From a virus: a stretch of 64,000 nt of DNA. A program made the translations under genes and the position numbers. The notes below the pieces were generated by a model. The model searched no databases. It was not told where the DNA came from and was given only the letters and a program-made list of their open reading frames with translations. Each line of letters starts with the position of its first letter. Position 1 is the stretch's first letter. This document shows, piece after piece, positions 1-64,000 of the stretch. The DNA lies in IMG/VR virus record IMGVR_UViG_3300017917_003053, positions 32,001 to 96,000 of that record; one strand, 5' to 3'.

Positions 1-372
1 GACGATGATCGTGGCCGAGGTTGTTCTAATGGACTTCATGCTGGTGCATTGAATTATGTTGCTGGTTATGGTAGTCTTGAGGCTGGCGATAAGATCGTCA
101 TTGTCAAGATTAATCCCCGTGATGTTGTGAGTGTTCCTAGTGATTGTAATTTTGAGAAACTTCGCACTTGCCGATATGAAGTAGTCGGAGAGTATCAAGG
201 CGAACTTCTCAAGCCACTTTATTCGGCTAGTCTAGATAATGGTGTTGAATATGACTATGACGATGAAGAGGAATATGATAACGATTATGATTGGGGATGG
301 AATGATGAAGAAGAAGATATTGATGATGAATACTATGAAGATGATGAGGAAGATTACGACGATTATAACTAA
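1..372 (+). CDS. rIIB: rIIB-like protein, C-terminal part (5' truncated by the window), with acidic D/E/Y tail
   Basis: Frame 1 is open from base 1: DDDRGRGCSNGLHAG...IVIVKINPRDVVSVPSDC...KLRTCRYEVV matches the conserved rIIB C-terminal motifs. Confidence 0.85.
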   Translation, partial: DDDRGRGCSNGLHAGALNYVAGYGSLEAGDKIVIVKINPRDVVSVPSDCNFEKLRTCRYEVVGEYQGELLKPLYSASLDNGVEYDYDDEEEYDNDYDWGWNDEEEDIDDEYYEDDEEDYDDYN

Positions 373-384
373 TCGTTGAAATGA

Positions 385-441
385 AGATGGGCTGCTGGTG
401 CGGATACTAGTTATTGATTGGTTCGATTCCAATCCTATCTT
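385..441 (+). ncRNA. Truncated tRNA-like structure (acceptor stem, T arm, one internal hairpin)
   Basis: AGATGGG (385-391) pairs with CCTATCT (434-440); T arm ATTGG-TTCGATT-CCAAT (417-433); only 25 nt between the stems, forming one 7-bp hairpin. Confidence 0.55.
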
Positions 442-508
442 TTTGCTGATTATGATAGTAATGGGGTTGCTATCCCGGCATGGTTAATTAATTACAGGAA
501 TAAGAATT

Positions 509-1654
509 ATGTTTAATGGAAATCTTGGGTTTAATCCTTATAGCAAGACTAACGACGTTTGGAATCAAAATGATTGTCAAACGAGAGGAAAGTTCATCAA
601 CTCTTTTGGTGGTCAGCAAATTTATTGTTACAATGGTAATCCTCGTAAGAAGATTAGTAGCATGGCTCATACAGACAATCTAACCACAGCGGTTCATGCT
701 AATCTGAATAACGACTCAGATGTTTACTTTTATGTAAATGGTGGACGAAAGCAGTATGCTATTAATGAGGTACGAGCCTGTTTCGTTGATATTGATGCTG
801 GACGAGATACTAATGGAAATTATCTACCTTCTAAAGAAGTGATGGCTAAGAAGCAAGAGTTTCTTGACAAGATCAACAACTTTCCTGTTAAACCTAGTTG
901 GGTAGTTGATACTCGTAATGGTTATCAGGTTTATTGGGTTCTTGATAAAATTAGCAGACAGTCTCTTAATAAGACTCGCTGGAATGGTATTCAGAAGAAA
1001 CTGGTAAATTACTTTGGTGGAGATGCAAGAGCCATCAAGATTAATCAGATTTATCGTGTTCCTTATACTTGGTGGCGTAAGTGCTGGGAGAAGAAGGCTC
1101 CTTATTACTCTACTATTCTTCAAGGATCAACTGGTCAAACAGTTAATGTTAAAGATTTGATTGAGGCGTTAACTGGTCAACCAGCAACAGTTAATATTGT
1201 TCCTAACTCAACAAGTGATGCTTGGTTTGACCAATGGAGAAAGAAATATAAGCAGTCTGATATTACAGGAGTTCCTGTCTCTCATAATGCTGCTGCTGAT
1301 ATTTGTAGAGCACTATCTGGTCAGGATTGTGGTCAAAAGAATAGTGTTAGTATCAATTCTAACAAGATTTGGTCTGATTTTACTGTTGATGATAATGGCG
1401 AATATACCACAATTGATGTTACCAACCTTGGAAGAATTTACGAAAAGACTTATGGTGATCCGTCGCCAGTGCTTCCCTCTCATGCTGGTAACGGCCATTT
1501 AGATTTGAGTGAGTCCCAGGCCAAACTTTTAAAAACGGTGGTCGAGTACCTCAACCAAGCGTCTACAGCGTTGTATTTCAGCAACAACCGATTCCTTTCT
1601 GGTGCTGCCCGTGATCTGGCAAATCAGATTAGCGATCAATTCTGTATTGGATAA
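509..1654 (+). CDS. RepB-like DNA primase domain protein (AEP superfamily)
   Basis: VYFYVNG, ACFVDID, PSWVVDTRNGYQVYW, GGD...IYRVP motifs. Confidence 0.7.
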   Translation: MFNGNLGFNPYSKTNDVWNQNDCQTRGKFINSFGGQQIYCYNGNPRKKISSMAHTDNLTTAVHANLNNDSDVYFYVNGGRKQYAINEVRACFVDIDAGRDTNGNYLPSKEVMAKKQEFLDKINNFPVKPSWVVDTRNGYQVYWVLDKISRQSLNKTRWNGIQKKLVNYFGGDARAIKINQIYRVPYTWWRKCWEKKAPYYSTILQGSTGQTVNVKDLIEALTGQPATVNIVPNSTSDAWFDQWRKKYKQSDITGVPVSHNAAADICRALSGQDCGQKNSVSINSNKIWSDFTVDDNGEYTTIDVTNLGRIYEKTYGDPSPVLPSHAGNGHLDLSESQAKLLKTVVEYLNQASTALYFSNNRFLSGAARDLANQISDQFCIG

Positions 1655-1656
1655 TT

Positions 1657-2031
1657 ATGCACGAACCTTACGATGATGATATGTCTGACGATCCTTATAA
1701 GTTTTACTTTCAGTTTGATACTGAATGGATAGCAAAGTATATTGATGAGATAGTCAAGAAGTTGTCGGAGTCAGGTTGGGATTATAAAATAACTAATATA
1801 GAAGGATTTCCATACAAATCGTTACCTGTGAATAGTTGGCTCTCCAGTACAGCGGGGGATAAAAACTCCCTGTACTTGGGGAACAACTATTGGAATGAAG
1901 GAGTATGGAAAAAACAACATTTTATAACAGATAAATTACAAAACGAATATGTATTACATTTACAATCTAACGCTGGGTATTTTTTACGCCAGCCTAAATA
2001 TTATAAGGGACTTTACGAAATACTTAACTAG
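1657..2031 (+). CDS. hypothetical protein
   Basis: 124-aa ORF tightly packed in the operon; contains a long DNA hairpin. Confidence 0.6.
   Translation: MHEPYDDDMSDDPYKFYFQFDTEWIAKYIDEIVKKLSESGWDYKITNIEGFPYKSLPVNSWLSSTAGDKNSLYLGNNYWNEGVWKKQHFITDKLQNEYVLHLQSNAGYFLRQPKYYKGLYEILN
1831..1891. repeat. Imperfect inverted repeat, 24-bp stem with 8-nt loop
   Basis: AATAGTTG/CAACTATT, TCTCC/GGGGA, AGTACAG/CTGTACT, GGGG/CTCC paired segments. Confidence 0.8.
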
Positions 2032-2039
2032 GATATATT

Positions 2040-2444
2040 ATGGATTTTACCAATGATGAATGGTTCGTAGTCAAAGATATAGACGGTTTTATAAACTCGT
2101 CTAGAGCATTAGTATTTAATGGGTTTGGTAAAACTAAGGAACAAAGCAAGGAAATATTAGATATAGAGATTGATGATAAGGATCAAGAAGAATTAGATAA
2201 AGTTCTATCGTTCAATGAATCCAAAATTATTATAATTGATATTCTAGAAAAAGAATACCATAAGAATTCTAAAATCAAATATTTATTGAATGATAATTTG
2301 TTTATCAAGATAATAGAATCTCTAAACGACCGAATGACTAGCAATATTTTAAATAGTCTGGTCAATAGAGGCTTAGTGGAAACAGCATACGACGCAGAGC
2401 AAGATGATTTTGTTTTTTGGATTAAAGATCAACAATTGGAGTAA
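2040..2444 (+). CDS. hypothetical protein (possible winged-helix C-terminus)
   Basis: 134-aa ORF; ILNSLVNRGLVE motif. Confidence 0.65.
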   Translation: MDFTNDEWFVVKDIDGFINSSRALVFNGFGKTKEQSKEILDIEIDDKDQEELDKVLSFNESKIIIIDILEKEYHKNSKIKYLLNDNLFIKIIESLNDRMTSNILNSLVNRGLVETAYDAEQDDFVFWIKDQQLE

Positions 2445-2447
2445 ACA

Positions 2448-3338
2448 ATGGCAAATTCTATCAGACCTACACAGTTTTCAGACATTATTGGACAATCAGA
2501 CGTAATTAATAGACTCAATATTATTATTTCTGGATGCAAAATTACTAATAGCGTAGTACCTCATATATTAATTGACGGTCCTCCTGGCCTTGGTAAAACA
2601 ACTATTGCTAGTGCTATTGCAAATGAACTAAATGTAAATCTGCACACTCTTAACGCAGCAAGTATTAGAAGTGCTAAGAATATTGTTCCATACCTTATGG
2701 GTATCGCCCCAAGGTCTATTCTTTTCATAGACGAAATCCATAGACTGCCTAAGTTAGTAGAAGAATTTTTGTATCCTGTAATGGAAGATTTTGTTCTAAC
2801 TTTATCAGATAAAGACGATCAAGAAATCGTAGAGTTGCCCATGTTCACTTTTGTTGGGGCAACAACTAGTGGAGGTAGTTTAAGTCAACCTTTTTATGAT
2901 AGATTTTCTATCAAAGAACATTTGTCTTTTTATAATGATGATGAGTTAGCCAAACTAGCAGGATTGAACGCCAAAAAGTTCGGACTAAATGTTTCAGAGG
3001 ATGATCTATTAGAGATTGCCAAAAGAAGCAAAGGAACTCCTCGCATCCTTAATGCCAGACTACAATGGTACAGAAATTGTGTACTCACACAAAAGAGTAG
3101 TATGTCCGTAGATGAAATTTTTACTATCCAAGGCATAGACTCTAACGGATTTGATATTTATGATCGTTCATACATTAGTGTTCTAAAAAAGAATATTGGC
3201 AATCCTCTTGGTCTGAAAAGTATTTCATCAATAACAGGCATCGCTATAGACACCATCGAAAATAGTATAGAGCCTTTTTTACTCAGAAAAGGATTCATAC
3301 AGAAAACAAGCAAGGGAAGGGTTTTAGGTAAAGTATGA
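2448..3338 (+). CDS. ruvB: Holliday junction branch migration ATPase RuvB
   Basis: IRP..F.DIIGQ, GPPGLGKTT, FIDEIHRL, GATT, GTPRI, IEPFLL..G.I..T..GR. Confidence 0.92.
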   Translation: MANSIRPTQFSDIIGQSDVINRLNIIISGCKITNSVVPHILIDGPPGLGKTTIASAIANELNVNLHTLNAASIRSAKNIVPYLMGIAPRSILFIDEIHRLPKLVEEFLYPVMEDFVLTLSDKDDQEIVELPMFTFVGATTSGGSLSQPFYDRFSIKEHLSFYNDDELAKLAGLNAKKFGLNVSEDDLLEIAKRSKGTPRILNARLQWYRNCVLTQKSSMSVDEIFTIQGIDSNGFDIYDRSYISVLKKNIGNPLGLKSISSITGIAIDTIENSIEPFLLRKGFIQKTSKGRVLGKV

Positions 3339-3655
3339 CTATAAAAAATATAGATATTATCCATATAGTATTAATTATTCTAAATATAGCCTTTTTTCTT
3401 TTTGGTTATATTTTAGGTCGATTAAATAATACCAATGGTGTATATCATAGTCAGAATAATACCCAATCCTTTTTCACAAAACATAAAACCCAAGAGCAGG
3501 ACAGTAACAAAAAAATTGATATTGACTCTACAAAAGTAGTGATAGATATCAAAACGGACAATATGCAAAAAAAATATGATAATCTTGGAGAAACCAAACA
3601 AAGTAACGAACAAATATCTTCAGCAATAAATAAACTAAAAAATATGAGGGGATAA
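3335..3655 (+). CDS. Single-pass membrane protein with C-terminal amphipathic helix; putative actin partner
   Basis: N-terminal hydrophobic IIHIVLIILNIAFFLFGYILG; ends ISSAINKLKNMRG; 1 nt upstream of the actin gene. Confidence 0.75.
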   Translation: MTIKNIDIIHIVLIILNIAFFLFGYILGRLNNTNGVYHSQNNTQSFFTKHKTQEQDSNKKIDIDSTKVVIDIKTDNMQKKYDNLGETKQSNEQISSAINKLKNMRG

Positions 3656-3656
3656 T

Positions 3657-4658
3657 ATGGCAAAAGGTTTAGATGTAGGCACAAGTTTTATAGTACTTTC
3701 TTCAGATTCTGAGAATGGTGTGATCTATAAAGATTTCAGAGATGCTTTTTATATTATTAAACCTACAACACCAGTAGCCACAAAAATGATTGAAAAAGGA
3801 TTATCTGGTAAAATCTTTATTAAAGATGCTGACGGATCATTTATTCTCTTAGGCAAAGACGCTATAGAGAAAGCCATAGAAAGAAATGATACAGCCAAAA
3901 GACCCATGTTTAAAGGCGTAGTGTCAGCAAAAGAAAAAGACGCAAAAAGAATCTTAGCATTTATACTGAAGGAAGTAGCGGGTCAAGCATCAGAACCAGA
4001 TGAAAAACTAGTCTTTTGCGTTCCTGCTCAACCAGTTGACCAAGAAGATGAAGATTTTGATGTCGGGTATCATGAAGACGTAGTAAAAACTATTTTAGCA
4101 GAATGTGGTTATGATGCAAAAGCAATCAATGAAGCAGAAGCATTATGTTATGCTGAATTAGAAGATACAGATTATACTGGAATAGGTATTAGTTGTGGTG
4201 CTGGAATGACAAATGTTTGCGTCATGTTAAACGGTGAACCTACTGTGGTTTTTAGCACAACCAAGTCAGGAGACTGGATTGACCGTATGAGTGCTGTGGC
4301 GACCGGAGAGCCTGACAGTGTTGTTCAAGCAGAGAAAGAGGGCGGGAACTTTAAAATAGGTGAACCTAACGAAAATCCAGTATTAGCAGCAGTATCTGCT
4401 TACTATGATAGACTCATTGATTATACAACAAAACAATTAAGTTCTGCTTTAACAGGACATAAACTTTTACCAAAATTTAAAGACCCTCTGAATATTGTTG
4501 TTGCTGGAGGGACATCACAGGCTAATGGATATATAGAAAAATTTGCAGAAAAATTGAAAGATAATAATTTCCCCTTGGCTGTTAAGGAAATCAAACACGC
4601 AGCAGATCCATTACACGCTGTTTCAAAAGGGTGCCTAATAGCGTCAAAAGTTTTATAA
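3657..4658 (+). CDS. Actin-fold ATPase (MreB/FtsA superfamily), volactin-like
   Basis: GLDVGT (phosphate 1), INEAEA (connect 1), ISCGAGMTNV (phosphate 2), VVAGGTS (adenosine), PLHAVSKG (connect 2). Confidence 0.88.
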   Translation: MAKGLDVGTSFIVLSSDSENGVIYKDFRDAFYIIKPTTPVATKMIEKGLSGKIFIKDADGSFILLGKDAIEKAIERNDTAKRPMFKGVVSAKEKDAKRILAFILKEVAGQASEPDEKLVFCVPAQPVDQEDEDFDVGYHEDVVKTILAECGYDAKAINEAEALCYAELEDTDYTGIGISCGAGMTNVCVMLNGEPTVVFSTTKSGDWIDRMSAVATGEPDSVVQAEKEGGNFKIGEPNENPVLAAVSAYYDRLIDYTTKQLSSALTGHKLLPKFKDPLNIVVAGGTSQANGYIEKFAEKLKDNNFPLAVKEIKHAADPLHAVSKGCLIASKVL

Positions 4659-4682
4659 ACCTTTTTCACGAAGGATCGTACA

Positions 4683-5489
4683 ATGAGACAATTCATGATA
4701 TTTTTATGCTTGTTTTTTGTCTCATACAGTATAGTTCTTGGAGGAACAAGACATCCTCATACTCCAGACTCAAGACATCTTGAATACGGTAAAAAATTTA
4801 AGTGTGTTGCTAAATTAGCCGGAACATATAAAGATAAAAAATATTATGAAGCATCTTCTGTCATAATTCGACCAAAAGTTATATTGACAGCAGCACACGT
4901 TGTATCCAATAGTCAAGAATGTTATGTGGTCCTTAATGACAATAGAATTTATTTGAATAAAATTATTATTCCCAAAGACTTTAAAGAACATGCTTTTGGC
5001 TTAAATGATATAGCAATAGGATTTACATCTGAAGATATGAAACAAGATTTTTATCCAGAGTTATATACAGATAGAGATGAAGTCGGCAAAGTGGTTTCTG
5101 TTGCAGGATTTGGAGTATATGGAACATTTGATACTGGAGCAACAGATGTTGATGTTCAAAGAAGGGCAGGGTCAAATGTTGTAGATTATATTGATCAAGG
5201 ATTATTAATATGTAAACCAGATGATCAAAACAGAACATCTTTAGAATTTTTAATTGCAAGCGGAGATAGTGGAGGTGGATTGTTTATAGCTAAAAAAATA
5301 GCAGGAATTAATTCTTGTGTTATGGCTTCAGACAAAATAACTAATTCGTCATATACTGACGAGTCTGGACACACAAGGGTCAGCGACCATGCAGAATGGA
5401 TAGAAAAAATTATTGCCCTTGAGACAGAAGGACTTGACAAAGAACTGCCTTCTGCTACAATAGTATTGAATACTCTACAAAGTAAATAG
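4683..5489 (+). CDS. Secreted trypsin-like serine protease
   Basis: Signal peptide; LTAAHV, NDIAI, GDSGGG catalytic triad motifs. Confidence 0.9.
   Translation: MRQFMIFLCLFFVSYSIVLGGTRHPHTPDSRHLEYGKKFKCVAKLAGTYKDKKYYEASSVIIRPKVILTAAHVVSNSQECYVVLNDNRIYLNKIIIPKDFKEHAFGLNDIAIGFTSEDMKQDFYPELYTDRDEVGKVVSVAGFGVYGTFDTGATDVDVQRRAGSNVVDYIDQGLLICKPDDQNRTSLEFLIASGDSGGGLFIAKKIAGINSCVMASDKITNSSYTDESGHTRVSDHAEWIEKIIALETEGLDKELPSATIVLNTLQSK
5433..5461 (+). promoter_or_regulatory. sigma70-type promoter
   Basis: cTTGACA-N16-TACAAT with extended TGn, upstream of the 5495 ORF. Confidence 0.65.
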
Positions 5490-5494
5490 ATATT

Positions 5495-5692
5495 ATGTAC
5501 AATAACGATTTTGAAGATAGAAAAAATTACCGTCGAGAAAAACTGTCTAATAAGAAAAAGACCTCCAAAGACCTGGATCAATCTTATAGAGACATTAAAA
5601 AGATCAAGAAAGAATATAGATCAAAAATAGAAGAGATGGAACAGGAAGAATTATGGGAAGAGTGGGAGAATGAAATACATAGAAGAAATTGA
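5495..5692 (+). CDS. small charged hypothetical protein
   Basis: 65-aa ORF downstream of the promoter. Confidence 0.65.
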   Translation: MYNNDFEDRKNYRREKLSNKKKTSKDLDQSYRDIKKIKKEYRSKIEEMEQEELWEEWENEIHRRN

Positions 5693-5918
5693 TATTGGCA
5701 GTGCTTTTGCATATCAAAATAGTATTTTCATTCTTACGTCTGACTTTAAACATAATGGACAACGAAATGCTATTGACTTATCTAATGGATTGTCAAGATG
5801 GTTCGCAGGAAATACTATATGTGAGGTTATAGATTTATTTGTCTTAGACAAAAACAATAATCTCATTAAGGTAAAAACGACACATGAAACTATTATACAA
5901 AGTCAAAACATTTTGTAG
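5670..5918 (+). CDS. small beta-rich hypothetical protein
   Basis: 82-aa ORF; pattern resembles the 39651 ORF. Confidence 0.65.
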   Translation: MKYIEEIDIGSAFAYQNSIFILTSDFKHNGQRNAIDLSNGLSRWFAGNTICEVIDLFVLDKNNNLIKVKTTHETIIQSQNIL

Positions 5919-6135
5919 ATCTTTATTTTGGCATATTTGGGCAGGATTTCCAAAATCCACAAAGGAACAAATACAGTATAGATTTAATATTTGCAAAAGT
6001 TGTGATATGTTTGACGAGAAAAATAGTCAGTGTTTAGTATGTGGATGTAATTTATCTACTAAAAAGGTTTTTATGAACAAATTGGCTTGGGCAGATCAAG
6101 AATGTCCACAACAAAAATGGAGTAAGATCTCATGA
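5884..6135 (+). CDS. Cys-rich zinc-binding protein (DUF6171-like)
   Basis: RxxICxxC...CxxCGC...K.....CP..KW. Confidence 0.75.
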   Translation: MKLLYKVKTFCRSLFWHIWAGFPKSTKEQIQYRFNICKSCDMFDEKNSQCLVCGCNLSTKKVFMNKLAWADQECPQQKWSKIS

Positions 6136-6668
6136 AAATTAAAAACAAAAATGTTGAAACAAAATTTCCTATTCTGAAAACAGACATCTTTCGAGCAGCA
6201 GCAGAAAGAATTAATGCTGGACGTAATGGTTCAAGCGTAGTTATTCCTCATGTTTGTAACAATGTAAATGTTTTTGGAGGAGGATTTACTAGAGATCTAA
6301 GTATTAACTATCCTTTAGTTAAAGAAAACTTTCATATGTTATCCAACCCTAAATTGGGTAAGGTACAGTATGTTGAAGTTGCTAAGAATAATGTCTATGG
6401 TTACAAAATTATTGTAGCCAATATGATAGCACAAAATGGAACTATTGGACAAAAAAATCCTAGACCTCTTAATTATGCCGCATTAGCATTTTGCATGACG
6501 GAAGTAAAGCAATATTGCTTAGATTTAAGGAAGTTATTGGATTCTACTAAGGTAGAAATTCATGCTCCAAAATTTGGTTCTGGTCTTGCTGGTGGAGATT
6601 GGAACTTTATTCAAGAATTAATCATAGATACATGGAAATCATTCGATACCTTTATATACATAAAATAA
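6132..6668 (+). CDS. Macro-domain protein (Poa1p/DarG-like ADP-ribose processing)
   Basis: IPHVCNN...GGGF and IHAPKFGSGLAGGDW motifs. Confidence 0.85.
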   Translation: MKIKNKNVETKFPILKTDIFRAAAERINAGRNGSSVVIPHVCNNVNVFGGGFTRDLSINYPLVKENFHMLSNPKLGKVQYVEVAKNNVYGYKIIVANMIAQNGTIGQKNPRPLNYAALAFCMTEVKQYCLDLRKLLDSTKVEIHAPKFGSGLAGGDWNFIQELIIDTWKSFDTFIYIK

Positions 6669-6669
6669 T

Positions 6670-6951
6670 ATGCCAAACTTAAATAACAAAGAGATAATTA
6701 CAAATTTTTCATTATCTACAATGAATATCAAAGTCATTACACAGTCTTCTCTTAATCAAGAAGAAAGTGTGAGGGAACATATGTCTGATTTTAATCGTAT
6801 GTCAGCGATCTTTAAAAAATATATGTCTGCCACCATAGCAAACATTGACGCTATTCTTGCAGAACTATCTAGTATAGATTCAATTAGGAGTGTAGAAATT
6901 ACTAATCCCAATAATAACAATGGTTTCATCTTTTACTTTGGGCTATCATGA
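6670..6951 (+). CDS. hypothetical protein
   Basis: 93-aa ORF in operon. Confidence 0.6.
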   Translation: MPNLNNKEIITNFSLSTMNIKVITQSSLNQEESVREHMSDFNRMSAIFKKYMSATIANIDAILAELSSIDSIRSVEITNPNNNNGFIFYFGLS

Positions 6952-7040
6952 ATATTGATATCAAGCTTTATTATATCTTTATGGCAATAATACTATTAGG
7001 AATTTTAAATGGACTCGGATGTTTCGGACAAAAAGAATAG
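6948..7040 (+). CDS. putative 30-aa membrane peptide (not in the ORF track)
   Basis: ATGA overlap with the upstream stop; MNIDIKLYYIFMAIILLGILNGLGCFGQKE. Confidence 0.35.
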   Translation: MNIDIKLYYIFMAIILLGILNGLGCFGQKE

Positions 7041-7563
7041 ATTATTAAATCAGAGAGTTTATTTGGCTGGGGCTATGGACAGAGTTGCAGATAGAGGGAA
7101 TGGATGGAGAGATAGTATAACTCCCTTTTTGCATAGCCTGGGCATTATTGTGTTTAATCCCATCAAAAAACCAACAGACATAGGCAAAGAAGATAATGAA
7201 GTTCATAAGCATAAAGTTTACTTAAAAAAAGAACAGAAATATGCAGAGTTATCTTCTTTAATGAAGACTATACGATCTGTTGATTTGAGGCTGGTAGATA
7301 TTAGTGATTTTTTGATAGTGAATCTAGATTTAGATATTCATCCTTGTGGCACTTATGAAGAAATTTTTTGGGCAAATCGACAGAAAAAACCTATAATAAT
7401 CCATATGGTTCAAGGTAAAAATCATGCTCCTGATTGGTTATTTGGAACAATACCTCATGAAATGATTTTTTCATCATGGAATGAAGTTCAAGATTACTTA
7501 ATAAGTATTAACAATTCACCAATAATCAACACTTTTAATAGATGGTATTTTTTTAAATCATGA
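7009..7563 (+). CDS. Nucleoside 2-deoxyribosyltransferase / nucleotide N-hydrolase-like protein
   Basis: VYLAG...WR...VFNP...DL..VD.SD...GT.EE..WA...KP pattern. Confidence 0.8.
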   Translation: MDSDVSDKKNRLLNQRVYLAGAMDRVADRGNGWRDSITPFLHSLGIIVFNPIKKPTDIGKEDNEVHKHKVYLKKEQKYAELSSLMKTIRSVDLRLVDISDFLIVNLDLDIHPCGTYEEIFWANRQKKPIIIHMVQGKNHAPDWLFGTIPHEMIFSSWNEVQDYLISINNSPIINTFNRWYFFKS

Positions 7564-8042
7564 CAGAAAAAATAATTACATTACACGGTGACACAAAAGT
7601 AACTAAAGAATATGATTTTGTACCTGTTTATAAAATCAAATTTGGACATTCTTCTGTAGGAGGTAGAGGCGTATTTGCCACAGATAATATTGAAGAAGGT
7701 GAATTAATTGAAAGATGTCCCTTAGTACCTTTAGAACATCGTTCCAGATACCAAGCAGATCCATCAATATGGAGATACTGTTATACAAAACCCATGTGCG
7801 ATTGTTCTGAATGTAAAAACCATGGATTTATGTTTTATATGGTTTTAGGACACGGCATGATTTATAATCATCAAGATAATCATAATGCAGATATGAAGTT
7901 TCATCATAAAGATTTATATGTTGATATTATTGCTAATCGTCCAATAGCAAAAGATCAAGAAATTTTTGTTACATATGGCGATAAATACTTCAAGAATAAA
8001 GAAAAAGTTGTTGTAGAAAAAGAAAATATCTCCAATGAATAA
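7560..8042 (+). CDS. SET-domain lysine methyltransferase
   Basis: GRGVFA, IYNH...NA, I....EIFVTYG..YF. Confidence 0.88.
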   Translation: MTEKIITLHGDTKVTKEYDFVPVYKIKFGHSSVGGRGVFATDNIEEGELIERCPLVPLEHRSRYQADPSIWRYCYTKPMCDCSECKNHGFMFYMVLGHGMIYNHQDNHNADMKFHHKDLYVDIIANRPIAKDQEIFVTYGDKYFKNKEKVVVEKENISNE

Positions 8043-8739
8043 TCTCTCGATAGGAATAACGTTTACAGCGTTTAGAAGATTAGACTATCTGAAACAAACG
8101 GTTGAGGCTTTACACAGAAGTTTTAAATATTGTAATATATATTTACCAATTCTATTTTCTATAGATTATTATGATGATTCCATACTAAACTATGTACAAA
8201 ATATAGATTGGTCAGATATAACCTTATCTGTTAATAATCCCAGTGTTGGTTGTAATAAAAATACAAAACTCGCCATCTCTATGGGCTTAAATGAATATGA
8301 TGCCATTATTCATTTAGAAGATGATACAGTACCATCAAAAGATTGTATTAGGTTTTTTGTTGATAATATACATAGATATTATTCAGACGAAGACATTTTA
8401 TGTGTAGGAGGATACAATAAAACCTTAGAGCCAAATACGACCTTACTTGATCAGGTTACTAAAAACATAGGATTTACATGTTGGGGTTGTGCCTTTTGGA
8501 AACACAAAAGTCAAATTTTATTAGACAATTGGATTCCTGCTATGAATAGAGAAAATAATTCTATGTCATGGGATTCTCATTTAAATGAAAATGTTTTTTT
8601 AGCCAAAAAATTATATCAAATTCGCCCACTGATATCTCGTATACAGAATATTGGGGCAGAAGATGGTACTTGGGTTCCTAATGCGGTATTTCATCAGAAC
8701 AGTCATCATACCCCGTATACTTCGGATGACATATTATGA
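8035..8739 (+). CDS. GT-A fold glycosyltransferase
   Basis: TAFRRLDYL, IIHLEDD, CWGCAFW, SWD, SRIQNIG. Confidence 0.8.
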   Translation: MNNLSIGITFTAFRRLDYLKQTVEALHRSFKYCNIYLPILFSIDYYDDSILNYVQNIDWSDITLSVNNPSVGCNKNTKLAISMGLNEYDAIIHLEDDTVPSKDCIRFFVDNIHRYYSDEDILCVGGYNKTLEPNTTLLDQVTKNIGFTCWGCAFWKHKSQILLDNWIPAMNRENNSMSWDSHLNENVFLAKKLYQIRPLISRIQNIGAEDGTWVPNAVFHQNSHHTPYTSDDIL

Positions 8740-9056
8740 AACTATTTCATCTGAAAAATTTTATAGGCGGTTGGGTTGTTGGTAATTTTGATCCATCAAT
8801 TATTAAAACAGATCAATTTGAAGTTGCTATCAAACATTATAAAGAAGGTCAACTTGAACAGAGACACTTGCATAAACTTGCAGAAGAAATTACTATCATT
8901 GTGAGTGGTAAAGTAAGAATGAACTCTGTTATGTATACTTCTGGAGATATAGTCTTTATAGATAAAGATGAATCAACCGATTTTGAAGTTTTACAAGACA
9001 CAATAACATGTGTAATTAAAATACCGTCCATTTTAAATGATAAATACATAATATGA
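8736..9056 (+). CDS. cupin-fold protein
   Basis: GGWVVGNFDP, HLHKLAEEITIIVSG. Confidence 0.8.
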   Translation: MKLFHLKNFIGGWVVGNFDPSIIKTDQFEVAIKHYKEGQLEQRHLHKLAEEITIIVSGKVRMNSVMYTSGDIVFIDKDESTDFEVLQDTITCVIKIPSILNDKYII

Positions 9057-10420
9057 ATACAAAATTAATTATTTTTGATATGGATGGAGTTTTGGTTGAT
9101 ATTAAAGATATACATTTCCATACGTTGAACGAAGCCTTATTGTCTGTCAATGAAAAATATGTGATTAGTTACGATGAACATCTTTCTACTTTTGATGGAC
9201 TAAAAACCATAGATAAGCTTAAAATTTTGACAGAATCTAAAGGGTTGCCCATAGAATATCACAACCATATTTGGAATATTAAACAGCAAAAAACTATATC
9301 ATATCTCAAAAAATTAGAATGTAATCCTAAGATTTTTGATACATTAAAGAAACTCAAACAACTAGGATTAACAATAGCCGTAGCATCAAATTCTATCAGA
9401 GAAACAGTCAAACATGTTTTAGTATCCACTAAATATATTGAACATATAGATTTTTTCTTATCAAATGAAGATGTGAAAAATGCTAAACCAAACTCTGAGA
9501 TATATTTGCAATGTATGATTAAAGCAGGTGTGTCTCCCAAAGAAACTATTATATTTGAAGATTCTCCTCTTGGTATTAAAGCGGCACAAAACACAGGAGC
9601 AGAAGTAATTATGGTTAAAAATACTAAAGATATTAACGAAAATATTTTTGACAAAATTAATAAAACACATACTCCTCAGAATAATAGCAAGTGGCTCAAT
9701 AAGAAACTAAATATTGTTATACCTATGGCTGGTGCTGGCTCTCGTTTTGAACAGGCTGGGTATACTTTTCCAAAACCATTAATTGATGTTAATGGCGAGC
9801 CTATGATAAAAGTTGTAGTAGATAATCTTAATATTGATGCAACTTATACTTTTATAGTACAAAAATCTCACTATGAGAAGTATAATCTGTATCATATGTT
9901 AAATTTAATAACTCCAAAATGCAATATCATTCCTATTGATGGAATCACAGAGGGTGCGGCATGTACAGTATTGTTGGCCAAAAAGTTTATTGATAATGAT
10001 AATCCTTTGCTGTTAGCAAATTCTGATCAGTTTATAGAATGGAATAGTCATGACTTTATGTACACTGTAGAAAATTCTACAACAGATGGAACTATTTTAA
10101 CATTTAAATCAACTCATCCCAAATGGTCTTTTGCTAAATTAGACAGTAATGGTTTTGTTGCTGAAGTAGCAGAAAAAAAACCAATATCAGATATCGCCAC
10201 TGTAGGTATTTATTATTGGACGAAAGGATCAGATTTTGTGAAGTATGCAGAACAGATGATACAAAACAATATCAGAGTAAACAATGAATTTTATGTTTGT
10301 CCAGTATATAATGAAGCCATAGCAGATGGTAAAAAAATCAGAACATATAATATCAATAATATGTATGGTTTAGGTACTCCAGAAGATTTATCTATATTTT
10401 TAAAATCACATGGTAGATAG
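9053..10420 (+). CDS. HAD phosphatase fused to sugar-nucleotidyltransferase domain
   Basis: FDMDGVL, KP, FEDS..GI (HAD); IPMAGAGSRF..AGY..PKPLI, NSDQ (NTP transferase). Confidence 0.88.
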   Translation: MNTKLIIFDMDGVLVDIKDIHFHTLNEALLSVNEKYVISYDEHLSTFDGLKTIDKLKILTESKGLPIEYHNHIWNIKQQKTISYLKKLECNPKIFDTLKKLKQLGLTIAVASNSIRETVKHVLVSTKYIEHIDFFLSNEDVKNAKPNSEIYLQCMIKAGVSPKETIIFEDSPLGIKAAQNTGAEVIMVKNTKDINENIFDKINKTHTPQNNSKWLNKKLNIVIPMAGAGSRFEQAGYTFPKPLIDVNGEPMIKVVVDNLNIDATYTFIVQKSHYEKYNLYHMLNLITPKCNIIPIDGITEGAACTVLLAKKFIDNDNPLLLANSDQFIEWNSHDFMYTVENSTTDGTILTFKSTHPKWSFAKLDSNGFVAEVAEKKPISDIATVGIYYWTKGSDFVKYAEQMIQNNIRVNNEFYVCPVYNEAIADGKKIRTYNINNMYGLGTPEDLSIFLKSHGR

Positions 10421-11030
10421 TATGAAAAAAATTATATTTGATGTTGGTGCTAATCATGGAATTGATAGCATACCAAGAGCACAAGAGGATATAGAAAATA
10501 CAATTGTATATGCCTTTGAGCCAACTCCATTTTTGATAGATGTGCTTAAACATAAAGCATCATCTTTATCAAACTATATTATTGTAGAAAAGGCAGTATC
10601 AGATTTTAATGGAACGGCTAAATTCAATGTTGCTGGAAATGATGATTGGGGATGTAGTTCATTACTAGAATTTTCTGAACAATCTTTTGTTCAATGGCCA
10701 GGAAGGACAGACTTTAGTGTTACAGATATTATAGAAGTAGAAGTAATAAGATTAGATAATTTTATTTCTCAACATAATATATCTCAAATAGATTATTTAC
10801 ATATTGATACGCAAGGGTCTGATCTAAAGGTATTGCATGGATTGGGCCAGTATATTGATTTAGTAAAAGAAGGTTTGATGGAAGCCGCATACAAGAAGGA
10901 CATTCTATATAAAAATCAGAATACTGTAGAAGATTCAGTGGAATTTTTAAAACAGCATGGATTCTCTATTACCGCAATTACCTCAAATGATATATTTAAT
11001 AATGAAGCTAATATAAGGTTCGTAAGATGA
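10410..11030 (+). CDS. FkbM-family methyltransferase
   Basis: FDVGANHG, YAFEP, IDYLHIDTQGSDL. Confidence 0.85.
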   Translation: MVDSMKKIIFDVGANHGIDSIPRAQEDIENTIVYAFEPTPFLIDVLKHKASSLSNYIIVEKAVSDFNGTAKFNVAGNDDWGCSSLLEFSEQSFVQWPGRTDFSVTDIIEVEVIRLDNFISQHNISQIDYLHIDTQGSDLKVLHGLGQYIDLVKEGLMEAAYKKDILYKNQNTVEDSVEFLKQHGFSITAITSNDIFNNEANIRFVR

Positions 11031-11779
11031 GAATTGCTCTTTGTCTGTCTGGTCATTTAAGAACATATAACTCTTCAATGGTTCATCAGTCATTTATAGA
11101 TTTTAAAAATTATTTATCCCGATTTGGCTCTATTGATATTTTTATAGCATCATGGAATCGACAAAATACAAAAAATAGTTGGTCTGCATCTCATAATTTG
11201 AATGATGTAAACACTGCTGATTGTATAGTAGACAGTACTCTGATCCAAAAACACTATGAAACAGAGAATGTTTGGTTGTATAATTATGATTACTATGATG
11301 ACATTAATTATAGTCCTTTAAAATACTACTATTTTACTAATAAAGAATATATTTGGGATAGTAGAGGGATTAATAATGAGATTATACATTCTACGAAAAT
11401 GTTTTACTTGATATATCAATGTAATCTCAAAAAGATGCAATATGAGTATAATAATAAATTTAAATATGATTGTGTTTTTAGAATTAGACCAGATCATGCT
11501 TTTGATATGAGCCAATGCCAACAGATTAATCTAGAGAATATTAAATCTGATAGATTATATATTCCTAAACATAATGATAGATTTGCTTATGGATCATCTG
11601 ATATAATGAACAAATATTCATACTCAATACATCATATGTCTCACTTTTTTCAGCAAGGAATATTTGGAGATCCTGAAACTATACAAAAATCCTGTATAGA
11701 ATCTGTGATTAATCCGGATCATATAGTATACATACCTATGTGCGGAGTGTTGGTATCAGATACAGGATATATAAGATAA
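11027..11779 (+). CDS. putative glycan-related protein (glycosyltransferase-like)
   Basis: IALCLSGHLRT...KMFY...YD.VFRIRPD...NDRFAYGS...PE pattern. Confidence 0.6.
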   Translation: MRIALCLSGHLRTYNSSMVHQSFIDFKNYLSRFGSIDIFIASWNRQNTKNSWSASHNLNDVNTADCIVDSTLIQKHYETENVWLYNYDYYDDINYSPLKYYYFTNKEYIWDSRGINNEIIHSTKMFYLIYQCNLKKMQYEYNNKFKYDCVFRIRPDHAFDMSQCQQINLENIKSDRLYIPKHNDRFAYGSSDIMNKYSYSIHHMSHFFQQGIFGDPETIQKSCIESVINPDHIVYIPMCGVLVSDTGYIR

Positions 11780-11799
11780 TATCAAAGTAAGATATAATA

Positions 11800-12456
11800 A
11801 TGAAAATAGCCATACTGTATTCTGGATTGCCTATTTGTAATGAATCAATACTTCTGTCTCACAAAAAATATATCTGGGATCTATATGATACCGATTTATA
11901 CTTATCAACATATTCCCAAAGTGCTTTTGACCAAGATATAATTGATCAACTGTGCAATTTTACATCTTTTAAAACGATACACATAGAAAATTTTGATACT
12001 GTCTATGCGAATTGTTTATCTTCCATTGAACAAAATATACACATCAAAAAAGATGAAACAAAAACTATTAACACTCTGTCTATGTTTTATAAAATTAGTA
12101 GTTGTTTTTCTTTAGTCCCTGACTCTTATGATATCTTAATAAGACATAGACTTGATGTAACAGTAGACGAACCTCTTACTTTATACAATAACGACGGGGT
12201 TAATGTACCACGCGGAGGAGATCATCATGGAGGATTGCTTGACTTATTTGCCTTTGGTTCATATACTTCTATGAGCGTATATTGCCGATTGTTCAATCAT
12301 TTGCATCACTATATTCATAATTTGTCTTGCGTTTTTCATCCAGAAAGTTTATTGCGTTTTCACTGTAACTATCACCAATTACCAATTCACAGGTTTAATT
12401 ACAACCTCTATCTTAGAGGACAACTTTTTAATACCACAGCACCATGTGTAGAATAA
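11800..12456 (+). CDS. putative glycan-related protein, paralogue of the 11027 ORF
   Basis: IAILYSGLP...SMFYK...YDILIRHRLD...DLFAFGS...HPE pattern. Confidence 0.6.
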   Translation: MKIAILYSGLPICNESILLSHKKYIWDLYDTDLYLSTYSQSAFDQDIIDQLCNFTSFKTIHIENFDTVYANCLSSIEQNIHIKKDETKTINTLSMFYKISSCFSLVPDSYDILIRHRLDVTVDEPLTLYNNDGVNVPRGGDHHGGLLDLFAFGSYTSMSVYCRLFNHLHHYIHNLSCVFHPESLLRFHCNYHQLPIHRFNYNLYLRGQLFNTTAPCVE

Positions 12457-12457
12457 T

Positions 12458-13576
12458 ATGCAAAAAATAATTAATGAAATTAAACTAGATTTTGATGACG
12501 TTCTAATACGACCTAAAAGATCAACTCTTAACAGTAGATCAGAGGTTGATTTAACAAGAGAGTTTAAATTCAAATACTCTCCGAGAAAATTATCAGCCGT
12601 ACCAATCATGGTGGCTAATATGGATACTGTTGGAACTTTTGCTATGGCAAAATCATTAGTCAAGCAAAATGCTATCACATGCTTACACAAGCACTATTTA
12701 CCATATGAATATATTGAATTCTATAGTGATCCAAATATTCCTAATAAAGATTTAGTTTTTTATTCGATAGGCACTGGACAAAAAGATCTAGAAAAACTCT
12801 CTTACGTTCACAACCATCTTACAGAAGGTAAGCATTGTCCAGGACCAAATATATGCTTAGATATTGCAAATGGATATACTGAACAATTTGTTAAAACAGC
12901 AGCAAGTATAAGAAAATTATTTCCAGATTCTATATTAATGGCTGGAAATGTTGTTACTCCAGAAATGACAGAGGAATTGATCATTCATGGTAAAGTTGAT
13001 ATAGTCAAGGTTGGTATAGGTTCGGGTAGTGTGTGTACCACTCGTTTAAAAACTGGCGTGGGATACCCTCAATTGAGTGCTGTGATGGAGTGTGCTGATG
13101 CTGCCCACGGTCTTGGTGGACATATTTGTTCTGATGGTGGTTGCAAAGTAGTTGGAGATATTTGCAAAGCATTTGGTGGTAATACAGACTTTGTAATGTT
13201 GGGCAGTATGTTTGCTGGTGCTGATGAGTGCGAAGGAGAATGGAAATATGAATATCGTACCAGTATGGGATTTTGGCAACCTTTAGACCCGGAACACGAA
13301 TTTGAATGTGAGAAAAGAAAAGTATCATTACAATATTATGGTATGAGTAGTGAAAACGCTATGAATAAACACCATAATGGAGTAGCAAGATATAGAACAG
13401 CAGAAGGTAAATGTACAACTGTTTCATATAAAGGAACCGCTGAAAGTATCATTCAAGATATTTATGGCGGTTTAAGAAGCTCATGTACATACATTGGAGC
13501 AACAAAAATCAAAGATTTCGGTAAAAAAACAACATTTATACAAGTCAACAATACCCATAATAAATTATATGAATAA
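12458..13576 (+). CDS. guaC: GMP reductase
   Basis: LDFDDVLIRPKRSTL.SR, ANMDTVGTF.MA, CLDIANGY, GSVCTTR.KTGVGYPQLSA. Confidence 0.95.
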   Translation: MQKIINEIKLDFDDVLIRPKRSTLNSRSEVDLTREFKFKYSPRKLSAVPIMVANMDTVGTFAMAKSLVKQNAITCLHKHYLPYEYIEFYSDPNIPNKDLVFYSIGTGQKDLEKLSYVHNHLTEGKHCPGPNICLDIANGYTEQFVKTAASIRKLFPDSILMAGNVVTPEMTEELIIHGKVDIVKVGIGSGSVCTTRLKTGVGYPQLSAVMECADAAHGLGGHICSDGGCKVVGDICKAFGGNTDFVMLGSMFAGADECEGEWKYEYRTSMGFWQPLDPEHEFECEKRKVSLQYYGMSSENAMNKHHNGVARYRTAEGKCTTVSYKGTAESIIQDIYGGLRSSCTYIGATKIKDFGKKTTFIQVNNTHNKLYE

Positions 13577-14657
13577 ATCTATACTAATTAATAGTCCTAT
13601 CGGATATACTGGTTACGGAGTAGTTGGATGGAATATATGCAAAGAATTATATTCTAGACCAGATGTAGATCTTACTGTGTTTCCTATCACAACTCAAAGA
13701 TTTACAAATATGCCCAAACTAGATAGCGAAGAAGAAGACCAAATACTGTCTAGTATGATGCACAAGAGTTTTGATCCCAAAGGAGCGTGTGTTAGGATTT
13801 GGCATCAATTTGATTTAGCAGAAAGGATCGGCACAGGGAAATATATTGCTTTCCCATTTTTTGAATTAGATACATTTAATCCTAGGGAGTTGTTACACCT
13901 TAAGGTTCCTGATCATTTTGTAGTTGCGTCTAATTGGGCTAAGAATATATTAATTTCTAACAATGTTAATACTCCTATAGACGTTGTACCATTGGGGGTT
14001 AATACAGAAATATTCGATCATAAATTATGCAAAGATAAAAACGATGATGACCCATATATATTTATGGTTGGAGGTAAGTGGGAAATTAGAAAAGCTTATG
14101 ATGTATTATTGGATGTATTTACTAAAGCATTTACTAAAGATGACAATGTTGAATTATGGATAGCAGCATCTTCTGATAAAACATGTTTTTCAGAAAAAGA
14201 ATTGACAGATTGGCATAATTATTATTTAACATCTACTTTAAAAGAAAAAATTACTATTATCCCAAGAGTAAAAACTCAAAAGGATGTTGCTGAGAAAATG
14301 GCAAAAGCAGACTGTGGTATATTTTTATCCAGAGCAGAAGGTTGGAATCTGGAATTGTTAGAGATGATGAGTATGGGTAAACCAATTATCACAACTAATT
14401 ATTCCGCACATACAGAATTTTGCAATAGTCAGAATTCTTCGCTGATAGAAATTACAGAGACAGAACCAGCATTTGACGGAAAATGGTTTTTTGGTAATGG
14501 AAATTGGGCTAAGTTAGGCAAAGATCAAATAGAACAAGCCGTACAGTATATGAGAAGTATGTATAAGGAAAGAAAAAGAACCAATCCAGAAGGTATTAAA
14601 ACTGGTCAAGTGTTCTCTTGGAAGAATTCGGTTGATCAACTCTTAAAGTGTATATAA
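13569..14657 (+). CDS. GT-B (family 4) glycosyltransferase
   Basis: TGYG, VVPLGV, GGKWEIRK, SRAEGWNLELLEMMSMGKPII; ATG at 13569 preferred. Confidence 0.88.
   Translation: MNKSILINSPIGYTGYGVVGWNICKELYSRPDVDLTVFPITTQRFTNMPKLDSEEEDQILSSMMHKSFDPKGACVRIWHQFDLAERIGTGKYIAFPFFELDTFNPRELLHLKVPDHFVVASNWAKNILISNNVNTPIDVVPLGVNTEIFDHKLCKDKNDDDPYIFMVGGKWEIRKAYDVLLDVFTKAFTKDDNVELWIAASSDKTCFSEKELTDWHNYYLTSTLKEKITIIPRVKTQKDVAEKMAKADCGIFLSRAEGWNLELLEMMSMGKPIITTNYSAHTEFCNSQNSSLIEITETEPAFDGKWFFGNGNWAKLGKDQIEQAVQYMRSMYKERKRTNPEGIKTGQVFSWKNSVDQLLKCI
14648..14657 (+). promoter_or_regulatory. GTGTA + AT-rich motif, putative phage late promoter
   Basis: GTGTATATAA followed by AAGGAG RBS and ATG at 14676; similar motifs at 12446, 19846, 20880, 25660 and 54235 (- strand). 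Confidence 0.45.
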
Positions 14658-14675
14658 AGATTAAGGAGATACTAT

Positions 14676-15188
14676 ATGCCAATTCCTAGCCCAGAATCAA
14701 ATGAAGATAAGAAAAAGTTTGTTTCTCGCTGTATGAGCAGCGAAGTAATGAAAAAGGACTACCCAGATACTGCTCAAAGAGTTGCTATTTGCTTGGGACA
14801 AACTAAAAAAAATAAATCTTCATTAATAGAAGAAGTACATGATGAGTTATTTGCTAAAAATTGCTCATGGGATGATGAGTGGGATGAATTTGTTTGGGAA
14901 ATTGAAGCATCGGAAATTTATGATGAAGAGGGCAAGGTTATAGCCGCAGAAAAAGAAGGCAGAAAAGTTACTCTCAATAAACCTTTTCGCACTCCTGATG
15001 GGCCAAAAAAGTTTAGTGTTTATGTCAAGAATGAGAAGGGTAATGTAGTCAAAGTCAATTTTGGCGATCCCAATATGAAAATAAAGAAAAATATTCCAGA
15101 ACGTCGAAAAAGTTTTAGGGCCAGACATAATTGTGACAATCCCGGCCCTAAGTGGAAGGCTCGCTACTGGGCTTGTAAAGCATGGTGA
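14676..15188 (+). CDS. Two-domain phage protein (DUF6321-like C-terminus)
   Basis: MPIP.P...E....FVSRCM domain plus KVTLNKPFR...KKFSVYVK...FGDPNM...SFRARHNC...ARYWAC domain. Confidence 0.75.
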   Translation: MPIPSPESNEDKKKFVSRCMSSEVMKKDYPDTAQRVAICLGQTKKNKSSLIEEVHDELFAKNCSWDDEWDEFVWEIEASEIYDEEGKVIAAEKEGRKVTLNKPFRTPDGPKKFSVYVKNEKGNVVKVNFGDPNMKIKKNIPERRKSFRARHNCDNPGPKWKARYWACKAW

Positions 15189-15192
15189 AATT

Positions 15193-15732
15193 ATGAAAAA
15201 AATAGAAGAATTACTCAAAGAACAAGAAAGTCATCCTATGCAAACGTCTGCACAAAGTATAGAAAATTATTCTAGTCCTAATATAGTAGATTTATTAAAA
15301 CAGTCATTAAATATACACTGGCAACAAACTACTGCTCTTTCTGCACAGGCTGTTCATCTTGACAGATGGGGTTATAAAAAATTAGCTGCCATAATTAAAG
15401 AAGATGCTTTACAAGAGCATGAACACGCAATGATTAATTTATCTAGATTAGAATTTTTTGATGCAGATTATCAACCATTAATAGTTTCTCCTCCAACTTG
15501 GAGCCGTCATGATATGGTTGCTATGATAAAATATAATCTAGATTCTGTAAGAGAAGCAGCATCAGCAGAAAAAGCAACCATCTTGGCAGCAAGATCTGCG
15601 GGAGATGAAATTACAGCAAATATTATGATTCCATTACTACAGGGTAGTGAAGATGGTATTGCTCTTTATGAAGGATTCTTAAAGCTAATTGACCAAATGG
15701 GTATTGACAACTTCTTAACATTACAAGTTTAA
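15193..15732 (+). CDS. Bacterioferritin-like four-helix protein with degenerate ferroxidase centre
   Basis: WGYKKLA...E..HA...RL.F and LI.QMG..NFL ends match Bfr; ATG at 15193. Confidence 0.8.
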   Translation: MKKIEELLKEQESHPMQTSAQSIENYSSPNIVDLLKQSLNIHWQQTTALSAQAVHLDRWGYKKLAAIIKEDALQEHEHAMINLSRLEFFDADYQPLIVSPPTWSRHDMVAMIKYNLDSVREAASAEKATILAARSAGDEITANIMIPLLQGSEDGIALYEGFLKLIDQMGIDNFLTLQV

Positions 15733-15735
15733 CTC

Positions 15736-16167
15736 ATGTTTAGATCAAGAGCAGAAGAAATATTAGACAAAGTACAAAATAATATAGAGTGTCCTCCAGC
15801 GACACAAGATATTAGTCTAAACTTATCTAATAGAAAAATTTGTGTAGATAAAGCAAACTATGGACCAGCAAATCCTAATATAGATAATCTAGATTTTTGG
15901 AAGAAGAAAGCGGAATTATTTAAAACATCGGTACAAGAAGCACAAACTATGAGATGCAAAAATTGTGCTGCTTTTGTTATTAAAGATAAAATGCGTCAAT
16001 GTATTGAAAAAGGTATTGCTTCTCAATCTATTAAAGAAGAAGATATAGCAAAAGAAATTGTAGACGAAGCTAATCTAGGATACTGTGAATTATTTGACTT
16101 TAAATGTGCTGGTGATCGTACTTGTGATGCTTGGATAACTGGTGGCCCTCTATCTAATCAAAGGTGA
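15736..16167 (+). CDS. Cys-containing phage protein
   Basis: CPPATQDI..NL.NR...YGPANP...C.NCAAF...GYC..FDFKCAG.RTCDAW. Confidence 0.75.
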   Translation: MFRSRAEEILDKVQNNIECPPATQDISLNLSNRKICVDKANYGPANPNIDNLDFWKKKAELFKTSVQEAQTMRCKNCAAFVIKDKMRQCIEKGIASQSIKEEDIAKEIVDEANLGYCELFDFKCAGDRTCDAWITGGPLSNQR

Positions 16168-16171
16168 TATT

Positions 16172-16645
16172 ATGGATCGTATTCATGACATTTTAAATTC
16201 TGTTAATCAAACCGTAAGTAAAAAAACTGCAAAAGCAGACGATGGAGACTTTACCAAAATAGAGGACACAGAAATTGAGACTCCAGAAACAGAATTAATG
16301 GAATACAAGAATGATTTTTATCAAATGAGTATAGGATCTCTCAAAGCCATAATGAGCCATAGTCAGGCCATTTTGGAGGCCCTTGATGATCCCAAAGTAA
16401 AAGAAAACTTGACAGAAAGTTGGCTACAGGGTAAAATCGCCATTACTGAGGATTACATGAGAACGATTCACGATTTTATCATGTATGTCTCTGAGGCTGC
16501 CGATACTATATCTGCTGCTGACAAGCCCGGTCTTTGGGAAAACATTCGTAAGAAAAAAGAGAGGATGGGTAAAAATTATAAACCAGCAAAGCCTGGAGAT
16601 AAGGATAGGCCAGATAGTGAACAGTGGAAGAAGTTGACCAAGTAA
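16172..16645 (+). CDS. multi-module phage protein
   Basis: ESWLQGKIA...DY module and KPGLWENIRKK...PAKPG.KDRP module; ATG at 16172. Confidence 0.75.
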   Translation: MDRIHDILNSVNQTVSKKTAKADDGDFTKIEDTEIETPETELMEYKNDFYQMSIGSLKAIMSHSQAILEALDDPKVKENLTESWLQGKIAITEDYMRTIHDFIMYVSEAADTISAADKPGLWENIRKKKERMGKNYKPAKPGDKDRPDSEQWKKLTK

Positions 16646-16688
16646 ATATTAATTAAAAGATTTTAGGACTTTACATTAAGGGGATTTT

Positions 16689-17249
16689 ATGGAATTTGAT
16701 ACTCTGTCTAATTATACAACTATAGCTAAAAAAACTATTTCAAAGTTTGGATCAAAAATGTATCCTGGCTTAGTTAAGGAAATGCTATCTAATGACGAAA
16801 CTGTCTATGAGATTGCAGAAGCGATTATGATGGCTGATTGGAACTGGGATAAAGATAGAAAAGGACTTAAGTCTGGTAAAGGTAAAAACTTATATTCTTA
16901 CAGAAACCAGTGTGCTATTTGGGCGATCAAAACTTATGTAACACAAAAATATAAGAAAAATCAAAAAAGCAAAAAGCAAATGGATTATTTGATTGATAAT
17001 GCTGACTATGTAGATTATAATAATCCAGCAAAGCAAATAGAGCACCAAGAATCACAAGCAAATCTTGTTGAAGATATGCAAACTCTACTTAATATAGCAC
17101 CGCTGTCTGGTAAGCAAAGAGAACAGATTAAACTTTATTATTATGACAATAAGACTCTATCAGAAATCGGTAAAGAATATGGAGTTACTAGAGAAGCCGT
17201 TAGACAGAATATCAACAAAGGAATTAATATCTTAAGAGAATTATGCTAA
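16689..17249 (+). CDS. Phage sigma70-family sigma factor (small, regions 2 and 4)
   Basis: Region 4 HTH LSGKQREQIKLYYY..KTLSEIGKEYGVTREAVRQ; region 2-like LYSYRNQCAIWAIK. Confidence 0.8.
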   Translation: MEFDTLSNYTTIAKKTISKFGSKMYPGLVKEMLSNDETVYEIAEAIMMADWNWDKDRKGLKSGKGKNLYSYRNQCAIWAIKTYVTQKYKKNQKSKKQMDYLIDNADYVDYNNPAKQIEHQESQANLVEDMQTLLNIAPLSGKQREQIKLYYYDNKTLSEIGKEYGVTREAVRQNINKGINILRELC

Positions 17250-17614
17250 AAATAGTAAATATAGAATTTATACTGTATTCAAATAATGAAGAAAATTTCT
17301 GTCTTTTGTCAACAGACTCAGACAGTTTGGTGCTTCCTAATATCACATTCCATAATATAGACCCTGTTAAACTAATGGATCGTACTAAAGAGTTTTTCAT
17401 AGAACAAACATTCTCAAAGTATGTATCTTTAGACTATAAATGGGCCAATCTGAGATTATTAGACTGTGATATTCAAAGTGATGGAGAAAATATTTATACT
17501 CATATCTTTTATGGGTGTTTTGTTCCCAGACATAGTATTACAAAAGATGCGTTTTGGATCGTATCTAATGATCTCTTAAAAACTAGTAAAATCATTAAAA
17601 AAATTCTTATATGA
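17243..17614 (+). CDS. hypothetical protein
   Basis: 123-aa ORF in operon. Confidence 0.65.
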   Translation: MLKIVNIEFILYSNNEENFCLLSTDSDSLVLPNITFHNIDPVKLMDRTKEFFIEQTFSKYVSLDYKWANLRLLDCDIQSDGENIYTHIFYGCFVPRHSITKDAFWIVSNDLLKTSKIIKKILI

Positions 17615-18024
17615 TCAATTATATTAGACAGTGGTTTCGTAGATCATCTGATAAACCTAAAGTATTAGAAATATCTAATGATAAAAATATTATAGATATT
17701 AATTTTGTATTTGATTTAGAAACCGAAAATATTATTCCTGTTTTTCAGGTGGATCCATACGATTTTGCAGCAGAGGAAGATCAGTTTTTGTCTCAAGCAG
17801 AGTCTTTCGCCACTTTACTTAATTATTTTTGTGGCGATAATAACTATATGCGAGAATTATTAATTCAGTCAATGGAGATTCTATCCAAAGAGTCTGATAA
17901 TCATTCTTTATTTGTTAGCAACGTATTATTTTATTGGAAGTCTCAATACGAAATACAAAAACAAAAAGATAGAAAAAATAAACTACCATTAGTAAGACCC
18001 ATAAACGTATTCAGAAATAAATAA
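17611..18024 (+). CDS. hypothetical protein
   Basis: 137-aa ORF, ATGA overlap. Confidence 0.65.
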   Translation: MINYIRQWFRRSSDKPKVLEISNDKNIIDINFVFDLETENIIPVFQVDPYDFAAEEDQFLSQAESFATLLNYFCGDNNYMRELLIQSMEILSKESDNHSLFVSNVLFYWKSQYEIQKQKDRKNKLPLVRPINVFRNK

Positions 18025-18449
18025 TGAACAATAAAAAAATTATATGGGAAAAATGGAGAGATCCATTCTTAGGTTATGACGAAAATGAAATAGATATAGA
18101 AAATACAAATTTTACCAATACTATTTCTGATAATTTTGACAATGATGATGAAGAAACCTCAGAAACAGAACAACAAACAGTAAAGCATAGTGATCCTGTG
18201 CGAGTGATAGCCACTCCTATGGGAATTATACCTTACAATGAGTATACAGCAAGTAGTAAAATATTCAATTTTTGGACAGGGCATACAAACTTCAACATTA
18301 TTGATTCTGTAGCTTTTGCAATAGAAACCACAGATGGAGTTGAAACGTTAGATATCTTTACTAGATATAGATTCCGAATTGGAATAGGAAAAGCTTTTGA
18401 AGATAGACAAGTCATGCAAGCCATAGAAAAAAAACTATATAAACTATGA
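18024..18449 (+). CDS. hypothetical protein
   Basis: 141-aa ORF, TAATG overlap. Confidence 0.7.
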   Translation: MNNKKIIWEKWRDPFLGYDENEIDIENTNFTNTISDNFDNDDEETSETEQQTVKHSDPVRVIATPMGIIPYNEYTASSKIFNFWTGHTNFNIIDSVAFAIETTDGVETLDIFTRYRFRIGIGKAFEDRQVMQAIEKKLYKL

Positions 18450-19132
18450 CAAATTCAGCAGAAAAAACCACAATAGAAACAGCACTTAACTCAATTCATC
18501 TATATAATATTGATGTCTATAATAGAGAAATATACCTACATTCATATTATGGAGATGAAGAAGAAGGTGGTGTGGACTATAGAAGTGCTGTAACATTAGA
18601 AAAAAATATTAGATATTTAGATAGTATTTCTTTAGAACCTATTTTAATTCATATGCACCTTCCTGGTGGTATGTGGTCTGATTGCTTAGGTATTTATGAC
18701 GCTATTAGATTTTCAAAGTCTAAAACAATAATTCTTGCATATGGGAGTGTTGAGTCCGCGAGTAGTGTAATTTTACAATCTGCAAATCTTAGAATATTAA
18801 TGCCTAATACTAATGTTCTAATTCATTATGGTTCTTTTAGTATTAATGATGAACACTCCAAGGCTGCTGCTAGTAGCATACAGTGGAACGAAAGAGAGTG
18901 TGATAAGATGGTAGAAATATTTACAGATAAATGTATGACAGGAAACTTGGCCAAAGACAAAAATTGGAAAAGGATGATGGCAAGAAAACATATCGTTTCA
19001 CAGTTGGCCAACAAATGTGATTGGATATTAAATGCTGATGAATCAGTCGATTATGGTTTTGCTGACGGTGTATTAGGAAGTAAACAGTTTCCTAATATAG
19101 ACTATCTCAAAACATATATAAAGAAAAAATAA
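18446..19132 (+). CDS. clpP: ClpP-like protease subunit
   Basis: PILIHMHLPGG, GIYDAI, ESASS (Ser), LIHYG (His), DWILNADE.VDYGFAD (Asp). Confidence 0.82.
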   Translation: MTNSAEKTTIETALNSIHLYNIDVYNREIYLHSYYGDEEEGGVDYRSAVTLEKNIRYLDSISLEPILIHMHLPGGMWSDCLGIYDAIRFSKSKTIILAYGSVESASSVILQSANLRILMPNTNVLIHYGSFSINDEHSKAAASSIQWNERECDKMVEIFTDKCMTGNLAKDKNWKRMMARKHIVSQLANKCDWILNADESVDYGFADGVLGSKQFPNIDYLKTYIKKK

Positions 19133-19133
19133 A

Positions 19134-19811
19134 ATGAAGATTATTGAATTTGGTCATTATGATACAGCAAGTAATGACGCTGAAGTAAAAAATCTTATAT
19201 TAGATGTGATCAAGTATGGTCCTCAAACTATATCTGTTTATCCTCACAATTTAAAATTAATCAAACCATTACTACCAAATTATATTAAACTATCTTCTGT
19301 TATAGATTATCCATACGGGCAGTCTGATATTAATACAAGATTATCTAGTGCTGAGTTTTGCATCAAAAATGGGGCAAAGATTTTAGAGGTTGTGGCACCC
19401 AACAATTATTTATGCAATAGAAAGTATGACAAATTTAGAGATGATATTGCTTCCTTTAAAGAGCTTTGTGTCAAAAATGATGTAGAATTAAGATATGTAT
19501 TAGAGTACAGGGTTTTTACATTAGAATTGATGTATAAAGTTGCTCAAATATTACTTGAAAATGAAATTTCTACAATCTATCCGTCTACGGGTAATTTATT
19601 TGATGATATTTCAGACAATATTATTGCTACCGTATTAGTTAATAAAAAGGTTCCAAATATTAAGATAATATCTACAGGTAATCTTTGGAATGATAAACAA
19701 GCACAAAATATATGCAAAAATTCAGACATATACGGATTTAAATGCTTTGCACTAAACAGTTTGAGCAGAATAAACGACTGTTTACACTCTTTAAATAATA
19801 GGTCAAATTAA
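19134..19811 (+). CDS. DeoC (deoxyribose-phosphate aldolase)-like TIM barrel, likely inactive
   Basis: VIDYPYG, NGA..LEVV, RYVLE, YPSTG where DeoC has KTSTG. Confidence 0.75.
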   Translation: MKIIEFGHYDTASNDAEVKNLILDVIKYGPQTISVYPHNLKLIKPLLPNYIKLSSVIDYPYGQSDINTRLSSAEFCIKNGAKILEVVAPNNYLCNRKYDKFRDDIASFKELCVKNDVELRYVLEYRVFTLELMYKVAQILLENEISTIYPSTGNLFDDISDNIIATVLVNKKVPNIKIISTGNLWNDKQAQNICKNSDIYGFKCFALNSLSRINDCLHSLNNRSN

Positions 19812-19892
19812 TTTTGATAAAAAACCATTAAAATCAAAATTTTAGGGGTATTATAGATATGGAATTAAATACCATCTTTCATGGAGATTACA

Positions 19893-20474
19893 ATGGCCTC
19901 AATTCAACAAAATGGTAGCCAAACCACAGGCACTTATTGGCTCGGCACATCAACAAAGAACACTGGCGGTGCTGCTGTAAATACAGGTTCAGTATCAACT
20001 CTTATTGACCAAGTATCTCTAGGTAAGACTAAAGATACAGGTTTCGGTTCAACTGTAGTAAACAACAATTCTGCTGATCCAGCCGTTTCTGCTGGTACTT
20101 TTAAGTACGATAACCAAAGACCAGTAGCCAAGAGATTAACAACAACACTTTCTGGCGTTAGTAACACCGCTCTTCAAAGCGGAGCATCTAAGCCAGCACT
20201 AGTGAGAAGTATTCATAAGCTTGAAACTCTACGCACACGCAGACTAACAACTGCTATTAGAGCTGGCCTATGGAATATCTACTCTGGCAAGTTTGCTAAT
20301 AACCAAAATGGTAATGTTCAAAATCCAACAGTTGCAGTCGATACTCTTGCTACAGACGTTGCCGCAACACCAACTCAGGCTGCTCCTGGTCAACTTGTCT
20401 ATATGACAGGCAATACCAAGCCAGTTTCTGGTAGCGATGCTAATTCTGCATACAAGAACAAGACTAACTGGTAA
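19893..20474 (+). CDS. T/A/S/N/G-rich protein, probable abundant virion protein
   Basis: GGAG RBS before ATG 19893; flanked by GGGTATTATA motif and a terminator. Confidence 0.7.
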   Translation: MASIQQNGSQTTGTYWLGTSTKNTGGAAVNTGSVSTLIDQVSLGKTKDTGFGSTVVNNNSADPAVSAGTFKYDNQRPVAKRLTTTLSGVSNTALQSGASKPALVRSIHKLETLRTRRLTTAIRAGLWNIYSGKFANNQNGNVQNPTVAVDTLATDVAATPTQAAPGQLVYMTGNTKPVSGSDANSAYKNKTNW

Positions 20475-20501
20475 ATTTTACTAAGGCTTTAAAATGGAAT
20501 T

Positions 20502-20537
20502 AAGCCATCATACTGAAAAGTATCGGTGGCTTTTTTT
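20502..20537 (+). terminator. Rho-independent terminator
   Basis: AAGCCATC-ATACT-GAAA-AGTAT-C-GGTGGCTT followed by a T run. Confidence 0.85.
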
Positions 20538-20554
20538 CTTGAAAGGGTAAAATC

Positions 20555-20875
20555 ATGAGCGAAACTATTATACATTTTTGGGAGAATATAGCCACCACAA
20601 GTATTGGTATAATTGTAACCATGATTGGTTTTTGGGTGGCCATAGGTAAAAATATGGCAACTAAAGCAGAAGTTGCTGATATGATAGAGACCAAATCACC
20701 ATATCTGCAAGATCGTCAGTTTATTATGGAAAGACTTGCTATTAACAAAGAAAGTCAGGCAGCACTAACCAATATGCTTCAGAAAAATACTGAAGTAATG
20801 AATGAACTTAAAGTTCAAATTGCAATGTTGGGTAAAACATTAGAAGCACTAGAAGACAGAATAGAGAATAAATAG
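20555..20875 (+). CDS. membrane-anchored coiled-coil protein (holin/hemolysin-like)
   Basis: One N-terminal TM segment plus C-terminal heptads. Confidence 0.65.
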   Translation: MSETIIHFWENIATTSIGIIVTMIGFWVAIGKNMATKAEVADMIETKSPYLQDRQFIMERLAINKESQAALTNMLQKNTEVMNELKVQIAMLGKTLEALEDRIENK

Positions 20876-20906
20876 TTTGGTGTAATATAACTTATGGAGA
20901 AAACAA

Positions 20907-21110
20907 ATGACTAACGATATTCAAAAAGCAATTTCTACAAACGATATTAAAAACGGCACTCTTGTCGTAACAACATCATGGACAGGAAAGTATTCTACAT
21001 ATAATCAATATGTAAATAATGCACCGTCTTTAACAAATATTCAATCTAAATTTGATGCACGATTTGACGATCCAAGTTACTACTATGGTAATGGTGTTAA
21101 AGGTTCATAA
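20907..21110 (+). CDS. small hypothetical protein
   Basis: GGAG RBS; GGTGTAATATAA motif upstream. Confidence 0.65.
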   Translation: MTNDIQKAISTNDIKNGTLVVTTSWTGKYSTYNQYVNNAPSLTNIQSKFDARFDDPSYYYGNGVKGS

Positions 21111-21112
21111 AA

Positions 21113-21472
21113 ATGATAAAACCTGGATATAAAACAAGTGAATTTTGGTTCACTCTAGTTAGTTTTATATTTAGTGGTCTGTACTTAGTGGGCCTCATTG
21201 GTGATAGTAGTCAAAAAGAAGATTTGATTAGAGATGTTAGTCATGGTGTTGAAAGCATCATACTGATTGGTGGTCAATTGGCTATCTTATGGAAATACAT
21301 AAATAGTCGAAAACAGATCAAAGAAACATGGTGGAGTACAGCAACTCCAGAAGAAAGAATCACCACTATCAAATCTGCTCCAATAAAATCACCACCCAAA
21401 AAAGCTAAAAAGATTACTAAATCTAAAAAAAGGACTACTAAAAATGACCCCAAAAGAAATACTACAAGCTGA
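21113..21472 (+). CDS. putative holin
   Basis: KPGYKTSEFW start, two TM helices, basic C-terminal tail. Confidence 0.6.
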   Translation: MIKPGYKTSEFWFTLVSFIFSGLYLVGLIGDSSQKEDLIRDVSHGVESIILIGGQLAILWKYINSRKQIKETWWSTATPEERITTIKSAPIKSPPKKAKKITKSKKRTTKNDPKRNTTS

Positions 21473-21848
21473 ATCAGAACTTTTAGTTGTTAAAGCAAAA
21501 GAGTCTGTTGGAAATGTTAAAAAAGTGGCTATGGATGAGGCTTGGAAAATATTACAGATAGCAACAGCATCTGTTGTTCAAGTTATTGAAAAAACAGCTA
21601 TTAATTTAGAAGGAAAAGATAAAAAGACTTTAGCATTAGAAGCATTAAACAGTTTTTATGATAAAGTTTTCGTAGTGATTGACATTCCTTTTGTTCCTCA
21701 ACTTGTTGAACCTATTATACATAGGTATGTTAAAGCGATACTGATGATTATGGTCTCAGCATCAATTGACGCTACCGTGACGATTTTTAGAAATACTGGT
21801 GTTTTTATCAAGAATAATCTTAATAACAAGAATGAGGAGATCAAATGA
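21444..21848 (+). CDS. hypothetical helical/membrane-associated protein
   Basis: G.DKK..AL...YD...IDIP pattern; amphipathic. Confidence 0.65.
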   Translation: MTPKEILQAESELLVVKAKESVGNVKKVAMDEAWKILQIATASVVQVIEKTAINLEGKDKKTLALEALNSFYDKVFVVIDIPFVPQLVEPIIHRYVKAILMIMVSASIDATVTIFRNTGVFIKNNLNNKNEEIK

Positions 21849-22222
21849 ATTACGCTCAAAGTTTTGAAGAATTCAGCAAGTCTGTCACCACTTTAGATTT
21901 AGCTTTGTATGCTGGAGCAGGATTAGTGATCTGGGTTTTATTCAAAGAAAAACTTAGTCCTGTACAACAGTTTATTGCTAGTTTAGTATCAAAGGCAAAG
22001 AATAGTCTACCTGCAATAAAGACAACAGAAGCAACAGTTACTCCGGTAACAACCGTTGTTGAAGTAGATCAGAGTAAACTATTTTTTGATTTAATAGCCT
22101 CATGGAAACAAACACGAGATTTAGCTATTAAGAGTAATTGTCCAGAAGCCGTAAAGGTTGTTGACCAGATGTTTCCATATCTAAGTCCAACAGTATGCGG
22201 ATCAAATAAGGAGAATAACTGA
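21845..22222 (+). CDS. single-pass membrane protein
   Basis: LALYAGAGLVIWVLF TM segment. Confidence 0.7.
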   Translation: MNYAQSFEEFSKSVTTLDLALYAGAGLVIWVLFKEKLSPVQQFIASLVSKAKNSLPAIKTTEATVTPVTTVVEVDQSKLFFDLIASWKQTRDLAIKSNCPEAVKVVDQMFPYLSPTVCGSNKENN

Positions 22223-22716
22223 TGAATAAGAATGTTTTGTTAGCTGTGGGCGTAGCATTAATAGCAATAGGTTTGTTCAAACCTAATCTTGAGTCTTGGG
22301 TTAAGCCAACCAATGTTGATACCCCAGCAGTAGTTATAGTAGATAAACCAACCAATAAAGATTTGGCTGCATTAGCTGTTGATGTTGTAGACTCTCTACA
22401 AGAAGGTGGAGCAGATCGTAAGCAAGATGGAGTCAAATTAGCACAATTATATAATGATTTAGCTACTTTGATTTCATTAAATGGAGAAGATATTGTTATT
22501 AAAAATACTGATGAAATACGTCAAGCTAATTCTTTAGCTGGACTAATGTTGAAGATGGATATGAAAAATAAATATTCTAACTTGGCTAAAGCTTGTAATA
22601 ATTTAGTTGTTAGTGTTATTGGAGACGATTCAGTTCCATTAAACGATGATCTACGATCCAAATCTGTAGAAGCCTTTAAGGCTTTATCATGGGCCTGTTA
22701 TGAAGGAAGCAAATAA
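22222..22716 (+). CDS. exported/membrane-anchored protein
   Basis: N-terminal signal anchor NVLLAVGVALIAIGLF. Confidence 0.7.
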   Translation: MNKNVLLAVGVALIAIGLFKPNLESWVKPTNVDTPAVVIVDKPTNKDLAALAVDVVDSLQEGGADRKQDGVKLAQLYNDLATLISLNGEDIVIKNTDEIRQANSLAGLMLKMDMKNKYSNLAKACNNLVVSVIGDDSVPLNDDLRSKSVEAFKALSWACYEGSK

Positions 22717-23645
22717 TGCCAAGATATACTCCTGAAGAATTATATAATAATTATAGAAAAGGTTTTAGCGGCTGTTTATGGGAACAGCACGTTTTTGATC
22801 ATTTGATGGAAAATAGTAAATATCCATTATTTGGAGACGGTGCTAGTAAAAGATTAGTTGGTAGTGGTAAAGGTAAATTATCTACTCCATATAAGAGCGT
22901 ATTAAAATTTGATAAAAAAGCTTACGAAGAGAGACAAACTACTGGTGATTGCGTAAGCCATGGAACAAGAAACGCATGTGATGTTAGTCGTGCAGTAGAG
23001 ATTGATGTAGTTGGAGAAAGAGAAGCATGGATTGCAAGAGGTGCTACAGAAGCAATTTATGGTGCTAGAGGTCATGGTGGACAAGGAATGAGTTGTTCCA
23101 GAGCCGCAGAATTTGTTAGTAAAAATGGCGGTATAGTTTTAAGAAAAAATTATAAAGGCGTAGCAGACTTTAGTAAATATAATGGTAATCTAGGTGCTGG
23201 ATGGGGTGCTAGGGGATTGCCAGATCCTGTTATTGATCTTGCCAATGATCATCAAATTAAAACTGTCAGTTTGATACAAACCATAGAAGAAGCTAGAGAT
23301 GCTCTTGCTAACGGTTATGGATTAGCTGTATGTTCTAATTATGGTTTTAGCAATAAACGAGATAAAAAGGGTATTGCTAATGTAAGTGGTAACTGGGCTC
23401 ATTGTATGGCTTGGATAGCCTGTGATGATACTGGAAGTGAACCACTATTTTTAGTGCAAAATAGTTGGGGTAAGTGGAATGATGGTGGTCATCCAGAATG
23501 GGGTCCAATTCCTGACGGTTCGTTTTTAATACGAGCAGAAGTGGCTGCTGGTATGTTAGCGGCTAATGGAAGTTACGCTTTTAGTAACTTCGATGGCTTT
23601 CCTGTACAAAAATTACCTTCTTATGGCTTTGAGGATTATCTATGA
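22716..23645 (+). CDS. Papain-like (C1) cysteine peptidase
   Basis: QTTGDCVSHG (Gln/Cys), WAHCM (His), VQNSWG (Asn). Confidence 0.85.
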   Translation: MPRYTPEELYNNYRKGFSGCLWEQHVFDHLMENSKYPLFGDGASKRLVGSGKGKLSTPYKSVLKFDKKAYEERQTTGDCVSHGTRNACDVSRAVEIDVVGEREAWIARGATEAIYGARGHGGQGMSCSRAAEFVSKNGGIVLRKNYKGVADFSKYNGNLGAGWGARGLPDPVIDLANDHQIKTVSLIQTIEEARDALANGYGLAVCSNYGFSNKRDKKGIANVSGNWAHCMAWIACDDTGSEPLFLVQNSWGKWNDGGHPEWGPIPDGSFLIRAEVAAGMLAANGSYAFSNFDGFPVQKLPSYGFEDYL

Positions 23646-24028
23646 GTAATATATATGTTTCTTGTGCTGGAAGCACAGAAGTCAATGGTCTTTATACTCC
23701 CATAGTAGGAGGTTATCAAAACTCAAGTAATTCTTCCATAACATTAACTGTGGACGGAAATTATTGGAAATTTATAGATAACTCTTATTCTGTAGGTTTA
23801 GTATTATATAGATTATATCAAGCCACAATTACAGATCCATTGAGTTTAACTGCGTGGGAAGTTGTGGGCGGTATTGCTCCAACACCAAAAACAGCATTAG
23901 GTAGTTATGCTTCTTGTTCTAGTGAAGGAGGAGGAGGAGCCTCAGCGGGTTCATATACTCTTTACAGACAAAATAACACAAACTACATATATAAAAATAA
24001 TAATACCTTTTATATTAGAAAAAATTAA
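23642..24028 (+). CDS. hypothetical protein
   Basis: 128-aa ORF with AG..EVNG.Y motif. Confidence 0.6.
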   Translation: MSNIYVSCAGSTEVNGLYTPIVGGYQNSSNSSITLTVDGNYWKFIDNSYSVGLVLYRLYQATITDPLSLTAWEVVGGIAPTPKTALGSYASCSSEGGGGASAGSYTLYRQNNTNYIYKNNNTFYIRKN

Positions 24029-24030
24029 CT

Positions 24031-24195
24031 ATGAAAATTTTGGATCAAATAGTATTGAATAGATTAATTAGTATTATTACCAACTTTATCTTGGGCCTAC
24101 TCAAGATATTTGCTCCAAAGTCTGTCGATAACATAGATATTCCTCCTGTTCCAAAGAAACGCAAAAAAATATTACCATGGAGAAAAAACAAATGA
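24031..24195 (+). CDS. 54-aa amphipathic/basic protein (not in the ORF track)
   Basis: MKILDQIVLNRLISIITNFILGLLKIFAPK...PKKRKKILPWRKNK fills the gap; ATGA overlap with next gene. Confidence 0.65.
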   Translation: MKILDQIVLNRLISIITNFILGLLKIFAPKSVDNIDIPPVPKKRKKILPWRKNK

Positions 24196-24530
24196 ATTAT
24201 TTCATTTTAATCTTAACTTTATTTATGTTTGTTTCTGGAACTGTGGAAACTTTTGCCGTATCTCCAACAGCAGCAGTAACCGTTGCCGGAAGCATTATTA
24301 AATCCAAAGATGCTGATACTGTCAAAAAATATAAACGTAAAGATTGTCCAGTATGCAAAGGCAAAGGTTGGTATATCAGTGGAGATGGTATTAAAAAAGT
24401 AGATTGCGGATATTGCGAACCAGAAAAAGCCGAGCCGCCAAAAACAACAGTAATAGTTCATCCGCCAGCAGTTATAAAACAAGAATGTCAGAACGGAGTC
24501 TGCTCACCTCAATATAGAAATGTGAGATAG
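24192..24530 (+). CDS. secreted protein with DnaJ-type zinc finger and CxNGxC tail
   Basis: Signal peptide; CPVCKGKG...CGYC; CQNGVC. Confidence 0.7.
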   Translation: MNYFILILTLFMFVSGTVETFAVSPTAAVTVAGSIIKSKDADTVKKYKRKDCPVCKGKGWYISGDGIKKVDCGYCEPEKAEPPKTTVIVHPPAVIKQECQNGVCSPQYRNVR

Positions 24531-24532
24531 AT

Positions 24533-24925
24533 ATGAATTATGACAAAGATGTAAAGAATGTAGCCGAGAGAGTTTTAAAACAATCAAATATTCCAGATGA
24601 TCAAAAATTTGGTAGTGTTATTGCTATTCTCATGATGATCAGTATAGTCTTAACAGTGATCCGAGTGCTACAAGAATGCAATAAAAATAAAACACAAAAT
24701 ATGACCTGTAAAGATAAATCTTCTGTATATGGAGAAGCCATAAGAACTTATAGTAAGAAACGAGGATGGTTCACTAGATTACGAATCAAGAGAATCTTAA
24801 AGAAACAATTATCATCAGAAGATTACAATAAATATGGTATCAAAATTACCGAATCATTAATGGATGTTGGCGAAAATCTCACGGATGAAGAAGTTTATTC
24901 CTTAGTGGAGGCATCAAATGTTTAA
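24533..24925 (+). CDS. membrane protein
   Basis: FGSVIAILMMISIVLTVIRVL TM segment. Confidence 0.7.
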   Translation: MNYDKDVKNVAERVLKQSNIPDDQKFGSVIAILMMISIVLTVIRVLQECNKNKTQNMTCKDKSSVYGEAIRTYSKKRGWFTRLRIKRILKKQLSSEDYNKYGIKITESLMDVGENLTDEEVYSLVEASNV

Positions 24926-25166
24926 TATTCTTGTGTGGTGTGTATACGGTTTATTTGTCGGATCTATTGCTAAAAGCATAGTACCCGGTGAAGAAAATTT
25001 CGGCTTTGTTAAAACCGTAGCGTTGGGAGTTGCCGGTTCATATATGGGCGGTGCAATATTGTATCTTTTAGGACAATACAATGCTGTATCACCAGCGGGT
25101 ATAATAATGGGCATAGCCGGTGGTATCATAACGCTCATTTTGTACAATAAGCTCACAACAAAGTAG
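24918..25166 (+). CDS. GlsB/YeaQ/YmgE (transglycosylase-associated) membrane protein
   Basis: W..YGL.VG.IAK.IVPG...T..LGVAGS..GG. Confidence 0.85.
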   Translation: MFNILVWCVYGLFVGSIAKSIVPGEENFGFVKTVALGVAGSYMGGAILYLLGQYNAVSPAGIIMGIAGGIITLILYNKLTTK

Positions 25167-25167
25167 T

Positions 25168-25196
25168 CTTGACTTAGACACAGACACCACTATAAT
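25168..25196 (+). promoter_or_regulatory. sigma70-type promoter, probably giving a leaderless mRNA
   Basis: cTTGACT-N16-TATAAT; ATG begins 7 nt after the -10 box; no RBS. Confidence 0.75.
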
Positions 25197-25202
25197 AATT
25201 CC

Positions 25203-25670
25203 ATGCGACCAACATGGACTGACTACTTCTTAGGACTTGCTAAAGTGGCTTCTCAAAGGAGCCATGATATACATACTCAACATGGTTGTGTGATCACTGA
25301 TCAATACAATCATATTTTGGGCATGGGATATAATGGATTTCCAAAAGGTTTAGATGATGCTGTATTGCCATTAACTAGGCCGGAAAAATATAAGTGGATG
25401 ATACATGCTGAACGAAATGCTTTATCCAATTGTATTGTTCGTCCAGAAAATGGTATAGCATATGTCACTGGTCAATGCTGTAACGATTGTATAATGGCCT
25501 TATGGCAAGAAGGAATTCGCAAAGTGGTCATGAGCAATAGTCACGGCACACATCAATTTGATGAAGAGGCACAAAAATTATTTGACACCTTTATTAATCT
25601 TAGTGGCCTAAAAATAGAAAGAGTAACACCAAATCTTAGTTGGCTGAAAGAGTTGTGTGGTGTATTATGA
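25203..25670 (+). CDS. dCMP deaminase
   Basis: RP.W..YF, GYNGFP.G, IHAERNA, CxxC. Confidence 0.9.
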   Translation: MRPTWTDYFLGLAKVASQRSHDIHTQHGCVITDQYNHILGMGYNGFPKGLDDAVLPLTRPEKYKWMIHAERNALSNCIVRPENGIAYVTGQCCNDCIMALWQEGIRKVVMSNSHGTHQFDEEAQKLFDTFINLSGLKIERVTPNLSWLKELCGVL

Positions 25671-25825
25671 GATTAGAAAAGGTAATGTTTTATATTTTAT
25701 GTTTGATTTTTTTCTATAATGGTATTACTGAAAATATAACAATGATAGAACGCTCTTTTAAAGGAATAGTAATACTCGGCTTTATAAACGTATTCAACGA
25801 TCTTGATAAATTAAATAGGAGATAG
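25667..25825 (+). CDS. small membrane protein
   Basis: ATGA overlap; two hydrophobic stretches. Confidence 0.5.
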   Translation: MRLEKVMFYILCLIFFYNGITENITMIERSFKGIVILGFINVFNDLDKLNRR

Positions 25826-25826
25826 T

Positions 25827-28022
25827 ATGTCGGCACTTCAAGAACTTCAAAATTATACATTTGTTAGTAAATATGCTCGTTGGTTAGAAGATAAAAATCG
25901 CAGAGAAACATGGAAGGAAGCGGTTGATCGTGTGCGTAATATGATGCATACAAAATATGCTGATTTCGGAATTTCCGAAGAAATTGATTGGGCATACGAT
26001 ATAATGTATAAAAAGAAGGTGCTTGGTAGTCAGAGAGCATTACAATTTGGAGGTGAGCCGATTTTAAAACGTCATGCCAAAATTTACAACTGCACAAGTT
26101 CATACTGTGATAGACTTCGTTTCTTTCAAGAATGTTTTTGGTTACTATTGTGTGGTAGTGGCACAGGATTTAGTGTTCAAAAGCACCACGTTGCTAAATT
26201 GCCAACATTAGAACACGAAGTAGATGAAAACGCAGTTGGCGTTAAATATGTAATAGAAGATAGTATCGAAGGATGGGCTGATGCTCTAGGCGTTCTTCTT
26301 AGTAGCTATTTTAGTAAGCCTGTTGAAGAATTTAAAATGTATAAGAATAGTTATGTAGTATTTGACTATTCACAGATTCGTGCCAAAGGTACATCATTAA
26401 GTTCTGGCGTTGGTAAAGCCCCAGGGTTTGAACCACTACAAAATGGTCTAGAAAAAATAAGAGCACTATTAGATCGTTGCATCGCTAATGGACAAAAGAA
26501 ACTTCGTCCTATTGACGCTTACGATATTGTTATGCACAGTAGCGATGCTGTTCTTAGCGGCGGTGTCCGTAGAAGTGCTTCATTAGCATTATTCAGTCCA
26601 GACGATGAAGAAATGGCCAGAGCAAAAACTGGTAATTGGTACATTGAAAATCCACAAAGAGCAAGAAGCAATAACTCAGCCTTACTGCTAAAAGAAGAAA
26701 CCACTTTTGAAGAATTCCAAACACTAATGGAAAGTGTGAAAGAATTCGGAGAGCCAGGATTTATCTGGAGTGAATCTACAGAGATGATTTTTAATCCTTG
26801 CGTAGAAATAGGCATGTGGCCTGTTGACGAAGAAAGCGGAAAGAGTGGATGGCAAGGATGTAATCTTTCTACAATTAATTGTTCAAGTGTAGAAGATGAA
26901 GATGATTTCTTTGAAAGATGTCGTGCTGCTGCTATTATCGGTACATTACAGGCTGGTTTTACCAAGTTAGATTATTTAGGTGAAATTAGTCAAAAGATCT
27001 TTGAAAGAGAAGCCCTATTAGGAGTATCGTTAACTGGTACTATGGAAAAGCATGATCTAGTATTAACAGAAAAAGTACTTACCAAGGGTGCTAAAATTGC
27101 TGTTGAAACTAATAAAGAGATTGCCAAAAAGATCCAGATCAATCAGGCTGCTAGAGTGACTTGCTTAAAGCCAGAGGGTACTAGTAGTAGTATGCTTGGT
27201 ACAAGTTCGGGTATTCACCCGCATCACGCCAAACGATACATACGCCATGTACAGGCCAATGTTTTAGAAGCACCATACCAACACTTTAAGAAATATAACC
27301 CACAGGCTTGTGACAAGTCAGCATGGTCAGCCAACAATACTGATGAGATTATTAAGTTCCCAATAGAAGTACCAGACGGTGCTAAACTTAAGAATCAATT
27401 ACCAGCAGTAGAAATGTTGGCAGTAGTAAAAGAAACCCAAAAGAATTGGGTAAATTCTGGTAAAAATAGAGCATTATGTACTCAAGATTATCTTAGCCAT
27501 AATGTTAGCAATACTGTCACAGTTAAACCTGATGAATGGGATGATGTCACAAAGTATATCTATACTAATAGAAAATATTTTGCTGGTATTAGTCTTATTC
27601 CACAAAGCGGAGACAAAGACTATCCACAAGCACCATTCACCACAGTTTATACTAGTCGTGAAATTGTTAAGGAATACGGAGATGCCGCCTTGTGGTGCTC
27701 TGGATTAATTGAACTAGCATTAAATGCTTTTGATAATAATCTATGGGCTGCTTGTGACTATGTAACATTAAATCAAGCAAATAAAGAAGATCCAGAACCC
27801 AAATTAATATTTGTTACCAAAATGAAAAATTTTGCTGGTAAATATTTTGATGGGGATACCAAAAGGCTAACATACTGTATGAAGGATGTTCATAACTGGA
27901 AGTTATACTGTGATTTATTCGGTAGTTTCAAAAAGGTTGATTATACACAACTATCTGAGACTGAGGACAATACGGTTGGTATAGAGGAAATTAGTTGTGC
28001 TGGTGGCGCTTGTCTAATTTAA
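25827..28022 (+). CDS. nrdJ: Class II (adenosylcobalamin-dependent) ribonucleotide reductase
   Basis: YNC, GGVRRSA, NPCVEI, CNLS, KPEGT, C-terminal CAGGAC; no small subunit nearby. Confidence 0.88.
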   Translation: MSALQELQNYTFVSKYARWLEDKNRRETWKEAVDRVRNMMHTKYADFGISEEIDWAYDIMYKKKVLGSQRALQFGGEPILKRHAKIYNCTSSYCDRLRFFQECFWLLLCGSGTGFSVQKHHVAKLPTLEHEVDENAVGVKYVIEDSIEGWADALGVLLSSYFSKPVEEFKMYKNSYVVFDYSQIRAKGTSLSSGVGKAPGFEPLQNGLEKIRALLDRCIANGQKKLRPIDAYDIVMHSSDAVLSGGVRRSASLALFSPDDEEMARAKTGNWYIENPQRARSNNSALLLKEETTFEEFQTLMESVKEFGEPGFIWSESTEMIFNPCVEIGMWPVDEESGKSGWQGCNLSTINCSSVEDEDDFFERCRAAAIIGTLQAGFTKLDYLGEISQKIFEREALLGVSLTGTMEKHDLVLTEKVLTKGAKIAVETNKEIAKKIQINQAARVTCLKPEGTSSSMLGTSSGIHPHHAKRYIRHVQANVLEAPYQHFKKYNPQACDKSAWSANNTDEIIKFPIEVPDGAKLKNQLPAVEMLAVVKETQKNWVNSGKNRALCTQDYLSHNVSNTVTVKPDEWDDVTKYIYTNRKYFAGISLIPQSGDKDYPQAPFTTVYTSREIVKEYGDAALWCSGLIELALNAFDNNLWAACDYVTLNQANKEDPEPKLIFVTKMKNFAGKYFDGDTKRLTYCMKDVHNWKLYCDLFGSFKKVDYTQLSETEDNTVGIEEISCAGGACLI

Positions 28023-28044
28023 CTCTATAGTCAAAGGGTAACCA

Positions 28045-28782
28045 TTGAGAAAAAATACTAAAGGCAAAAAGAAAAAAGTTTTAGATGCTACTAATGATTT
28101 ACAACAGCCTCAAAATACGGGCCATGCTTATAGAAATAGACTGAAACCTCGTACAGACAATCAAAAAGAATACATTAGAACCATAGCAGAAAACACAATT
28201 ACTTTTTGTCAGGGTTTAGCTGGAAGCGGTAAAACACATATTGCTATAGGTATGGCTTTAGAATACCTTTTGGAAAACAAAGTTAAAAAAATTATTATCA
28301 CCAGACCTGTTTTAGAGGCTGGCGAAAAAATTGGATACTTGCCAGGAACAGCAGAAGAAAAACTTCATCCATATTTATTACCTATATTAGATGAAATTAA
28401 TCATTTTATTAGTCAGGCTCATTATGCTAGTCTAAAACTTGCAAATAAGATAGAAGTTGTTCCTTTAGGTTTAATGAGAGGACGAAATTTCCACAACTGT
28501 TTTATTGTTGCTGACGAATGTCAAAATGCTACATATGAACAATTGAAAATGCTCTTGACACGCACAGGTAATGATAGTAAAATGGTATTAACCGGAGATG
28601 CTGGCCAGAGCGATTTGCACAGACATATCAGGGGCGGTTTTACTGATATGATTGGTGCTCTTTCTAATGTGGAAGGCATAGGTATTTCCGAATTGGAGCA
28701 CAAAGATATTGTGAGAAATCCAATCATAGTTAAAATATTAAGTCGTTTAGATTCTTACGAAAATGCAGCCACAAAACAGTAA
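28045..28782 (+). CDS. phoH: PhoH-family ATPase
   Basis: GLAGSGKT, ITRPVLEAGE..GYLPG, MRGRNF, DECQNAT, TGD..QSDL. Confidence 0.93.
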   Translation: MRKNTKGKKKKVLDATNDLQQPQNTGHAYRNRLKPRTDNQKEYIRTIAENTITFCQGLAGSGKTHIAIGMALEYLLENKVKKIIITRPVLEAGEKIGYLPGTAEEKLHPYLLPILDEINHFISQAHYASLKLANKIEVVPLGLMRGRNFHNCFIVADECQNATYEQLKMLLTRTGNDSKMVLTGDAGQSDLHRHIRGGFTDMIGALSNVEGIGISELEHKDIVRNPIIVKILSRLDSYENAATKQ

Positions 28783-29347
28783 ATGTCTAGTCTTAAATGC
28801 GGATTATACTCCATTAACCGTTATTGATTGGACAAAAGCTATTATATGGTCATTAAAATATAATGAAAATAAATCTGTAGGTATAGAGATCATTGATTTC
28901 TATAAACACGATTATATTTTAGGAGCCAACAATAAAAAATACCCTATACCAGCAGTAGCTAAAACAGCCAAATATTTTAGGATATCGAATTATAGAGTTA
29001 AATTCTCACGGAAAAACCTTTTCGTTAGAGATGATCACACATGTCAATATTGTGGAAAAATATATGATATCAAAGATTTAACATATGATCATGTAATTCC
29101 CAAATCTTTATGGTCTGATAGCCACGGAGCAACTCCAACAACTTGGACAAACATAGTGACATCATGCGTACATTGTAACAGAAAAAAGGGCAATAAGACC
29201 CCCAAACAAGCCAATATGCCATTAAAGAATCTTCCATGTGTACCACAGAAGCATTTCAAATACTTGCCAATCACCCATCACCTGCTTAAAATAAAAAGTA
29301 ACATACCGGATGAATGGTTAACTTACTTGCCAGAATCATATACATAA
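28763..29347 (+). CDS. HNH endonuclease
   Basis: RDDHTCQYCG, LTYDHVIPKS, WTNIVTSCVHCNRKKG. Confidence 0.9.
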   Translation: MQPQNSKCLVLNADYTPLTVIDWTKAIIWSLKYNENKSVGIEIIDFYKHDYILGANNKKYPIPAVAKTAKYFRISNYRVKFSRKNLFVRDDHTCQYCGKIYDIKDLTYDHVIPKSLWSDSHGATPTTWTNIVTSCVHCNRKKGNKTPKQANMPLKNLPCVPQKHFKYLPITHHLLKIKSNIPDEWLTYLPESYT

Positions 29348-29700
29348 TGCCTACTTATTCATACCAATGTGAAGATTGTCATAAGTCTTTTGAGTTATTT
29401 TTTTATATCAAAGACTATGTTGCAAATCCTGCTTGTATTAAATGTGGTTCATCTCAAACTAATAGAGAATATGTCAAGGATGTAGCTACACAAGCATCGT
29501 CAGTCAGAAAATCTGATAGTGAGTTAAAAACTCTAGGAGATTTAGCTAATAGAAATAGAGATAGATTGTCTGATGATCATAAGCAAGAATTATACAAAAA
29601 ACATAACGATTACAAAGAAGCCGAATCGGACAAACCCTTACCAAAGGGTATGAGCAGAATGAAGAAACGACAAGGGAAAATTAAATGGACAGAATCTTAA
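29347..29700 (+). CDS. FmdB-family zinc-ribbon protein
   Basis: MPTYSYQCEDC...C.KCGS. Confidence 0.82.
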   Translation: MPTYSYQCEDCHKSFELFFYIKDYVANPACIKCGSSQTNREYVKDVATQASSVRKSDSELKTLGDLANRNRDRLSDDHKQELYKKHNDYKEAESDKPLPKGMSRMKKRQGKIKWTES

Positions 29701-30113
29701 CAGACTCGATTGCTCAAGATCTAATTACTTCAGTTATTTCTATAGAAGATTTGATGACGTATTTTCAATTAAGAGAAAAGGTCATAGAAGCAGAAAAACT
29801 ATTAGCAGCAAAAGAGTATGAAGTAAACAAATCTCTATATGAGCCAAATAATGAGCAATATTCTGGCCCAGTGCCATATACTGTAAAGATTAATATCACT
29901 ACAGATATTTTACAAGCTCATAATGATAAATATAAGGAACCAAGACTAGTAGAAAAAATTAACAAAGATTATATTATTGATTTTATAACAGAAGATTATT
30001 CTAAATTAATAGATGAATTTTATGCTTCTATACAAAAAACATTAGAACAAGCGTGTGCCAAAATTTTCCAAAAGGAGGAAGTGAAAGATGGGAATATACA
30101 ATCCGAAGCCTGA
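29685..30113 (+). CDS. hypothetical protein
   Basis: 142-aa ORF in operon. Confidence 0.65.
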   Translation: MDRILTDSIAQDLITSVISIEDLMTYFQLREKVIEAEKLLAAKEYEVNKSLYEPNNEQYSGPVPYTVKINITTDILQAHNDKYKEPRLVEKINKDYIIDFITEDYSKLIDEFYASIQKTLEQACAKIFQKEEVKDGNIQSEA

Positions 30114-30459
30114 AGAAGATCAGTCCAGAACAGTTTATGCGTATACGATACTAGGCAAACAACAATCGTTTGACCAGGATAATAATCCTCTAGTATCAGA
30201 AGAATCAAAAGATGCACTAGCCAAGAAGATCGAATATGCCGACAGAGCACGATATTTTATTAAGGTTGGTGCTCATGGTAAGATTTATAATCCAATTGGT
30301 ATATTTTCAGAAGGACGAGGAAACAACTTCTCTAAAAGAACAGGAAAGCCAGAATGGGATTTTACAGAAGTAAACCAAAAGATATTTGATATGTATTTAT
30401 CTTTTCTAAGAACAAAAAACGTAGCACATCTCAATATTGCAGAAAGAGAACTCCGATGA
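30088..30459 (+). CDS. hypothetical protein
   Basis: 123-aa ORF with GGAGG RBS. Confidence 0.7.
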   Translation: MGIYNPKPEEDQSRTVYAYTILGKQQSFDQDNNPLVSEESKDALAKKIEYADRARYFIKVGAHGKIYNPIGIFSEGRGNNFSKRTGKPEWDFTEVNQKIFDMYLSFLRTKNVAHLNIAERELR

Positions 30460-30782
30460 AATTAAATAAAACCCAATCTTATGCTATACAGTATCTATTA
30501 TCTCAAAATAAGACAGCAATAGATATTTCTACTGAACTTAAGATACCTTTAGCGAATGTAGAAAAGTTTATAGAAAAGAATAAGCCAGCGGCGGTAGAGA
30601 ATGCTGTTCCTACTACAACCTCTAAAGTAACAGCAAGCGATTTAATGATCAGGCATACTAGAGACAAAAAGACTAATAGTGTTGCTATTATGACCAAGGA
30701 GGCTTCGGAACTGTCCGACGCTGCCAGAGCAACCTATGTTAAGAAAACAGACTCAAATCATATTTACAAGCCTAGACCCTGA
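30456..30782 (+). CDS. hypothetical protein with N-terminal HTH
   Basis: KTAIDISTELKIPLANVEKFI helix-turn-helix-like. Confidence 0.6.
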   Translation: MKLNKTQSYAIQYLLSQNKTAIDISTELKIPLANVEKFIEKNKPAAVENAVPTTTSKVTASDLMIRHTRDKKTNSVAIMTKEASELSDAARATYVKKTDSNHIYKPRP

Positions 30783-30787
30783 TATAG

Positions 30788-31207
30788 ATGCAAAAATATC
30801 TATCTAAGTATTCAAACGGCAAGAGTGTATCTGCTGCTCAATATATTACAGAGATAATATGCGAGCATCTGGCCCTCAAGGATAAAAAAGATTTACATTA
30901 TAAGTTTTGGCTGAATAAAGAATGGTCTAAATTTTATAGATCACAAATTTTTACTGCCAATAAGTTGCTTAAAACGTATCATCCTAAAGCGATTATCAAT
31001 GCTTTGAAAACAACGAAGGCTCAAAAAATTTATTCGTTGAGGGCACCACACCTACTTGCTATAATACAACAAGAACAAACCAAATTGGATCAACAGACTA
31101 CTGAGCAAACTCAAGACATCAAAAGAGTTTCCAACTCTAGTGGTGAAAAACACATCAAATCAAAGAACATATTAGATCTTATAAAGGAAATAGATAATGA
31201 GCACTAA
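30788..31207 (+). CDS. hypothetical protein
   Basis: 139-aa ORF upstream of recA. Confidence 0.7.
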   Translation: MQKYLSKYSNGKSVSAAQYITEIICEHLALKDKKDLHYKFWLNKEWSKFYRSQIFTANKLLKTYHPKAIINALKTTKAQKIYSLRAPHLLAIIQQEQTKLDQQTTEQTQDIKRVSNSSGEKHIKSKNILDLIKEIDNEH

Positions 31208-32222
31208 ATTAAAAGATAGCGTAACTAAAGATTTTGGAGCAAATATTATACTTAGTGCGGCGTCGGTTGTAGATAAAAAATCTATTATCATTCCGGTAAG
31301 TCCATCTTTAGATATGGTTCTTGGAGGAGGTATTCCAGAGGGAAGTTTTGTTGTTTTAACTGGCCAGCCAAAATGCGGAAAGACCACAACTAGTTTAGCA
31401 TTTGCAGCAACCGCACAAAGACCAGAATACGGATCAGACTCTTTTGCTGATGGCAGAAATGTGTACTACCTAAATATTGAAGGTAGATTGAAGAAGAGAG
31501 ACTTAGAAGGTATCCCAGGATTAAATCTAGAAAAATTCCAGGTTATTGGATCTCAAACAGGTAAAATCCTTCATGCGGAAGAATATTTGCAAATAGCAGA
31601 AAGAATTATTAATCAAGAGCCAGGAAGCGTACTTATCATAGACTCCTACTCTGCATTATGTACAGAAGCAGAGATTACAACTGATATGGATAAAATGCAA
31701 AGAGCAGATGGAGCTAAACTATTAGCTAAATTTTGTCGCAAGGTTGCTAACGTTATTCCTGTAAACAAAAATGTTGTCATAGGTATTACTCACCTTATGG
31801 GGAACCCCACAGGATACGGAGCAGAATTTAAGGAAAAGAGTGGACAGGCTATTGCTTATCAGACAGACATTAAACTAAGAGCAAAAACTTTCAAGCCTTG
31901 GCTATTAGGAACCGATAATACCCAGATCGGACAAGAAGTAGAATGGCAAGTTATATGTTCAGCATTGAGTCCTCCGGGTGGTGTTATTACATCCTACTTA
32001 AGATATGGACAAGGCATTGACAGATACATGGAACTTATAACTCTGGCAACTGATATTGGCTTAATTAACAAAGCGGGTGCTTGGTATACTTTGTCATTCT
32101 TAAAAGATGAGAAAAACAAGTTTCAAGGAACAGAAAAAATTAGAAACTTTCTATTAGAGAATGATGCAGCATATCAGGAATTATACAAACAAGTCAAAGA
32201 AATGTTAGGAACAAAGTTTTAA
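31197..32222 (+). CDS. recA: RecA/UvsX-like recombinase
   Basis: LD..LGGGIPEG, GQPKCGKTT, IIDS.SAL, LI.KAGAWY, KFQG. Confidence 0.92.
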   Translation: MSTKLKDSVTKDFGANIILSAASVVDKKSIIIPVSPSLDMVLGGGIPEGSFVVLTGQPKCGKTTTSLAFAATAQRPEYGSDSFADGRNVYYLNIEGRLKKRDLEGIPGLNLEKFQVIGSQTGKILHAEEYLQIAERIINQEPGSVLIIDSYSALCTEAEITTDMDKMQRADGAKLLAKFCRKVANVIPVNKNVVIGITHLMGNPTGYGAEFKEKSGQAIAYQTDIKLRAKTFKPWLLGTDNTQIGQEVEWQVICSALSPPGGVITSYLRYGQGIDRYMELITLATDIGLINKAGAWYTLSFLKDEKNKFQGTEKIRNFLLENDAAYQELYKQVKEMLGTKF

Positions 32223-32223
32223 T

Positions 32224-32634
32224 ATGGTTGTTAAAGGTTTGGATGGTACAGTATCTACACTGAATTTGAAGGGTGGGATATCCAAAGGTTCCTCATTAAA
32301 TAAATCTGCCATACATTTGGAGGCCAGAAATTTAATTAAAAAACTATATCCTACAATGCAGATTCTGGAAGAGATAACTATTTATCCAAGAAAAAATGAA
32401 GTGATGTATTTGGACTTCTATATTCCATTACTTAAAAAATGTATAGAAGTGCATGGAGAACAGCACTACAAATTTATTCCATTTTATCATAACAATGTTT
32501 TATCGTTTGTTAAGGCTCAAAAAAGGGACAGAGATAAAAAAGAGTGGTGTCTGATAAACGGTATAGATTATTGTGAATTACCATATAATCAAATAAATAA
32601 CTGGGAGTCTATTATTAACCATGAAAACAGCTAA
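32224..32634 (+). CDS. PD-(D/E)XK / DUF559-like endonuclease
   Basis: LDFYIP...IEVHGEQHY...RD..K..WC. Confidence 0.8.
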   Translation: MVVKGLDGTVSTLNLKGGISKGSSLNKSAIHLEARNLIKKLYPTMQILEEITIYPRKNEVMYLDFYIPLLKKCIEVHGEQHYKFIPFYHNNVLSFVKAQKRDRDKKEWCLINGIDYCELPYNQINNWESIINHENS

Positions 32635-33115
32635 AGAAGAATTACAACATTGGGATAATATTCTCGATGAATATGAACAAAATATAGGATTAAGTAAATA
32701 CTCTGCTAATATAGAACAATTACCGGAGCATGAGTTAAATTCCTATCTTACAATGGATAGAAAAGTATTAGAAACGTTGACCCCAGAAGATTGTGGACAA
32801 ATTGCTTACCGTCTTGGTCAATTTACTTTTCATATACAAAGAACAATAAACAGAGAAATAGCTAGATATAATTGGGCTGAAGAGGCTATTAAAGAAACTA
32901 TAGCAGATGAAATTAATTCATACAAAGGATATGGCTTCTTAGAAAAGTCTTTACAAGCTATAAAACATAATGATAAAGCCACATCATTGAATAATATCAA
33001 AAAATATGCGAAACAAAGAAGTGACAGATTATCATATATAGCAAATAGTATTAAAAATTTATCTGATATTATCTTAGCCATTCAAAGAAATAAGGTGAAA
33101 AATGGATCTCAATGA
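32621..33115 (+). CDS. coiled-coil protein (possible UvsY-like mediator)
   Basis: All-helical; position near recA; function is inference only. Confidence 0.5.
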   Translation: MKTAKEELQHWDNILDEYEQNIGLSKYSANIEQLPEHELNSYLTMDRKVLETLTPEDCGQIAYRLGQFTFHIQRTINREIARYNWAEEAIKETIADEINSYKGYGFLEKSLQAIKHNDKATSLNNIKKYAKQRSDRLSYIANSIKNLSDIILAIQRNKVKNGSQ

Positions 33116-33503
33116 CCTAAAGAATAATCCTGAGCAAATTAAAAATCTTATAGATATTTTATCTAGTTTATTGCCTGACTCAGATGTAAAGCCAAAAACT
33201 AAAGCAAAGAAAAAAACAACAAAAAAGACCAATCCTGGATCTTCTGCTATTAAGACTAACAGAAGCAAGGCAAGGTCTGATGGTATCAATATGTTTGATT
33301 CTATGAGAGAAAAAAATTCTCATAAAGAAGATATAGAGATTGACAAAAAATTAAATCGCTATCCCCCCACAGAGAGGGCTAGACCTATCGAACAGATCGC
33401 GGTACAATGCCGATGTTGCGGTAAAAAAGAAAAAATAAATCGTGGACTTCTCATAGAGAAAGACCGATATAAGTGTAACAAGTGTTCCATTTCTGCTGGG
33501 TAA
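33102..33503 (+). CDS. zinc-ribbon protein
   Basis: C-terminal CRCC...CNKC. Confidence 0.65.
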   Translation: MDLNDLKNNPEQIKNLIDILSSLLPDSDVKPKTKAKKKTTKKTNPGSSAIKTNRSKARSDGINMFDSMREKNSHKEDIEIDKKLNRYPPTERARPIEQIAVQCRCCGKKEKINRGLLIEKDRYKCNKCSISAG

Positions 33504-33506
33504 AAT

Positions 33507-34952
33507 ATGACATTATCAGATCCTGCGATTGAAAGAGCGGTATTGGCTATTCTGTGCCAAACCGGAGATCAAGCATACGTTGAAGTCGCTGACATAGTAG
33601 ACGAACATTCTTTTACTATTGACAGTAATATACTCATATTCAAATGTATTAAAAAAATCTTTACAGAAAATGGACAAAAATCCATTGATATAGCATCTAT
33701 CTATTCTTCTGCTAAAGATTTAGGTTTTGATACTATCTTACAAAAGAAGGAAGAAACACAACACCTTAAGGCTATACTTGAATTCCCAGCAGATTATGGG
33801 AATCTACTACAGTTTTCTGCTAAACTCAAAAAGTTACAGATAGCCAGAAAATTACAAAACCAGTTAAGAGATATACAGAGTAAGATTAACCAAATTAATG
33901 GTTCTGAATCTATTACTCATATTCTAAGTATAGCAGAAGATCCTATACTTAATTTTAGTTCATCTCTTGATGATGCAGATAACAATCCTGTTCAAATTTC
34001 TCAAGGTCTTAATGAGTATATTGATCATTTAAAGAGTAATCCAATTGATCAGGTTGGTATTTCTACAGGGTTTCCAGCGTATGATTTTGCTATAGGTGGA
34101 GGTCTTAGAAAAAGCACAATCAATGTTATTGCTGCTAGACCAAAAACCGGAAAGACCCTGCTATCTGACAATATGGGATACAATATTGCTAAGATGGGTA
34201 TTCCTGTTTTGAATATGGATACAGAAATGACCAAAAAAGACCATATTCATAGAATCTTAGCTATGATGACAGAAATAGAAATTAATAAGATTGAAACAGG
34301 AAAATTTGCTGAAAATCCATCTTTATCTAACAAAATTGAATCGGCGGTACAGGAATTAGAAAAAATTCCACTTTATCATAAAAGTATAGCCGGGAAATCA
34401 TTTGAAGAACAATTGTCCATTATGAGAAGATGGATTATGAAACATGTTGGTTTAAACAGTGATGGCACAGCAAAACAGTGTGTTATATTTTATGATTATT
34501 TAAAGCTAATGGATAGTGCTGGCATTTCACAAGATATGAAAGAATATCAGGTCTTGGGATTTATGATGACAACATTACATAATTTTGCTGTTAAATATCA
34601 GTTGCCGATTATGGCCTTTGTTCAATTGAATAGAGATGGTATTACTAAAGAGAGCACAGATACTGCTTCTGGTTCTGATAGAATTATTTGGTTATGTAGT
34701 AATTTTAGCATCTTCAAAAAGAAGAGCGATGAAGAAATTGCTGAAGATGGACCAACAAATGGAAATAGGAAACTATTGCCGCTTATCAGTCGCCACGGGT
34801 CAGGTTTAGATGATAATGATTATATCAATTGTCATATGAAAGGCTGGTGTGCAAAAATTACAGAAGGTAAAACTAGGCTAGAATTACTAAACGGAACAGA
34901 CACAGAAAATGGCTTCTCAGTTGAAGAACAAGACAGCATCCCATTCAATTGA
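33507..34952 (+). CDS. dnaB: Replicative DnaB-like helicase
   Basis: IERAVLA, GISTGF, AARPKTGKT, TEM, FYDYLKLM, QLNR. Confidence 0.93.
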   Translation: MTLSDPAIERAVLAILCQTGDQAYVEVADIVDEHSFTIDSNILIFKCIKKIFTENGQKSIDIASIYSSAKDLGFDTILQKKEETQHLKAILEFPADYGNLLQFSAKLKKLQIARKLQNQLRDIQSKINQINGSESITHILSIAEDPILNFSSSLDDADNNPVQISQGLNEYIDHLKSNPIDQVGISTGFPAYDFAIGGGLRKSTINVIAARPKTGKTLLSDNMGYNIAKMGIPVLNMDTEMTKKDHIHRILAMMTEIEINKIETGKFAENPSLSNKIESAVQELEKIPLYHKSIAGKSFEEQLSIMRRWIMKHVGLNSDGTAKQCVIFYDYLKLMDSAGISQDMKEYQVLGFMMTTLHNFAVKYQLPIMAFVQLNRDGITKESTDTASGSDRIIWLCSNFSIFKKKSDEEIAEDGPTNGNRKLLPLISRHGSGLDDNDYINCHMKGWCAKITEGKTRLELLNGTDTENGFSVEEQDSIPFN

Positions 34953-36003
34953 TCAAACCAAGCTTAAAATAGTTTGTGATCAATTATGCGATAATATAGA
35001 AGATTTGTTTAATTATTTTAACATAGACTATAAAAACAATGGAAAGTTTTATAGTATGTGTTGCCCTATACATGGTGGAGATAATCCATCTGCTTTAAAT
35101 ATTTACCATATTGGTGATTCTTACAGAGGAAACTGGAAGTGTAGAACTCATCAATGTGAAAAAGTATTTAAGGGATCAATTATAGGTTTTATTAGAGGAC
35201 TTCTATCTCATAGAGATAAAAATTGGACAGAGAACGGTGACGATACTGTTTCGTTCACTCATACAATGGATTTTATCAAAACATTTTCTCAGATTGATCC
35301 TAATAAAATATCTGTCTCTAGAGTAGAAAAAGACAAGCAAGCTTTTGTTTCTAATACTACAATCTTAAACCAAAAACAAAACAAAGTAGCCAATGCTGTA
35401 AAAAGGGAGCAAATACAAAAAGCCTTAAAAATACCAAGTCCATACTTTTTAAATCGAGGCTTCTCTGCGGACGTGTTGATTAAATATGACGTTGGAGAAT
35501 GTGCGACAGAGGGCAAAGAGATGTATAATCGTGCCGTAGCCCCTATCTATGACGCAAACCATGAGTACATGATAGGTTGTACCGGTAGAACGCTTTTTGA
35601 TAGTATAAAGCCAAAATGGAAACACAGTGAAGGATTTCGTGCAGAAGAATGTTTATACAATTTTTGGTATGCAAAAGAATATATTAAACAGTCCAAGATT
35701 GTGATTCTAGTCGAAAGTCCTGGTAACATATGGAGATTAGAAGAAGCCGGAATCCATAACGGTGTTGCTCTTTTTGGGGCAAACCTTAATGATAAACAAA
35801 AGATGATTTTGGACATATCCGGAGCGATGAAAATTATTACTATAATGGACAATGATCAGGCTGGAGAAAAAGCCAGAGAACAAATTCAAAAAAGATGTGA
35901 AAAAATATACAATATTGATCATATCTTAATAGATAAAAATGACGTTGCAGAGATGAGTATTGACGAAATCAAACAAATTATACTTCCAAGGATTATATTA
36001 TGA
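34909..36003 (+). CDS. dnaG: DnaG-like primase (CHC2 zinc finger plus TOPRIM)
   Basis: CPIHGGDNPSA...WKC..HQC; LVESPG, MDNDQAG, ND. Confidence 0.88.
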   Translation: MASQLKNKTASHSIDQTKLKIVCDQLCDNIEDLFNYFNIDYKNNGKFYSMCCPIHGGDNPSALNIYHIGDSYRGNWKCRTHQCEKVFKGSIIGFIRGLLSHRDKNWTENGDDTVSFTHTMDFIKTFSQIDPNKISVSRVEKDKQAFVSNTTILNQKQNKVANAVKREQIQKALKIPSPYFLNRGFSADVLIKYDVGECATEGKEMYNRAVAPIYDANHEYMIGCTGRTLFDSIKPKWKHSEGFRAEECLYNFWYAKEYIKQSKIVILVESPGNIWRLEEAGIHNGVALFGANLNDKQKMILDISGAMKIITIMDNDQAGEKAREQIQKRCEKIYNIDHILIDKNDVAEMSIDEIKQIILPRIIL

Positions 36004-36743
36004 CTGTAATTATAGGATTTTCTGGCAAAAAACAATCAGGTAAGACTACTAGTGCTAATTTTCTATATTCTATAGCTTTGGCTACTAAACCTGGAATAGA
36101 ACATGTTACATTAACAGATCACGGTACTATACAGGTTAAAAAAACTAATACCGATTATATGATAGATGTAGATGTGGTAAAATACTATAATAATATTGGC
36201 TTTATAGATGAAGACATTGCCAAAATTATAGAGTCAATAAGTCCACACGTTAAGATATACAGTTTCGCAGATCCACTGAAGCAGGATATCTGTATCAATA
36301 TGTTCGGTTTAACATATGAACAATGCTATGGAACAGATGAACAAAAGAATGAACCAACAGATATTTTTTATGATGGCAAATATTTGTCTGGGAGAGACAT
36401 TATGCAACTGGTTGGGACAGACTTTTTTAGGGCGGTAAAGTCTAATATCTGGCCAGAAGCAACTGTCAGAAAAATTCTCAAAGATCAGCCATATATCGCC
36501 TTGATAACAGATTGTAGATTTCCTAATGAAGTTGATGCTATCAAAAATAATAATGGTATAGTTATCAGACTAACAAGAGAATTGCCAAAAAATCCTGGAG
36601 AGATAGAACATAAATCCGAAACTGCCTTAGATAAAGAAGTATATGATTGGGCAAATTTTAATTATGTAATTGATAATAAAAATCTAGATATTATACAGCA
36701 ATGTAATATGGTTCATGAAATATTAACAAAGGAAGTTAAATGA
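36000..36743 (+). CDS. deoxynucleoside monophosphate kinase
   Basis: GFSGKKQSGKTT, SFADPLK, R..MQLVGT, ITDCRFPNE, H.SE. Confidence 0.9.
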   Translation: MTVIIGFSGKKQSGKTTSANFLYSIALATKPGIEHVTLTDHGTIQVKKTNTDYMIDVDVVKYYNNIGFIDEDIAKIIESISPHVKIYSFADPLKQDICINMFGLTYEQCYGTDEQKNEPTDIFYDGKYLSGRDIMQLVGTDFFRAVKSNIWPEATVRKILKDQPYIALITDCRFPNEVDAIKNNNGIVIRLTRELPKNPGEIEHKSETALDKEVYDWANFNYVIDNKNLDIIQQCNMVHEILTKEVK

Positions 36744-37777
36744 TTATTACTTATTTTCGTAGTTCATCCTACAACGCTCACAGTATGTGCGAGCAGCAAT
36801 ACTTCCTAGAATATGTCCTAGGGTGGAGAGGTCCATCTAATAAGAAAGCAGATAAAGGAACCATAGTACATAAAGTACTAGAAATTTTAGCTTGTATTAA
36901 AAAAGGACAGCAAGATAAACTTATAGCTATTAATGACGATGTTGTTGGAAATATTATTCTGTCTAACTATAATTTGGATGAAATTATAAAAGTGGTCTAT
37001 AATCATTATGCTCGCTCAAATCCTCATCATGTGTGGGTTGACAAAGACTTTGACGAGTGTTATCATTGGGTGTACAAGACCCTTAATTACAATCGTGGGA
37101 TGTTTGATCCTAGAAACAGGTTTATAGTACAACCAGAACAACATTTTGATTTTATCATAGAAAAACCTTGGGCTAAATACTCATATCAAACAGACGATGG
37201 AGTATTAGAAGGATATCTAGGATTAAAAGGAACTATAGATCTTATTACAAAAGTTAATGATGATCTTTACGAGATTATAGACTGGAAAACCGGTAAAAGA
37301 TTAAATTGGGCAACAGGAAAAGAAAAAACACAGAAGTGTCTAGAAAACGATCCTCAACTTAGAATATATCATTATGCTATTAGACAGTTATATCCTGAGA
37401 TAGCACATTTTATGGTTTCTATTAACTTTATTAATGATGGTGGAGTATTTTCCATGTCATTTGAAGACAAAGACTTGATAGAAACCGAAAGAATGTTGAT
37501 GCAAAAATTTGAAACTATAAAAAGAACCAGAAAACCACAATTGAAAAAAACTTGGATGTGTAGTAAATTGTGTCATTTTGGTAAAACTACTTTTGCAGAT
37601 ACTAATATTCCGGCTATGGTTGAATATAGAGATAATCAAGTTTGTGCTAAAGGATCGACTATGACAAAATGTGAACAAATTAAACACGACATAGAACTTC
37701 TTGGTATAGACAATGTGACCTCCAGTTACAAACATCAAAATCATACCTTTGGTCATTATGAGGCTCCCGGTCAATGA
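36740..37777 (+). CDS. PD-(D/E)XK exonuclease (AddB/Cas4-like)
   Basis: SS.....C, GTIVH..LE, GTIDL, IIDWKTG, QL.IY, C-terminal Cys cluster. Confidence 0.85.
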   Translation: MIITYFRSSSYNAHSMCEQQYFLEYVLGWRGPSNKKADKGTIVHKVLEILACIKKGQQDKLIAINDDVVGNIILSNYNLDEIIKVVYNHYARSNPHHVWVDKDFDECYHWVYKTLNYNRGMFDPRNRFIVQPEQHFDFIIEKPWAKYSYQTDDGVLEGYLGLKGTIDLITKVNDDLYEIIDWKTGKRLNWATGKEKTQKCLENDPQLRIYHYAIRQLYPEIAHFMVSINFINDGGVFSMSFEDKDLIETERMLMQKFETIKRTRKPQLKKTWMCSKLCHFGKTTFADTNIPAMVEYRDNQVCAKGSTMTKCEQIKHDIELLGIDNVTSSYKHQNHTFGHYEAPGQ

Positions 37778-39651
37778 AACAATATATTCCACTACATGTT
37801 CATAGCCATTATTCATTGTTAGATGGTTTATCTAAACCACAACAAATAGCAGAAAGATGTCAAAAGATAGGGGCGGAATCTTGTGCTATTACAGATCACG
37901 GGAATATAGCGGGGACTGTCAAATTTCATTCAACTATGAGATCTGCTGGTATCAAACCCATTCTTGGTTGTGAACTATATATTTCTGATAATAGTGCTGA
38001 GATTAAAGACAATAGCAATAGAAATCTTAGTCATCTTGTGATTTTAGCAAAAAATTACAAAGGTTGGCAAACATTGATTAAGATAGTATCAGAATCTAAT
38101 AACCCCAATAATTTCTATTATAAGCCAAGATTGGATCTGGATAAGCTAGGCTATCTTTTAGATGGTAATATCATAGGATTTGCAGGACATTTAGGTTCTG
38201 TAGTTGCTAACAAGATAGTATCAGAGGATAATATTGATGCAAATTGGGAAACCAATGTTATACCCACTATTGATAAGCTACAAAATATCTTTGGCAAAGA
38301 TAATTTTTTTCTTGAAGCACAATTAATGGATCAAGAGTATAATCCTATACAAAAAGAACTCACTGAATGTATCAGAAGAGTAGCCAAGCATAAGGGCATA
38401 AAAGTTATAGCAACTCCTGATGCACATTATTGTGAAAAAGACGATGCTATAGATCAAAGAGTATTGTTGTGTAATAATTTGAAGACAACTTTTATAGATA
38501 TTAACTCTAAGATTCTCAATAAAGAGAATTTTGGAATGGACACATTCTTTATCTCTGATAATTATCATATTCTCAGTCATGAAGAAATGAACACTTTTCA
38601 TCCTGAAGAAGAACTAGAAAATACTCAGTATGTTAATAGTCTATGTGAAAATTTTGATATTAATCAAAAACCTAATCTTCCAGCATTTGATTGTCCTAAA
38701 GGATTTGATCAAGCAGAATACTTACGACAATTATGTAGAAATGGATGGAAAGATAAAATCAAAGATATCATTTCAGAATCTCAACAGCCTGATTATGTTG
38801 AAAGAATCAAATACGAATTGGAAGTTTTACAGGGTGCTGGGTTATCTAGTTACTTTCTGATTGTTCAAGATATTGTTAACTATGTTCGTGCAAATAAGTG
38901 GCTTCCTGGTCCAGGCAGAGGTAGTGCCGCTGGCTGTTTAGTATCTTATTTGGTTGGTATTACAGCAATCGATCCAATAAAATACAATTTAATTTTTGAT
39001 AGATTTTATAATGCTGGAAGAAATACTAAAGATCGTATTAGTATGCCAGATATTGATATAGACGTACCTATTAATAAAAGAGAAGACATCATCTCATATA
39101 TCAAGAATAAATATGGGCACGATAAAGTATCTCAAATGATTACTTTTAATACCATGAAGGGTCGTGGGGCATTAAAAGATGTGCTTAGAGTATATGGTAA
39201 TATTACATTCGATGAGATGAATAACATTACCAAATTTATTCCTGATGAAGCCAAAATTGCTGACGAACTACAAGAAATGAAAGAAGAGACTGGAGAAGCA
39301 TCTATTATACGTTGGGCATTAGAAAATCATGCAGATGATCTTTCTACTTGGTGCTCATTAAACGATAAGGGAGAATTAGTTGGCCCATTATCAAAAAGAT
39401 TTGAACAAGCAATAAGGCTAGAGGGAACCAAAACCAATCAATCAAAACACGCAGCCGGTGTGGCTATTAGTTCAAAACCACTTGGCGAAATGTGTCCTAT
39501 GGTCTATGATAATAGGAATAACCAAACCATAGCAGGTATGGAAATGCAGGATCTAGAGAGTATCGGTATAATTAAGTTCGATATTCTTGGTATTGCAATG
39601 TTAGATAAGATTATGACTGTCCAAGAATTATTAAGCAAAGGAGAAGAATAA
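37774..39651 (+). CDS. dnaE: DNA polymerase III alpha, N-terminal part (PHP and palm)
   Basis: LHVHSHYSLLDG, ITDHG, GRGSAAG, SMPDIDID, HAAGV, ends just after KFDILG. Confidence 0.95.
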   Translation: MKQYIPLHVHSHYSLLDGLSKPQQIAERCQKIGAESCAITDHGNIAGTVKFHSTMRSAGIKPILGCELYISDNSAEIKDNSNRNLSHLVILAKNYKGWQTLIKIVSESNNPNNFYYKPRLDLDKLGYLLDGNIIGFAGHLGSVVANKIVSEDNIDANWETNVIPTIDKLQNIFGKDNFFLEAQLMDQEYNPIQKELTECIRRVAKHKGIKVIATPDAHYCEKDDAIDQRVLLCNNLKTTFIDINSKILNKENFGMDTFFISDNYHILSHEEMNTFHPEEELENTQYVNSLCENFDINQKPNLPAFDCPKGFDQAEYLRQLCRNGWKDKIKDIISESQQPDYVERIKYELEVLQGAGLSSYFLIVQDIVNYVRANKWLPGPGRGSAAGCLVSYLVGITAIDPIKYNLIFDRFYNAGRNTKDRISMPDIDIDVPINKREDIISYIKNKYGHDKVSQMITFNTMKGRGALKDVLRVYGNITFDEMNNITKFIPDEAKIADELQEMKEETGEASIIRWALENHADDLSTWCSLNDKGELVGPLSKRFEQAIRLEGTKTNQSKHAAGVAISSKPLGEMCPMVYDNRNNQTIAGMEMQDLESIGIIKFDILGIAMLDKIMTVQELLSKGEE

Positions 39652-39830
39652 TGGATAAACAGTTTAAAGATTTATCGGTTGGCGAACAATTTGTACACAA
39701 TGCTGTGTCTTATACGAGAATTACAGATGAGAGAGTAAGTTGCTGTCATGTAAAGAATGCTATTAATAATCAAACCCAAGAAAAGGTTATGATCACTCCA
39801 TTAGAAATGGTAACGGTACAAAATTCATGA
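39651..39830 (+). CDS. 59-aa hypothetical protein (not in the ORF track)
   Basis: TAATG overlap, AAGGAG RBS: MDKQFKDLSVGEQF...RVSCCHVKNAIN...; ATGA overlap with next gene. Confidence 0.7.
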   Translation: MDKQFKDLSVGEQFVHNAVSYTRITDERVSCCHVKNAINNQTQEKVMITPLEMVTVQNS

Positions 39831-40525
39831 AACAATATAATAAGATTTGTGTTTTTGACTTTGAAACAGACGGTGCGAATCCAACTATTTGCAGCCCTGT
39901 ACAAATAGCCGCTTTGATTATTGATCCGATCAAATTGGAAATTGTACCAAATTCAGAATTCAATTTGATGCTCAAACCAGATAAATTAGAAGATAATCCT
40001 GATCATACATACGATTCAGATATTTTAAGTTTTCACGCAAAAGTCAGAGGATGCGAACAGTCTGAAATTTTGAGAGGATGGAAAGAATCTATTTCTCAAA
40101 AGCAAGGATGGTCGATGTTTATAGACTATCTAGAAAAGCATCATTGTAAAACTAGTAAGAAGTCACAATTTAGTGCTCCTATAGCGGCTGGATATAACAT
40201 ACATAGATTTGATCTAAAAATAGTGCAAAGGCTATGTAAGAAATATGGCAACGTAAATAAAGAAGACGAATCTAATATCTTTTATCCTAGAGATATATTA
40301 GATATTATGAATTTGTTATATTATTGGTTCGCCTATGTTGATGATGTTAAGAGCCTTTCGCTTGACAACGTAAGAGAATATATGAGTATATCTTCAGAAA
40401 ATGCTCACGACGCTCTCAAAGACGTTAAGGATTGTGCTAATATACTGTTAAGATTCCTAAGACTGCACAAAAATCTATCTGCCAAAATTAAATTCAGAGA
40501 CGCTTTTAATGATATTCAACGCTGA
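39827..40525 (+). CDS. DEDDh 3'-5' exonuclease (DnaQ/epsilon-like)
   Basis: VFDFETDG, GYN...FD, HDALKD. Confidence 0.9.
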   Translation: MKQYNKICVFDFETDGANPTICSPVQIAALIIDPIKLEIVPNSEFNLMLKPDKLEDNPDHTYDSDILSFHAKVRGCEQSEILRGWKESISQKQGWSMFIDYLEKHHCKTSKKSQFSAPIAAGYNIHRFDLKIVQRLCKKYGNVNKEDESNIFYPRDILDIMNLLYYWFAYVDDVKSLSLDNVREYMSISSENAHDALKDVKDCANILLRFLRLHKNLSAKIKFRDAFNDIQR

Positions 40526-42065
40526 TATATCCACGATGGATTTGGATTGTCCTTTAACTTGGAACCTTATTTCTGCTGGAAATACCAAAGGTTGTTTTCA
40601 GTTAGAGTCTAGGTTAGGTAGAAGTATTGCCAAAAAACTTAAACCTTCTAACATAGAAGAACTGGCTGCATTAATTAGTATTATGAGACCAGGATGTTTA
40701 GAGGCTATTAGAGACGGTAAAAGCGTTACTAACCATTATATTGACAAAAAGAATGGGGTTGAGCCAACAGATTATTTTCATGAATCTTTGGAACCGATCC
40801 TAAAGTCTACTTATGGTGAAATGGTTTATCAAGAACAAGCCATGGAAATATCCAGAGTAATTGCTGGCTTTAATTTGCAAGAAGCGGATGAATTAAGAAA
40901 AAGTATTGGAAAAAAGAATGTTGAATTAATGGCGAAGGTCAAGACCAAATTCCTTGAAGGATGCAAAAAGACTCAGAAAGTTTCTGAACAAGAAGCAGAA
41001 CAAATTTTCGGCTGGATTGAAAAAAGTCAGAGATACTCGTTTAATAAGAGCCACGCTATTAGTTATGCTATGAATTGTTATTTATCAGCATATGCAAAAG
41101 CTCATTTCCCTAGAGTATTTTTTGCCTCATATTTAAGATTTGCTAAAGACAAAATTGACCCTCAGACAGAAATCAAAGAGTTGGTACAAAATGCAACAGA
41201 AATGAATATTGTTGTATGCAATCCTGATATCAGAATGATGAATGAATTTGTGGAATTAGATAAAAAATGCATATATTTCGGTTTAACTGATATTAAGGGT
41301 GTTGGTAAATCTGCGTTTGACAAGTTAAAAAATATAGTTGATAAATCCAAGTTAAATCTACGAAATATGACATGGATGGAGTTTCTATATTTACTTAGTC
41401 AGATAAATACTACGGCTTCTAAAGCATTAATCCAATCAGGAGCATTAGACTTTTTGAAGATTCATAGAAATCAAATGCTTTTTGAATACAACATATTTCA
41501 AGAATTAACAAATAAAGAGATGGAAAATTTACTCAAGATCATAAATGTTAAACAGAGCTTACAAAAGAATTTAGAGTCATTAATTGCTAACTCTAAGTTA
41601 ACTGCTAAAAGACAAACCTCTTTATCAAACTTAATTCAGTCTTTAAAAAAGCCTCCTTATTCATTAGAGGATACGATTGAATGGCTGGCTGACACAGAAA
41701 ATATGCTTATAGGTTGTTCTATTTCATGTTCTAAAGTAGATATGTATGATATGAGCATGGTATCTTCTTCATGTAAAGATTTTAAAAATGACAAATGTCC
41801 ATCTCACTCAAATATCATTTTAGCAGGAGAGATAGAGTATATAAGAACGGTCAAAACAAAAAAGGGCAAAGATGTCGGATCGGAGATGGCGTTTATTACA
41901 CTTAATGATGGAACAGCATCTTTAGATAGTGTTGTTTATTTTCCGGAATCATATCGTAAATATAGGAATCAATTATTTGTTGGAAATATTATTATCGTCA
42001 AAGGTAATAAGTCCAAAGATAAAGACTCTTTGCTCGTCGAAAAAACTTTTATACCAAAGGCTTGA
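40509..42065 (+). CDS. dnaE: DNA polymerase III alpha, C-terminal part (fingers, HhH, OB)
   Basis: GCFQLES, RPG, YQEQAM, AD.LRK.IGKK, YSFNKSHA..Y, IKGVG, MAFITL.D. Confidence 0.93.
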   Translation: MIFNADISTMDLDCPLTWNLISAGNTKGCFQLESRLGRSIAKKLKPSNIEELAALISIMRPGCLEAIRDGKSVTNHYIDKKNGVEPTDYFHESLEPILKSTYGEMVYQEQAMEISRVIAGFNLQEADELRKSIGKKNVELMAKVKTKFLEGCKKTQKVSEQEAEQIFGWIEKSQRYSFNKSHAISYAMNCYLSAYAKAHFPRVFFASYLRFAKDKIDPQTEIKELVQNATEMNIVVCNPDIRMMNEFVELDKKCIYFGLTDIKGVGKSAFDKLKNIVDKSKLNLRNMTWMEFLYLLSQINTTASKALIQSGALDFLKIHRNQMLFEYNIFQELTNKEMENLLKIINVKQSLQKNLESLIANSKLTAKRQTSLSNLIQSLKKPPYSLEDTIEWLADTENMLIGCSISCSKVDMYDMSMVSSSCKDFKNDKCPSHSNIILAGEIEYIRTVKTKKGKDVGSEMAFITLNDGTASLDSVVYFPESYRKYRNQLFVGNIIIVKGNKSKDKDSLLVEKTFIPKA

Positions 42066-42089
42066 CTTGTGTCCGGTCAGAGGTATAAT
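42061..42089 (+). promoter_or_regulatory. sigma70-type promoter for ssb
   Basis: cTTGACT-N16-TATAAT. Confidence 0.75.
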
Positions 42090-42134
42090 ATGGTGCGTGT
42101 TGGCATTGGAAACTTTAACTAAAAGGAATAACTT

Positions 42135-42506
42135 ATGAATATTACTTTGTTACGCGGAAATTTAACAAGAGATCCTGAACTCAGGAAGATTGAGAGCAGT
42201 AATGGTAAGTCGGTATCTGTAGTCAATTTTACTGTCGCGGTATCAAGAGAGTATACCAAGGCTAGTGGAGAAAAGGACAAGGTTACAACCTTCATTAATT
42301 GTGAAGCATGGGACAGCGGTGCAGAGATTATCGCTGAATCATTCAAGAAGGGTGATCTAGTGATGGTAGAAGGATCTCTTAGAAATGATAATTGGGAAAA
42401 GGATGGAGTTAAGCATAGTACTCTAAGAGTTAGAGTCAATAACTTCTCTAAGATTACTAAACTATCAAAGAACCGCTCATCAGAAGCAGAAGCGGTAGCG
42501 TTCTAA
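42135..42506 (+). CDS. ssb: single-stranded DNA-binding protein
   Basis: L.GNLTRDPELR, F.VAV.R, KKG..V.VEG.L, W. Confidence 0.95.
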   Translation: MNITLLRGNLTRDPELRKIESSNGKSVSVVNFTVAVSREYTKASGEKDKVTTFINCEAWDSGAEIIAESFKKGDLVMVEGSLRNDNWEKDGVKHSTLRVRVNNFSKITKLSKNRSSEAEAVAF

Positions 42507-42516
42507 TCAAAGGAAA

Positions 42517-42552
42517 GAGACTTGGGGCTGAATAAGCCCCTTGTCTTTTTTT
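42517..42552 (+). terminator. Rho-independent terminator
   Basis: AGAC-TT-GGGGCT-GAATA-AGCCCC-TT-GTCT followed by a T run. Confidence 0.85.
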
Positions 42553-42557
42553 ATTCT

Positions 42558-44210
42558 ATGAAACCAAAAATACTAGTATGTTCTGAATCATCTAAGGTGG
42601 CCTCTGGTTTTGGAGTATATAATAAATATCTCCTAGAAGGTCTATATAAAAGCAATAAATATGAAGTTGCTGAATTTGCATCTTATGGTCTATTAGGAGA
42701 CAAGGAACGATATAATATTCCATGGAAATACTATCCTAATGCTGTGGGTCAAGATGATCCAAGAATAACGGAATATAACTCTAATCCAGAAAATCATTTT
42801 GGAAGATGGAGATTCGACAGAGTATTACTAGATTTCAAGCCTCATATAGTAATTGATATTAGAGATTATTGGATGAGTGCCTACCAAAAAAGATCTCCAT
42901 TCAGAAAACATTTTCATTGGCTATTAATGCCAACTATAGATTCTTATCCTCAACAAGAAGAATGGCTAGATACTTATATTAATGCTGACGGTATTTTTAC
43001 ATACTCTGACTGGGGAGCAAAAATATTAAAACAACAAACTTCCAATAATATAAAGTATATAGGTACAGCATCTCCTGGTGCTGATCTAAAAACATTTCAA
43101 CCCATAAGTAATGCTGCTGAAATCAAACAGTTATTAAGACTTGATCCAAACAGTACCGTAATCGGTACTGTCATGAGAAATCAAAAGCGTAAACTCTTCC
43201 CAGAACTTATTCGCGGTTTTGGAGCATTGTTAAAACACCTAAAAGACTCAGGTTCAGAAAAATATAACAGCACTGTTTTATATCTACATACTAGTTATCC
43301 AGACATGGGCTGGGACATGGCGAATTTGGTTAAAGATAGTGAATTTAGCAATAAGATATTTTTTACTTATCTATGTAAAAATTGTGCTACTATTTTTGCT
43401 TCTAATATGTCAGGACATGCACAAATTTGCTATAAATGTAAACAAAAAACTGCTGTTGTACCAAACGTTTCAAATTCTGTAGACTCCTCGATACTTGCTA
43501 AGATTATAGGCATGTTCGATGTTTATGTACAATATTCTATATGTGAAGGCTTTGGTATGCCTCAAATAGAGGCCGCTGCTTGTGGCATTCCTGTTGTAAC
43601 AGTTAATTATAGTGCTATGGAAGATGTTATAGATAAAGTAAATGCCTCCCCGGTTGATATTGGTTGTTATTTTAAAGAATTAGAAACATCTGCTATCAGA
43701 GTTTATCCAGATGAAGAGTCTCTGGTGGAGCAACTATCCAAATTAGTTAATCAACCGGAAGGAATTAGAAAACAAAGTGGGTTTAAAATTAGACAACTAA
43801 CAGAAAAATATTACGATTGGAATCACACCATAGCAACTTGGATATCTTATTTAGACACTATTAATGTTGAGAAATATCAGCAATCATGGGACTCTGCTCC
43901 TCATATGTTAAATGCTGTAGATGTTAATAGCTTATCTAATGCGTCTAATGCTTATGAAGCTATGTACAGTATTAAAAAATCTGTATTGGATCATTTAGGG
44001 TTACATTTAAGTGATCATTGGCTGTTAAAGCAAGTTCAAAATGTACAAAATGGATTCTATAATCAGGGCGTAGAATTAAAACCATTCCAAATCAATAATT
44101 TAATTGATATCATCAATGCTATGATTAATGCCCATAATCAAGCTGAAATAGGAAGAACCAATCCTCATTTATTAAACGCAGAAGATTTTATACAATATGC
44201 AAACTCCTAA
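42558..44210 (+). CDS. GT-B (family 4) glycosyltransferase with inserted CxxC...CxxC finger
   Basis: SGFG, VMRNQKRK, CKNC/CYKC, EGFGMPQIEAAACGIP; ATG at 42558. Confidence 0.88.
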   Translation: MKPKILVCSESSKVASGFGVYNKYLLEGLYKSNKYEVAEFASYGLLGDKERYNIPWKYYPNAVGQDDPRITEYNSNPENHFGRWRFDRVLLDFKPHIVIDIRDYWMSAYQKRSPFRKHFHWLLMPTIDSYPQQEEWLDTYINADGIFTYSDWGAKILKQQTSNNIKYIGTASPGADLKTFQPISNAAEIKQLLRLDPNSTVIGTVMRNQKRKLFPELIRGFGALLKHLKDSGSEKYNSTVLYLHTSYPDMGWDMANLVKDSEFSNKIFFTYLCKNCATIFASNMSGHAQICYKCKQKTAVVPNVSNSVDSSILAKIIGMFDVYVQYSICEGFGMPQIEAAACGIPVVTVNYSAMEDVIDKVNASPVDIGCYFKELETSAIRVYPDEESLVEQLSKLVNQPEGIRKQSGFKIRQLTEKYYDWNHTIATWISYLDTINVEKYQQSWDSAPHMLNAVDVNSLSNASNAYEAMYSIKKSVLDHLGLHLSDHWLLKQVQNVQNGFYNQGVELKPFQINNLIDIINAMINAHNQAEIGRTNPHLLNAEDFIQYANS

Positions 44211-45321
44211 AAACATACTATATATTGCTCCATATCGTCAAAATGATGGCTGGGGATTAGCCTCTAAAGATTGTTTGTTATCTTTGTTAACAACTCCAAA
44301 TGTTATTAGTGCTGTTCCCGTCTATCTAAATCATTCTGCTAGATGCGATATTACTAATCAAAAAATCTTAAAAGCCGAACAAACTAATTGTGATCACTAT
44401 GATGTGGTCATACAGGTGGCTTTACCAATGTCGTTGTCTTATAATGGAAACTATGGTAAAAATGTTGCTATGATTTTTTTGGAGAATAATAGATTATTTT
44501 CTGATAGTATCATGGCATTAAACAGAATGGATCAAATTTTAGTCTCTAGTACTAAAGAGATTAATTGTCTAAAAAATAGCGGAGTCAAGACTAAGATTAA
44601 TTCGATTATGCAGCCAATTGACACAGCATACATCAAAGAGTTTCCTGCAAAAAATCTTAGACTACAATTTAATGGGAAAAGCAGCGATGCTTATAAGTTC
44701 TATTATATTGGAGAAAATATACAACGTAAAAATATAGTAGATTTAATGACAGCATATTATTTAGAGTTTGATGAAACAGACAATGTATGTTTTATGCTAA
44801 AGACAAACTCGCCGGGACTGTCTGCACAGCAAGCATCTATTAAAATTCAACAAGAATTGACAGCAATACAAAAATCATTAAGAACTAAAAGAAGATTCCC
44901 TCAAGTGATTACTATTACTGAAAGGCTGTCAGACGATCAAATTTTTGGTATACATCAGGCTTGTGATTGTTTCGTAGTATCCTCTTTCGGAGAGGCTTTT
45001 TGTAGACCTGCGGCAGAAGCCTTATGTTTTGGTAACTATACTATTATGTCTGATAATATTGGTATCCAAGAGATGATAGATAGTAATGACTGTGGACTAG
45101 TATCTACACAAGAACAACCCGTAATTGTGAAAGATAGTACATATCTTGGAGGGTTAGATATGTATAATGCTGAAGAAACATGGTCTATACCCAGTATTTT
45201 AGATCTAAGAAAACAAATGAGAGCAGCCTTTGAAACCAAGGCACAAGTTGATGCTCAAAAATATCTGGATCGTTTTTCATACGAAAATATAGGATTAAAT
45301 ATATGTCATTGCATACAATAA
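44197..45321 (+). CDS. GT-B (family 4) glycosyltransferase
   Basis: DGWG, FYYIGE...RKN, SFGEAFCRPAAEA. Confidence 0.85.
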   Translation: MQTPKNILYIAPYRQNDGWGLASKDCLLSLLTTPNVISAVPVYLNHSARCDITNQKILKAEQTNCDHYDVVIQVALPMSLSYNGNYGKNVAMIFLENNRLFSDSIMALNRMDQILVSSTKEINCLKNSGVKTKINSIMQPIDTAYIKEFPAKNLRLQFNGKSSDAYKFYYIGENIQRKNIVDLMTAYYLEFDETDNVCFMLKTNSPGLSAQQASIKIQQELTAIQKSLRTKRRFPQVITITERLSDDQIFGIHQACDCFVVSSFGEAFCRPAAEALCFGNYTIMSDNIGIQEMIDSNDCGLVSTQEQPVIVKDSTYLGGLDMYNAEETWSIPSILDLRKQMRAAFETKAQVDAQKYLDRFSYENIGLNICHCIQ

Positions 45322-46145
45322 AAAATTTGATGGGTAGGTTTTCTGATAAAGAAATCAATATATTATATTTTCCATCATTGTCTGTATTGGATTCAATGAT
45401 ATTAAATATTCCAGTTAATTATTATGGAAATACCAATATAAGTCATCCAAATTTGACTAATTTGACAGAATTAAGTTGGGAAAATTATGACTTTATTTTT
45501 GCACACAATCTGAGCGATACTATCGTAAACCTATCTAATACTTTACATATACCAATCTTATATTATATTAATAGCAAAAATAAGATAAATAGAAGTTATC
45601 CAAAAAATATTGTTTATCTATATGATACAACATCCCCTATAGAATCAGAAAACGTTATTTCTATAAATCTAATACCAGACTTAGAGAGCATGAATGTTGC
45701 ACCAAAACAAAATTGTGTTTTTCTGAATTATCATATAGAAAAGATTAACCAATCTTTAAAGGCTGACATTCAACAGAAAATACCAGACGCTGTATTCATA
45801 GACGATGTACCAGAGTCAACTAGTGCTTTAGCCAAGATTTTTGCACAATATAAAGTATGCGTGGATTTTGGTTCTGTAGGACATCACGAAGCTTTATTGG
45901 CCCTACAAAATAGGTGTGTGTATTTAAAATTTAACAATGAAAATACCACAACAGAACACCAATATGATAATTTATTTGGCGTGGATAATTTGGATGATGA
46001 AACTTATAAAAACATTGTAACATTTTATAATATAAACCAATTTAATAATGATCTAAAATTAATAGAAAAACAAATTAACAAGAACGCCATACAAGATTTA
46101 TCATCAGTATACGGTTTTATGAAATTTAGGAGATATGTGCTATAA
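45303..46145 (+). CDS. degenerate glycosyltransferase-like protein
   Basis: YDFIFAHN, LHIPIL, residual EALLA..N.CV acceptor motif. Confidence 0.5.
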   Translation: MSLHTIKNLMGRFSDKEINILYFPSLSVLDSMILNIPVNYYGNTNISHPNLTNLTELSWENYDFIFAHNLSDTIVNLSNTLHIPILYYINSKNKINRSYPKNIVYLYDTTSPIESENVISINLIPDLESMNVAPKQNCVFLNYHIEKINQSLKADIQQKIPDAVFIDDVPESTSALAKIFAQYKVCVDFGSVGHHEALLALQNRCVYLKFNNENTTTEHQYDNLFGVDNLDDETYKNIVTFYNINQFNNDLKLIEKQINKNAIQDLSSVYGFMKFRRYVL

Positions 46146-46558
46146 TGTCAAAATACATTTATGTTTATTCAGTAGATAACAATCCTGTTCAAGACGCTAA
46201 AAAAGTCAATATTAGTGACATTAAACTTATATCCAATGGTTCAGCAGACAATATTATTTGTGACTGTTTGGATGTGTTAACTCTGAATGACAGAATTTTA
46301 CACACTAGTGAACTTTTAAAGAAAATCAAAGTGGGTGGCAAACTACATCTTAGATTTATTAATCTACAGTTGTTCTCTAAATACTGCTACTTGAATAAAC
46401 TAGAATTAGATAAAATCAATAATATCATTGCAAATATCAGATCTATTGTAGATGATAGTCATATAGAAGAAATTTTGTCTGTTAATAATAATTTCAAATT
46501 AGACTCTGTAGTATACGATGGCATGATACAAAATGTGGTTCTGGAAAGGGTGTCATGA
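46145..46558 (+). CDS. truncated SAM-methyltransferase-like fold
   Basis: GSADNIIC..CLD, KIKVGGKL; no clear GxGxG. Confidence 0.5.
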   Translation: MSKYIYVYSVDNNPVQDAKKVNISDIKLISNGSADNIICDCLDVLTLNDRILHTSELLKKIKVGGKLHLRFINLQLFSKYCYLNKLELDKINNIIANIRSIVDDSHIEEILSVNNNFKLDSVVYDGMIQNVVLERVS

Positions 46559-47271
46559 TTGTAACAAATTGTAACAAATGTTCATTCTATGAAAATCACG
46601 AATGTCAGTTTCATATGCCTGATATTCTTCTAAAAACTTTCCCTATGGTTTTTAATGAATCAAAATTTCAGAATGATCAAATCTATGATTTTTATTGTCC
46701 ATATGCAAGAACTGCTGAGTGGCTTAAGGTAAAAACCGACGCTGGATTAAGCGATGATGCTATTATGAATGAGGTTTTATCTCAAAAACCGTCATATACT
46801 ATTATATATTTTGTAGACGATAATCTGCAAAATTTTGAAAACAATATACAAATTTTGTCCTCAAATGACTATGGTTACATGTATTTGGTCTCAAAATCTC
46901 AAAATAATAATAAATTATATTTGTCTATCTTAGAGAAATATAAGACTAAAAATTGGAAATATCATGCTATTCTAGATCAAGAAATGACAGAGTGTGAGAT
47001 TATAGATATGATCTTAGATGCATCATCTATAGAGACAGAATTAGTCTATGTTATTAATAATAAATATAGTATTGATCAAGACAATATAGAAACTATATTG
47101 AATACATTTAATTTATTAAGATATCATCAGGTTGTATTCATTCCAGAAGACATTTTCACTTTTCATAATATTGTTATTCCAATGCAATTATGGAAGTATA
47201 AATCTAAGAGAATCGGTTTGGCTTTTGAAGAACTAGAAAATGATTCAACCATTATAAGATTTAGTATTTAA
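46555..47271 (+). CDS. Cys-rich N-terminus plus degenerate GT-A-like domain
   Basis: CNKC...C...CPYAR; rest weakly GT-like. Confidence 0.45.
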   Translation: MIVTNCNKCSFYENHECQFHMPDILLKTFPMVFNESKFQNDQIYDFYCPYARTAEWLKVKTDAGLSDDAIMNEVLSQKPSYTIIYFVDDNLQNFENNIQILSSNDYGYMYLVSKSQNNNKLYLSILEKYKTKNWKYHAILDQEMTECEIIDMILDASSIETELVYVINNKYSIDQDNIETILNTFNLLRYHQVVFIPEDIFTFHNIVIPMQLWKYKSKRIGLAFEELENDSTIIRFSI

Positions 47272-47273
47272 TT

Positions 47274-47963
47274 ATGACAAACATTATTCTATTATCTTCC
47301 GAAATTCCTAAAGGCATGAAATCTTATGGTCCACGGTCTTTAATCAGAATAGGCAAAAGCGAAGAACCTCTAGTTATTAAACAAATACGTCGTATTCAAT
47401 CGGTCTATAAATCATCTAAATATAAAATTCATATAGTGGTTGGGTTTGAAGCCGAAAAGATTGTTAAAACGGTTAAAGAATATAATTTAAATAAAAATAT
47501 TAATTTTATTTATGATGACTCTTATGAATCGTCTAATAATACTTATGGTCTGTATCAAGCATTAAACCAGATCAAAGGAAACAATTGTTTGATCATACAA
47601 AGCGGAGTAGTCGGATGTTATAAACCTATAAATACTAAAAAATCTAGTTTGGGTGTTGTAAAATCACACTCTAATATTTTTAATATAGGTATCAGATCAG
47701 AAAATAACAAAGCAATATATCTTTTTTATGACCTAGAGAATAGTTGGTCAGAAATGGCTTTTATAGGTTCTGATGATTATGATAACGTAATTACTATGCT
47801 AGGATCGGAACCTTTTGATAAAAAAATTAAGAGTTCATTCTTTTTTGAGATTATTAATCTATTGATAGAAAATAATATACAGTTCTGTTTGGAGCCCATA
47901 AACTTGAATCGTAATATTGCTAAATATCTACATCATAAAAACAATCAATCAACAATATGTTAA
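47274..47963 (+). CDS. sugar/choline-phosphate nucleotidyltransferase-like protein, degenerate
   Basis: IILLSSE..KGMKSYGPRSL (canonical ILAAG.G.RM...PK.L), VVGF...K, Y..SN..Y.L. Confidence 0.7.
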   Translation: MTNIILLSSEIPKGMKSYGPRSLIRIGKSEEPLVIKQIRRIQSVYKSSKYKIHIVVGFEAEKIVKTVKEYNLNKNINFIYDDSYESSNNTYGLYQALNQIKGNNCLIIQSGVVGCYKPINTKKSSLGVVKSHSNIFNIGIRSENNKAIYLFYDLENSWSEMAFIGSDDYDNVITMLGSEPFDKKIKSSFFFEIINLLIENNIQFCLEPINLNRNIAKYLHHKNNQSTIC

Positions 47964-48694
47964 CATATAAAACGAACTTTAGTACCAGACCAGAAGATTT
48001 ATTTTGTCAGTCTTTACAAAGAGAATTTGGTTCTCAGATTTTAATATTTAATCCTGATGATATTTACGAAATAGTATTAAATCATAAGCCCCAATTTATT
48101 GTTTTGCATGATCATGATCTGAGTCACTATCATGTGCAACAATTTTTAAAAGACAAAGACAATGAAAATTTAAAGACAGTATTTATTGTACTAAAGTTCT
48201 TGAAGAAAAAACCTCCTGTTGTTCCATATAAAAATATCAACTTCATAGAGCAATCACAATATTTGCCTTATAATGAGTATTATTCAGATGCAATATCGGA
48301 TGATAACTTTGTATTGTGCGACTTGAATTGCACAGAAGAAAAGAGTAATGTCATTTTGCAGCCACTGATCTATCCTGTGAACAAAGAGATTCCTATGAAA
48401 TTGGTAAACTGTCATAAGGTCGGACACATCCAGAATCTAGGATTGGTTGATGAAGAGACAATGTTAAAACTCTTAGCCAAGTGTTCTTTATACATTAATC
48501 TAAATAATTCATACGTCTATGACGCTATGAGAATGAAAAAACCAATTCTAAATTTAACTGATAATAAATATCTCGATAAAATAACAGAACCAACATTGGA
48601 TAGTTTAAGGAACTTAGAGTTATCATACAATTTAAATATTGACAAATATAAAATATCAAATATCACCAAATATCTAAAATCAAAATATGAATAA
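47957..48694 (+). CDS. degenerate glycosyltransferase-like protein
   Basis: KPQFIVLH, NLG.V, YVYDAMRMKKPIL. Confidence 0.5.
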   Translation: MLTYKTNFSTRPEDLFCQSLQREFGSQILIFNPDDIYEIVLNHKPQFIVLHDHDLSHYHVQQFLKDKDNENLKTVFIVLKFLKKKPPVVPYKNINFIEQSQYLPYNEYYSDAISDDNFVLCDLNCTEEKSNVILQPLIYPVNKEIPMKLVNCHKVGHIQNLGLVDEETMLKLLAKCSLYINLNNSYVYDAMRMKKPILNLTDNKYLDKITEPTLDSLRNLELSYNLNIDKYKISNITKYLKSKYE

Positions 48695-49145
48695 AAAATT
48701 ATCTGCATTAAGCATACAACCTAAAACAGAATACGATGCTGCTATGATTTCTTGGTTTAATAGTTTAGCAACTATTGATTCGACCATTAACTTAAAATTA
48801 TTCTGTTCCTCTTTTGATATTTTGAATTCAGAAAAGAAATTTGCTGTACTGCCCATATACGAGGCCAAATATGAGTACGGCAATTTTTTTGTTTGGGATA
48901 TTTTATCATTAGAATTAGCTATAGATTTTCCAAACATTAATAAAATCTATTATTTTCAAAATAACAATCTTCCTTGGACTAAAGCATTTAATATCAGTTA
49001 TAATGACTGGGCCAACCTTTACGACAACGAAAAGGTTCATATCATTACTAATGATACCAATGTTCAAGAGATATTTAGTCTTACATGGAAGCATATTGAT
49101 ACAGTAGAAGGTACTCCGGAGAGTCTATATGAAGTCATACAATGA
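48687..49145 (+). CDS. hypothetical protein (GT N-domain-like)
   Basis: 152-aa ORF closing the cluster. Confidence 0.55.
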   Translation: MNKKLSALSIQPKTEYDAAMISWFNSLATIDSTINLKLFCSSFDILNSEKKFAVLPIYEAKYEYGNFFVWDILSLELAIDFPNINKIYYFQNNNLPWTKAFNISYNDWANLYDNEKVHIITNDTNVQEIFSLTWKHIDTVEGTPESLYEVIQ

Positions 49146-49923
49146 TTTAAATGATAACGATAAAAAACAATTATTAAAAAAAGAATATGAACAAAATTTA
49201 TTAAGTTTTAGTGAAATTGCTAAAAAATATGATACATATGCGAACAAACTTCGTAGAGACTCTATAAAGTTCAAGATTGCTATTAGAGATAAAAGTGAAG
49301 CACAGAAAGTTGCTTTGCAGAGTGGCAGACATAATCATCCTACCAAAGGCACTGAAAGACCAGAGCATACCAAAAATAAAATAGGAATGTCGGTATTGCA
49401 GTCGTGGGAGAACTTAGACAATGCCGAATTAGAAAGAAGAAAGTTGGTTGCTAAACAAAATTGGGAAAAATTATCTGATGATGAAAAAGCTAATATTCTA
49501 AGAAGTGCAAATACTGCTGTTCGTAAATCTAGTGATGTCGGATCAAAACTGGAATTATTTATATTAGAGCAGTTGGTGAAAAATGGCTATAAGGTTGATT
49601 TCCATAAAGAACAAACCTTATCGAATACAAAATTGCAGATTGACCTCTTCTTGCCTACTATGTCTGTGGCTATAGAAATTGACGGTCCTTCTCATTTTAC
49701 TCCACTGTGGGGAGAAGATACCCTCAAAAAAAATAAGACATACGATAATAAAAAGAACGGGTTGATCATAGGCAAGGGTTTAGTGTTGATTAGGATTAAA
49801 CAAACAAAGGATTTTTCAAAAAGTCGAGCAATGATTGTTTTTGATAAATTACAGGAACAATTATTGTCAATCTCAAACAAATTTCCAGAACCATCCAATA
49901 GACTAATAGAAATAGGAGACTGA
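49129..49923 (+). CDS. Putative homing-type endonuclease (HTH, NUMOD3-like, DUF559/Vsr-like)
   Basis: SFSEIAKKYDT HTH; G..R.E.TK.KI; SKLE...IDL...AIEIDGPSH...D..K. Confidence 0.75.
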   Translation: MKSYNDLNDNDKKQLLKKEYEQNLLSFSEIAKKYDTYANKLRRDSIKFKIAIRDKSEAQKVALQSGRHNHPTKGTERPEHTKNKIGMSVLQSWENLDNAELERRKLVAKQNWEKLSDDEKANILRSANTAVRKSSDVGSKLELFILEQLVKNGYKVDFHKEQTLSNTKLQIDLFLPTMSVAIEIDGPSHFTPLWGEDTLKKNKTYDNKKNGLIIGKGLVLIRIKQTKDFSKSRAMIVFDKLQEQLLSISNKFPEPSNRLIEIGD

Positions 49924-49925
49924 TA

Positions 49926-50630
49926 ATGGCCAAGAAGGAAGAAGCAAAAGTGGCTCAAGAGACCAAAGTTACACCTAATGATTTAGGATGGAATGACTAT
50001 GTTCTGGGATTATTGAGCGAAGATGAAAAGATTGATGGTAATCCAACCACAGATGGTCTTCGTAGAATATTTGAAATAGCCTTAAATTGTGAGATTGTAG
50101 AGTCAACTAGTAAGGTTGTTCAAAGTCCTGAGCCTAGTAATGAAAAACGAGCCACCGTGGTTCACACCATAGGCTATGTTTTAAATAACGACACATCCCG
50201 CACAGGGACTTTAAATACAAAGGTTGTCAGCGGCGCAGCGGACGTTTATTGGGGTAACTGCGATAAAGTCTATCGTAACCACCCGGTTGCTGTTGCAGAA
50301 ACCAGAGCAGAGGGTCGTGCTTTAAGAAGAGCACTAAAACTACGCAAGGTTGTGGCAGCAGAAGAAATAGCCTCCTCTATTGAGGATAATCCTGACCATG
50401 ATTCTGTAAACAAGATTAGTAGTAATCAAATTAGTTTTATAGATAGTATTTCACAAAGACTAAATATTAACGTCAAATCACTACTTGCATCACTAGAAAT
50501 TGCTTCTGATAATATCTATGCGATGACACATAATGATGCTGTCAACGTTATTAGGGCTTTATCCACACATCAACAAAATCTGGATTCCATACCAAAATCA
50601 ATGTTGGGATACGAATCTAGTTGGAGGTAA
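49926..50630 (+). CDS. putative Rad52/Sak-superfamily ssDNA-annealing protein
   Basis: AETRAEGRALRRAL...AEE motif; QI.FI C-terminal helix. Confidence 0.5.
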   Translation: MAKKEEAKVAQETKVTPNDLGWNDYVLGLLSEDEKIDGNPTTDGLRRIFEIALNCEIVESTSKVVQSPEPSNEKRATVVHTIGYVLNNDTSRTGTLNTKVVSGAADVYWGNCDKVYRNHPVAVAETRAEGRALRRALKLRKVVAAEEIASSIEDNPDHDSVNKISSNQISFIDSISQRLNINVKSLLASLEIASDNIYAMTHNDAVNVIRALSTHQQNLDSIPKSMLGYESSWR

Positions 50631-50632
50631 TT

Positions 50633-50968
50633 ATGAAACTAAGATACAGAGTAAATAGTAAGTTAGAATTTGAACTAGAGGGTGAAGGACAAAAAGAAAT
50701 CTTTAAGGAGCTTGCCTCTGTACAAGAAATTTTTGGAGAAGAGAAGTGTGGTTTGTGTGGCAGTCAAAATTTAAAATTCGTTGTGCGAAATGTTGACGGC
50801 AACGACTTCTATGAGTTAAGATGTATGGACTGCAACGCGATATTGGCTTTCGGCCAACACAAAAAAGGAGGGACGTTGTTTCCCAAACGTAAGGACGATC
50901 AAAACAATTGGTTACCAAATAAAGGTTGGCACAAATGGCAAGGCACAAAGGATACAGAAGGCAAGTAG
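50633..50968 (+). CDS. zinc-ribbon protein
   Basis: CGLC...CMDC; GGAGG RBS before ATG 50633. Confidence 0.75.
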   Translation: MKLRYRVNSKLEFELEGEGQKEIFKELASVQEIFGEEKCGLCGSQNLKFVVRNVDGNDFYELRCMDCNAILAFGQHKKGGTLFPKRKDDQNNWLPNKGWHKWQGTKDTEGK

Positions 50969-51960
50969 ACGAGATAGTATCTTGGGGTTTTAATAAAGGT
51001 ATATGGCAAAGTTTAATAATAAACACAGCTATACTTTTATTATTAGCCCTAATATATAGTGATATTCCTAAAAGTATCACAACTATAGCATTAACTCTTG
51101 GTACTACAGAACCATATGATGATGTAGATTTGTCTGCTCCTCCAGAGATACAGATCGAAAGTGTGACAAAATCAGATAATAGTGGCGATCACACTGATCA
51201 GTATATGGTTAATGATCCAGCCGAAGGAGAATTAGTATCTGTTAATCTGGATATTGATACTCCTGTAAATGTATCTTCGGTAAAAGAATTTGCTCCTACT
51301 GGTAAACAACTTATGGAGTCTATTAGTAATTCTCAAAACTATGCTGACCCTTGGAGTGAAACTACTTCTACAGGACTAGGAAAATCTTCCAGAAAAGGAA
51401 GTGGAGGAACTGGTGATGGTGCAGGTGGTGGACAGCCATCAAAGATAGAAAAAAGATTAGCCAAATATAGAGCAAAGACGGGTGACGTGCAGGTATCTAT
51501 TTCTTGGGATAATTATAATGATATAGATCTATGGGTGGCTTTTGAAGGACAGGGGTACTCGAATAATATTGGGTGGCAAAATAGATCAGATATATATGGA
51601 GGTTTATTGGATATAGATTGTAATGTTAATCCTACTACCAGAGAAGCAGTAGAGAATATCTTTTGGCCTATTGGTGGAGCGCCTCCGGGAAGATATACAG
51701 TCTATGTTCATAGATTTAAACAATGGGATAAGGCTTACAGCACCAAAGTAGATGTAAGAATACTATGGGATGGTAATGTAATAAATCGACACATTAATGT
51801 TTCTCATGGAGATATGATAAAAGTTTTTACCTTCACAAAAAAACAAGGATCAACCAGAGTTGTGGCAAAACCCCAAACCTTTTTAGACTCGTTAATGAGT
51901 CCTATGCCATCTTATGAGGATGTAGATACTGGACCCCATTTATTTACTGGACAAGATTGA
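50935..51960 (+). CDS. membrane-anchored YfaP/DUF2135-like protein
   Basis: TM SLIINTAILLLLALIY, disordered linker, DVQVSISWDN.NDIDLWV...GGLLDID.N...VENIFWP...PPG.Y.VYV. Confidence 0.8.
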   Translation: MARHKGYRRQVDEIVSWGFNKGIWQSLIINTAILLLLALIYSDIPKSITTIALTLGTTEPYDDVDLSAPPEIQIESVTKSDNSGDHTDQYMVNDPAEGELVSVNLDIDTPVNVSSVKEFAPTGKQLMESISNSQNYADPWSETTSTGLGKSSRKGSGGTGDGAGGGQPSKIEKRLAKYRAKTGDVQVSISWDNYNDIDLWVAFEGQGYSNNIGWQNRSDIYGGLLDIDCNVNPTTREAVENIFWPIGGAPPGRYTVYVHRFKQWDKAYSTKVDVRILWDGNVINRHINVSHGDMIKVFTFTKKQGSTRVVAKPQTFLDSLMSPMPSYEDVDTGPHLFTGQD

Positions 51961-52442
51961 TCAGCCCATAGGAGTTTATTCATATAATTACGCTCTCTAG
52001 ATAATGCACAACCGCACTTGAGACATGTATTATTTTGATAAAATTCACAACCTTTACAGATCTCCATTCTTTCATCAATTTGTTCCTGAGAGCATTGTTT
52101 TTTATTTTGATTTGGTGGTGTTTGAGGTATGGGATCCATTGGTTTAAGTGCTGGAGATGCTTCACCAAACCACCAATCATTTACTATAAAAGTTTTGCCT
52201 TTATTATTTTCTATTGTTTGTTCTGATACTACAGTACCATCCTGTTTCATAACAGTAACTTTATCCAAAGTAATTTGAGGATAAGAAGGATGCTGTGATG
52301 CTCTCTCTAAAAGAACAGGACATACACGCGATATTCGTACATTATTTTGTGGCTTTATTGTGACAAATTGACAGTGTTTGCAAACGACAAAATTGTTCTT
52401 GAGTTTAGAATCTTCAAACATGCAGTAAATAGATGTTTCCAT
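51912..52442 (-). CDS. Cys-rich zinc-binding protein (DUF6171-like C-terminus)
   Basis: ERMEICKGC...CLKCGC...NKL.WADQ.CP..KW; AAGGAG RBS. Confidence 0.8.
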   Translation of the reverse strand: METSIYCMFEDSKLKNNFVVCKHCQFVTIKPQNNVRISRVCPVLLERASQHPSYPQITLDKVTVMKQDGTVVSEQTIENNKGKTFIVNDWWFGEASPALKPMDPIPQTPPNQNKKQCSQEQIDERMEICKGCEFYQNNTCLKCGCALSRERNYMNKLLWADQSCPVNKWGPVSTSS

Positions 52443-52459
52443 AATTATCTCCTTAATCT

Positions 52460-52487
52460 ATAATAAATTCTAATATTGTATTGTCAA
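52460..52487 (-). promoter_or_regulatory. sigma70-type promoter
   Basis: TTGACA-N16-TATTAT on the - strand upstream of 52442. Confidence 0.55.
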
Positions 52488-54185
52488 TTATTCTGTCGAT
52501 GGAGCACAAGGTTTGGTAGTAATCTTACAGAAAACCATAATTAATTTAATAGCTTTGGTTTCTAAAACTTCTTCTCCAACATATTTTATATTTTGAATTA
52601 AATTAATACCTTCTGTGTTACTAGGACATTTAGAATTTGGATCTTTTTCACACTCATCATTTCCTATCTTGTCACAACTATTGCATATTCTCCAATACTG
52701 TTTACCCTGTATGGGTGGATTATACCCATATACTGCATTAGAAAATGTCTTTATAATTCTATGACTTGGACAATATTTTGTGGAATATGTACACATATCA
52801 TCTGATCTTTCGTACATCAAATCAGTACCACAACTAGTAGCATCACATAATTTTTCTTCAGTTGTTTTGGTATACTGCGGCCCTTCTTCGGCACAACCTT
52901 CTGTAATTGTTTTTTGCATCGTATCTATAAAATTAGAATCGCAACAGTATCCTCTAGTATAAGTTTTAGAGTCTGGTATACATCTATTAGTACTCCCTGT
53001 TTCATCTTTTAAACAATCCTCCATACATACTCTATAGCTAGTATATGGACCAGTTTCATTTTCAGACTCTTCTCCCGGACCTTTTTGTGTGCATTCTTCA
53101 CCATCACACCACCACGGATTATCAGAACCGTCGCCATCTATGGGGCATGGTTGATTATAATATCCCTGCCATCCCCACCAATATCCCCAAAAATTATTCA
53201 TGCAACAATCGTCTCCAATATATCCTGAGTATCCATATCCTCCCCAATACCAGTTATTCCAAGATCTTAAATCATAATTACAGTCTTCTAAATCTTCGCA
53301 CTTATAACATGATGGACATGTATAGTATCCTGACTCATTTTTACCGCAGTCACATTCATCTAATTCCCACAAATTTTCTACAGATGTAGTGGTAGATGTT
53401 TTAAGTTCATATCCTTCTGGTACAGGTGGTGGATTACTTGGACATTTTGTTCCATAAAACCAATAGTAACCATTGTCGCATTTGGCCTCTGGAGAAGTTG
53501 AACACTCTTGTCTAGTTGTTGTACATGATTGGCTGTATACTGGGATGTAAGTAGAGCACGATTTTTCTGGGTATGTTAATTTTTCTGAGCATGTATATGC
53601 CGGTTTAACTAATTCATATTCTACTGTATATTCCTTTTTTACGATTTCATAATCATAATCACATTCACCTTCTTTACAAACAAAGTTTGATGGTGCCTTA
53701 CAACATCTTTCTTCTCTATCTTTTCCATTAATTAATGTGCAGTAATTGCTATCATTATAATCAGATATGCAATTAAAAGTTTTGCATCTGGCTATTCTTG
53801 GTTGTCCACAAGAAGATGCTTCCATATCCTCACAATTTTGACCATAAAAATTAAAACAATTATAATAACTGTAATAATTACCACACCTGTAAGCTTCTGG
53901 GGCATCAATTTCACTGTACAAAAAAGTTAAATTATTACCGTATACACTCCAATTATATCCCCAACCCCACCAGTTATTCCAGTATCCTGTATTCCACCAA
54001 TTGGTTCTACAAGCCATACCTCCGCCGACATAATATGCTGTAGCAATATCTGCTCCACTTTTTTCATCTGATGTGCCGACTCTTCTTTGTTTTTGACAAA
54101 CTTCATTAGAAGAAAAACATTTTTCAACATCATCTGATACCACATACTGGAGTTGGCCATTTTTATCAAAATAACTTTTAGACAT
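52488..54185 (-). CDS. very Cys-rich protein (47 Cys by manual count), putative tail/receptor-binding
   Basis: Long ORF; GGAG RBS favours ATG 54185; W/G/Y-rich patches. Confidence 0.75.
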   Translation of the reverse strand: MSKSYFDKNGQLQYVVSDDVEKCFSSNEVCQKQRRVGTSDEKSGADIATAYYVGGGMACRTNWWNTGYWNNWWGWGYNWSVYGNNLTFLYSEIDAPEAYRCGNYYSYYNCFNFYGQNCEDMEASSCGQPRIARCKTFNCISDYNDSNYCTLINGKDREERCCKAPSNFVCKEGECDYDYEIVKKEYTVEYELVKPAYTCSEKLTYPEKSCSTYIPVYSQSCTTTRQECSTSPEAKCDNGYYWFYGTKCPSNPPPVPEGYELKTSTTTSVENLWELDECDCGKNESGYYTCPSCYKCEDLEDCNYDLRSWNNWYWGGYGYSGYIGDDCCMNNFWGYWWGWQGYYNQPCPIDGDGSDNPWWCDGEECTQKGPGEESENETGPYTSYRVCMEDCLKDETGSTNRCIPDSKTYTRGYCCDSNFIDTMQKTITEGCAEEGPQYTKTTEEKLCDATSCGTDLMYERSDDMCTYSTKYCPSHRIIKTFSNAVYGYNPPIQGKQYWRICNSCDKIGNDECEKDPNSKCPSNTEGINLIQNIKYVGEEVLETKAIKLIMVFCKITTKPCAPSTE

Positions 54186-57100
54186 CTTTAGCTCCAGCAA
54201 AACAGTTGATACATTCTGAAGTTACATTATTACACATATATACTTCTTGTTCTGACTTAAAATCTATTTTTGGACAATTAAAAGATGATGATCTTATATG
54301 GTATATTTTATTATATTCATCATTATTTAGTATTCCAATAATTACATTATCATAAATTTCAAATTTAATATTTAGATTAATATCTGTTTTATTTTCACAA
54401 CATTCTTCGTCTTCTGGTATACACTTATTTTCACAGCATATCTCGTTGTCGGCACACTCAGAGCAATTAGTATCATCATGGTTTTTAAATGTGAGCTTAA
54501 ATTCTTTATTAAAAACTTTGACTGTGCTAACAGATGCTATTTTATCTTTTTGAGATAATAAAGTAAGCTTTTGTTTAAAATAGCTTTTTACGTCTCTAGT
54601 TAATACTTTATATGATGACTTTACTGTTTCTAATAGTTGAGCAGATATCTTCTCGCATTTGGAGTATCCATCTTTTATGTTTAATGAGGTCCAACCATCC
54701 TCATTAGTTTTACATTCATATTCTGTAGACCAATGTTGTAGTTTTACTCTTTTTTCTAAATCAGCACAAGCATTATAGTCACAACCTGTATCTGGGCAGC
54801 ATTGTCCTGGTGAACATCCTCCACCAGCAGAAGTTGATGAAACTATGCAGCTATCTTCTCCGCAATATCCACCCCAGCCAAAACCACACCAGTATCCTCC
54901 ATAACCAAAGGATAAAGCATCGCTAGTATTACAAAAACCATAACAGTTATAATATACAGTACGACTTAAGGCTAAAGCATTAATGCTGTTATAAAAATTA
55001 CTAGTGCAAGAACAGTAACAGGCATTTGCTGCTTTGGAACATGAATCATTATTACAGTCTTTGTATTGATCAGAACAACTTTGAAAACAATCATTATATG
55101 TTTTAGTAATTTTACTATATTCACAACATATTCTATAGTCTTCTTCTTGAGCTTTAAGGTCTAAGTTATGTGCAGCTTTATTGCTGCCATTTTCATCAAT
55201 ATATATAACTTGTTGATAAGAAGATCTGCTTACAGATTCTGTGCCTTTTGGACATGCTTTTTCGTATGCTTCCATAGCTTCTTTAGTTGGGCCGACTATT
55301 TCTCCAAAACAAGAGGGCGTTGCAAAAGATTTTACCGTTTTTGTGATAGGATCACAGGCATCAGGCTCATAGTCTGAATAATCTTGTCCATTACCAGGGA
55401 ATATAGTCAATATATCATATGTGTATTCACAAGTTTCAAACCCAGGTTCTCCAACTAAATTTGTTCCTGGAGGACAATGACACTCTCTAGGTAATGGATC
55501 ACTATAGCTAATTGAAGCATTGCAGTTAACATCTCCACACTGTCTACATGATAAATAATAATCTTCTGGAAGAGTAATCTCTTCGCATTTTATTAATTCA
55601 TAATTAGCATTGATGGATTTCAGATACTCAGCCGCTTCTTCACAACTCCATTCTTCGCACCCATATGGTTGACAGTCTGTTCCTTCTACGCATGGGTTTA
55701 AAGTAGATGAATCACAATCAAATTTGCCTTCGCATATAGTTTTATAAACAGTCATAGAAGATTCTGTTTTAGGATCTACTACAATATCATTAAAACATGT
55801 GCTCTGTATTACCAATCCAGAAGCAGTATCTAGAAGGTTAAAATCACACTTTAAATCATCAACAGATAATGTAAATAATTTACCTTCTCCTACGCATTTT
55901 TTACTCTTAATATCAAAACTATGGCTAATAATATACTTTGATTTAGAATCAGGATCATACTCATAAAATGGTTTAGAGATAACATTTGGATGATTAACTG
56001 AATCTCTATATCTAGATTCATTTTCCATTATCACAGAACTTGGTAAAACATTCAATTGTGCAGCATTCACATTCTCTTTGAAAGCTGATAAATCCACCAA
56101 GATACCTGGAATATATTGAGATCCTGCGCTATAATCTTCTGGAATAATAGTAGCACATTCTTTAGTAGCATCTGCACAGCTATAATTATATAAGAATGTT
56201 TCTCCAATATTTGGGAAACTAAGATCTGTACATGGAATATCTATAGAGTCGCTCTGAGGTAAAAATGTGAATGTAACTTGTTTTGGCGTTTTTAAATCTG
56301 GCTTAATATCTTTTTTAAGTTCAATAATATAATACTCTAAAGATTGAAATTGAATTGTTCCAGTAATATTTCCTGTGGGACAAATGTCAGTACAAGAAAT
56401 ATCTTTCTTTGAATCCTTAAACCAAAAATCTCTACATTCTTTAATTTTATCTTCTTGTTTTTCTAGACAAGCTTCTCTATCTGACAAACATGCTTCTCTT
56501 CTATCTAAACAGGCATCAATATCAGCCTGTTTTTCATAACTATCGCAATCCTCAGAGTTACATTCTTCTTCTGTCTTACAGCAATAATTTATAGCATTAC
56601 ATTGGGATGGGAAAGAGGTCTCTGTTATATTTAATAATTGTTGATCTTTTCCTACCAACCCAAGAATATCGTATATGTCAGCTTTAGTAATTTCATATGA
56701 TTCTTCGCATATATTAGTTGGATATCTGTCTGAGCATGTGCTAGAGTCTCCTTGGCAACTATATTCTATCTTTTTTGGTATCTTGTATTTTGTATTAGTG
56801 GTTAATAGAATATTTTTAGATGTTAATAAACTCCATGAATCATTTTCTTTGATGTCTATCCAGTATAAATTATCATTATATGGAATGGGCATTTTATTAT
56901 ACAGATAATCGAATGATTTGGGCTGAAAGAAATCTTCGAAATAGATAGTTCCACTGTTACTAATGATTGGTTTTTTAGAATTATCTTCTTCAAAAATATT
57001 TAAATCAATAAATGGATTGAAATCTTTATTCAAAGATCTTATATGAGATTGTTCTAAATATAACTTGTCATTTGGATTATTAACGGCGCTAGTAAGCTTT

Positions 57101-60100
57101 TGACCCAATGCTGGAGGAATAGGTTCGTGTTGATAGTAGGAGATTCTGGATCTATCAGAGACTTCAACATTATCTACTAGTACTGTGTATTCTTTGATAT
57201 AAAATGTTTTGGCGCTTGCTGTTACGTCAATCACAACGTCAATAGGTATACAAAAATCAGAATTTCCTTCTGCTATTAATTCTCCATATATTGGTAAAGC
57301 ATCATTTTTAGTATATGTAATAACAATCTCGTCATCATCATTAACGTCTTCAGCTTTTCCTCTAAAAATTTGTTTATTATTATATTTAAATATCAGAGAT
57401 CCGGAATTTCTTGCTTGGGTATTAAGCTTAACTTTAATAGTTAATGGTCCTGTGATTGATCCAAGATAGATCCATTCTTTATTATTATTTACCGTACCTT
57501 TTGCTATTATACTGTCTCCTGACAAATACATATTATCAGTTATTTCAAGTTTTTTATCATAGTTTAATAGTTGAAATTTACGTCTTTCATTATCTGTCAA
57601 TGAATCGAATAGTCTCACAGTGGGAAAGAAATATGTTTGTTTGTTTTTATCATAATCATTGACAAAACTGATAGGACATCCCCAAGTAAAAGATGTGTTT
57701 TTACTGACACTAGTACGTAGAATTGAGTTATTATACCACACATCATTAATTGGTTGTCCATACCAACTTTGTTTTAAAAATAAATCTTGACGATATAAAT
57801 CAACATCATTATATTTTTGTGCCATCTGAGCAGCATATCCATAGGACATATTCCCCCATTTGCCTATGGTTAATTTATTATCTAGTTCTGTTGCATTAGG
57901 CCGATAAATAACAATTGATTGATTATATTGACTACTATCTAAGGTCTTATATAGATATCCTCTTTGATAGTATCTTTCATCTGGAATTTTATTAATACGA
58001 AATTTGTTAGTATCTAATATTTCAACAACAGTAACTTGTTCTTTTTTATTAAAATCTATAGAAGATACAAGAGTAAGTTTTTCTTCTCTAATAAATGGAT
58101 CATCAATATAGTTAAGCATTCGATTTTGATTACTGCTAGAACTATTAATTTGAAGAATATCTGTGCCAGACTCTCTAACAAAACTAAAATCATTGTAAGC
58201 ATAACCATATGCGTAATCCATATTAATGTACTCAAAAGGCACATTTTCTAAAATCATAGATTCTATAGGATTATATTTAGTCTTTTTAAAACTGTTATTA
58301 ACGTAATATGAATTGCCTTCAGTTTTAATTCCCAGATATGTGCTATTGTCTATTTTATTTTTTTGTTGCTCTGTCATTCCACTAGTACTATACATAAAGT
58401 TATATCCTGGGAGATATTGTTCTTTATACATAGCTTTAGCGTTGTAAAAATAATTATTAATACTTTCTGCTAATTCAATAGTGACCAATACTTCTGTTCC
58501 TATACAACTATCAAATATTTTTTGTCCTTTATCATCAATGATCTGTGTCCATGCAATACCTCCGTGACATCCTCCTTCTTCATATGCACATTGAATGAAG
58601 ATATCCATAGTTTTACCAGATTTATTGCGAACTTTCTTTGGTAATGTTAGTACAGAAGTTCTATCTCCTCCTGGTACAGTTCCGGGGTCGTCTGGGCCTC
58701 CTCCGTTGTTTAAATTGGCCACTCCTATAAAAACATCATTAACAAATACATTAAATTTGGCTCTATCACATCCGTGTCCACCTGGGCATGGACCATCTGT
58801 ATTACTATATCTGATATACAAAGAATATGATCCTCCACCAGCATAAGATGGAGATGGTATAGATAATCCATTATGAATAGGAACAATAGGAGATAAATTA
58901 TGATATTTAGCATCATATGTCCATCCTGAGTTTGGATGAAAAAATCCTTTTAATCCAGATACCTCAAGTCCTGTTAAAATTGACTTTTTAGGATATTTCT
59001 GTTGAACGCCAGATACCTCTATCGCCCATTGTGTTCCCTGGCCCGTTGGAGGCACTTTTATTTCTATAGATACTTGTGTTGGTGATTGATTTTTTTTAGT
59101 TAAACACAATGCACCCGCTGTACTTGTAAAATAAGGATCTTCATTTTCTATAGAATCATTTTGCCAAGATAATTTAAAATGAGCACTTGTAGACTCATAA
59201 CTCATAAATAGTTCAGCAGGATAATCGAAGTTTAGACTGATATTTTTATCTCCACATCCTTCTATTTTATATGAACAATTTTGACCTATAGGAAATATGG
59301 GACTATGAGTTTTTGGTAATCTTGTTCCGGGATTGGGATGTCCAGAAGGTAAAATTAGACCATAGCTATTAACTTGTTGTTGAGTGAGTCCGCCATAGAA
59401 TTGTCCAGACGGCATATAGAATGTCGATGTGGATGGAACATACAATAATCCTGATTCATTAGAAAGAACTGCTTTCCCGCTAGCATTAGGGTGTAGATCC
59501 ATTAAAGAAAAACATTTACAGGTCGGACTACTCTCCGAAATAAATGGAGGACACGATGGTTTGGATTCTGATCTAAGATACGAGATAAAGATACCGCTGC
59601 TAAATTGCACTTGCGAATTATTATGTGTTTTTATTTTGATAAAGATATTACTAGGATCACCATCCATAGTTTCCGGAGACTCATCCTTTTGTATAAAGTA
59701 TGGTCCGATGAAAGTTTCTTCATTAATAGCTGAAGAACATGATACATCTCTTTGTAAAGATGTGACGAAATCAACACCTCCCAAACCATGTAGTTTGATA
59801 GTGTCAAAATCTGGTTTAAAAACACCACTATTTTTTTCTGATAAATTATATCCTATAATTTGATTGCCATATTTGACATAGTTTATATTATACTGGATTT
59901 CTGTTGGGTCATCACCTTCTTCTTCTGGAGGTTGTTCAACAGAAAAAATTTCATTAGATCGTACTGCCTCTAATTTTGTTTCATTGTTTAAATAAACAGC
60001 AATATCATAACCTGTAGATTGTTTTTTATCAGCTAAAAATAGATCCGTCTCCATCTTTATTTGGATATTTGGTCCGGTGGTACTTTGAAAATTTGACTTT

Positions 60101-60933
60101 AAAGTAGCTTCGGATCCTTCTGGAACAGTAACTTTAATATTGTATTTAGAGCTTAATTTATTAAGTAAATCTTTTTTAGTAGTAATATAATTACCTTGGC
60201 CTATGTCAGAATATGTTTTGTCTGACATTCCAGATAATTGAGGATATAATAAGCCTAATGGTGTCCTTTCATATATTAGACCATTAGATGGACCGGATAA
60301 TGTTTCGGTGATTCTATCTATTTGTGGACCAGTTGCTAAAATACCAGCATTGATACTAGCTTGTGTTGTATTATATCCTGCACTCAATAAAGATGATTTG
60401 ATTGCTAGAAATGTACCGCTTAGATTAGGAGTAATCATTGGCTGATCATTAGCAATAGCCATATCTCCATCAGAAACATATAAATCAATACCTGGAAATA
60501 ATCTCAGTTCTTTTTCTGGTAAACGACCCATATCGTAGTATCTGTACCAAAATAATACTCCGCTAGTATAGGTTTTGCAGCCATAGTATTTTGTTAAGTC
60601 TATTGGCCAGTCTAAAGCTAATTGTAACTTACCTGTGGTTGTCCAATTTTTAAATTTGGGATTGTCTATTAAAACAAAATTTTTAATTCCTAATCCGTTA
60701 GGAGTAGATGATGTGCATGGATTATTATTGTTGGTATCAACTTTAGTCCATGTTTTTCCGTTAGCGTTATTAATAAATTTATTGAATAATACCGGTTGCC
60801 AAATTCCACTAAATTTAGCATTAAAAGCAGGAATCAGATTCTTTAGATCATAATTTAACGTTGTATTATTATCAAACGCAGTAGATAATTCGTTAATAAA
60901 TGTTGTGTCTTTGACCCTGCAATCGCAATCCAT
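54178..60933 (-). CDS. giant (about 2250 aa) modular protein with Cys-rich C-terminal third, putative virion fibre
   Basis: Uninterrupted ORF; GGAGG RBS before ATG 60933; beta-sandwich-like modules. Confidence 0.8.
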   Translation of the reverse strand: MDCDCRVKDTTFINELSTAFDNNTTLNYDLKNLIPAFNAKFSGIWQPVLFNKFINNANGKTWTKVDTNNNNPCTSSTPNGLGIKNFVLIDNPKFKNWTTTGKLQLALDWPIDLTKYYGCKTYTSGVLFWYRYYDMGRLPEKELRLFPGIDLYVSDGDMAIANDQPMITPNLSGTFLAIKSSLLSAGYNTTQASINAGILATGPQIDRITETLSGPSNGLIYERTPLGLLYPQLSGMSDKTYSDIGQGNYITTKKDLLNKLSSKYNIKVTVPEGSEATLKSNFQSTTGPNIQIKMETDLFLADKKQSTGYDIAVYLNNETKLEAVRSNEIFSVEQPPEEEGDDPTEIQYNINYVKYGNQIIGYNLSEKNSGVFKPDFDTIKLHGLGGVDFVTSLQRDVSCSSAINEETFIGPYFIQKDESPETMDGDPSNIFIKIKTHNNSQVQFSSGIFISYLRSESKPSCPPFISESSPTCKCFSLMDLHPNASGKAVLSNESGLLYVPSTSTFYMPSGQFYGGLTQQQVNSYGLILPSGHPNPGTRLPKTHSPIFPIGQNCSYKIEGCGDKNISLNFDYPAELFMSYESTSAHFKLSWQNDSIENEDPYFTSTAGALCLTKKNQSPTQVSIEIKVPPTGQGTQWAIEVSGVQQKYPKKSILTGLEVSGLKGFFHPNSGWTYDAKYHNLSPIVPIHNGLSIPSPSYAGGGSYSLYIRYSNTDGPCPGGHGCDRAKFNVFVNDVFIGVANLNNGGGPDDPGTVPGGDRTSVLTLPKKVRNKSGKTMDIFIQCAYEEGGCHGGIAWTQIIDDKGQKIFDSCIGTEVLVTIELAESINNYFYNAKAMYKEQYLPGYNFMYSTSGMTEQQKNKIDNSTYLGIKTEGNSYYVNNSFKKTKYNPIESMILENVPFEYINMDYAYGYAYNDFSFVRESGTDILQINSSSSNQNRMLNYIDDPFIREEKLTLVSSIDFNKKEQVTVVEILDTNKFRINKIPDERYYQRGYLYKTLDSSQYNQSIVIYRPNATELDNKLTIGKWGNMSYGYAAQMAQKYNDVDLYRQDLFLKQSWYGQPINDVWYNNSILRTSVSKNTSFTWGCPISFVNDYDKNKQTYFFPTVRLFDSLTDNERRKFQLLNYDKKLEITDNMYLSGDSIIAKGTVNNNKEWIYLGSITGPLTIKVKLNTQARNSGSLIFKYNNKQIFRGKAEDVNDDDEIVITYTKNDALPIYGELIAEGNSDFCIPIDVVIDVTASAKTFYIKEYTVLVDNVEVSDRSRISYYQHEPIPPALGQKLTSAVNNPNDKLYLEQSHIRSLNKDFNPFIDLNIFEEDNSKKPIISNSGTIYFEDFFQPKSFDYLYNKMPIPYNDNLYWIDIKENDSWSLLTSKNILLTTNTKYKIPKKIEYSCQGDSSTCSDRYPTNICEESYEITKADIYDILGLVGKDQQLLNITETSFPSQCNAINYCCKTEEECNSEDCDSYEKQADIDACLDRREACLSDREACLEKQEDKIKECRDFWFKDSKKDISCTDICPTGNITGTIQFQSLEYYIIELKKDIKPDLKTPKQVTFTFLPQSDSIDIPCTDLSFPNIGETFLYNYSCADATKECATIIPEDYSAGSQYIPGILVDLSAFKENVNAAQLNVLPSSVIMENESRYRDSVNHPNVISKPFYEYDPDSKSKYIISHSFDIKSKKCVGEGKLFTLSVDDLKCDFNLLDTASGLVIQSTCFNDIVVDPKTESSMTVYKTICEGKFDCDSSTLNPCVEGTDCQPYGCEEWSCEEAAEYLKSINANYELIKCEEITLPEDYYLSCRQCGDVNCNASISYSDPLPRECHCPPGTNLVGEPGFETCEYTYDILTIFPGNGQDYSDYEPDACDPITKTVKSFATPSCFGEIVGPTKEAMEAYEKACPKGTESVSRSSYQQVIYIDENGSNKAAHNLDLKAQEEDYRICCEYSKITKTYNDCFQSCSDQYKDCNNDSCSKAANACYCSCTSNFYNSINALALSRTVYYNCYGFCNTSDALSFGYGGYWCGFGWGGYCGEDSCIVSSTSAGGGCSPGQCCPDTGCDYNACADLEKRVKLQHWSTEYECKTNEDGWTSLNIKDGYSKCEKISAQLLETVKSSYKVLTRDVKSYFKQKLTLLSQKDKIASVSTVKVFNKEFKLTFKNHDDTNCSECADNEICCENKCIPEDEECCENKTDINLNIKFEIYDNVIIGILNNDEYNKIYHIRSSSFNCPKIDFKSEQEVYMCNNVTSECINCFAGAKDV

Positions 60934-60934
60934 C

Positions 60935-63900
60935 CTATCCTCCACAAGAATTTGTACTTGTTAAAATCCATTCGTTTTTCATAAATGTAAAAATACCAGG
61001 TTGATTATTAGTAGATATATCATAATTTAAATAGTTATTAAATTGTATAATAATTTGTTCTGGAGTTTCAGGTTGTCCTGTCACAGCATCAAAACCTTTC
61101 GCATAAGCATTGGATATTGTAGCTGTACCATCGCTATTTATTGTTCCTAAAGCCACAATATTTTGTTTGGATACTGGTTCATAAAATCCAGAAGCCTCAT
61201 CATAGTAACATGTAAGTTTAGCTCCTCTAGGAGCGCCATAGTTTTCGGTACTATCTCTTACGAAAACCATTCTACGTAAATTATTAGCTAATGGTGATTT
61301 CTTATCTGCACTATTTAAAAATGCTCTGGCAGGAAATGGTGGTACAAGATCGTCTTCTAATTGAATATCTACTAATCCATAAGGCTGAGGAGTGGTCCAA
61401 ACTTTTCTTGATGCATCCCATCTTAAATCAATAGGGCCAACCGGCCACATATCTGGTCTTAATCCCCAACCCTTATAAAAATTGTTTTCTTTAACGGGTT
61501 CTGTCCACTGACCTTTTGCAGCGTCCCATGTTTGATTTTTCCCTAAAATTGTACCTTGATAATTTTCATAACCTCCTGTTTGATCTTTTAAATCCTTAAT
61601 ACGTAATGGATATCCATTATCATTTAGAGATTTAGGTTCTCCTGACGCATTTGGTACTGGGAAACCATCAGTATCAAATCCCCATCCGGCCATTACCAAT
61701 GGACCACGAAGCGCTAAAAACCTATGATTATTTTGGAAATACTCTACCTTTTTATTTCCCATAGTTACTGTTGATTGACTTGTTCCAACTCTGCCTGTTG
61801 CAAGGTCAAAGGCTACGGAGTTCCAGTCTCCGTCACATAAAGAATTATTTTGATCTAAATACTCAAATCCATTCTGGTCTGAATTTAGATTACCATTAAT
61901 TGATAATGAGCCTAATGGAGGCACAACGCTTCGTCCAACAATGTCTATATGGTGAGCAGTATAGTCTGAGTCTTGAGCATATTTATTACGCAATTCTCCA
62001 ACTGGCATAATGATAGGATTTAAATTGACATAATCTATTTTCTTACCTTTAGTAGTAGAGAATAATAATTGTTTTAATTTATTAGGATCTTTAATAATAG
62101 TATTATCTGCTTTATCAGATAAAATATATGGAGGTAGTCTTCCATTAGAAGCCAAAGAGGTATCTGATTCTTGTCCCGCCACTATATCTGAGCAATAATC
62201 ACAATATAATGTCTTATCAAACCATGTATATTGTTTTGTTCCTCTACAAATTGGACAACCAGAAATTTTACCATCATTAGTGGTAACATATGGTTTATAA
62301 GGAGTAGTTGAACTAAGCATTGTCGGATAGAAAGATACCGGATGTAGCAATCCATCCAAACTCATAAACGCTTTGGTGCTATACAACTCATCAAATTCTT
62401 GCACAATTTCTCTGGCTTCTTGTATACCAACCGTTGTCATTTGTTTTATAGAATTACCTGACCATTGTGCATTATTATTGTTTGGAGTGGGGAAGAAAGA
62501 CATTCTCCCATTAGGTTCCATTTTTCTACTATAAAATGGTGCAGAATATCCCACCAGTACATTTGCTGGACTATAACTTCTTAAGATTGAGTCCGATGCT
62601 GTGCTCCATGAACCATTTACTCTTGTTCCGGTAGCCAAACCATTTAATATTTCTGATATCTTATTAAATGATTCTCTAAATTCTTTGTTCAATTTTAGAG
62701 TTGCTTCTGAAGCTTGTTTTATTCTGTCTGCATTCTCTTTATTGAAGAGTGTAAACTTTTTAGTGAATGTTCTAAAAGTATATGTTGTACTTGCTCCTCC
62801 ATCACTAATTTGACATTGTATATTACTAACTGTTGGACCTCTAAAAACAACTCCGGCTGCTTTTAATTCGGATCCCAAATTAATAAATGGCACACCTTTG
62901 ATAGTTAAATTGCCGGTCTCTAACTTTTGTTGATAATTGTTATCTTGTCCAACTGTTAATAAAGCTATTTCATCAAGAACTCTCATTCCTCCATATTTCC
63001 ATGGAACAAAATCTGAATTAATTTCTAGTTTTACTCCTCCAATTAATGTTTCAATTTTTTTATTTTTTATAGTATCATTATCGAAAGGGAAAATAACATT
63101 CTTTAATAGATCAGGAGCACTAACCCAAGGGCCATATACTGATGTGTTATCAATAATGGGAATACCAGCAAAAAACGGAATTGCCGCCTTTGGAGCTACA
63201 CTTAAATTATTGAATTGTTTATTAGCTTTATTCTGACTCACAGCATTGTCTGCATTAGCACTGGAAAATTCTTGTGCTGTTGGCCTTCTAAACATAGAAT
63301 TAGCTAAAGCATTAATAGCTACATCTGATCCTGTATCATTGTATTCATTAATAAAATAGTCTGCAATAGCAGCTTGTACTGATAAAGACTCAGGATTAAT
63401 AGGATTAATAAGTACTGGTTGATTAACAGAAATAATAATTTTAGGATATAATTGTCCATTATATAAATATGTTTCAAATTCTTTTTGTACAGATGACTTG
63501 ATATAGACTTTGGAGACTCCTCCTTGGCTTATTGGCACTTGAGTTCCGAATGGATCTGTCAAAGATTTATTAGGTTGTGGTATTACTACACTCTCTCCGT
63601 CTTTTAATTGAAGTGCTGGTTCCCAAAATCCTAAAGATATAGAATCATCTCCGGATAAACTCACTACTCTAGGATTGGCACCATATGTTGCTCCAAACTT
63701 TCTAGATATATCCCATTTCCACATATGAATAGCTTGCATATTAGCATATGTTTCTAGAGACATATCATAAAGTTTTTTATATAACTCTTTACTATAATTA
63801 TATTGGACTGTATTATTAAATCCTAAAATAGGTTCTATAGATCCATCTTCTTTTAAGAGAGGATCCAGATTGGAATTACCAACTCGTAAACTATCATCAA

Positions 63901-64000
63901 TCCAATTACCCGGTTCTTCCCATGCAAATTCTGTTGGTTCAAAAGAGTAATATAACTTTTGAGATCCTGATCGCAAATAGATGGGTTGGCCAGCGTCATT
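60935..64000 (-). CDS. large putative virion structural protein (tail hub/baseplate-like), 5' end outside the window
   Basis: Frame has no stop up to base 64000; PWKYGG, GPLVMAGWGFD, PVGPIDLRWD motifs; structural role inferred from context. Confidence 0.7.
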   Translation of the reverse strand, partial: NDAGQPIYLRSGSQKLYYSFEPTEFAWEEPGNWIDDSLRVGNSNLDPLLKEDGSIEPILGFNNTVQYNYSKELYKKLYDMSLETYANMQAIHMWKWDISRKFGATYGANPRVVSLSGDDSISLGFWEPALQLKDGESVVIPQPNKSLTDPFGTQVPISQGGVSKVYIKSSVQKEFETYLYNGQLYPKIIISVNQPVLINPINPESLSVQAAIADYFINEYNDTGSDVAINALANSMFRRPTAQEFSSANADNAVSQNKANKQFNNLSVAPKAAIPFFAGIPIIDNTSVYGPWVSAPDLLKNVIFPFDNDTIKNKKIETLIGGVKLEINSDFVPWKYGGMRVLDEIALLTVGQDNNYQQKLETGNLTIKGVPFINLGSELKAAGVVFRGPTVSNIQCQISDGGASTTYTFRTFTKKFTLFNKENADRIKQASEATLKLNKEFRESFNKISEILNGLATGTRVNGSWSTASDSILRSYSPANVLVGYSAPFYSRKMEPNGRMSFFPTPNNNNAQWSGNSIKQMTTVGIQEAREIVQEFDELYSTKAFMSLDGLLHPVSFYPTMLSSTTPYKPYVTTNDGKISGCPICRGTKQYTWFDKTLYCDYCSDIVAGQESDTSLASNGRLPPYILSDKADNTIIKDPNKLKQLLFSTTKGKKIDYVNLNPIIMPVGELRNKYAQDSDYTAHHIDIVGRSVVPPLGSLSINGNLNSDQNGFEYLDQNNSLCDGDWNSVAFDLATGRVGTSQSTVTMGNKKVEYFQNNHRFLALRGPLVMAGWGFDTDGFPVPNASGEPKSLNDNGYPLRIKDLKDQTGGYENYQGTILGKNQTWDAAKGQWTEPVKENNFYKGWGLRPDMWPVGPIDLRWDASRKVWTTPQPYGLVDIQLEDDLVPPFPARAFLNSADKKSPLANNLRRMVFVRDSTENYGAPRGAKLTCYYDEASGFYEPVSKQNIVALGTINSDGTATISNAYAKGFDAVTGQPETPEQIIIQFNNYLNYDISTNNQPGIFTFMKNEWILTSTNSCGG

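Follow-up and report, generated by a model that had tools for sequence, protein, structure and literature searches.

The cytoskeletons that phages are known to build comprise tubulins (PhuZ, TubZ) and one ParM-like prophage actin (AlpC). PhuZ and TubZ, found in jumbo phages and prophages, form cytomotive filaments, which set the position of phage DNA or of compartments, and we know of no membrane-spanning adaptor described for either. Among actins, MamK acts on a membrane-bound structure via adaptor proteins, and ParR-type adaptors engage their filament via a C-terminal peptide. In the Corynebacterium prophage CGP3, AlpC and AlpA are induced early, are required for the viral DNA to replicate efficiently and have been suggested to carry it to the membrane, the AlpACS system being likened to ParMRS (PMC4446434). 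The membrane protein p16.7 of phi29, as recounted in the same paper, works with host MreB in organising viral DNA replication at the membrane (PMC4446434). Volactin of Haloferax volcanii (VolA, HVO_2015) forms dynamic filaments in vivo, which span the cytoplasm from membrane to membrane with their tips touching it and contribute to the shape change of Haloferax cells (PMC10869688), and in the archaeal protein CdpA a disordered linker in the cytoplasm joins N-terminal membrane segments to a small C-terminal domain (PMC12126565). The literature searched contains no description of phage-built, membrane-tethered filaments of the volactin type.

Here, we describe a phage that probably builds membrane-tethered filaments of its own, since it encodes a strongly conserved volactin-family actin together with a membrane partner whose tail is predicted to grip that actin. 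We analysed a window of 64,000 nucleotides, positions 32,001 to 96,000 of the IMG/VR record IMGVR_UViG_3300017917_003053; coordinates below refer to this window, and all features lie on its + strand. The source record is a virus of 153,002 bp with a G+C content of 34% and a CheckV rating of 100% complete. It represents an uncultured lake phage with replication genes inside the window and, in other parts of the genome, tail genes and a large terminase that is at most 25% identical to any cultured-phage counterpart. Relatives of this phage number in the hundreds, and more than 300 IMG/VR contigs of 130–240 kb carry the actin.

The actin homologue (333 aa, 3657..4658) starts 1 nt past the TAA stop of a 106-residue membrane-anchored adaptor (3335..3655), with both reading frames exactly where the initial annotation had placed them; the two are genuine genes and not chance open reading frames. 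The annotation had described the actin as resembling volactin rather than MreB, ParM or FtsA, and profile searches uphold this assignment. The protein matches the Pfam Volactin family PF25216, to which haloarchaeal volactin also belongs, over its full length (score 219.2 bits, cut-off 35; E=1.3e-64; residues 1–329 aligned to profile positions 1–320 of 321), a match also confirmed on the genome. The MreB/Mbl profile PF06723 scores 19.2 bits, below its cut-off of 27, and covers residues 64–209 only; no Pfam match to ParM/StbA appeared at E up to 0.1. The NCBIfam profiles for MamK (NF040964, 25.9 bits), Salactin (NF053533, 29.3 bits) and BeeR (NF053558, 27.6 bits) stay far below their cut-offs of 400, 400 and 530 bits.

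Solved structures nearest to the family are all filament formers. A PDB search with the family profile retrieved MamK (E=7e-16), BeeR (2e-9) and MreB (1e-8), then FtsA as well, and ParM is absent among the 32 matches. The AlphaFold model has pLDDT above 90 throughout the actin domain, and its best Foldseek matches are MreB, BeeR and MamK, with a TM-score of 0.76 against the filament form of MamK; no close structural match was found among the viral protein structures of BFVD, and neither the actin nor the adaptor matched any PADLOC defence-system model. Although MamK is the nearest solved structure by profile, the two proteins share about 19% identity, and the phage locus has no magnetosome context. 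The phage protein thus has an actin fold, in contrast to the tubulin fold of PhuZ and TubZ, and from family and fold we infer that it polymerises, during infection, into filaments that depend on ATP.

All the actin motifs quoted in the initial annotation are present and in the order given there. The phosphate-1 loop GLDVGT (residues 4–9, 3666..3683) has D6, G8 and T9 invariant or nearly so in the family, and is followed by RPMFKG (residues 82–87) and GYH (137–139). In the connect-1 segment INEAEA (residues 157–162, 4125..4142), which aligns to 'SEPFMV' of MamK, Glu159 is nearly invariant, and we take it to be the equivalent of the catalytic glutamate. The phosphate-2 loop GIGISCGAGMTN (residues 175–186, 4179..4214) carries Ser179 where MamK and other actins have Asp. 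This serine is at least 90% conserved, and profile alignment to MamK shows the exchange to be a family-wide trait, so that nucleotide handling may differ from that of MreB and MamK. Inteins are inserted at phosphate-2 in some relatives of the actin. Further downstream lie SGDWID (residues 204–209) and the adenosine-binding motif VVAGGTS (residues 281–287, 4497..4517), with G284 and G285 invariant.

The actin is among the most conserved genes of these phage genomes. Its dN/dS against 52 relatives is about 0.06, a value obtained with synonymous sites near saturation, and identity across related loci is 83–96% for the actin, 69% for RuvB and 44–58% for other neighbours. Relatives of the actin fall into more than 2000 clusters at 90% identity, and the nearest outside its own clade are about 33–55% identical. 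In the tree of volactin-type actins, the phage protein falls outside the planctomycete clade, in a clade whose five sampled members have phage-like contexts; actins of this type occur in about half of the planctomycete-type genomes sampled. One acidic relative, P0037, was considered as possibly haloarchaeal, and this was ruled out, as its class shows tandem short-plus-long actin pairs in sampled genomes, as planctomycete loci do.

The adaptor combines a transmembrane helix, a variable disordered linker and a conserved tail. Of 80 related phage loci, 79 have it directly 5' of the actin, with gaps of 1–5 nt in nearly all, and it is kept also beside a 55%-identical actin, where the order RuvB, partner, actin, trypsin is unchanged; the membrane gene is therefore co-conserved with the actin, as the initial annotation had asked to be checked. 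No family match was found for it in Pfam (E up to 0.1), PHROG, NCBIfam or PADLOC, and the ESM Atlas returned only viral 'hypothetical protein' clusters. AlphaFold bears out the proposed layout of a single-pass membrane protein with a disordered linker and a terminal helix, with a helix at residues 2–31 (pLDDT above 90), a linker below 55 and a helix at the end, and the terminal ISSAINKLKNMRG is present. The transmembrane helix lies at residues 6–28 (3350..3418); across 52 distinct partners, its best 19-mer has a mean Kyte-Doolittle value of 2.66. Lysine and arginine beside this helix average 0.06 in the N-terminal flank versus 1.54 in the C-terminal flank, and the C-terminal side is the richer in 50 of the 52. 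These flank charges support a predicted N-out/C-in topology with the tail on the cytoplasmic side. A relative (L080) lends further support, since there an exported trypsin domain precedes the transmembrane helix and the tail in the same frame, within one open reading frame of 382 aa. Judged by its published description, the CdpA-like neighbour of volactin, HVO_2016, presumably has the same layout (PMC12126565), with four transmembrane helices against the one of the phage anchor.

The most constrained part of the adaptor is its tail (residues 61–106, 3515..3652), which consists of an ID..K.V.DIKT stretch, an EKKY..LG stretch and a terminal amphipathic helix ending NKLKNM+G. Its dN/dS is 0.22, compared with 0.45–0.50 for the transmembrane helix and linker, and in the 153-kb genome the adaptor is the only open reading frame to bear it. 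An HMM of the phage tails recovers the locus with the 55%-identical actin (E=8e-6), and tail HMMs built on the phage tails alone, or together with four intermediate tails, recover both that locus and the one at 46%. At loci with 40–46%-identical actins, the gene upstream ends in a similar tail; at one 43%-identical relative the upstream gene is ClpP, and no tail-bearing gene is present there. In Planctomycetota, the phage-tail motif occurs in the last 45 residues of 58 of 73 genes upstream of the actin versus 15 of 2669 other open reading frames (0.6%; Fisher 3e-91, for a motif of 6 residues that was defined on the phage tail and loci that are phylogenetically related). As none of the planctomycete tails scored significantly with the tail HMMs (E at least 0.08), the link to these bacteria is drawn from the six-residue motif and its position.

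Partners from planctomycetes and from more distant phage-like loci carry the tail motif and have no transmembrane segment, which makes the tail the shared element and the membrane anchor an addition of the phage clade. The pairing of actin with membrane anchor proposed at the outset thus holds within the phage clade, but the conserved element linked to the actin is the C-terminal tail and not the anchor. Accordingly, the tail may be a module common to adaptors of volactin-type actins, with the membrane anchor as a 'cargo' end specific to the phage clade. Two other candidates were set aside in these comparisons: a weak match of one planctomycete partner to DUF7354, which is absent from the phage and above cut-off nowhere, and an N-terminal motif in the actin relative P0012 that had looked like a tail-actin fusion, and that may stem from an over-long gene call, given that the start assigned to it overlaps the 3' end of the preceding gene.

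To the extent that structure prediction can tell, the tail probably grips the actin, becoming ordered only in its presence. In an artificial read-through chain that joins the partner to the actin, modelled with a paired alignment on an 85%-identical relative, AlphaFold placed tail residues 71–100 at pLDDT 91–95 and folded residues 81–88 into a beta strand, whereas in the control with the partner alone the same residues reached pLDDT 71–83 and formed no strand; the docking signal consists of this rise in confidence and the new strand.

The pair sits in an operon of replication and recombination genes. Its probable upstream limit is a terminator-like hairpin (416..434) that ends the preceding unit, detected by a consensus scan that found 9 sites where 2.3 were expected. 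The first gene is primase-like (509..1654, PHROG DNA primase, 4e-9) and lies upstream of the actin on the same strand in 45 related loci. Two small conserved genes follow (124 and 134 aa, 1657..2444), which have no family match in Pfam or NCBIfam and are syntenic in 76–77 of about 79 loci, and then the gene for the Holliday-junction helicase RuvB (2448..3338), which scores 290.9 bits with the NCBIfam RuvB equivalog model (cut-off 282), contains the Pfam domains RuvB_N, RuvB_C and lid, and precedes the actin in 77 of 79 loci. The stop codon of ruvB overlaps the ATG of the adaptor as ATGA. Within the last codons of the adaptor, a GAGGGG Shine-Dalgarno sequence (3646..3651) is predicted to couple translation of the actin to that of the adaptor. 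The last gene encodes an exported trypsin-like serine protease (4683..5489, Pfam Trypsin, 1e-10), which follows the actin in 65 of 74 loci, and the downstream limit is marked by a strong sigma-70-type promoter (5434..5461; 11 of 12 matches, extended -10) from which the next unit starts.

These data suggest a module in which the adaptor, translationally coupled to the actin, would cross the host inner membrane once, with its short N-terminus outside and its C-terminus inside. A flexible linker of about 30 residues would carry the conserved tail of about 45 residues, and binding of this tail would tether or nucleate the actin filaments at the membrane's cytoplasmic face. The pair would be co-expressed with the primase-like gene and RuvB from one operon within the replication region, and its likeliest job would be to keep phage DNA at the membrane, or to organise it there, while that DNA replicates and recombines. 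It is the gene neighbourhood, namely the primase-like gene and RuvB, that favours a DNA-related role. We give this reading, a membrane-tethered actin module of the phage's own that handles its DNA there during replication and recombination, a probability of about 0.55. Such a module would be a self-contained version of the arrangement of p16.7 and host MreB in phi29, which relies on the host for its actin, whereas the present phage supplies its own.

An unlikely alternative is that the filaments remodel the host cell, by enlarging or rounding it, blocking its division or reorganising its envelope, rather than handle phage DNA. The sole characterised member of the family acts in the rod-to-disk shape transition (PMC10869688), although this archaeal role need not carry over to the phage actin. 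In the same direction point the anchor, which has no DNA-binding part and is the only protein of the genome with the tail, and the exported protease, which is co-transcribed with the pair and shares a reading frame with the anchor in one relative. Against a remodelling role, the genes lie in a replication and recombination block and not among obvious host-take-over genes, and a partner in envelope synthesis was not found.

Less probable still is that the tail does not mediate binding to the actin, its terminal helix attaching instead to the membrane or to another partner, with the actin soluble or otherwise anchored. The helix is amphipathic and basic, with a hydrophobic face (I, A/I, L, M) like that of membrane-targeting helices, so it could bind the membrane; the tail might equally serve as a tether in the planctomycete partners, since these have no transmembrane segment of their own, and natural tail-actin fusions are absent among 44 N-extended family members. 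However, a membrane-spanning protein would have no need of a second tether, and the targeting helices of MinD and FtsA are probably far more hydrophobic than the tail, which also counts against membrane binding. The gain of confidence and of a beta strand only with actin present, together with the way the tail accompanies volactin-type actins across phyla, likewise argues for an actin-binding tail.

A ParMRC-like segregation system for a plasmid-like prophage genome, with the upstream protein as its adaptor, appears very improbable. An actin with a small adjacent adaptor gene whose product ends in a conserved C-terminal peptide does resemble ParM/ParR and AlpC/AlpA (PMC4446434), the latter likewise a virus-encoded actin with a dedicated adaptor, and long planctomycete paralogues give weak matches to a ParB-type helix-turn-helix (Pfam, 19.7–21.2 bits against 22.6), a candidate that we rejected as a PDB profile search gave no confirmation. 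The phage adaptor, however, is encoded upstream, is membrane-bound and has no match to a DNA-binding domain in Pfam or NCBIfam, whereas AlpA, compared here by its description, is a DNA-binding adaptor with alpS sites. No centromere-like iterated repeats were found in or next to the operon, where positions 1–5600 hold only two- or three-copy repeats at chance level. Moreover, the phage actin belongs to the volactin family and has no ParM/StbA match, in contrast to AlpC, which by description is part of a system likened to ParMRS, and the genome, with its own replication genes, terminase and tail genes, resembles the genomes of large tailed phages.

Just as improbable is a non-polymerising ASKHA ATPase, a chaperone or enzyme of Hsp70-, EutJ- or kinase-like type that merely shares the actin fold: the serine in place of the phosphate-2 aspartate and the presence of EutJ and Hsp70-type proteins among the weaker structural matches would fit it, but the best matches in sequence and structure are all filament formers (MamK, BeeR, MreB), the protein on which Pfam based the family polymerises in vivo (PMC10869688), conservation is very strong over the whole surface, as is typical of filament subunits, and the 333-residue core has no substrate-binding or lid domains outside it.

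If membrane-tethered filaments are indeed formed, a volactin-family actin with a membrane-spanning adaptor would constitute a third kind of phage cytoskeleton. Volactin is a recently named family, and the phage module is abundant rather than rare; it bears on the way in which large phages arrange their replication in cells possibly devoid of MreB, and on the binding partners of volactin-type actins, for which the shared tail motif provides a concrete, predicted peptide candidate. More speculatively, and in our estimate improbably, the tail could be a universal docking peptide for volactin filaments, carried by soluble adaptors in planctomycetes and copied by phages onto a membrane anchor. Were this true, the phage anchor could both tether the phage's own filaments and capture, or compete for, volactin-type filaments of the host, lake phages of a large, abundant group would be rewiring a bacterial actin cytoskeleton about which little is known, and the tail peptide would offer a handle for finding all the cargoes of the volactin cytoskeleton in bacteria, archaea and viruses.

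The window encodes an actin of the volactin family together with a membrane anchor whose tail faces the cytoplasm; the two are co-translated and co-conserved, and their operon also contains a primase-like gene and RuvB. The source IMG/VR virus record (153,002 bp, rated 100% complete, G+C ~34%) contains tail genes and a large terminase, for which no close relative was found among cultured phages. The window spans bases 32001–96000 of this record and includes a replication block that encodes a two-part DnaE, DnaB, a Toprim primase, RecA and ribonucleotide reductase. Seven closely packed genes, bracketed by a terminator-like hairpin upstream (416–434) and a strong promoter downstream (5434–5461), encode the primase-like protein, two small unknowns, RuvB (290.9 bits, passing the NCBI equivalog cut-off of 282), a 106-residue membrane protein (the anchor; 3335–3655, + strand), the 333-residue actin (3657–4658, + strand) and an exported trypsin-like protease. 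The ORF listing thus agrees with the initial annotation, which had placed a membrane protein 1 nt 5′ of the actin. The two genes are coupled: the ATG of the anchor overlaps the stop of the preceding gene as ATGA, the actin ATG lies one base past the anchor TAA stop, and the GAGGGG ribosome-binding site (Shine-Dalgarno) of the actin falls within the last codons of the anchor (M-R-G, 3646–3655), so that the tail's last residues are doubly constrained, as peptide and as ribosome-binding site. Neither protein matched the defence-system models.

The actin is preceded by an ORF of 94–121 aa in 79 of 80 related loci, separated from its start by only a few bases (1–5 nt in nearly all); at the lone exception, L063, the contig stops inside the actin and the full actin ORF was not called. 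When aligned, these partners share a hydrophobic helix at the N-terminus and a conserved tail of ~45 residues at the C-terminus, joined by a linker that varies. The tail includes the stretches ID..K.V.DIKT and EKKY..LG and a terminal helix whose last residues are NKLKNM(K/R)(G/R), and its dN/dS is 0.22 versus 0.45–0.50 for the N-terminal helix and linker. Lysine and arginine average 0.06 before the N-terminal helix and 1.5 in the 15 residues after it, and are richer on its C-terminal side in 50 of 52 partners; by the positive-inside rule, this charge bias is a clear signal that the tail faces the cytoplasm, on the same side as the actin. The anchor matched no known family in the family libraries, and it is the only tail-bearing ORF in the whole phage genome. 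At one relative's locus (L080:4848–5996, IMG/VR 3300034062_005143), an exported trypsin-like domain, the anchor helix and the tail form a single 382-aa frame directly 5′ of the actin, whereas the window protease lies 3′ of it. Either protease and anchor are naturally fused here or a stop has been lost, and an exported trypsin domain ahead of the helix is consistent with a cytoplasmic tail.

Such an arrangement suggests that actin filaments would be anchored to the inner membrane or nucleated there, where, judging from the gene neighbourhood and two precedents, they would organise phage DNA replication and recombination. In those precedents, phage DNA is brought to the membrane by prophage AlpC/AlpA, and the phi29 membrane protein p16.7 operates with host MreB (PMC4446434). 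The organisation of phage DNA at the membrane is the role favoured by this evidence, and it is the weakest step of the proposal; the module may instead remodel host shape or division.

Engagement of the actin by the tail was addressed by structure prediction. No natural tail-actin fusion occurs among 44 N-extended family members, and partner and actin share a common reading frame in 46 loci; with the stop read through, 30 distinct chains were aligned with 41 actin-only relatives. We folded the read-through chain of a relative (L073, 17-residue spacer), with the partner alone, given the same kind of alignment, as control. Mean pLDDT was 90.4 (pTM 0.83) for the read-through and 74.4 for the partner alone, with the partner linker at <50 and ~53, respectively. 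Tail residues 71–100 reached 91–95 in the read-through, compared to 71–83 in the control; residues 81–88 formed a beta strand that was absent from the partner alone, and the terminal helix spanned residues 90–104 rather than 90–100. Since the partner has no other long strand, the new strand in the model must pair with the actin domain. This predicted actin-dependent ordering of the tail, obtained on an artificial single chain, is supportive only, and binding of the tail to the membrane instead of the actin is a possible alternative.

The actin matched the Pfam Volactin family (PF25216) end to end (219 bits, E=1.3e-64), compared to only 19 bits for MreB and no ParM-type family in the Pfam search, and all five nucleotide-binding motifs are present, confirming an earlier assignment to the volactins, not MreB or ParM, that cited five actin-fold motifs. 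It fell far under every cut-off of the NCBIfam salactin, BeeR and MamK models. A family profile built from 45 diverse members and run against solved structures retrieved MamK first (E=7e-16), followed by BeeR, MreB and FtsA, with ParM absent. ParMRC-type partition is unlikely, given the lack of a ParM signal, a DNA-binding adaptor or centromere repeats. In the AlphaFold model of a relative with 85% identity, pLDDT exceeds 90 throughout the domain, and with this model Foldseek returned MreB, BeeR and MamK as best matches (TM-score 0.76 against the MamK filament form); no close structural match was found in BFVD. These Foldseek and profile matches also count against a non-polymerising ASKHA enzyme, making that reading unlikely. 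In the phosphate-2 loop (4179–4214), the family has S-x-G-x-G-M-x-N versus D-I-G-A-G-T-T-D in MamK: the Asp of MamK and other actins is Ser throughout the family, and the canonical Asp and Thr are both substituted.

The family comprises 930 representatives at 50% identity; close to the phage actin there are >2049 clusters at the 90% level. Actin relatives occur on 307 IMG/VR contigs, the best 80 being 83–96% identical on contigs of up to 243 kb; INPHARED contains only two, both from uncultured huge phages (33–34% identity). Against 52 distinct relatives, actin dN/dS is ~0.06 with synonymous sites nearly saturated, and neighbour identity is well under that of the actin (RuvB 69%, primase-like 58%, protease 49%, small ORFs 44%), pointing to strong constraint on the actin. 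A FastTree of 117 family members placed it in a well-supported 16-row clade apart from the planctomycete clade, and five sampled members of its clade have phage-like contexts. Variant architectures also occur. Two ~700-aa actins (P0002, 55% identical, and P0009, 43%) have, at or just past the phosphate-2 loop, an intein bearing a LAGLIDADG homing endonuclease (matching Intein_splicing, LAGLIDADG_3 and Hint_2); to our knowledge, inteins have not been reported in actin-family proteins. P0052 (1160 aa) joins a volactin domain to Wzz, GNVR and ParA/MinD-like domains, resembling a tyrosine-kinase co-polymerase, and P0004, P0014 and P0017 (~730–750 aa) have two tandem volactin domains per polypeptide.

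Virus-encoded cytoskeletons are already known in kind, as are actin-type filaments that have their own dedicated adaptor. In Haloferax, the tips of volactin filaments contact the membrane (PMC10869688), and the product of the gene adjoining volactin is CdpA-like and has four membrane segments; CdpA itself has a disordered linker and small C-terminal domain after its membrane segments (PMC12126565), an order of parts that the phage anchor resembles, with one membrane helix in place of four. Among the papers searched that mention volactin, no title concerns phages, the word 'phage' appearing once, in a Haloferax regulator study that names volactin once, and the reviews of phage cytoskeletons retrieved deal with tubulins. 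The literature searched has no description of a phage actin of this family, of an adaptor for it that spans the membrane, of the tail shared among partners or of how abundant the module is in lake phages.

The pairing extends beyond close relatives. The order RuvB, partner, actin, protease is retained on a contig whose actin is 55% identical, where the partner is hydrophobic at its N-terminus and is recognised by the tail HMM (E=8e-6). Downstream of this actin (L084:7022–9751) lie an HNH endonuclease and three exported proteases (trypsin, subtilisin S8, trypsin), so the protease block 3′ of the actin is expandable. Next to actins of 40–46% identity, upstream genes end in ADKLKKML..., LAKLKQLRK... 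or LDKLRKLKG..., much like the phage tail, and have no transmembrane segment; in one relative with 43% identity, the place upstream of the actin is taken by ClpP, and no gene there bears the tail. A species-genome scan found the family in 402 species, almost all Planctomycetota with a few Omnitrophota; no support was found for a planctomycete host of the window phage. Of 41 genomes sampled in the class of one actin-bearing genome, 21 score above the Pfam cut-off, frequently with short and long tandem copies, and because of these pairs the class looks planctomycete. Many planctomycete genomes (loci L091–L183; proteins P0018, P0058 and P0062) have tandem actins, short (~340–390 aa) and long (~590–900 aa). 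Of four long copies searched, three showed a sub-threshold N-terminal ParB-type HTH (19.7–21.2 bits vs 22.6), unconfirmed by PDB profile search. The gene directly 5′ of bacterial actins ends in ...ESN.x.V.VK...G..x.L.KLK.L..GG, and the motif [KR]L[KR].[LMI][KRQ], derived from the phage tail alone and sought in the last 45 residues, occurs in 58 of 73 upstream genes versus 15 of 2669 other ORFs at the same, mutually related loci (Fisher 3e-91). Phage-tail HMMs did not reach significance against bacterial tails, and none of 59 motif-bearing planctomycete partners has a transmembrane segment. Co-conservation of the membrane partner, one of the checks named initially, holds for 79 of 80 loci and the 55% locus, and at the 40–46% and planctomycete loci it is the tail that is found. 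We read the tail as a shared adaptor module of the actin family, and the membrane anchor as an addition of this phage clade.
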